Assembly (NCBI GenBank): GCA_945861645.1
Contig: CAMAVZ010000024.1
Location: 1 to 29,800 of the forward strand
DNA length: 29,800 nucleotides
Source of the DNA: Opitutus sp. GAS368
GTDB taxonomy: Bacteria > Verrucomicrobiota > Verrucomicrobiia > Opitutales > Opitutaceae
Direction: 5' to 3'
Made by a program: the position numbers and the translations under genes. Position 1 is the stretch's first letter, and every line of letters begins with the position of its first letter. Of this stretch, positions 1 through 29,800 are shown piece by piece. The notes under the pieces were generated by a model. That model made no database searches. It saw only the letters and a program-made list of their open reading frames with translations, and was not told the origin of the DNA.

Positions 1-1208
1 AGCTTCGCGAATTTAGGTGAGCCGGCGACATTGGTGCGCTCACCAATCATGATAAAATTATTCGGCGCGGGGGTGAACGGCAACGAACCCGACAAGGCGA
101 ACTGGGGGGCGAGAATATTAACGCGCCGGGCGGGTTGGGGCGCCAGCGATTGTGCAATCGCCGCAATATGTTCGGGCGTGTTGCCGCAGCAGCCACCGGC
201 GATGTTGAGCAGTCCACTCGCGGCAAATTCACCAAGTTGGCGCGCCATGTCGGCTGGGCCGAGATCGAAGCCGGTCGCGGCGAGTGGATTCGGCATGCCT
301 GCATTGGGGTAACACGAGATGAAGGTGTCCGACTTGGTGCCCAGTTCCTCGAGGAAGGGTCGCATCAGATCAGGTCCAAGCGAGCAATTGAGGCCGACCG
401 CGAGTGGTTGGACGTGGCGAACCGCGTGCCAGAAAGCTTCGACGGTTTGAGCAGAGATCATCGTCTCCCCCCCGCGGCCTACGGCCGCGGAGATCATCAG
501 CGGTAGACGAAGGTGATCTTCGGCGAACACCTCTTCGATGGCCACGAGGGCGGCCTTCGCGTTCAGCGCATCGAAGATCGTTTCAACGAGGAGGAGATCG
601 ACGCCCCCCGCGATCAGGGCGCGAACTTGGCGGCGGTAATCAGCTTTGACTTGATCAAAGGTAACGACCCGAAAACTGGCGTCATCCGCATCCGGCGAAA
701 CCGACAGAGATACGGTTAAGGGGCCAACCGCTCCCGCGACATAGCGGCGTCGGCCGGTGGCATTGGCGACCCGATCAGCCCAAGTGCGGGCGAGACGCGC
801 CGAGGTGAAATTAATATCGCGGGCTAATTCAGTCAGGAAATTATTTTCGAGCACCGCGGCATAAAACGCTGGGTCTTTGCGGCCGCCTTTTTCCCGGGGA
901 TCCTCAATAAAGAATTCGCTCTGGCCGATGCTCGTCGCGGAAAAGGTGTTGGTCTCGATGATATCGGCGCCTGCCTCAAGAAAACGGCGGTGGATGTCAC
1001 CAATTTCCGTCGGCTGCGTGAGCGAGTAGATATCACCGTTATTCTGCAAATCCTTGGGCGCATCCTTGAACCGCGCTCCGCGGGCATCTTGTTCGTTCAG
1101 CTGATAACTGCGGATGGTCGTGCCCATGGCCCCATCCATAATCGCAATGCGCTCAGCGAGTAGCTGGCGCAGGGCGGTTTCGGCGGCGGTGGGCGGAAGG
1201 GATTTCAC
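1..1208 (-). CDS. metH: Cobalamin-dependent methionine synthase, N-terminal part (runs off the window edge; absent from the ORF track)
   Basis: Manual minus-strand translation from GTG at 1208: MKSLPPTAAETALRQLLAERIAIMDGAMGTTI...AGADIIETNTF...VDLLLVETIFDALNAKAA...GLNCSLGP...YPNAGMPN...GGCCGNTPEHI...MIGERTNVAGSPKF. These are the homocysteine-binding domain motifs (DGAMGT, GLNC, GGCCG) and the start of the pterin domain (IGERTNV). Confidence 0.96.
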   Translation of the reverse strand, partial: MKSLPPTAAETALRQLLAERIAIMDGAMGTTIRSYQLNEQDARGARFKDAPKDLQNNGDIYSLTQPTEIGDIHRRFLEAGADIIETNTFSATSIGQSEFFIEDPREKGGRKDPAFYAAVLENNFLTELARDINFTSARLARTWADRVANATGRRRYVAGAVGPLTVSLSVSPDADDASFRVVTFDQVKADYRRQVRALIAGGVDLLLVETIFDALNAKAALVAIEEVFAEDHLRLPLMISAAVGRGGETMISAQTVEAFWHAVRHVQPLAVGLNCSLGPDLMRPFLEELGTKSDTFISCYPNAGMPNPLAATGFDLGPADMARQLGEFAASGLLNIAGGCCGNTPEHIAAIAQSLAPQPARRVNILAPQFALSGSLPFTPAPNNFIMIGERTNVAGSPKFAK

Positions 1209-1224
1209 AAATTAACGTATCTTT

Positions 1225-1244
1225 ACATCAAGATGCGATGATAT
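1225..1244. promoter_or_regulatory. Imperfect palindrome upstream of metH, candidate repressor operator
   Basis: ACATCAAGATGCGATGATAT (ATCA-N8-TGAT core) lies between a TTGCTT -35-like hexamer (1254-1249) and the metH start codon. Confidence 0.4.
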
Positions 1245-1369
1245 GAAAAAGCAAGCTAGTGATTACGAACTCCGGCGAGGTGTTCTCGGGTTCGATCGAA
1301 GGGGAAAAAGCAGAGTAAAACACAAAAACCGCGCAGCCTTTAAGGTTGCGTCGTTGGGGCGTTGGGCCC

Positions 1370-1619
1370 GTGCTGGGAGACGTCAGTCGTTCTTTATTTT
1401 AAAAAAGCTGAAGCAACAGGGAAGACCGTGAAAATCGGTCACAGTTGCGCTGCGGTAACGTATCACAAACCCCCATCCGGCCTCAGTGGCTGGAGCAAAG
1501 CCAATCGGGCAACCGGTGAAGGCGAGGGGCGAGGATGCGCACTTGGTCTACTTAGGATATCATAACTTGGCGGGCGGGGTGCGTAAGAAATGCGGAGTCC
1601 GAACATCTGCCTTCAGCAC
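1370..1619 (+). ncRNA. Cobalamin (AdoCbl) riboswitch
   Basis: Core AACAGGGAA-GACCGTGAAAATCGGTC-ACAGTTGCGCTGCGGTAA (about 1415-1458), GCCAATCGGGCAACCGGTGAAGGC (about 1500-1523), B12-box-like GAGTCCGAACATCTGCC (about 1595-1611), and closing stem GTGCTGGG/CTTCAGCAC. It lies directly upstream of a BtuB-like receptor. Confidence 0.85.
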
Positions 1620-1780
1620 TCACCGCGCTGGCGCGCTTCGCGCGCTGGCGACAAACCTTCAACGCTTATTGAAGGGTGGGGGTGGATCATCACGAGCCGA
1701 GTTAAGGTTTAATTTGCGATCACGCGGTTAGCCTTAACTCACCTTCGGGTCGATCTGCTCTTGCCTTCGCAGCAGCAGAT

Positions 1781-3640
1781 ATGAACCCAATCCACTCGGG
1801 GCCGGCGTGGCGCCACTTCTCCTTAGTTGGCCTATTACTCACGGGCATCATCGGGGCCCAAATTACCGCTCCGGAAGTTTTGCCCGTCTATGTTTTGACG
1901 GCGACTCGAACCCCATCGGCGCTAACGACCATCGGCAGTTATGTCGACACGCTGAGCGCGACTGAGCTAGCGCGGATGCAACGCACCAGCTTATCGTCAG
2001 CGCTCAGTGGCATCGCGGGAGCTCCCATTTTCGCCTCGGGTGCCGGCGGGGGCGTGACTTCGCTTTTTCTGCGCGGAGCTAATTCCAACCAGACGCTTTT
2101 CCTGGTTGATGGCATCCGCTTCAACGACCCCAACACTGATTACGCCGTCGCGCTCGGGGGCATGAGCATGGGAGCGGGCGATAGCCTCGAGGTCGTGCAC
2201 GGCCCGCAAAGTACCTTATACGGCGGCGAAGCGGTGGGGGGCGTGCTGGCCTTGCGCGCGGTGCGCGGGGCGGGGATAGCGACGCGGCGAGTCTCGTTTG
2301 AGGCTGGGGCTTTTGGGACGGCGCAAGCGGCCGTGCAGGCCCAAGGCGGGGATCAGGCGTCAGCATATAATTTTTCGGCGCTGAGTGGTCGCACGCAAAA
2401 TAGTCGGCCCAATAATGATTTTAACAGTACCACCTACGTTCTGCGTCTTGACCGACAGCTTAACCGTCAGCTAGCGGTCGGCGCGACCGTGCGGGGTTTT
2501 TTGAGCCACTATGGTTCACCCGGTGACCGCTACACTAACGATCCTGATAACGAAGATCGCGAGAATCAGCAGCTGGCGACGGTGTTTGTGGAATATGCCC
2601 CGACCCCGATGCTGACCAGTAAAGCGGTGCTCGGCGGCCAAGACCGGCGCTTCGTGGCCAGCGAGCGTGGACCCAGCAGTCTCACGGAGACCTTAGTAAA
2701 AAATCGTCGGCTCGTGCTCGATTGGCAAAACACGCTGCAGGCCGGCGAGGCGCATCGCCTGACGGCGGGCTTAACCGCCGAGAGCAATCATACGCGGAAC
2801 ACAGGTTTCGGTAATATAAATCAGCGGCAGCAACTCATGGCGCTATTCGTGCAAGATGAGTGGACTCCCGCGGAGCATTTTTATCTGACGGCGGGAGTCC
2901 GGAGTGACGATCATGATGCGTTCGGGCGGGCGACAACGGGGCGGGCTACGTTGGCGTGGCTCGCGCCCGAGGCGCGCTGGAAACTGCGGGCGACTTATGG
3001 CACCGCTTTTCGGGCCCCAAGTTTTCTCGATCTGTTTGGGCGAAGCTCGTTCTACGTCGGTAACCCGCGGTTGCGGCCGGAGGAAGCTCGTGGGTGGGAC
3101 GCGGGAGCTGATTATTTTCTGCCGCATAATCGCGGCGTGTTGAGTGCCACTTGGTTTGATACCCAATTTACTAATCTGATTAATTATGATTTCGCCGTCT
3201 TTCCCGGCACGGTGCGAAATGTGGGCCGCGCGCGGACCCGCGGCGGAGAATTATCCGGAAAATTCGCACAACCGGGGGTGGCGGAAGTGCGGTTGGTGTA
3301 CACGTATCTCGAGGCCGATGATCTCGGGCAGGGCACGCGCTTGCTGCGCCGGCCGCGGCACAGCGGCGCGATCGACCTCTGGCATGATTTTGGTCACGGG
3401 TTCACGGCGGGCACGGGTCTAACCTGGCAGGCGCAACGTGAAGATGTTGATGCGGCCACCTATGCGACGATTCACGCGGAAGATTACACGGTCGCGAGAA
3501 TTTATGCCGCGTGGCAGGCCGCGACTCGGGTGACGCTCAAGGTGCGGCTGGAAAATATTTTCAATGAAAAGTATGAAGAGGTGAACGGTTATCCGCAGCT
3601 GGGGTTCGGGCTCTTTGCGGGCGTGGAGTTGAAATTCTAA
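1781..3640 (+). CDS. btuB: TonB-dependent outer-membrane receptor, BtuB-like (probable cobalamin uptake)
   Basis: Signal peptide, TonB box (LPVYVLTATR), plug motifs LFLRGANSNQTLFLVDG and GPQSTLYGGEAVGGV, FRAPS and NPRLRPE motifs, C-terminal Phe. Preceded by a B12 riboswitch. Confidence 0.85.
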   Translation: MNPIHSGPAWRHFSLVGLLLTGIIGAQITAPEVLPVYVLTATRTPSALTTIGSYVDTLSATELARMQRTSLSSALSGIAGAPIFASGAGGGVTSLFLRGANSNQTLFLVDGIRFNDPNTDYAVALGGMSMGAGDSLEVVHGPQSTLYGGEAVGGVLALRAVRGAGIATRRVSFEAGAFGTAQAAVQAQGGDQASAYNFSALSGRTQNSRPNNDFNSTTYVLRLDRQLNRQLAVGATVRGFLSHYGSPGDRYTNDPDNEDRENQQLATVFVEYAPTPMLTSKAVLGGQDRRFVASERGPSSLTETLVKNRRLVLDWQNTLQAGEAHRLTAGLTAESNHTRNTGFGNINQRQQLMALFVQDEWTPAEHFYLTAGVRSDDHDAFGRATTGRATLAWLAPEARWKLRATYGTAFRAPSFLDLFGRSSFYVGNPRLRPEEARGWDAGADYFLPHNRGVLSATWFDTQFTNLINYDFAVFPGTVRNVGRARTRGGELSGKFAQPGVAEVRLVYTYLEADDLGQGTRLLRRPRHSGAIDLWHDFGHGFTAGTGLTWQAQREDVDAATYATIHAEDYTVARIYAAWQAATRVTLKVRLENIFNEKYEEVNGYPQLGFGLFAGVELKF

Positions 3641-3728
3641 GCCATTGACGGGCCGCGATTGGCATCCAGCCGCCAGCACTCCACGCTTGCGGCTTTTTTA
3701 CGGAGGCAGAAACTGCCTCATCCCCATC

Positions 3729-5516
3729 ATGAAGTTATTTATCCGTTTAGTGGTTCTGGCCCTGTGCGCTGGCAGTACGTGGTTACCGGCGGCGGACTTG
3801 CGGTACGGTCAGCCGAAACAAGCCCAGCGGCCCACCGCGCTTTACGTCCCCGACCTCAATTCCCTCGTGCCGCCGGCGGCTAGCGAACTGCGTGAATTAG
3901 TGGAGCGTTTCAAAACTGATCGAGAATCCCTGCTCCGAGTTTATTCCGTGCCAAATTCTACCCTGCAGTTGCGGCGGTTGCGGGAATTTTATCAGAGCTG
4001 GCAGGAGCAGCTAGACGCAATGCCGTACGCCGCCTTGGGCACGGAGGGGCGCATTGATTGGCAGCTCATGCGGCTCCAGCTCCGCTATGAACTTGGGCTG
4101 ATCGCGCGCACTGAGAAACGGCATACGGAGATGGCTTCCTTTATGGGCTTCGCCGATGAAATTGCGGCGTTGCAGGAAACGCGGCGAGAATTTGAGCACG
4201 TGGCGGCCGCGTCAGCGGCCGCCACCCTCGAGAAGATCCGCCAAGCGATCGAGGATGCTCAGCGTAAATTAGCGGGGGAGGTTTCGCCGCCGAATAAAAT
4301 TTTAGCTTATCGCGCCGCGAGCCGGTTGAGCGATTTAAGCAAGACGCTGAAAGATTGGTATGAATTCTATGAGGGCTATGACCCGCAGTTTAGCTGGTGG
4401 AATCGCGAGCCTTACAAGAAAACGGCCGCCGCCCTCGATGATTACGCTAAATTTTTGCGCGAAAAAATTGTTGGCGCCAAGGCGGGTGAAGATGAACCAA
4501 TTATCGGTGATCCAATTGGCGCCGAAGGCTTGGCCTTAGATTTGGAGCATGAGATGATGCCGTACACGCCAGCCGAGTTGATTGCCGTGGCCGAAAAAGA
4601 ATTCGCGTGGTGTGAAGCTGAATGGAAAAAAGTCGCGCGTGACATGGGGCTCGGGGACGACTGGCAAGCTGCGCTGGAAAAAGTGAAACACGATTCTGTC
4701 GCACCCGGCGATCAACCGGCGCTGATCGCCGGCATGGCCTACGAGGCGACCGATTTTATTCTCAAGCGCGATCTGATCACGGTGCCGCCTCTGGCGATTG
4801 ATGATTGGACGATGACCATGATGTCGCCCGAGCGGCAAAAAACTAATCCGTTCTTTTTAGGGGGAGATCGTATTATCGTCTCTTTCCCCACGGACACGAT
4901 GGATCAGGCGGAGAAATTGAATAGTCTGCGGGCAAACAATACGCATTTTTGCCACGCGACCGTTTTTCACGAACTCATTCCCGGCCATCATCTCCAAGGC
5001 TGGTATGCCGACCGCTTTAATCAGCACCGCGATTTGTATTATACCCCCTTTTATGTCGAGGGGTGGGCCCTGTGGTGGGAATTTCACCTGTGGGATCTCG
5101 GCTTTCACCAAACCCCGGAAGATCGGGCGGGAGCGCTTTTTTGGCGGACGCATCGCTGCGCGCGGATTATTTTTTCCCTCAACTTTCATCTGGGGCGGTG
5201 GACGCCGCAGCAATGCATCGATTTTCTCGTAACGAAAGTCGGCCACGATCGCCACACGGCCACGGGTGAAGTGCGCCGGTCTTTCAATGGCGATTATTCA
5301 CCGCTCTACCAAGTTGGGTATATGATGGGGGCGATTCAATTGCGGACGCTTTATGCGGATCTGGTTAAAACCGGCAAGCTGACGGAGAAAAATTTTCACG
5401 ATAATATTCTGAAGGGCGGCATTATGCCCATCGAGATGGTCCGGGCGCATATTACCGGCACGGCTTTGCCTCGTGATTATCGCTCGTCATGGAAATTCGC
5501 CGGCGAACAGCCGTAA
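3729..5516 (+). CDS. DUF885 family exported protein (metallopeptidase-like)
   Basis: ATG at 3729 gives a signal peptide (MKLFIRLVVLALCAG). Contains the HELIPGHHLQ and FYVEGWALWWE motifs typical of DUF885. Confidence 0.85.
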   Translation: MKLFIRLVVLALCAGSTWLPAADLRYGQPKQAQRPTALYVPDLNSLVPPAASELRELVERFKTDRESLLRVYSVPNSTLQLRRLREFYQSWQEQLDAMPYAALGTEGRIDWQLMRLQLRYELGLIARTEKRHTEMASFMGFADEIAALQETRREFEHVAAASAAATLEKIRQAIEDAQRKLAGEVSPPNKILAYRAASRLSDLSKTLKDWYEFYEGYDPQFSWWNREPYKKTAAALDDYAKFLREKIVGAKAGEDEPIIGDPIGAEGLALDLEHEMMPYTPAELIAVAEKEFAWCEAEWKKVARDMGLGDDWQAALEKVKHDSVAPGDQPALIAGMAYEATDFILKRDLITVPPLAIDDWTMTMMSPERQKTNPFFLGGDRIIVSFPTDTMDQAEKLNSLRANNTHFCHATVFHELIPGHHLQGWYADRFNQHRDLYYTPFYVEGWALWWEFHLWDLGFHQTPEDRAGALFWRTHRCARIIFSLNFHLGRWTPQQCIDFLVTKVGHDRHTATGEVRRSFNGDYSPLYQVGYMMGAIQLRTLYADLVKTGKLTEKNFHDNILKGGIMPIEMVRAHITGTALPRDYRSSWKFAGEQP

Positions 5517-5539
5517 TTCGGTCGCTGCTCGTTGGTAAT

Positions 5540-5575
5540 ATAATAGATTACAAACGAGCGCCCGGGCGGGAGTGG
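5540..5575 (+). repeat. 36-bp direct repeat, copy 1 (overlaps the 5527-5559 palindrome)
   Basis: ATAATAGATTACAAACGAGCGCCCGGGCGGGAGTGG, 30/36 identical without gaps to 6438-6473. Confidence 0.85.
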
Positions 5576-5600
5576 CGTTCTGTCTGCCGATGCTTTTTGG

Positions 5601-6029
5601 TTAGGCTTGCACCGGTTTGAGACCAAGCGCCGGTGCGGCCAGCGCCTGATGCCTGTCGTAGGTGAATATCTCAGGAAAGTTATTGTGCATGCCCGTGACC
5701 AAGTGGAGGCAATCCGATGCGCGGAGGAACACCGTGTCGGGAAGCGTGGCATAGATTTTGGCGGCGGCCTCCATAATCACTGCATCCAACGGCATCCAAA
5801 TCCAGAATCCGCTGATATCATCGGTATTAAATTGACGGACGGCGGCCACGAATTTCTCGCGCGACCACAATTTCTCCCGCAACTGCCGGTGAAAAACGCC
5901 CATCAATTCAACGCGCACCAAGTCTGACACGAAGCGCTGGTCGGCGGTTTCGAGCAACGCGCGCACAGCTTTCGACTCGGCTTCAACCACATAAAGCTTG
6001 GCGACCATCGAGGTGTCACAAAAAATCAT
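5601..6029 (-). CDS. vapC: PIN-domain toxin, VapC family
   Basis: 142 aa. N-terminal IFCDTSMVAKLYVVE, a central RVEL, and LRASDCLHL...IFTYDRHQ give the PIN acidic residues. Begins 3 bp after a small antitoxin-like gene. Confidence 0.92.
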   Translation of the reverse strand: MIFCDTSMVAKLYVVEAESKAVRALLETADQRFVSDLVRVELMGVFHRQLREKLWSREKFVAAVRQFNTDDISGFWIWMPLDAVIMEAAAKIYATLPDTVFLRASDCLHLVTGMHNNFPEIFTYDRHQALAAPALGLKPVQA

Positions 6030-6032
6030 AGC

Positions 6033-6287
6033 TCAGCGGTCGCCGCGGATTTCATTCAACGCGGCTTGGATGGTGTCGCCGGGGGCCTCCGCCATCATCG
6101 CTTCATATTCTGGTAGCACGGCGCGCTTACGGTTTACCGCGCGCAGCAGCGATCGATTGACGAGCACGGCCACTTCCTGCCCACGATCGGTGATGGGGAT
6201 TGGGCGCTTCAAGGCACCCGCGCGTCGAACCAAGGCCCCCGTGTCATCGTGGAGTTGCTTGATGGTAAAAACAGTGGGGGCAGGCAT
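6033..6287 (-). CDS. Antitoxin, Phd/YefM-like
   Basis: 84 aa. TIKQLHDDTGALVRRA...PIPITDRGQEVAVL matches the Phd/YefM pattern. Directly upstream of the PIN toxin. Confidence 0.85.
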   Translation of the reverse strand: MPAPTVFTIKQLHDDTGALVRRAGALKRPIPITDRGQEVAVLVNRSLLRAVNRKRAVLPEYEAMMAEAPGDTIQAALNEIRGDR

Positions 6288-6291
6288 AAAT

Positions 6292-6321
6292 GGAGTAGGG
6301 TAAATTTGGTAAAAATGTCAA
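6292..6321 (-). promoter_or_regulatory. Probable sigma70-type promoter of the toxin-antitoxin operon, with tandem TTTACC repeats
   Basis: Minus strand reads TTGACA-TTTTTACCAAATTTACCC-TACTCC-ATTT-ATG: perfect -35, weak -10 at an 18-nt spacer, and two TTTACC repeats in the spacer. Confidence 0.55.
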
Positions 6322-6437
6322 GAGTCACAGAGACACAAAATGGCCAGCGCTCCTGAGTCGATTAGGTTTATTTCGTGACCGCTCATGGGCAATACTATAA
6401 CGTAAATACTTTCAATAAAGTTAGATGCAAATTTGTG

Positions 6438-6473
6438 ATAATAGATTATCAACGGATGCTCGGGCGGGAGTGG
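6438..6473 (+). repeat. 36-bp direct repeat, copy 2 (contains the stop codon of the 6449-7204 gene)
   Basis: ATAATAGATTATCAACGGATGCTCGGGCGGGAGTGG, 30/36 identical to 5540-5575. Confidence 0.85.
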
Positions 6474-7204
6474 GCTTGGTGGATGAGGTGCTCGCGGAGA
6501 GTGGGGGCGGGGAGGTGAGGGGGCCAACCGTAGGCGGCGTTGGCGGCGGCTGCGAGTTGCTCTAGATCGTCGCCGCGGGCGGCGCGAGCGAGGGTGAGGC
6601 GGTGTTCTTCTTGAGGTCGAGTCAGAGAACTCAGAAGCGTACGGGGCGGCCAGGGAAACGGGAAAGAGGCGACACGGTCGACGGGCGCTAAACTGGCCAA
6701 GTGCTGCCACCAGATTTGAAATAGCGGCGAACTCAGCAACCCATGGGTGAAATCATCGTCGCGGGCCACGACGAGAAAATTGGCATCGGGGAGCACCGCG
6801 CTGTCGATCCAAGCCCACCCGAGTTCAGGCGATGCGAGGGGCGTAACGAGGAAGCGCTCAAGCCGAGCGAGTGCGGTGCGGAGTTCGATTTTAGCGTGAG
6901 GGTTGCGCCACCATTCACCGGTGGTTGCTGGTTGGGCTGACTTTAAGTGCCGGCTAGGTGCCGCGTAGAGACTGGCTTCAGCCTCGGTGCCATGGAGGGG
7001 AAAATCTAGCTGCCAGTGTTCGCTGGGGTGACCTGATTTTAAGCTGAGGCCGCGTTGGATGACATCGCTATTTAAACGACCCGTGGGATTGCTTGCCGCG
7101 GCTAATTGTTCCGCTTGTTTCGCCGTAAGGCAGGCTGGCGGCCAAATCGACTCGCCGATAAAAGCGAGGCCCGCATTTTCTGGGCGCAGGGGGGGCGGGG
7201 TCAC
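6449..7204 (-). CDS. Stand-alone, degenerate target-recognition/C-terminal region of an MmeI-like (type IIL/IIG) restriction-modification enzyme
   Basis: Motif series NPTGRLNSDVI, WQLDF...EAEASLYAAP, WWR...LRTALARLERFLVTP, W.DSAVLPD...VVARDDDFTHGLLSS...W, FPFPWPP and AAAANAAYGWP resembles the C-terminal third of MmeI-like enzymes. No methyltransferase (NPPF/Y) or nuclease motifs are present. Confidence 0.7.
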   Translation of the reverse strand: MTPPPLRPENAGLAFIGESIWPPACLTAKQAEQLAAASNPTGRLNSDVIQRGLSLKSGHPSEHWQLDFPLHGTEAEASLYAAPSRHLKSAQPATTGEWWRNPHAKIELRTALARLERFLVTPLASPELGWAWIDSAVLPDANFLVVARDDDFTHGLLSSPLFQIWWQHLASLAPVDRVASFPFPWPPRTLLSSLTRPQEEHRLTLARAARGDDLEQLAAAANAAYGWPPHLPAPTLREHLIHQAHSRPSIR

Positions 7205-7208
7205 GGGG

Positions 7209-9038
7209 TTAGTCGGAAAAAGCTATACGTGAGTTGGTCTGTAAGTATTCGGCGATCGTGCGGGTGAAAATCCCTCCAAATTCAACGCGCTTCTTTTCGC
7301 CGACGCCCGTGATGCCTTCTAGGGTTTTTAGCTGGATGGGGTAAAGGCAAGCCATTTGGCGGAGGGTGGCATCGCCAAAAATAATATAAGCGGGCACCTG
7401 GCGTTCGTCGGCGAGACGCTTGCGCAGGGTGCGGAGGCGTTCGAAGAGAATTTCGTCGCAGGTGATATCGCCTTCACGGCGCGCGACGCGCTTCGCCTTC
7501 GGCCGGTCCATCGGCTTGGTGAGCGTGATAGCTGTGCGGGCTAGGAGGACGGTGCGGCCGGTGGGAGTTAGTTCGAGCGTCGCAAATTCGCCTTCCGCGA
7601 CGGCAAGGTAGCCGCGGCGCATTAACTCACGCCCGATGTGGGCCCAGTGGGGGCGGCCTAGATCCTTGCCGATCCCGTAGGTGGTCAGGCGATCGTGACC
7701 CCATTTGCGGATTTTTTCGGTGTCGGCGCCGGTTAGCACCTCCGTGAGATGATTCATCCCAACGCTAAAGCTGCTGTTTTGGGCGATGCGATAGACGCAG
7801 GAGAGGAATTTCTGGGCCGCGATGGTGCCGTCGTAAGTTTCGCGCGGCTCGAGGCAATTGTCGCAAGCACCGCAGTTATCGAGCGGGAATTTTTCACCAA
7901 AATAATCCAAGAGTTCCGCGCGGCGGCAACTGCTGCTCTCGGCGTAGTGGACAATTTGGCGAAGTTGGGCGCGGGCGATCGCTTGTTCGTGCGCGTTCGT
8001 AATCTCGTCGAGGAAGTGCGTTTGTTTCGCAATATCGCCGGCGCTGAAGAGCAGGAGGCAATCGCCGGGCAGGCCATCGCGACCTGCGCGGCCGGTTTCC
8101 TGATAATAGCCTTCAATATTTTTGGGCAGGTCGTGGTGGATCACCCAGCGAACGTTCGGTTTGTTGATGCCCATGCCGAAGGCGATCGTCGCGCAGATGA
8201 TCCGGGTTTCATCGCGGAGAAAAAGTTCTTGATTGCGCGAACGCTCCGCGGCGTCGAGTCCCGCGTGGTAGGGCCGGGCGAGGAAGCCGCGACCGGCCAG
8301 TGATTCGGCCACACGTTCGGCCGTGGCCCGACTCGCGCAGTAGATGATGCCGCTCTCGGTTTCCCGCGTGCGGACAAAATTGATGATTTGTTTTGCCGGC
8401 TGATCTTTGGGGATGACGCGGTAAGACAAATTGGGGCGGTTGAAACTGGCGACAAAAGTGTGCGGTCCGGTGAGGCGGAGGTGTTTGATGATATCATCGC
8501 GCACGCGGCCGGTGGCGGTGGCGGTGAGGGCCATGACGGGCACGCCCGGCAATAGATCACGCAGCTGGGCAATTTGGCGATATTCGGGGCGAAAATCGTG
8601 GCCCCATTCAGAAATGCAGTGGGCCTCGTCGATGGCTAGAGCGGTGACATTCCAGGCCTTTAGATTGGCTGGCCAATTGTCGAGCATCAGACGTTCGGGT
8701 GCGACGTAGAGCAGGCGCCACTCGCCGCGGTGTAAACCACTCAGCCGGGAGCGCGCCGCCTCAGGGGTGAGGGTGGAATTTAGATAGGTGGCGGCCACGC
8801 CGGCGGCTTGCAACTGATCGACTTGGTCTTTCATCAACGCGATCAGCGGTGAGACCACGACCGTCAGGCCTGGGCGCAGGAGGGCCGGCAGTTGAAAACA
8901 AAGGGATTTACCGCCCCCGGTGGGCAAGAGGGCAAAGACGTCCTGATCGGCGAGCGCAGCCTCGATGATCTCGCGTTGCAGTGGGCGAAAAGCTCCATAG
9001 CCGAAGGTGGTTTTAAGAGTGAGGAGGAGGTCATCCAC
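7209..9038 (-). CDS. recQ: ATP-dependent DNA helicase RecQ
   Basis: PTGGGKSLCFQLPA, DEAHCISEWGHDFRPEY, ATIAFGMGINK, YYQETGRAGRDG, Zn-binding CRR...CGACDNC, RQC and HRDC regions. GTG at 9038 is the likely start. Confidence 0.97.
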   Translation of the reverse strand: MDDLLLTLKTTFGYGAFRPLQREIIEAALADQDVFALLPTGGGKSLCFQLPALLRPGLTVVVSPLIALMKDQVDQLQAAGVAATYLNSTLTPEAARSRLSGLHRGEWRLLYVAPERLMLDNWPANLKAWNVTALAIDEAHCISEWGHDFRPEYRQIAQLRDLLPGVPVMALTATATGRVRDDIIKHLRLTGPHTFVASFNRPNLSYRVIPKDQPAKQIINFVRTRETESGIIYCASRATAERVAESLAGRGFLARPYHAGLDAAERSRNQELFLRDETRIICATIAFGMGINKPNVRWVIHHDLPKNIEGYYQETGRAGRDGLPGDCLLLFSAGDIAKQTHFLDEITNAHEQAIARAQLRQIVHYAESSSCRRAELLDYFGEKFPLDNCGACDNCLEPRETYDGTIAAQKFLSCVYRIAQNSSFSVGMNHLTEVLTGADTEKIRKWGHDRLTTYGIGKDLGRPHWAHIGRELMRRGYLAVAEGEFATLELTPTGRTVLLARTAITLTKPMDRPKAKRVARREGDITCDEILFERLRTLRKRLADERQVPAYIIFGDATLRQMACLYPIQLKTLEGITGVGEKKRVEFGGIFTRTIAEYLQTNSRIAFSD

Positions 9039-9291
9039 AGGCAAAGGAGTGTGGATGGGGGAGCAAGCGGTAGCCGGCAAGCTCTCAACCTACGTAATTT
9101 TAAACGCCTAAAGTTGCCCGTGGCCCGTGGCGAGCGCCCGCGGTGGTTGGCTCGGGCCGCGATAAGAGAGTGAATTTTTTGCCATACGGCGGATGGGCTT
9201 GAGGCGGGGTTTTTTCGTAATTTGACCAAGACTGTGACACCTCGTCTCATTTCCCGTTGACCGAAGGGGGGGCTCTGAGTCAGATGGCCGC

Positions 9292-10665
9292 ATGGTTCCT
9301 AGTGTTTTAATCGTCGATGACGAAAAGCATACCCGCGAAGGTTTGCAGCAGGCTTTGCAGGAACATTATGACGTATCGGTGGCCGCCAGTGCGGATGAAG
9401 CTTTCAATTTAATGGAAGCGCAGGAATTCGAAGTCATCGTGACGGATTTGCGGATGCCGGGAAAAAGTGGGCTGAAGGTGATCGATAAGGCGCTGACGCT
9501 CGTGAATAAGCCCGCGGTGTTAATGATGACGGCTTACGGCAACATTGAGTCGGCCGTGGAAGCGATGAAGCGTGGGGCGGTCGATTTTCTGACCAAGCCG
9601 GTCCAGATTGAGCGCTTGGAAATTCTGATTCAGCGGGCCTTAAAAACTAAAACCTTAGAGGTGGAGGTGAAACAGTTGCACGAACGGCTCGACCATAAAT
9701 TTAATGTTGAAGGTATTGTCGGGCATTCCGCCAAATTAGGGGAGGTGATTGCGCGCGTGAAGTTGGTCGCACCATCAAAGGCGACGATTTTAATCGAAGG
9801 CGAGACGGGCACGGGCAAAGAATTAATCGCGCAGGCGATTCATCAAGCGAGCCCGCGGGCGCGGGCGCCCTTCGTGCCGGTGCACTGTGCCGCTTTGCCG
9901 GCGGCGCTGCTGGAGAGCGAATTATTTGGACATGAGCGGGGGTCTTTTACCGGCGCCACGGAGCGCCGGGAGGGGCGGTTTGAAAGTGCAGATGGGGGGA
10001 CGATATTTTTAGATGAGATCGGAGAGATTGGCCCAGAAATTCAGGTCAAATTACTCCGTTTCATCGAAACCAAAAGTTTTGAGCGCATTGGTAGCACGAA
10101 GACGATCACGGTCGACGTGCGGTTGGTGGCGGCGACCAACCGCAATCTTGAGCAGATGGTGAAGGCCGGAAAATTTCGGGAGGATTTATTTTTCCGACTC
10201 AACGTGGTCCGCATCACAATGCCGCCGTTGCGGGAGCGGACCGATGATATTCCGGTGCTGCTGGAGCATTTTATTAAAATGTATGCGGCCGAGAATGCCT
10301 ACGCGCCGGTGTTGATTGAGGCGGGAGCGATGCAGCATCTCCAACGTTATCCGTGGCCCGGTAATATTCGTGAGTTGCGCAATTTTTCGGAGAATGCCGT
10401 CGTGTTGCGCCGGGGCGGAAAAATCACGGAGTTCGATTTGGAACCTAAATTTCGCGGAGAAGTGGCCCCGCCGCCTTCCTGGCAGACACCCAGCCCAGCG
10501 AATCCCTATTCGGTGGAGGCGCATGCTAAAATTTTGTTGCGGGAGGCGCTGATGAAAGCCCGCGGTAATCGCACGAAAGCCGCCCAATTGCTCGGTATCA
10601 GTCGGCGGACTTTGCACCGTAAACTGGCGCAGTCACCTGAGCTCGATGTGCTCGATCGGGGATGA
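9292..10665 (+). CDS. Sigma54-dependent response regulator (NtrC/AtoC family: receiver, AAA+, Fis-type HTH)
   Basis: VLIVDDE and TDLRMPG receiver motifs, [49 protein letters not shown], and [17 protein letters not shown]. Confidence 0.95.
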
Positions 10666-10726
10666 AGCTTTTTATGCTGAGCCGATCAGCTAGGTTCAGT
10701 CGTTCCTTTAGCTTTCGCTTGCTCGC

Positions 10727-12490
10727 ATGAAATCGAGTCAGGAATTTATTCATTGGCTTGAGCAAGGCCGCGGCGGGCGGTGGCTCCGCCGAGCAGCGGT
10801 CATCGTAGCCGCGTTGTTGCTGACCACGATATATGCATGGAAACAGTTTCACGGTATTCCCTCGGAGTTTGTGATGCAGCAAGCCGTGCTGGGCCGGCAG
10901 TTGGCCCAGGGTAAAGGCTTCACAACGCTGGTTAATTATCCCCAGACTTATGCGGTGCTGCAGGCGCGCGGTCAGCCCTTTGCCGAGAGCCGAGTTTATC
11001 CCGAGCTCCAGCATGCGCCGCTTTATGCGCTGACGTTGGCCACCGTTTTTAAGCTGCTGCCCGCGGCCAGTTGGGCGCACCGGCCGGTACCGCCGGACGG
11101 CTGGGCGCCCGATTATAGCGTGCTGCTGGTTAATTTGATTTTATTCTGGGTGGCCGTGGCGCTGGTTTGGCGACTGGCGGCCAAGCTGTTTGATGCGCGG
11201 GCCGCTTGGTTAGCGGCGCTGGCCACGGCAATTTCAGTGACCCTGTGGCAGCAAACGGTGGCCCTAACCGGCCTGCCACTGTTCATGGTGCTCGTCTTAG
11301 CGGTCTTTAATGTGCTGCTCAGTTTTGAGGAACACTGGACGGCATGGCCCCAGTTTAATGGGAAGCTTGCGAGCCGCAGTGTCCTGCTCGGCGGGCTGGG
11401 GGCGCTCTTATTTTTAACCGAATATTCTGGTGGGTTGGTGGCGCTAGTGATCGGCGGTTTTTTGGCGCTGCGGCTGACGGGACCGCGGCGCTGGGTTTTG
11501 CTGGGGATATTTGGGTTAGGGTTATTATTACCGGTTACTCCCTGGTTGGTGCGGAATACCTTGGTGGTTGGCCATCCTCTGGGTTTGGCCGGACAAAATT
11601 TGGCCTTAAAATCGGGTGATTTGACGGCGGAGCCCGCCATGCAACGCAATCGGGCGACCGTCGAGGCCCCGGTCTTGGATTTAAAAAAACTGGGTAACAA
11701 GGGCTTGACTGGGATGGAGCTTAATTTGCGCGAGCGAATTTGGTCGGGGGGCGGGCTGATGCTGACCGCCTTTTTTATCGCGGGATTAGCTTATCAATTT
11801 CGGCACGGTCCCGTGAATCGGGTGCGTTGGTGTTTTGCGGCCGTGCTCTTGGTTTTGTTCGTGGTCCAACCTTATTTAAATTCGGGCGAGAGTCCGCGCC
11901 TGCCCGCCTATTATTTGGCGCCGTTGGTCATCGTTTTTGGCGCGGGCTTTTTCTTCGTGCTTGTGGATAGCCAGGGACAGTTGCTGGGGTCGTGGCGAGT
12001 GGTGGTCGTGGCTTTGTTATTTTTACAGGGGTTGCCCCTCGTGCGGGACTGCTTGGAGCCGCGGAAAATCCATTTTCATTATCCGCCTTATTACCCCAAT
12101 TTGTTTATGGAATTAAACCGTGATATGCAGAATCGATTTCTGGCGGGCACGGGGGTAGCGACCGATGTGCCCGCGGGCACGGCTTGGTATGGGCAATTGC
12201 GCGTGTGGGCTAAGCCGGAGCGGTTGCGGGATTTTTCGCAAATGATCGTGGAGCAGAATATCGGGGCATTATTGCTGACGCCGGTGACGTTAGATCGGCC
12301 GTTTTTTACCGAGTTGGCGGCTCGCCCAGGGGATGCGATTAATTTGAGCGATGCGGGCGGTTGGGGTGGGGTGTATGCTGGGCTCGTAACACGGCGGATG
12401 CCGGCAAATTTTCCGCTGAATATGCCGCCGCAAAAGCTGACTGAAAATATGGTACTGCTGGTTAACCCGCAAACGCTGCTGACGCGGTGA
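10727..12490 (+). CDS. Polytopic membrane protein, probable GT-C fold (ArnT/PMT-like) glycosyltransferase
   Basis: More than 10 hydrophobic segments with the patterns HAPLY, VWRLAAKLFDARAAWLAA and PWLVRN...GHPLG. Lies upstream of polysaccharide export genes. Confidence 0.6.
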   Translation: MKSSQEFIHWLEQGRGGRWLRRAAVIVAALLLTTIYAWKQFHGIPSEFVMQQAVLGRQLAQGKGFTTLVNYPQTYAVLQARGQPFAESRVYPELQHAPLYALTLATVFKLLPAASWAHRPVPPDGWAPDYSVLLVNLILFWVAVALVWRLAAKLFDARAAWLAALATAISVTLWQQTVALTGLPLFMVLVLAVFNVLLSFEEHWTAWPQFNGKLASRSVLLGGLGALLFLTEYSGGLVALVIGGFLALRLTGPRRWVLLGIFGLGLLLPVTPWLVRNTLVVGHPLGLAGQNLALKSGDLTAEPAMQRNRATVEAPVLDLKKLGNKGLTGMELNLRERIWSGGGLMLTAFFIAGLAYQFRHGPVNRVRWCFAAVLLVLFVVQPYLNSGESPRLPAYYLAPLVIVFGAGFFFVLVDSQGQLLGSWRVVVVALLFLQGLPLVRDCLEPRKIHFHYPPYYPNLFMELNRDMQNRFLAGTGVATDVPAGTAWYGQLRVWAKPERLRDFSQMIVEQNIGALLLTPVTLDRPFFTELAARPGDAINLSDAGGWGGVYAGLVTRRMPANFPLNMPPQKLTENMVLLVNPQTLLTR

Positions 12491-12549
12491 AATTAAATTG
12501 CAATAACCTAAGGGCTGGGGCTTATGAGCGGCTAATATAAACCTCAACC

Positions 12550-13731
12550 GTGCTCATTAAATTTCGCCGGCGTTCACTTTTTTTGGCCGTAGTCATGCCG
12601 GCCTACGCGTGGGCGGTCTATGCGCCCATTCCCGAGCAGGAACAAGGCAAGGCGCTGACTTATCGTTTGGGGTCAGCCATCTACCAGGATAGTAATATTT
12701 TTGGTGGCGCCACCGGGGAAATTAGCAGTCTCGTCTACAATCTTAATGGGGCTCTTTCCTATAACGGTTCTTTGTCGGACCAAACCTTTGCCTCCGCTGC
12801 TTACGAGCTGAACAACGATCATATCGTGGATCGGCCCGGTCAGCAAAATCTCACGAGCCACAGTTTAAATGCGCGGCTGGCCCATGCTTTCTCGCCGGCG
12901 ACTAGTTTAGATGTAGCGGGCGCCTATAATATCGCAAAAAATCCTCAATCATTGCTGGCGGGCGTACCGTTGAATACCGACCAGTCTAATGATCGCGGGC
13001 AACTCGATCTTCGCTACGTGACGGCGGCTAGTCAGAAGATGAGTATCGCGGCCAAATATCGTTTGATCACTTATCGCTACGATAACCCCACGCTGGCGGC
13101 GGATCTCGACCGCACCGAGGATTTATTTGGTGGGGAGTTGGGCTACGCCTTGTTGCCTGAAACCAAGCTGCTCGCGGAATATCGTTATCAAGCGATCGGC
13201 TATCGCTCCGCGGCGATCTTTAAGAACAAGACTTCGCATTTTTTATTGGCGGGGATGGATTACAACCCGAGCGAAAAAACGATGCTCGCGGGACGGGTGG
13301 GGGGGGAGGCGCGCAATCGTTCAGCGGCGCCTGATACGACTTCGCCGTACGTGGAATTAAGCGCGCGCTATACTTATGCCGAGGGCTCTTTTTTGGCGAG
13401 CGGCTACACCTACACGCTCGAAGAACCCTCGGATGTTAACCGCTTCACTGATACCAAGGTTAATCGGATTTTTGTTAACTTACAGCATCGGCTGTCCGGC
13501 TTGCTGACGGCTGCCGGCTCTTTGAGCTATGAGCCCTCGGAGTTGCAGGGCCGTGGGCGGCAAATGAATGTCGCTGAAAAAACGACCCGCTTGGGTCTGG
13601 GTTTATCCTGGCAGCCCACCAAAAATTGGACGGCTAATCTCAGTGGCGATCTTGATCGAGTAAACTCGGAAGATGCCAGCCGTGAACAAAGCCGCAACCG
13701 GTACGGCCTCTCGGCTCGTTACACGTTTTAA
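12550..13731 (+). CDS. Outer-membrane beta-barrel associated with polysaccharide export
   Basis: Signal peptide, alternating amphipathic beta-strands rich in Tyr/Gly, C-terminal YGLSARYTF. Directly upstream of the Wzc-like gene. Confidence 0.75.
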   Translation: MLIKFRRRSLFLAVVMPAYAWAVYAPIPEQEQGKALTYRLGSAIYQDSNIFGGATGEISSLVYNLNGALSYNGSLSDQTFASAAYELNNDHIVDRPGQQNLTSHSLNARLAHAFSPATSLDVAGAYNIAKNPQSLLAGVPLNTDQSNDRGQLDLRYVTAASQKMSIAAKYRLITYRYDNPTLAADLDRTEDLFGGELGYALLPETKLLAEYRYQAIGYRSAAIFKNKTSHFLLAGMDYNPSEKTMLAGRVGGEARNRSAAPDTTSPYVELSARYTYAEGSFLASGYTYTLEEPSDVNRFTDTKVNRIFVNLQHRLSGLLTAAGSLSYEPSELQGRGRQMNVAEKTTRLGLGLSWQPTKNWTANLSGDLDRVNSEDASREQSRNRYGLSARYTF

Positions 13732-13748
13732 GCCGACCCTGCCGACTT

Positions 13749-15914
13749 ATGGCTGCTCTCCCTCCCAGCAAAGATTCGGCCTCGCTCGGCGATCTGGTCG
13801 GCCTGCTGCGACTGCGGCAGACTTTAATTTTTCTGATTCTGGCTTTGGTCGTGCTGACGACGTTGGGGGTCACCGCCCTTTTGCCTAAATGGTATCTGGC
13901 GACCGCCAAAATCCGGGTCGAAAAACCAGAGAGTGAGGTTAAGCTTTTTCAGACGCAGAACAGCAGCTATTATGATCCGTCCTTCATTCAGGATCAGTTT
14001 GAAATTCTCCAGTCCGAGAAAATTCTCTACCCAGTTATCACGCATCTGGGGCTGGCGGCTATTCTCGGTCAGCAGCTGAATGACGGCGTGGCCCTCCCCG
14101 CCGCCACTAGCTATCAATATCTGCTGAGTAAAATGCTGCGCGTGGAGTCGCGTCGTGGCACCTCCATCATCGAATTAAATGTTTATGCGCGCGATCCAGC
14201 GCTAGCCGCGGCCATCGCCAACGACATCGGGCGCGTGTATGCCGAAGATCGCATTGCGCTCGCAACGGCTGATCAGCGCGAAGGCCTGGCGCAATTGCGC
14301 AAAGAATTCGTCAAGCAGGAGCAGGTGTTGGTCGCCCAGCGCGACCACGTGGAAAAATTGCGCAAAGAATTAAATGTGGCGGGAGTTGATCTCAGTCAGC
14401 GCTACACGGATATGGATGTGGAGACCCTGCGGCAGATGCAGAACTCGCTGATCGCCTTGCGGGTCGATACGATTGGCCGCAAGACGCGCTGGGAACGCTT
14501 TCATGGCATTACCACGGAGGATCGGCGCAATGTCGTTAACTCTGAACTGATTCAGGATGTGAATATCCAGAATCTGTTACAGGCCTATCTCATTTCCGAT
14601 CAGCATGTCACTAAACTCAAGGGGCGCCTCGGCGAGGCCCACCCCGATCTGATCGCGGCGCTCCAGAACAGCGCTAAAATTCAGCAGCAATTGGATGATC
14701 AGTTGCGGGGCTACGAAAGCTCGCTGGAGATGGCTTATCAGGAGGCGGAGGCGCGGGTGACCGAACTCGAGCGGCAGTTGGCGCAGGCCAAGGTGGCGCA
14801 GATTCTTTCCGCGCGCGAGCGGATGCGCCCCTTCGAGGAAGCGACGACGAAGCTCGATGACGAGCAGCGTTTACTGACCACGCTCAAGCTTACGCTCCGG
14901 CAGCGGGAGATCGATTTTCAGGTACCCAAGAAAACCATCGAAATTCTTAACACCGCCGAGCCGGCGCGCTTCGCCAGCAAGCCGAATTGGGCGCTTAATA
15001 TTTTATTCGCCTTCATTTTTGGCGGCCTCTTGGGCGTGGGCGCGGCGGTCTTATTCGAGTATCTCGACACGAGTTTTCACAGTGTAGCCGAGGTGGAGCG
15101 TAAGTTACAGTTGGCGGTGCTGGGGGTGGTGCCGCATGTGGGCGAGCCGGACGAGCGACATGGCGTGAATTCCCCAGAGGGCGAACCTTACCGCGTGCTG
15201 CAGACCAATATTAATCTCGCGCTGCCCGCAGGCCAGCCCACCGCCCTCGTCATGTTGTCAGCCGGCCCCGGCGAAGGTAAATCGACCACGTTGCGGCAAA
15301 TGGCGCTCTGTATGGCCGCGGCGGGCGAAAAAGTTCTGCTCCTTGACTCAGATGTCCGTCGGCCGACGCAGCATCGCCTCGCCGATTTGCCGCGCGAACC
15401 TGGCTTGACGGATGTTTTGCTAAATAAAACCACGGTGGCTCAAGCTATTACGCGCGATTCCTCGGGGTTGTTTGATTTTTTACCAGCGGGGGCGGCGGCT
15501 AACCAAGTGACCCTTGGGCTTCTCTATGTGGGTAAGTTGCGCGAACTCGTCGGTGAATTTAAACAGCGCTACGATAAAATCCTCTTCGATGCCCCGCCCA
15601 TCATTGGCGTGAGTGATGCGGCGGTGCTCGTTAGTATCAGCGATCAAGTTATTTTACTGATCCAACATCGGCGTAACCCAGAAAGCATGGTGCAACGGGC
15701 GCGCCAGATCATCGAGGGCTTACGGGTGCCCATTATCGGCGTAGTGCTCAATCAAGTGCCGACCGGCACCGGAGAGGATTACGGCTACTATACGAATAAT
15801 TATTCTTATTACGCACACGATCCGGCGGCTGATAAGTCGGCCGAATCGGGCGCGCGCGGCAAAAAGTCCGATCGGCTTGACTGGGCTGAGCAGTCTCGGC
15901 GTAAAAAAAGCTAG
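13749..15914 (+). CDS. wzc: Polysaccharide co-polymerase / tyrosine autokinase (Wzc/GumC family)
   Basis: Two transmembrane helices flank a coiled-coil periplasmic region. Walker A GPGEGKST, LLLDSDVRRP, ILFDAPP, and a C-terminal Tyr cluster DYGYYTNNYSYY. Confidence 0.9.
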   Translation: MAALPPSKDSASLGDLVGLLRLRQTLIFLILALVVLTTLGVTALLPKWYLATAKIRVEKPESEVKLFQTQNSSYYDPSFIQDQFEILQSEKILYPVITHLGLAAILGQQLNDGVALPAATSYQYLLSKMLRVESRRGTSIIELNVYARDPALAAAIANDIGRVYAEDRIALATADQREGLAQLRKEFVKQEQVLVAQRDHVEKLRKELNVAGVDLSQRYTDMDVETLRQMQNSLIALRVDTIGRKTRWERFHGITTEDRRNVVNSELIQDVNIQNLLQAYLISDQHVTKLKGRLGEAHPDLIAALQNSAKIQQQLDDQLRGYESSLEMAYQEAEARVTELERQLAQAKVAQILSARERMRPFEEATTKLDDEQRLLTTLKLTLRQREIDFQVPKKTIEILNTAEPARFASKPNWALNILFAFIFGGLLGVGAAVLFEYLDTSFHSVAEVERKLQLAVLGVVPHVGEPDERHGVNSPEGEPYRVLQTNINLALPAGQPTALVMLSAGPGEGKSTTLRQMALCMAAAGEKVLLLDSDVRRPTQHRLADLPREPGLTDVLLNKTTVAQAITRDSSGLFDFLPAGAAANQVTLGLLYVGKLRELVGEFKQRYDKILFDAPPIIGVSDAAVLVSISDQVILLIQHRRNPESMVQRARQIIEGLRVPIIGVVLNQVPTGTGEDYGYYTNNYSYYAHDPAADKSAESGARGKKSDRLDWAEQSRRKKS

Positions 15915-16011
15915 CGCGCCGCTGGCCCGGCGGAAGCATTAGCGTTAGGCCAAAGGAAGCAGGCTTGTCAGGGTGGGACCCAAGGCTTTGACTGCCCCCT
16001 CATCCCGACTC

Positions 16012-18732
16012 ATGTCCTCGATCACCAAGAGCTACGAATCCCGCGACGTTGAAAGTAAGTGGTATGCCGCCTGGCAGCAGGCCGGCTGCTTTGCGGGTCA
16101 GCCGCACCTGACGCGCTCACCGTATTGTATTATGATTCCGCCGCCTAATGTAACGGGCGTGCTGACCATGGGTCACGTATTGAACAACACGATCCAGGAC
16201 GTGCTCATCCGGCGCGCTCGCCTCGAGGGGCAGGCCGCGCTGTGGCTACCGGGAACCGATCATGCCGGGATCGCGACGCAGACGGTGGTGGAGCGTGAAT
16301 TGCGGAAGGAGAAAAAAACTCGCCATCATTTAGGGCGGGAGAAATTTCTCGAGAAGGTCTGGTCGTGGCGCGAGGAGAAGGGGGGGATTATTTTGCAGCA
16401 ATTGCAGGCGCTGGGCGCCTCGGCCGATTGGAGTCGGACGCAGTTTACGATGGACCCGCACTATTCGTCCGCGGTGCTCAAGGTGTTCGTCGATCTTTTC
16501 CAGAAGGGCCACATCTATCGCGGCAAGCGGATGGTTAATTGGTGCCCCGTGAGTTTGACGGCACTTTCTGATGAGGAAGTAATTATGAAGCCGGTTAAGG
16601 GTTTCATGTACCACGTGCGTTACGAGCTGGTGAACCAGCCGGGGAAATTCATTGCAGTCAAAACCACGCGACCAGAAACAATTCCTGGTGACGTGGCGAT
16701 TGCGGTGCATCCCGATGATCCGCGTTACGCCGCCTTAGTTGGCCAGCAAGTCTGGCGGCCGTTAAATCGTGAAAAAATCACCATCATTGCTGATGCCGTG
16801 GTGGATTCGCAGTTCGGTACCGGAGCACTTAAAATCACCCCAGCGCACGACAAGGTGGATTTTGAGATTGGTCAGCGCCACCAGCTACCACCGATCGACG
16901 TGCTCAATCCTGATGGCACGCTCAACGAGTTGGCCGGTCCGGGGTTGGCCGGGCTAGAGCGTTTTGCCGGTCGTCAGCAGGCGGTCTTGTTGCTGCAAGC
17001 GGTAGGGGCGCTCGTGCAAGCAGAACCTTACGAAAATAATGTCGGTTATTCGGAGCGAGCCGATGTGCCCATTGAGCCGCGCCTCACTTGGCAGTGGTGG
17101 CTGCGTTATCCCAAAGTGGAGGAGGCCAAAACCGCAGTTCGCGATGGCCATATTAAATTTCACCCTGAGCGTTGGGCCAAGGTTTACCTGCACTGGCTCG
17201 AAAATATTCAAGACTGGTGTATCAGTCGCCAGCTTTGGTGGGGCCATCGGATTCCCGTTTGGTATGCCAAGGGTTTTGATCAGGAGCAACTGACCGCGGC
17301 GGATCTGAATGATCCGACTAAGGTTCATGTCTCGCTGACAGGTCCGGTCGATCCTGCCAACTGGGTCCAAGAGGATGATGTGCTGGATACGTGGGCCTCA
17401 TCTTGGCTGTGGCCCTTCGCGACGCTCGGGTGGCCGGATGGAGCCGCGATGAAATCAGCGGGCTACGATTATTTTTATCCTACGACGACCCTCGTCACCG
17501 GCCCAGATATTATTTTCTTCTGGGTCGCTCGAATGATTATGGCCGGACTGGAATTCGTGCGCCCGGGCGAGTCACTGGAGCGCCGGATTCCTTTTAAGCA
17601 TGTTTATTTTACGGGCATTATCCGTGACCAACAGGGGCGCAAGATGTCCAAGTCTCTGGGCAATTCGCCCGATCCGCTTGATTTAATTGCGAAGTATGGG
17701 GCGGATGGCCTGCGCTTTGGGATTATTTCCATCGCGCCCCAAGGGCAGGATATTCGCTTCCAAGAAGACCGCATCGAGTCAGGGAAGAATTTTTGTAATA
17801 AATTATGGAATGCATGTCGCTTTCGCCAAATGAGTGGAGCGATGGCTGATAATTCTTCGCTTGAGGCCGTGCTCGCGCGGCTGGAGCCCGCAAAATTTGA
17901 CGCCGATGATCATGCGATTCTTGATCGTTTATTTGCGACCACGCACGAAGTTGATCGCTGCTTCACCGCCTTTGAATTTAGTGCGGCGGTCCAAGCACTC
18001 TACGGCTTTTTCTGGAATGATTTCTGCGACTGGTACGTCGAGGTGTCTAAGACCAAGCTGCAAACTCCAACGACCAAGGATAATTGCTTGGCGATTCAAG
18101 ATCTTGTGTTGCGGCAGGTGTTACTGTTGCTGCATCCCTTCACGCCTTTTATCACCGAGGAGCTCTGGCAGCAATTAGGTTACGGGGCGGCGGGCACTTT
18201 CCTCATGCGCGATACTCCGCTTGGCAATTTGCCGGAGCTCGTGGGTCAGACGTTGCAACTGGATACCGCAGCGGCGACCCAGATCGGTCAGTTAAAGGCC
18301 GTCGTCTCGCAGGTTCGCGCTTTTAAGGCCGAGCAGGGTGAAGCCGCGAGCAAGGTCTCAGAATTTATTGTGGAAACGACGGACGCTCATTGGGCGGTGC
18401 TCGAGATCAATCTGGGCAAGCTGCTGCGCATGATGGGAGCTAGCTCAATTGTCCGGGGAGCAATGTCTGCTGCCGCCCCGGCCATTGTAACAAATTATGG
18501 CTCCTGGAATCTAATCAAGCAGCTGAAGGGCGATCCCGTGGCAGAGAAAGCGCGCCTGATTAAAGAGCTGGGCTCGCTCGCTAAACATATCGCGGGCACC
18601 ACCGCGCGGCTCGCGAATGAGGCTTTTGTGAGTAAGGCCCCGCCGGCTGTCTTGGATGGCGCTCGTCAGCAATTAGCCGAGCAAACAGCTAAACAAGCTG
18701 AACTGGAGCGTTTGTTAAAGGCGCTCGGCTGA
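16012..18732 (+). CDS. valS: Valine--tRNA ligase
   Basis: PPPNVTGVLTMGH (HIGH-like), PGTDHAGIATQ, DWCISRQLWWGHRIP, KMSKS, C-terminal coiled coil. ATG at 16012 is the likely start. Confidence 0.98.
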   Translation: MSSITKSYESRDVESKWYAAWQQAGCFAGQPHLTRSPYCIMIPPPNVTGVLTMGHVLNNTIQDVLIRRARLEGQAALWLPGTDHAGIATQTVVERELRKEKKTRHHLGREKFLEKVWSWREEKGGIILQQLQALGASADWSRTQFTMDPHYSSAVLKVFVDLFQKGHIYRGKRMVNWCPVSLTALSDEEVIMKPVKGFMYHVRYELVNQPGKFIAVKTTRPETIPGDVAIAVHPDDPRYAALVGQQVWRPLNREKITIIADAVVDSQFGTGALKITPAHDKVDFEIGQRHQLPPIDVLNPDGTLNELAGPGLAGLERFAGRQQAVLLLQAVGALVQAEPYENNVGYSERADVPIEPRLTWQWWLRYPKVEEAKTAVRDGHIKFHPERWAKVYLHWLENIQDWCISRQLWWGHRIPVWYAKGFDQEQLTAADLNDPTKVHVSLTGPVDPANWVQEDDVLDTWASSWLWPFATLGWPDGAAMKSAGYDYFYPTTTLVTGPDIIFFWVARMIMAGLEFVRPGESLERRIPFKHVYFTGIIRDQQGRKMSKSLGNSPDPLDLIAKYGADGLRFGIISIAPQGQDIRFQEDRIESGKNFCNKLWNACRFRQMSGAMADNSSLEAVLARLEPAKFDADDHAILDRLFATTHEVDRCFTAFEFSAAVQALYGFFWNDFCDWYVEVSKTKLQTPTTKDNCLAIQDLVLRQVLLLLHPFTPFITEELWQQLGYGAAGTFLMRDTPLGNLPELVGQTLQLDTAAATQIGQLKAVVSQVRAFKAEQGEAASKVSEFIVETTDAHWAVLEINLGKLLRMMGASSIVRGAMSAAAPAIVTNYGSWNLIKQLKGDPVAEKARLIKELGSLAKHIAGTTARLANEAFVSKAPPAVLDGARQQLAEQTAKQAELERLLKALG

Positions 18733-18792
18733 GCTGGCGGCTGCTGCAGGGCTTGCCTGTCCTCGGAAAATTTATCTAGCTCCATATCATTC

Positions 18793-19827
18793 ATGAAAAA
18801 AGCACTGATCACCGGCATCACTGGCCAAGATGGTTCTTACCTCGCCGAGTTGCTGCTCGCCAAGGGCTACGAGGTGCACGGCATCATTCGCCGCGCCTCG
18901 ACCTTTAACACCAGCCGGATTGATCACTTGAATTTTGACCGCCATGCCAACGGGGCCAAACTGACGCTGCATTATGGTGATCTCGCTGATGCAGTGCAGA
19001 TGGTGAAGTTACTTTACGAACTGCAGCCGAATGAAATCTACAATCTGGCGGCGCAGTCACACGTGCGCGTGTCGTTCGACATTCCGGAGTATACCGGTGA
19101 TATCGATGGGCAGGGGGCGCTGCGCATTTTGGAAGCTATTCGCGAAGCGGGGTTGGTGAAGAAAACGCGTTTTTATCAAGCCTCGTCCTCGGAAATGTTC
19201 GGTAAGGTGCAGGAGGTGCCGCAGACGGAGACCACGCCCTTCTGGCCTCGCTCGCCCTATGGTTGCGCCAAGGTTTATGCCTATTGGCTGACAGTAAATT
19301 TTCGCGAGAGCTACAATCTTCACGCGAGCAATGGTATTTTATTTAACCATGAGTCGCCGCGGCGTGGGGAAACTTTCGTGACGCGTAAAATCACGCGAGC
19401 GGCCACCCGCATCAAATTAGGCCTCCAGGACTCCATTTACCTCGGGAACATCGACGCCAAACGCGATTGGGGCTACGCCAAGGAATATGTGGAAATGATG
19501 TGGCTGATGCTGCAGCAGGATAAGCCCGATGATTACGTCGTGGCCACCAATGAGACGCACAGCGTGCAGGAGTTTTGTGAAGTGGCCTTCGGTCTGCTGG
19601 ACTTAGACTGGGCTAAATATGTAAAGCACGACGCTCGTTATGAGCGTCCCGCCGAAGTTGAATTGCTGATTGGCAATCCCGCGAAGGCGGAAAAGCAGCT
19701 CGGTTGGAAGCCCAAGGTACTCTTTAAGGATTTGGTGAAGATCATGATTGAGCATGACCTTGAGCTCGCCAAACGCGAAGCGCAGATCGCTCGTTTGCCT
19801 TCGCCGCATAAGTCAGCGCACGCATGA
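18793..19827 (+). CDS. gmd: GDP-mannose 4,6-dehydratase
   Basis: [60 protein letters not shown]. Confidence 0.98.
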
Positions 19828-20759
19828 AGCTATTTGTTGCCGGACACCAAGGGATGGTGGGCGCGGCGTTAGTGCGCCGTTTCCAGCGTGAGCCTGCGGT
19901 TAATTTGCTGCTCCGAACTCGCGCGGAGCTTGATCTGACCAATCAGGCTGCGGTGGCCGCTTTCTTCGCGACCGAAAAGCCGGATGTCGCGATCATCGCC
20001 GCGGCCAAAGTAGGCGGCATTCATGCTAATAGCACGTATCCCGCTGAATTTTTATTGGAAAATCTCGCCATCGCCACCAACACGATTCAAGGCGCTTATC
20101 AGGCGGGGGTATCCCGGTTGTTATTTTTAGGCAGCTCGTGCATTTATCCTAAGCTAGCCGTTCAGCCGATGGCGGAGAGCTCCCTGCTGACTGGGGCGCT
20201 TGAGTCAACGAACGAGGCTTATGCAATTGCGAAGATCGCGGGGTTAAAGCTTTGCGAGTACTATCGGAAGCAATACGGGGTGCTCTATCATGCCGCCATG
20301 CCGACGAACCTTTATGGTCCGGGCGACAATTATCATGCGCAGAATTCGCACGTGCTCCCGGCCCTCATTCGGAGATTTCATGAGGCCAAGGTCGCCGGCC
20401 GTCCGGAAGTCGTGGCGTGGGGGACGGGTAAGCCGCAGCGGGAATTTTTATACGTGGATGAGCTGGCGGACGCTTGCACTTTTTTGCTGAAGCTGGCGAA
20501 TCCACCCGACCTGATCAATGTGGGCACAGGGACCGAGGTTACGATCAAGGAGCTGACAGAGTTGGTAGCCGCCGCGACGGGCTTCGCGGGAAAAATCACG
20601 TGGGATGCGACCAAGCCTGATGGGACTCCGCGCAAATTGATGGATGGGGGGCGCCTGACCGCGCTCGGCTGGCAGGCGCGGATCGGTCTGCGCGAGGGTA
20701 TCGCAAAAACATATGCTAGCTTCCTCGCTGAGCAGGCCACGGGCCGGTGGCGGAGCTGA
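19824..20759 (+). CDS. fcl: GDP-L-fucose synthase
   Basis: [65 protein letters not shown] overlap with gmd. Confidence 0.97.
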
Positions 20760-20823
20760 AAATTGGCCGGGAGCGACTTTCCGCTTGCGGAGGGAGCGCG
20801 AGTGCCAAGCTTGAGGGACTGCC

Positions 20824-21967
20824 ATGATTGAACCCGAGACCTTTTCCTACCTTGAGAACATAAAGAAGCGTGCTGGCTACTTATGGAGGTTTCTTTGACG
20901 TCGAACAAAAGCAGCGAGAAATAGAGGCGCTGGAGGCCCAAATGGGTGAGTCGGGCTTTTGGGATACCCCTGATCGGGCGCAAAAGCACATCGCCAAGGT
21001 CAATAGCTTGAAGCGCGTCATTAGCGGCTTAGTGATTTTCAATAAACGGGTTGATGATGCCGCCGTGATGGCGGAGTTAATCGAAGCCTCTTCACCGGCT
21101 GAGCAGGAGGAGTACGCCAAAGAGCTTAATGGCTCGGTGCCGGCGATGGTGGAGGATCTCGACAAGCTCGAGATTGCCTCGTTCCTCACGGGCCAGTTTG
21201 ATCGCAACAACGCGATTTTTAGTATTCAGGCCGGCGCCGGCGGCACGGAGTCCAATGACTGGGCGGATATTTTGTTCCGGATGTATGCACGCTGGACGGA
21301 GCGGAAGGGCTATACGATTGAGCTAATGGATGTGCAGCCGGGTGATACGGCGGGTATTTCCAAAGCGACCATCCTAATTAAGGGCGAAAACGCCTATGGT
21401 TATGCGAAGGCCGAACGCGGGGTGCACCGCCTGGTGCGCATAAGCCCCTTCGATTCGAATAAACGCCGGCACACCTCGTTCTGCGCGGTCGACGTCGTGG
21501 CGGAAATAACGGAGGAAATCGCTCTTGATATTCCGGAGGACGAAATTCGCACCGATGTCTATCGCTCTTCCGGCAAAGGCGGCCAAGGCGTTAACACCAC
21601 CGATTCGGCCGTGCGGCTGACGCACATGCCCTCGGGCATTGTCGTGGTTTGCCAAAACGAACGTTCCCAGATCAAGAACAAGGCGACAGCCATGGTCGTC
21701 TTGAAAGCCCGCCTCTACGAGAAACGGTTGGATGATAAGCGCAGCGAGATGGAAAAATTTTATGGCGAGAAGGGCGAAATTGGCTTCGGGAGCCAAATTC
21801 GCAGTTACGTGCTCCAGCCCTACCAAATGGTGAAAGACCTGCGCACGGGCGTCAGCACGAGCGATACCCAAGGGGTCCTCGACGGTGATCTTGACCGCTT
21901 TATTTACGGTTGGTTGCGTGCGGGCTGCCCGCGGCATCGCAACAAGGACATTCAGATGGATGACTAA
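20824..21967 (+). CDS. prfB: Peptide chain release factor 2, expressed through a programmed +1 frameshift
   Basis: ATG 20824 gives [24 protein letters not shown], then CTT-TGA-C at 20893-20899; the +1 frame continues DVEQKQRE... and contains the SPF and GGQ motifs. Confidence 0.97.
20885..20899 (+). promoter_or_regulatory. prfB +1 frameshift signal (internal Shine-Dalgarno plus CTTTGAC)
   Basis: GGAGG-TTT-CTT-TGA-C, the canonical RF2 autoregulatory arrangement. Confidence 0.95.
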
Positions 21968-22019
21968 TCAACTTTCTCGTTCCAGCTAACCAAACGAGCG
22001 ACTGAACCATCACTGTCCC

Positions 22020-23459
22020 ATGTCCGCCTTGTCCTACGAGACACTCCGCGCTGCTTTCGACGGCCAGTCGCTGTTTGAGAATAAAACCTGGCAGTTGTCC
22101 CCGGAAGCCTGGCCCCTGACGCCAGAGCAAATTACCCAGTTGGAGCAGATTGGGGCAGCGTGCTTAGAATTTCATCAAGCGCTCGAAATTCTCTATCTCC
22201 GCTCGGTAGCGGGAAAAAATTTGCTACGTAATAAGTCATTGTTGGCGCCGTGGGTAGCTGAGTACTTAGATCGTGGCAAGCCAGCCAATCTCGTCGAGCA
22301 TGCGCGTGACCCCAAAAATCGGGGAGCTTTCCCGCCGGTGCTACGCCCTGACCTTTTATTAACAGACGATGGTTTTGTGCTCACGGAATTGGATTCCGTC
22401 CCTGGGGGAATTGGGCTGACGGCATTCTTAAATCGGCTGTATAGCCCGGGGGAATCGACGGCGACGCCGGAGACTGGTGGTGAGGCGATCCTCGGTGCGG
22501 GTGATCGCATGGTGGAAAATTTCTACCAAGCCCTAGCAACGTTGCGGCCTGAGTCGAGAAACCCGCTCATCGTTATTCTCGTGAGTGAGGAAGCAGCGAC
22601 TTACCGTCCCGAGATGCGGTGGTTGGCCGAGCAATTGCAGCGCCTGGGTCGGCGGGTTTATTGTCTCCGCCCCGAGGATGTTTTCCCGCTCGGCGGGGAA
22701 TTATTTTTTGCGGTCGAGGGCACGCCGGAGAAGATCGATATCATTTATCGTTTTTTTGAACTCTTTGACTGGGCGAATGTGCGGATTGCCACAGATATTT
22801 TAGAAGCGTGGCAGAGTGGGGCGGTGACAATTTCGCCCCCGATGCGGCCTTTTCAGGAGGAAAAATTGGCTTTGGCTTTATTTCATCATCATCTCTTGCC
22901 GGAGTTTTGGGCGGAAAATATCAGCCGGCCGCATCTCGAGTTGCTGCGGAAGATTATCCCCGCTTCTTGGGTGATGGATCCCGCAGTGCTTCCGCCCGGG
23001 GCGGTTTTAGATGGCCCGCGGGTCGGGGGGCGCCTTTTGAATGACTGGCGCGAGCTCAGTGGGGCCTCGCAGAAAGAGCGGGATTTAATTATCAAGATAT
23101 CTGGTTTTCATGAAACGGCGTGGGGCGCGCGCAGTGTGATTTTGGGCAGTGATTGTTCGCGCGAAGAGTGGCAGGCTGGAGTGGCGCAGGCGCTCGAGTT
23201 GGCGCCGCGCAATTTGCATCTGCTCCAAGAATATAAAAAGCCGCGGCGGCTCGAGCACTTGCTTTACGAGGAAAATCGGCCGAGCTCGGCCGCAGTAGCG
23301 AAGGCCGGTCGGCTCCGCTTGTGTCCTTACTATTTCGTAGTTGGAGGGCAGGCTCGCTTATCGGGGGCTCTGGCAACTTTTTGCCCGCCCGACAAAAAAA
23401 TCATTCACGGGATGGTCGATGCGGCCTTGCTTCCGTGTAGAGTGTTCACCTTGGGGTAG
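22020..23459 (+). CDS. Uncharacterised protein, probable ATP-grasp/glutathionylspermidine-synthase-like ligase fold
   Basis: 479-aa ORF with RPDLLL...FVLTELDSVPGGIG, DIIYRFFE, EEKLALAL, LIIKISG...WGARSV and LLQEY, in the order seen in circularly permuted ATP-grasp ligases. Confidence 0.55.
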   Translation: MSALSYETLRAAFDGQSLFENKTWQLSPEAWPLTPEQITQLEQIGAACLEFHQALEILYLRSVAGKNLLRNKSLLAPWVAEYLDRGKPANLVEHARDPKNRGAFPPVLRPDLLLTDDGFVLTELDSVPGGIGLTAFLNRLYSPGESTATPETGGEAILGAGDRMVENFYQALATLRPESRNPLIVILVSEEAATYRPEMRWLAEQLQRLGRRVYCLRPEDVFPLGGELFFAVEGTPEKIDIIYRFFELFDWANVRIATDILEAWQSGAVTISPPMRPFQEEKLALALFHHHLLPEFWAENISRPHLELLRKIIPASWVMDPAVLPPGAVLDGPRVGGRLLNDWRELSGASQKERDLIIKISGFHETAWGARSVILGSDCSREEWQAGVAQALELAPRNLHLLQEYKKPRRLEHLLYEENRPSSAAVAKAGRLRLCPYYFVVGGQARLSGALATFCPPDKKIIHGMVDAALLPCRVFTLG

Positions 23460-23693
23460 GGTTGAGCCTGCTCGGTTTTGTCGGTTTTTAGGCGGCGCTA
23501 GCGGCCGAGACCTTGCCGCAGCCCCGGACCAAAGCGACGCACGATGATGCGGTGGCTCAGAATGCGCGGGGGGATATTTACGCCCAAGCCTTGCTCGGTG
23601 TGCCGCCGCGCGGCGACGCTCCCCTGATGGGCGTGGCGGGTCGCAGTCGCTCTCGGTTGGACGTCATCGTCAGCCGAGAGCCCGCGCCGTTCA

Positions 23694-23945
23694 TCAGGCA
23701 ACAGCGACCTGACCGGCGAGAGTCGGCGTGGTGCTCTGCTTGGCCAAGTGATTAAAGAATTGATCACGGCGCTCACGGGCGGTCGTGAGACACTTGGTGC
23801 CTAAGGAGCGACGGATGCGCTCTTTTGTGAAAGGGGTCGGGTAGACCGTGTAATGCAAGAACCACGTTCCGTTGTTGTTCCAGAGGTGGTGGTTGGGATT
23901 CGCTTCGCTGATGCGAAGGGCGGCGAGGGTGATGACGTTGGACAT
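23694..23945 (-). CDS. Small basic protein resembling an integrase arm-type (three-stranded beta-sheet plus helix) DNA-binding domain
   Basis: ATG start, 83 aa, NPNHHLWNNNGTWFLHYTVYPTPFTKERIRRSLGTKCLTTARERRDQF. It is the first gene after a riboswitch and terminator leader. Confidence 0.75.
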   Translation of the reverse strand: MSNVITLAALRISEANPNHHLWNNNGTWFLHYTVYPTPFTKERIRRSLGTKCLTTARERRDQFFNHLAKQSTTPTLAGQVAVA

Positions 23946-23998
23946 GATGCGTGAGCGGTTGAGTTTTAACTAATCGTTCGCGCACCAGGGTGTTCCCT

Positions 23999-24044
23999 AA
24001 AAAACGAAAGCCGCCTGAGAGCATCAGGCGGCTTTCCGTTTTTT
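23999..24044 (-). terminator. Intrinsic terminator forming the riboswitch expression platform
   Basis: Minus strand GAAAGCCGCCTGA-TGCTC-TCAGGCGGCTTTC followed by GTTTTTT: a perfect 13-bp stem (24006-24018 with 24024-24036) about 55 nt before the ATG. Confidence 0.9.
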
Positions 24045-24048
24045 GAGG

Positions 24049-24180
24049 AGGAGTTTTTTTGTTAGAAGGTGTGACCCCTCTCACATCCGGGTGACTCGCG
24101 TCACTCGAAACCACCGTGATCACTCCTAGACCCGGTTGGCAGAACCGACTGTTGCCAGTCGATCCTTTCCTGATGCGAGG
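24049..24180 (-). ncRNA. SAM riboswitch, SAM-I/IV-type architecture
   Basis: Minus strand: P1 CUCGCAUC/GAUGUGAG; J1/2 AGGAA; P2 GAUCGACUG-GCAA-CAGUCGGUU; P3 GCCAACCG...ACGGUGGU with the CAAC/GUG SAM pocket; P4 GUGAC-GCGA-GUCAC; a P5 hairpin after P1; and a 3' ACUCCU (24054-24049) complementary to the P3 loop AGGAGU (24127-24122), the PK2 pseudoknot. Confidence 0.85.
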
Positions 24181-24377
24181 TGAAGAGTGCAAACCGGCGA
24201 CCGGAAGACCAGATAAATTTTTTTATCACCGCCGAAAAAATTTATACCCATCAGCAAGTTGTTGCATTTTTATTAGTTACGTCAGTTAAAGTAGAAAAAA
24301 TATTATTCGGCTGAAATATTTTCACGCGGCAAAGTCTGTCTGATTTGCGTTTTAGGGGAGTTGGCTAAGCTGAGATA

Positions 24378-25142
24378 ATGCTCCGTCTTGATGATATTCG
24401 TGCCCAAATCGCTCCAGCCCGCGCTCGTTTGCTCGCTCATTCGCTGTATGCGCGGATGGCTTCGCTCGATGATGTGCAACGCTTCATGGAATCCCACATT
24501 TTTGCGGTTTGGGATTTCATGTCGCTCCTCAAGCGGCTCCAGCGCGACCTGACCTGCCTCGATCTTCCTTGGGTTCCGGTGGGTGAGGCGGAGGTGCGTT
24601 TCCTGATCAATGAAATTGTGTGCGGTGAAGAGTCAGACGTCGATCCTGCCGGAACGCGGATCAGCCATTTTGAGCTCTATCTGCGTGCGATGCATGAAGC
24701 CGGGGCGGTCGCCACGGCAATCAACGGGGCCCTCGCCAGCGTGCGCGCTGGTGGAGCGACGGCGGTGGCACTGAAGAAAGCGGGAGTTCCCTTAGGTGCG
24801 GCGGAATTTTCGGCGGAAACCTTTCGGCTGGCCGGGCAGGGTGAAACGCATGAAGTAGCGGCCGCTTTTACGTTTGGCCGAGAAGATCTTATTCCGGATA
24901 TGTTCATGCAACTCGTGACGCGGTTAAGCCGCGAACATCCGGGAAAACTTGATACATTTCGTTATTATTTAGAGCGGCACATCGAGGTCGATGGTGGTCA
25001 TCATGGCGCCATCGCTTTGCGGATGGTGGAGCGGCTCTGCGGCGACGATGAGCTGAAATGGCAGGAGGCGGGGCGCGCGGCCCTCGCCTCGATCGAGGCC
25101 CGCATTCGTCTGTGGGACGCGATCGTCGCCACGTTGGTCTAA
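24378..25142 (+). CDS. DUF3050 family protein (heme-oxygenase-like fold)
   Basis: FMESHIFAVWDFMSLLKRLQ, LINEIVCGEESD, SHFELYLRAM, FTFGREDLIPDMF, YYLERHIEVDGGHHG. Confidence 0.88.
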   Translation: MLRLDDIRAQIAPARARLLAHSLYARMASLDDVQRFMESHIFAVWDFMSLLKRLQRDLTCLDLPWVPVGEAEVRFLINEIVCGEESDVDPAGTRISHFELYLRAMHEAGAVATAINGALASVRAGGATAVALKKAGVPLGAAEFSAETFRLAGQGETHEVAAAFTFGREDLIPDMFMQLVTRLSREHPGKLDTFRYYLERHIEVDGGHHGAIALRMVERLCGDDELKWQEAGRAALASIEARIRLWDAIVATLV

Positions 25143-25166
25143 GGCGCGGGCACAATAATAGCCCAT

Positions 25167-25191
25167 AAAAAAGCCGGACGCGGGTCCGGCT
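25167..25191 (-). terminator. Intrinsic terminator of sucCD, between convergent genes
   Basis: Stem AGCCGGAC-GCGG-GTCCGGCT (25172-25191) with an A6 run on the plus strand, which is a U-tract for the minus-strand transcript. Confidence 0.8.
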
Positions 25192-25219
25192 CTTGCTGTG
25201 GTCGATGCAGCCTAGTGGA

Positions 25220-26143
25220 TTAGGTCAGCGTCACACCCTTGGCTTTAGCTGAGCGCAGGAGAGCGTCGGCCATGTCGGAGGGGGTGACAGCGACTTCGAT
25301 GCCGCATTCTTTAAAGACGGCGATCTTGGCCGCGGCGGTATCCTCGGCGCCGCCGACGATCGCGCCGGCGTGGCCCATGCGACGACCGGCAGGGGCGGTG
25401 GCGCCGGCGATGAAGCCAGCGACGGGCTTGGTGCAATTGGCCTTGATCCAGCGCGCGGCCTCGACCTCAGCGTTGCCGCCGATTTCGCCGATGAGGATAA
25501 TCCCATGCGTCTCGGGATCGGCGTTGAAGAGTTTGATCACGTCGAGGTGATTAGTCCCGTTGACGGGGTCGCCACCGATGCCGACGCAGGTGGTCTGGCC
25601 AATATTTTTCGAGGTAAGTTGAAAAACCGCTTCGTAGGTGAGGGTGCCGGAGCGAGAGACGACGCCAACGTGGCCCTGTTTGTGAATATAGCCTGGGGCG
25701 ATACCGATGCGGCAGCCGCCAGAGGAGTCCTTGCCGGTGCCTGGGGTAACGATGCCGGGGCAGTTTGGCCCGAGCAGGCGAGTCTTGCTGCCCTGCATGG
25801 CGCGTTTCACGCGGATCATATCCTTAATCGGAATGCCCTCGGTGATAGCGACCGCAAGATCAAGGCCCGCATCAACGCACTCGAGGATGGCGTCAGCGGC
25901 ATAGGGGGGTGGGACAAAAATAACGGACACGCTAGCGCCGGTCGCTTGAGCCGCGTCCGCTACGGAATTAAAAATCGGTACTTTATGGGTGCCGTGCTCA
26001 AAGAATTGTCCGCCCTTACCCGGGGTGACGCCTGCGACGACCTGCGTGCCGTAGTCGAGTGAGAGCTTGGCGTGACGGCCACCGAAGTCGCCGGTGATGC
26101 CTTGGACAATGATCTTCGTTTGTGGAGTGATGAGAATGCTCAT
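25220..26143 (-). CDS. sucD: Succinate--CoA ligase alpha subunit
   Basis: IVQGITG, VAGVTPGKGG, GPNCPG, SRSGTLTYE, GIGGDP, RMGHAGA. Confidence 0.98.
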   Translation of the reverse strand: MSILITPQTKIIVQGITGDFGGRHAKLSLDYGTQVVAGVTPGKGGQFFEHGTHKVPIFNSVADAAQATGASVSVIFVPPPYAADAILECVDAGLDLAVAITEGIPIKDMIRVKRAMQGSKTRLLGPNCPGIVTPGTGKDSSGGCRIGIAPGYIHKQGHVGVVSRSGTLTYEAVFQLTSKNIGQTTCVGIGGDPVNGTNHLDVIKLFNADPETHGIILIGEIGGNAEVEAARWIKANCTKPVAGFIAGATAPAGRRMGHAGAIVGGAEDTAAAKIAVFKECGIEVAVTPSDMADALLRSAKAKGVTLT

Positions 26144-26167
26144 GGAAAAGGGGAGGAGGGAGAGGAC

Positions 26168-27349
26168 TTAGGCTACTAGCTTGACGATTTTCTGGGCGGC
26201 ATCGGCCATGGTGTCGCCCGAGACGAGGGCGAGGCCAGAAGCTGCCAGAGTGGCTTTGCCCGCAGCCACATTGTTGCCCTCGAGGCGAACCACGAGGGGC
26301 AGTTTAAGGCCAACCTCTTTGACCGCGGCGACGATCCCGGTGGCGATGACGTTGCAGTCCATGATGCCGCCGAAAATATTAACCAAAATACCTTTCACGT
26401 TTTTGTCACCGAGGATGATCTTGAAGGCGGCGATCACTTGGTCCTGGGAGGCGCCACCGCCCACATCGAGGAAGTTGGCGGGGGTGCCCCCAAAGTGTTG
26501 AATGATATCCATCGTGCTCATCGCGAGACCGGCGCCATTAACGAGGCAGGCGATATTGCCATCGAGTGCGATGTAGCTGAGCGAATATTTTGAAGCCTCA
26601 ATTTCCTTGGAGTCTTCTTCATTAAGATCGCGCAGCGCGACAATCTCCGGGTGACGGTAGAGGGCGTTGGCGTCAAAGGATACCTTGGCGTCGAGGGCGA
26701 GGACGTCGCCGGTGGGCGTGGTGATGAGCGGGTTGACTTCGATCATCGCGGCATCGGTTTCCCAGAAAGCCGTATAGAGATTGCGGATGAGTTTGGCGGC
26801 GTTTTTGGCTTCGATCCCGGTGAATCCTAATTTAAAAATAAGTTCACGGACTTGGAAATCGGCGAGGCCGTAGGCTGGATCGATGAGAATTTTGAACAGC
26901 TTCTCCGGCGTCTCATGCGCAACTTTCTCAATCTCTACCCCGCCCTCGGTGGAGGCGACGATCACGGGCCGCGAGCTGTTGCGGTCGAGGAGAATGGCGA
27001 GATAGTATTCTTTTTTAATTTCGCTCGCGACGGTGAAGTAGATCGTCTGAACCTTGCGCCCGGCGGGTCCGGTTTGGATGGTGACCAGGGTATTACCGAG
27101 CATGTTGGCCGCCATGGCTTGGGCCTCGGCTTTGGTTTTACAAAACTTCACGCCGCCCTCGAAGCCGTTGGTGAAAGTGCCCTTGCCGCGGCCACCCGCA
27201 TGGATCTGGGACTTAACCATGGTGGGCCCCTCGGGGAGTTGGGCGAGGGCGCGGCTCAAGCCCTCGGGCGTGGTCGCGACCGCACCCTGAGGGACGGGCA
27301 CGCCAAATTTTTCGAAGATAGCTTTAGCTTGATACTCGTGAATGTTCAT
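26168..27349 (-). CDS. sucC: Succinate--CoA ligase beta subunit
   Basis: [55 protein letters not shown]. Confidence 0.98.
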
Positions 27350-27536
27350 GGGGAAAAGATGCAGTGATTTGCCATAAAGCTTGGGAGAATGACACGAAAA
27401 AACAGTCGGGCTGGTATTATTTACGTCTCCTCATCCCGCGCGGGCTTGGGGCGGGGTAAACTAATGGGTGGCGGCAGGCCTTGCCGTGACTGGCTCTGGG
27501 GTTGCCATGCGGGGTCGGGTCCGCAACTTGGACTCT

Positions 27537-28034
27537 ATGGAATCACACGAGTTGCTGAAGGAAGTGCTGAAGAAGACGAGTGCGAAGCAGATCGCTGCGG
27601 AGATGAGCTTATCTCTCTCACTGATTTATAAATGGGCCGAACCGCCCGTAGACGGTACGGGCAGTGGAGCTAATAATCCCCTCGACCGCATTGAGCAATT
27701 GGTGCGGATCACTGGGGATGGCCGGATTGCGCAGTGGGTTTGTGAGTTAGCGGGGGGATTTTATATTGCTAACCCTAAGGTCAAGCCGGACGCACAGCAG
27801 TTAATTCCTTCCACCAATAGCATCGTGCAGGAATTTGCCGACATGTTGGGGGCGATCGCCCTCGCGGCCTCGGATAATCAAATTACCCCTGATGAAGCCA
27901 AAGCGATACGCCGCCGGTGGGAAAACCTTAAGACTGTCACCGAGGGTTTCGTGCGTCACGCTGAACAAGGCGAATTCGCCGCCCTGAAGGCTCCTCTAAT
28001 GGCCGGAGCGGGAAATGCGGGGCGGAAAAGCTGA
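27537..28034 (+). CDS. Phage CII/CP76-like regulatory protein (N-terminal HTH plus helical domain)
   Basis: ATG at 27537. AKQIAAEMSLSLSLIYKWAE is HTH-like, and NPLDRIEQL and QEFADML...ASDNQITPDEAKAIRRRW resemble phage 186-type CII family proteins. Confidence 0.65.
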   Translation: MESHELLKEVLKKTSAKQIAAEMSLSLSLIYKWAEPPVDGTGSGANNPLDRIEQLVRITGDGRIAQWVCELAGGFYIANPKVKPDAQQLIPSTNSIVQEFADMLGAIALAASDNQITPDEAKAIRRRWENLKTVTEGFVRHAEQGEFAALKAPLMAGAGNAGRKS

Positions 28035-28047
28035 GCGCCGCGATTAA

Positions 28048-28788
28048 TTAAGGCAAATGCTGCCGGAGGAACTCAGCTTGCAGCACCGTTAGCTCGGTGA
28101 GGCCTGGCTGGGCTAGCCCGAGCAGGCTTTGGAGTTGCGCGTGAGAAAAGGTGGACTGTTCTCCACTGCTCTGGACTTCGACGAACTCACCTCGGCCGGT
28201 CATCACAATATTGGCATCCACGTCGGCGTCTTTATCCTCGAGGTAATTAAGATCGAGTAAGGCTTCGCCACCAACGAGGCCGACGCTGACCGCGGCGACC
28301 GAGTCGGTGAAGGGGTTCTCGGTAATTTTTTTGGCATGCAGGAGTTTCTGCACCGCGAGGCGAGCGGCGAGGTAGGCGCCGGTGATGGCGGCGGTGCGCG
28401 TGCCGCCATCGGCTTGCAGCACATCACAGTCGAGCCAAAGGGTATGTTCACCAAATTTCTTTAAATCGAGGACCGCGCGAATGGAGCGCCCGATGAGGCG
28501 TTGAATCTCGATGGTGCGGCCATCCATTTTGCCTTTGCTGATATCGCGGGGTTTCCGATCGAGCGTGCTGTAGGGCAGCATGGAATATTCCGCGGCCACC
28601 CAGCCACCGCTGACGCCCTGTTGTCGCATCCAAGAGGGAACTTTAGGCTCGATGGTCGCAGCACAGATGACGCGCGTCTGACCGCAGCCGATGAGCACAG
28701 AGCCCGCGGCGTGAGGCGCGATATTAGCCGCGAGGGTGAGGGGGCGGAGTTGGTGGGCGGAGCGGGCGTCGAGGCGAGGCGTCGGCAT
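28048..28788 (-). CDS. rph: Ribonuclease PH
   Basis: AEYSMLPYST, GRTIEIQRLIGRSIRA, DCDVLQADGGTRTAAITG, LDLNYLED. ATG at 28788 lies just after the hprK stop. Confidence 0.97.
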   Translation of the reverse strand: MPTPRLDARSAHQLRPLTLAANIAPHAAGSVLIGCGQTRVICAATIEPKVPSWMRQQGVSGGWVAAEYSMLPYSTLDRKPRDISKGKMDGRTIEIQRLIGRSIRAVLDLKKFGEHTLWLDCDVLQADGGTRTAAITGAYLAARLAVQKLLHAKKITENPFTDSVAAVSVGLVGGEALLDLNYLEDKDADVDANIVMTGRGEFVEVQSSGEQSTFSHAQLQSLLGLAQPGLTELTVLQAEFLRQHLP

Positions 28789-28792
28789 AGAA

Positions 28793-29800
28793 TCAGGTGG
28801 CATCATCTTCCGCTTCATCATCAGCCTGCACGCGGGCCGGCAGCCGGAATTTGAGGTTCGGCCGCTTCGCCCCCTCGGGGTCAGCCATGTGGGCGATGAG
28901 CCGATCGTTAAAAGTTTTGGCCGGATCGTGCCCCATGTTTTTTAAGGCTTGAACGAGCGCGGCTACTTCAACCAGGCGGGCAATGTCACGACCGGGGCGC
29001 ACGTAAAATTCGATATGCGGCACGCGCACGCCGAGGATATCATAATAATTTTCCTCAAGGCCCGTGCGTTCTTCAATCACCTCGGGTGACCATTCGCGTA
29101 AAGAAACGACGAGATCGATACGTTTTTCGAGGCGAATGCTTTTAACGCCGAACATTTCGGCGATGTTGATAATACCGATGCCGCGGCACTCCATGTAACC
29201 GCGGTTCAATGGGCGGGAGCTAGCGGAAAGTTCCCGTTCATCGAGTAATTTGATGACGGTGAGATCATCGGCCACCAACGAGTGGCCGCGTTCGATCAGC
29301 GCGAGCGCGCATTCCGATTTGCCGATGCCGCTGTCGCCGCGGATCATGACGCCGATGCCCTTAATATCGAGCGTGGTCGCGTGTTCGGTCCCGGCGGCGG
29401 CGAACTCATTGTCGATGCACAGGGTGGCGGCATTCACGAAGTTCATCGTGATGAGGGGCGTGCGGAAAATCGGGAGCTTCATCTCCGCGGAGACCGCCAG
29501 CATCGGGTGGGTCGCCACGTAATTGCGGGTCAGCACCATGCAGGGAATCCCGCGCCGCACCATTTCCTGAAAAATTTCAATTTGCTGACGCTGCGGCAGC
29601 GTCTTGAGGTAAGTCATTTCCGCCGCGCCGAAAACCTGAATGCGCTTGTTGGCGAAATATTTAAAAAAACCGGTGAGAGCGAGCGACGGTCGATTGATCG
29701 AGCCCTCCCGGATGAGGCGATCCAAATCAACTTCTTTGGTCACGAGCTCGAGGTGCAATTTCTCGCGATAGGTTTCGTAGAAATGAGCGACGGTGATGCC
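28793..29800 (-). CDS. hprK: HPr(Ser) kinase/phosphorylase (start lies beyond the window edge)
   Basis: INRPSLALTGFF, GDSGIGKSECAL, LVADD, MECRGIGIIN, VRPGRDIA. The frame stays open to 29800 (GITVAHFYETYREKLHLE...). Confidence 0.97.
   Translation of the reverse strand, partial: GITVAHFYETYREKLHLELVTKEVDLDRLIREGSINRPSLALTGFFKYFANKRIQVFGAAEMTYLKTLPQRQQIEIFQEMVRRGIPCMVLTRNYVATHPMLAVSAEMKLPIFRTPLITMNFVNAATLCIDNEFAAAGTEHATTLDIKGIGVMIRGDSGIGKSECALALIERGHSLVADDLTVIKLLDERELSASSRPLNRGYMECRGIGIINIAEMFGVKSIRLEKRIDLVVSLREWSPEVIEERTGLEENYYDILGVRVPHIEFYVRPGRDIARLVEVAALVQALKNMGHDPAKTFNDRLIAHMADPEGAKRPNLKFRLPARVQADDEAEDDAT

Follow-up and report, generated by a model that had tools for sequence, protein, structure and literature searches.

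I propose, with slightly more belief than doubt, that the window (the whole stretch of 29,800 nucleotides that was analysed) carries a dedicated switch that senses SAM and turns off one gene only, that of a small DNA-binding protein associated with transcription. The RNA belongs to a known riboswitch class; what is new is the kind of cargo, and what is unusual is the expression platform. With few exceptions, what a riboswitch controls is an enzyme for the metabolite that it senses, or a transporter of it, and a cargo outside those classes marks unexplored biology of the metabolite. Here the genome's only detectable SAM-clan riboswitch appears to serve a protein that, judged by its sequence and by a model of its fold, resembles a transcription-associated DNA binder, and in the complete genomes that were compared the RNA and the protein are present or absent together.

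Read 5' to 3' on the minus strand, the locus consists of an upstream element, a structured RNA of 134 nt, a GC-rich hairpin followed by a U-run, a spacer of 55 nt, and an ORF of 83 amino acids (Table 1). After the ORF comes a neighbour (22020-23459, plus strand) that is convergent with it, and the ORF is therefore monocistronic. An earlier note, made from the letters of the sequence, had described a lone ORF that is followed by no methionine or sulfur enzyme. The description is borne out for this genome, the convergent gene being next; it does not carry over to six related genomes, where translation of a second SAM synthetase gene is coupled to that of a paralogue. The window makes up the entire contig. 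The relatives of the locus carry the names Lacunisphaera, Oleiharenicola, and Opitutaceae (Verrucomicrobiota), and the sequencing runs, of DNA and of RNA, that contain the stretch are lake or freshwater metagenomes. In the Opitutaceae loci examined, the genes on the upstream side of the ORF vary, and downstream there is usually a convergent gene for a LysM coiled-coil protein.

The upstream element is probably the promoter region. A sigma-70 consensus was sought in it and no match was found. In the form TCTGG[CT]-N11-17-T[TC][TC]GCA it has four matches in the 2.3-Mb genome, and the full element with TTTGCAC is found at the locus of the 83-aa ORF only.

Table 1. Positions of the RNA elements and the ORF within the window
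Feature	Position	Strand	Basis or remark
Conserved upstream element (A-rich run, TCTGG, variable spacer, TTTGCAC)	24224-24187	-	Kept across same-genus loci
SAM-I/IV-class aptamer	24181-24048	-	RF01725 match, RNAalifold consensus, covariation, model R1
P1	24176-24172 pairing with 24087-24083	-	
P2	24166-24141	-	
P3	24140-24110	-	
P4	24104-24091	-	
P5	24081-24064; 3' tail runs to 24048	-	
PK-2 pseudoknot	P3 loop AGGAGU 24127-24122 with 3' tail ACUCCU 24054-24049	-	Covariation of loop and tail
Intrinsic terminator	Stem 24036-24006, U-run 24005-24000	-	Hairpin and T-run, folding
X1, CCUGAUGC	24028-24021	-	Upper 5' arm and loop of the terminator; complement of the P1 5' strand GCAUCAGG
X2, CCUGGUGCG	23989-23981	-	Second anti-P1 copy, 3' of the terminator; can pair with the P1 5' strand or the start-codon region
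Y, CGCAUCAUG	23951-23943	-	Start codon within a mimic of the P1 5' strand
83-aa ORF, predicted stand-alone arm-type (beta-beta-beta-alpha) domain	23945-23694	-	Core NPNHHLWNNNGTW...RxSLGTK...ARxRRD, C-terminal VAVA tail

The aptamer and its association with the ORF

A full SAM aptamer, with P1 to P5 and the PK2 pairing, had been read from the letters, and the reading holds up: a cmscan of 23650-24400 finds RF01725 (SAM-I-IV) at 24048-24181 on the minus strand, over the full model (1-99), and covariation is found in P1 to P5 and in PK-2. The match has 36.6 bits (E 3.7e-4) against a gathering score of 41.1 bits, and the window copy is therefore seen at an E-value threshold only; the Rfam scan of the whole window at the gathering threshold returned a cobalamin riboswitch elsewhere and no SAM match. 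The window copy loses score to long insertions, which lie in the loops of P2 and P3, in P4, and in P5. Its orthologues in the same genus score 34.6 to 42.8 bits with RF01725 in 18 of 19 loci, two of them above the cut-off, the nineteenth locus having no upstream DNA. The gathering cut-off is a curated filter and not a structural feature.

The structure itself can be judged from comparison. RNAalifold, applied to 19 copies, gives P1, P3, and a P2 without interruption, together with two hairpins, one between P3 and P1 (P4) and the other after P1 (P5). With model R1 as the frame for 78 aptamers, pairing is seen in 98.2% of cells and compensatory changes in 17 of the 41 pairs, in an alignment that was fitted to the model and is hence biased toward it; none of 500 shuffles reaches the aptamer values, and slid controls pair at 31-44%. 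P1 and P3 are paired in 99-100% of cells over the 78 aptamers. P2 has 11 continuous pairs and one bulged base, with compensatory changes in 6 pairs, and shows neither a kink-turn nor a split by an internal loop. The P4 helix, which lies between P3 and the 3' strand of P1, has 5 pairs, 4 of them changed on both sides, and 99.7% of its cells pair, while 5 of the 6 pairs of the P5 hairpin are compensatory. Then there is the pseudoknot. Its loop and tail change in concert, and at least seven types can be read by eye from the table of sequences: AGGAGU/ACUCCU, GGGAGCG/CGCUCCC, GAGAGC/GCUCUC, GAGAGU/ACUCUC, GGAGA/UCUCC, GGGAU/GUCCC, and GGAGU/ACUCC.

The core nucleotides GCAUC, CCAACCG, ACGGUGG, and GGAUG are invariant in 19 sequences, and the columns GCAUC/CCAACC/GGUGG/GAUG presumably correspond to the ligand contacts seen in the SAM-I crystal structure. 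J1/2 reads AGGA in the window aptamer against a family consensus of AAGA (the relatives called type B below have AAGA), and this difference leaves a shifted ligand preference conceivable. On the strength of its pairing and its core, the RNA is a SAM-I/IV-class aptamer. The unsplit P2 and the presence of both P4 and PK-2 are the architecture of SAM-I/IV in PMC6890682, in agreement with Weinberg et al. (2010; PMC2864571).

The earlier note had asked whether homologues of the protein also follow SAM riboswitches, and many do. A collection of contigs from one genome per species holds 545 loci of the family, of which the best 80 are all named Opitutaceae or other Verrucomicrobiota. Among those best 80 of the 545, model R1 places an aptamer directly 5' of the ORF in 78, the two misses having no upstream DNA, and it does the same in all 20 of a further set of Opitutaceae loci. 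Of nine Verrucomicrobiota loci outside that family, three have the aptamer, as does one locus from another family of the same order (L021); in L140 there is a weak match, of 24.7 bits, counted irrespective of its position relative to the ORF. The unit of aptamer and ORF thus turns up wherever an Opitutaceae locus was informative, and in other families of Verrucomicrobiota as well. On the window's own genome, R1 gives a single match, of 153 bits, at the window locus. Of five complete genomes that carry the ORF, four have one aptamer, adjoining the ORF, and in five complete genomes without the ORF no R1 aptamer was found; these genome searches scored, for each genome, 150 out of a first-look list of more than 1000 candidates.

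Other SAM riboswitch classes were sought in the window's own genome, which is 84% complete, with RF00162, RF00634, and RF00521 (SAM-I, SAM-IV, and SAM-II), and none matched over its cut-off; the search was insensitive, missing even the window copy when run with RF01725, so the absence of the other classes is weak evidence. Nor was any Rfam riboswitch found upstream of this genome's metK. The protein domain is a different matter. In the abundant group f31, family members have no SAM aptamer before them in 30 of 31 genomes, and the same is true of many paralogues, which argues that the domain itself is not SAM-specific. Group f31 may include gut bacteria.

A predicted expression platform built on the 5' strand of P1

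Behind the aptamer lies the terminator that had been claimed from the letters, present on the minus strand with a stem of 13 bp, 8 of them GC pairs, and a loop of 5 nt, and followed by GTTTTTT. Folding of 23990-24210 gives z = -6.4 against shuffles. In textbook S-box leaders the platform uses the 3' strand of P1. The window's platform is predicted instead to use the 5' strand, and to use it twice, once in the terminator and once in a start-codon sequestor. The 5' strand of P1, taken with J1/2, reads GCAUCAGG. Its complement, CCUG(A/G)UGC (sought as CTG[AG]TGC), lies between the aptamer and the ATG in at least one copy in 92 of 94 leaders and in two copies in 56 of the 94, and a run of four or more T is likewise present in 92 of 94. 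The leader ends in GCATCATG in 86 of the 94, and in 86 the ORF starts inside GCAUCAUG, a mimic of the P1 strand.

The minimum free energy of the full leader of the window is -103.9 kcal/mol, in a structure where the 5' strand of P1 pairs with X2. When the aptamer is locked, X2 folds onto the start region. The mean probability of being unpaired around the AUG is then 0.09, as against 0.54 in the free state. Five leaders folded with the aptamer locked have mean values of 0.09-0.19 at the AUG. In the unconstrained minimum-energy structures of three of the five, the P1 strand pairs with X2 and the start opens (0.54-0.67), but in the other two the free state barely opens the start codon (L106, 0.39; L134, 0.12). 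As for the terminator, it is more stable than a forced antiterminator formed by the 5' strand of P1 and X1 (-83.0 kcal/mol vs -70.2, a gap of 13 kcal/mol), and control of transcription would therefore have to be kinetic. Two distant relatives, L135 and L136, have no terminator, but they keep X2 and the start mimic.

I infer from the pairing potential and the predicted folds that the leader is an OFF switch at two levels, termination and translation. When SAM is high, its binding would lock P1 and leave both downstream anti-P1 copies free. X1 would then complete the terminator hairpin, and transcription would stop; in those transcripts that read through, X2 would pair with the start region CGCAUCAUG and block initiation. 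At low SAM the 5' strand of P1, GCAUCAGG, would pair with X1 as an antiterminator or with X2 as an anti-sequestor, and the protein would be made.

The small protein and what it may do

Codon by codon, the ORF behaves as a gene. Among 24 copies linked to the riboswitch, the variable sites number 16, 9, and 50 at codon positions 1, 2, and 3, and pN/pS is 0.14; on this comparison the ORF is a real gene under purifying selection. There are 1268 homologues, of 45 to 146 aa, and the family comprises 970 clusters at 50% identity, the best 150 of the 970 being all 65 to 159 aa. The gene is found in 53 of 91 sampled Opitutaceae genomes, and in a sample of the phylum 80 of 401 genomes have a match, weak integrase matches counted in. 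Contigs from RNA libraries (metatranscriptomes) of two studies contain the aptamer, the terminator, and the ORF in a single piece: X16 spans 23623-24096, and X18 spans 23669-24164 at a depth of 46.5, against 7.5 and 9.3 for the flanking contigs, these contigs having no strand information and coming from a kind of library that DNA can contaminate. The VAVA tail is retained through synonymous changes, and by my own count AA stands at the C-terminus in 12 of 39 diverse representatives of the family. Hydrophobic tails of this kind, resembling that of ssrA, can presumably act as protease tags. I would speculate that the tail (VAVA here, often AA elsewhere) shortens the life of the protein, so that its level may track the riboswitch.

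The likeness to the arm-binding domain of tyrosine integrases, or DUF6538, that had been noticed from the letters is seen again in several comparisons. Pfam DUF6538 matches residues 38-61 only and reaches 20.6 bits (cut-off 27, E 3.6e-4). On a shallow alignment AlphaFold2 gave a model unfit for use (pLDDT 54.7); with a diverse alignment of 49 sequences the model (pLDDT 77.6) has a confident core, with strands at 21-24, 27-37, and 40-47 and a helix at 53-71. Compared with known structures, this model gives weak matches by VIA to the arm domains of lambda and HPI integrases (2wcc, Z 4.5; 1z1b, Z 4.3; 3jtz, Z 4.1, rmsd 2.3, 28% identity), tied with PH/PX domains. Foldseek against the PDB gives nothing at E <= 0.001, and 3rmp_C and 3jtz are weak matches among its non-significant rows (E >= 0.16). 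Finally, profile A4 matches the N-termini of two PF00589 integrases, of 439 and 472 aa (E about 2e-7). The nearest named clusters in the ESM Atlas are Arm-DNA-bind_1/4 and Integrase_DNA, at 0.90-0.91, which is a lead only, and a PDB sequence search with the family profile yielded only spurious matches to repeats of designed WD40 proteins. The individual signs are weak but consistent, and sequence and model together suggest kinship with integrase arm-type domains.

The protein is not an integrase. The absence of a catalytic domain, also remarked on from the letters, is confirmed: the ORF has 83 codons' worth of protein, no PF00589 domain was found in it or after it, and the best 150 of the 970 clusters are all of 159 aa or less. 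As modelled, the protein is a stand-alone arm-type (beta-beta-beta-alpha) domain.

What such a domain might do is best judged by the company it keeps. Sigma-70 domains are found in 16 of 42 longer homologues, the small domain being appended behind region 4. In one of these (P0292), residues 326-382, behind regions 2, 3, and 4, align to residues 9-65 of the window protein with 47% identity (E 6e-17). One homologue each is fused to a receiver domain (P0285), to an ArsR-type HTH (P0310), and to a Zeta/AAA kinase; no MetK domain was found among the 42. Given the sigma-70, receiver, and ArsR-type partners, DNA at or near promoters is the most likely place for the protein to bind. Nothing else speaks as strongly for a role in transcription as these fusions, which make such a role plausible, and at low SAM the protein would, on this argument, change transcription from there.

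The connection to SAM supply does not depend on the window alone. A second metK is present in 6 of the 91 sampled Opitutaceae genomes, and in all six a family member, type B, lies directly upstream of it, with a stop codon that overlaps the ATG of metK2 and with the Shine-Dalgarno sequence of metK2 (GGGAGGG) inside its last codons. RF01725 is found just upstream of the type B ORF in 5 of the 6 (28.7-39.4 bits). In a tree of 72 columns, poorly resolved, type B separates from the lone type A of the window. A genome from a different family has the ORF overlapping the beginning of a gene for PAPS reductase. The ORF-cysH pair of L022 (G053) was searched for a riboswitch in front of it, and none of a known kind was found. 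Coupling to metK2 and overlap with PAPS reductase tie the family to SAM and sulfur metabolism beyond the riboswitch, and the existence of a sister subfamily behind the same riboswitch class, coupled by its gene order to metK2, appears to reinforce the link to SAM supply. The sequence CCTGATG at the stop codon of the ORF was considered as a relic of a metK2 junction, but it is present in 3 of 109 loci only and was taken as chance.

One might ask instead whether the small protein works with MetK, as a partner or helper (a regulatory subunit or a chaperone) made when more SAM synthesis is needed. A family member directly upstream of metK2, its stop overlapping the ATG in six genomes of six, is the pattern of co-produced partners. 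I nevertheless consider the idea unlikely: none of the 42 longer homologues carries MetK, and their fusions are to sigma factors, a receiver domain, and HTH; the modelled fold is of a DNA-binding type; the lone type A gene (on contig C24) lies far from the single metK of this genome (on C14); and most paralogues have no metK neighbour. A prediction of a complex between two copies of MetK2 and the small protein returned a score of 0.00, 'no answer', and has no weight either way. Another view makes the terminated leader the main product, a trans-acting sRNA derived from the riboswitch, with the ORF secondary. A strong terminator stands right behind the aptamer, and the nucleotide conservation of the leader is extreme. 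It is asking a great deal, however, that a secondary ORF be under clear selection at the protein level and far more widespread than the leader, that its start codon be built into the switch, that RNA contigs run past the terminator into it, and that L135 and L136 should lack the terminator and have the sequestor. I regard this view as very improbable.

Nor is there much to be said for the suggestion, made in the earlier note, that the protein protects under-methylated DNA when SAM is low, or for its extension that the protein then restrains restriction. It has logic on its side, low SAM and a fold like that of a DNA-binding protein, but no restriction-modification genes are conserved beside the ORF in the Opitutaceae loci examined and the fusions point to transcription factors; the suggestion finds no support, and I give it a very small chance. 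Least credible of all is an origin of the ORF by decay, as an N-terminal stub left over from a tyrosine integrase that came by chance to lie behind a riboswitch. The weak homology to integrase N-termini is what such a stub would have. A stub, however, would not be expected to show the pN/pS given above, nor to hold to a length of about 80 aa over 1268 homologues and 970 clusters, nor to stay joined to the aptamer from one family to another, and the 235 bases that separate it from the convergent gene contain no remnant of an integrase. Selection, length, and linkage to the aptamer together refute it.

There remains the reading with which I began, a SAM-sensing switch with a transcription-associated protein as its cargo. 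The earlier note had supposed that the protein relays the signal to a wider regulon. The fusions make the part about transcription plausible; the one candidate operator at metK did not stand. An inverted repeat, CATATCA-N12-13-ATGTTGATAT, followed by CTTGC, is conserved upstream of metK, and it occurs in genomes with the small ORF (14 listed), with type B only (2), with a weak match (1), and without any (17). It is therefore not tied to the small protein, and it was rejected as the protein's operator. A regulon search with the promoter-like element of the leader gave no convincing second occurrence in the genome. A bolder version of the proposal, which I offer tentatively and hold to be possible but on the doubtful side, is that Verrucomicrobiota possess a SAM-starvation transcription circuit of new design: a riboswitch, in place of a protein that binds the metabolite, would sense SAM, and its sole output would be a short-lived arm-type promoter factor, acting with or in place of an extra C-terminal sigma module, that reprograms transcription once the methyl donor is exhausted; certain lineages would have put the same module to use in making a spare SAM synthetase alongside it.

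Relation to known systems

That no system of this kind had been described was also the earlier note's opinion, and none was found in the main texts of the searchable literature; supplementary lists of SAM-I/IV gene contexts may bear on the novelty of pairing this riboswitch with a small protein. If the protein is a regulator, it would offer a clean example of a relay from riboswitch to transcription factor, and a handle on methyl-donor shortage in a widespread and poorly studied phylum. The family, of some 970 clusters at 50% identity, sigma-factor fusions included, has no curated entry. Cultured carriers exist (Oleiharenicola lentus and Oleiharenicola sp. Vm1), and so the idea is directly testable.

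The closest known relative of the RNA is SAM-I/IV (RF01725), the 'SAM-I-IV-variant' of Weinberg et al. (PMC2864571), with the architecture set out in PMC6890682. The window RNA has in common with it the P1-P3 core with the nucleotides of the SAM clan, the continuous P2, P4, P5, and PK-2. Also in common is a platform that is expected to switch its gene off at high SAM. The window RNA differs in the long insertions in the loops of P2, P3, P4, and P5 and in having AGGA in place of AAGA in J1/2. It differs most in its cargo, which is a small protein like those that bind DNA and not an enzyme or transporter of methionine, cysteine, or SAM.

Riboswitches that control metK are known from S-box (SAM-I), SAM-IV, and SAM-I/IV leaders, and the type B relatives resemble these in that their riboswitch class precedes a metK paralogue. 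They depart from them by inserting a conserved, folded small protein between the riboswitch and metK2, translationally coupled to the latter. The lineage of the window has the riboswitch and the small protein only.

The protein shares with the arm-type domains of integrases (lambda Int, 2wcc and 1z1b; the HPI integrase, 3jtz; the P4-like 3rmp; and the Pfam families DUF6538, PF20172, and Arm-DNA-bind) a three-stranded antiparallel sheet followed by a helix, and DUF6538 matches its R-x-S-L-G-T...A-R motif. Unlike those domains, it stands alone, a protein of about 80 aa that lacks both the core-binding and the catalytic domain, and has an invariant N-terminal motif of its own, NHHLWNNNGTW. Its gene is chromosomal, single-copy, and vertically conserved, and some of its relatives are fused to sigma factors, not to recombinases.

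The upstream region of metK

Across Opitutaceae an inverted repeat, CATATCA-N12-13-ATGTTGATAT, followed by CTTGC, is conserved 5' of metK, the gene for SAM synthetase. The repeat is found alike in genomes that have the small ORF, which encodes the arm-type domain protein, and in genomes that lack it. Probably some SAM/Met regulator has its operator or promoter here. In four Opitutaceae genomes (L173-L176) the gene directly 3' of metK is that for adenosylhomocysteinase.

Surroundings of the small ORF and of its homologues

The 479-aa protein encoded next to the small ORF has no family match in Pfam or NCBIfam, and the second neighbour is a DUF3050 protein. The downstream neighbour in most relatives is different from that in the window: a convergent gene for a coiled-coil protein, about 800 aa long, with a C-terminal sequence that resembles a LysM domain when judged by eye. 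The other RNA elements, one of them in the window and two close to loci in related genomes, are given in the table; the cobalamin riboswitch contains long insertions.

Features of the window and of loci in related genomes
Feature	Location	Strand	Remark
479-aa protein	window 22020-23459	+	
DUF3050 protein	window 24378-25142	+	
Cobalamin riboswitch (RF00174)	window 1371-1628	+	43.6 bits against a gathering cut-off of 31.5
Inverted repeat	L172 (G000:C14, this genome), ~40-90 nt upstream of metK		also at L173-L176 and L185-L213
Group II intron domain (RF02001)	L217 953-1120		72.7 bits; close to a type B locus (paralogue whose stop overlaps the metK2 start)
TPP riboswitch	L122 963-1076		55.1 bits; close to a type A locus (lone small ORF behind the aptamer)
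Small-ORF homologue overlapping a PAPS reductase gene	L022 (G053:C1) 1250-2450		
Tandem small genes	L171 (G244:C9) 2578-2802 and 3102-3329		

In a genome of another family (L022), a PAPS reductase gene overlaps at its start with the homologue, which has a strong terminator-like hairpin upstream. The leader ahead of this homologue, about 200 nt long, gave no Rfam match and stands as a candidate for an unknown leader. In a genome of family f31 (L171) the small gene is duplicated in tandem, with no SAM aptamer at either copy, and genomes of family f72 carry up to six paralogues each.

Homologues in RNA libraries and in sigma factors

In run X17, RNA contigs that reach the very high depths of 225 and 307 match the window only at 23861-23892, a 32-nt conserved core of the ORF beyond which the sequences diverge. 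The small-ORF homologues of other organisms therefore seem to be strongly represented in the RNA library of that sample.

The combination of a sigma-70 factor with an arm-type domain was not met in the literature searched, which was not aimed at sigma-factor fusions. Five database proteins of the sigma-70 family (P0292, P0299, P0309, P0293, and P0303), 383-420 aa in length, have this architecture, with the arm-type domain lying about 50 residues past region 4 and the C-terminus again AA.
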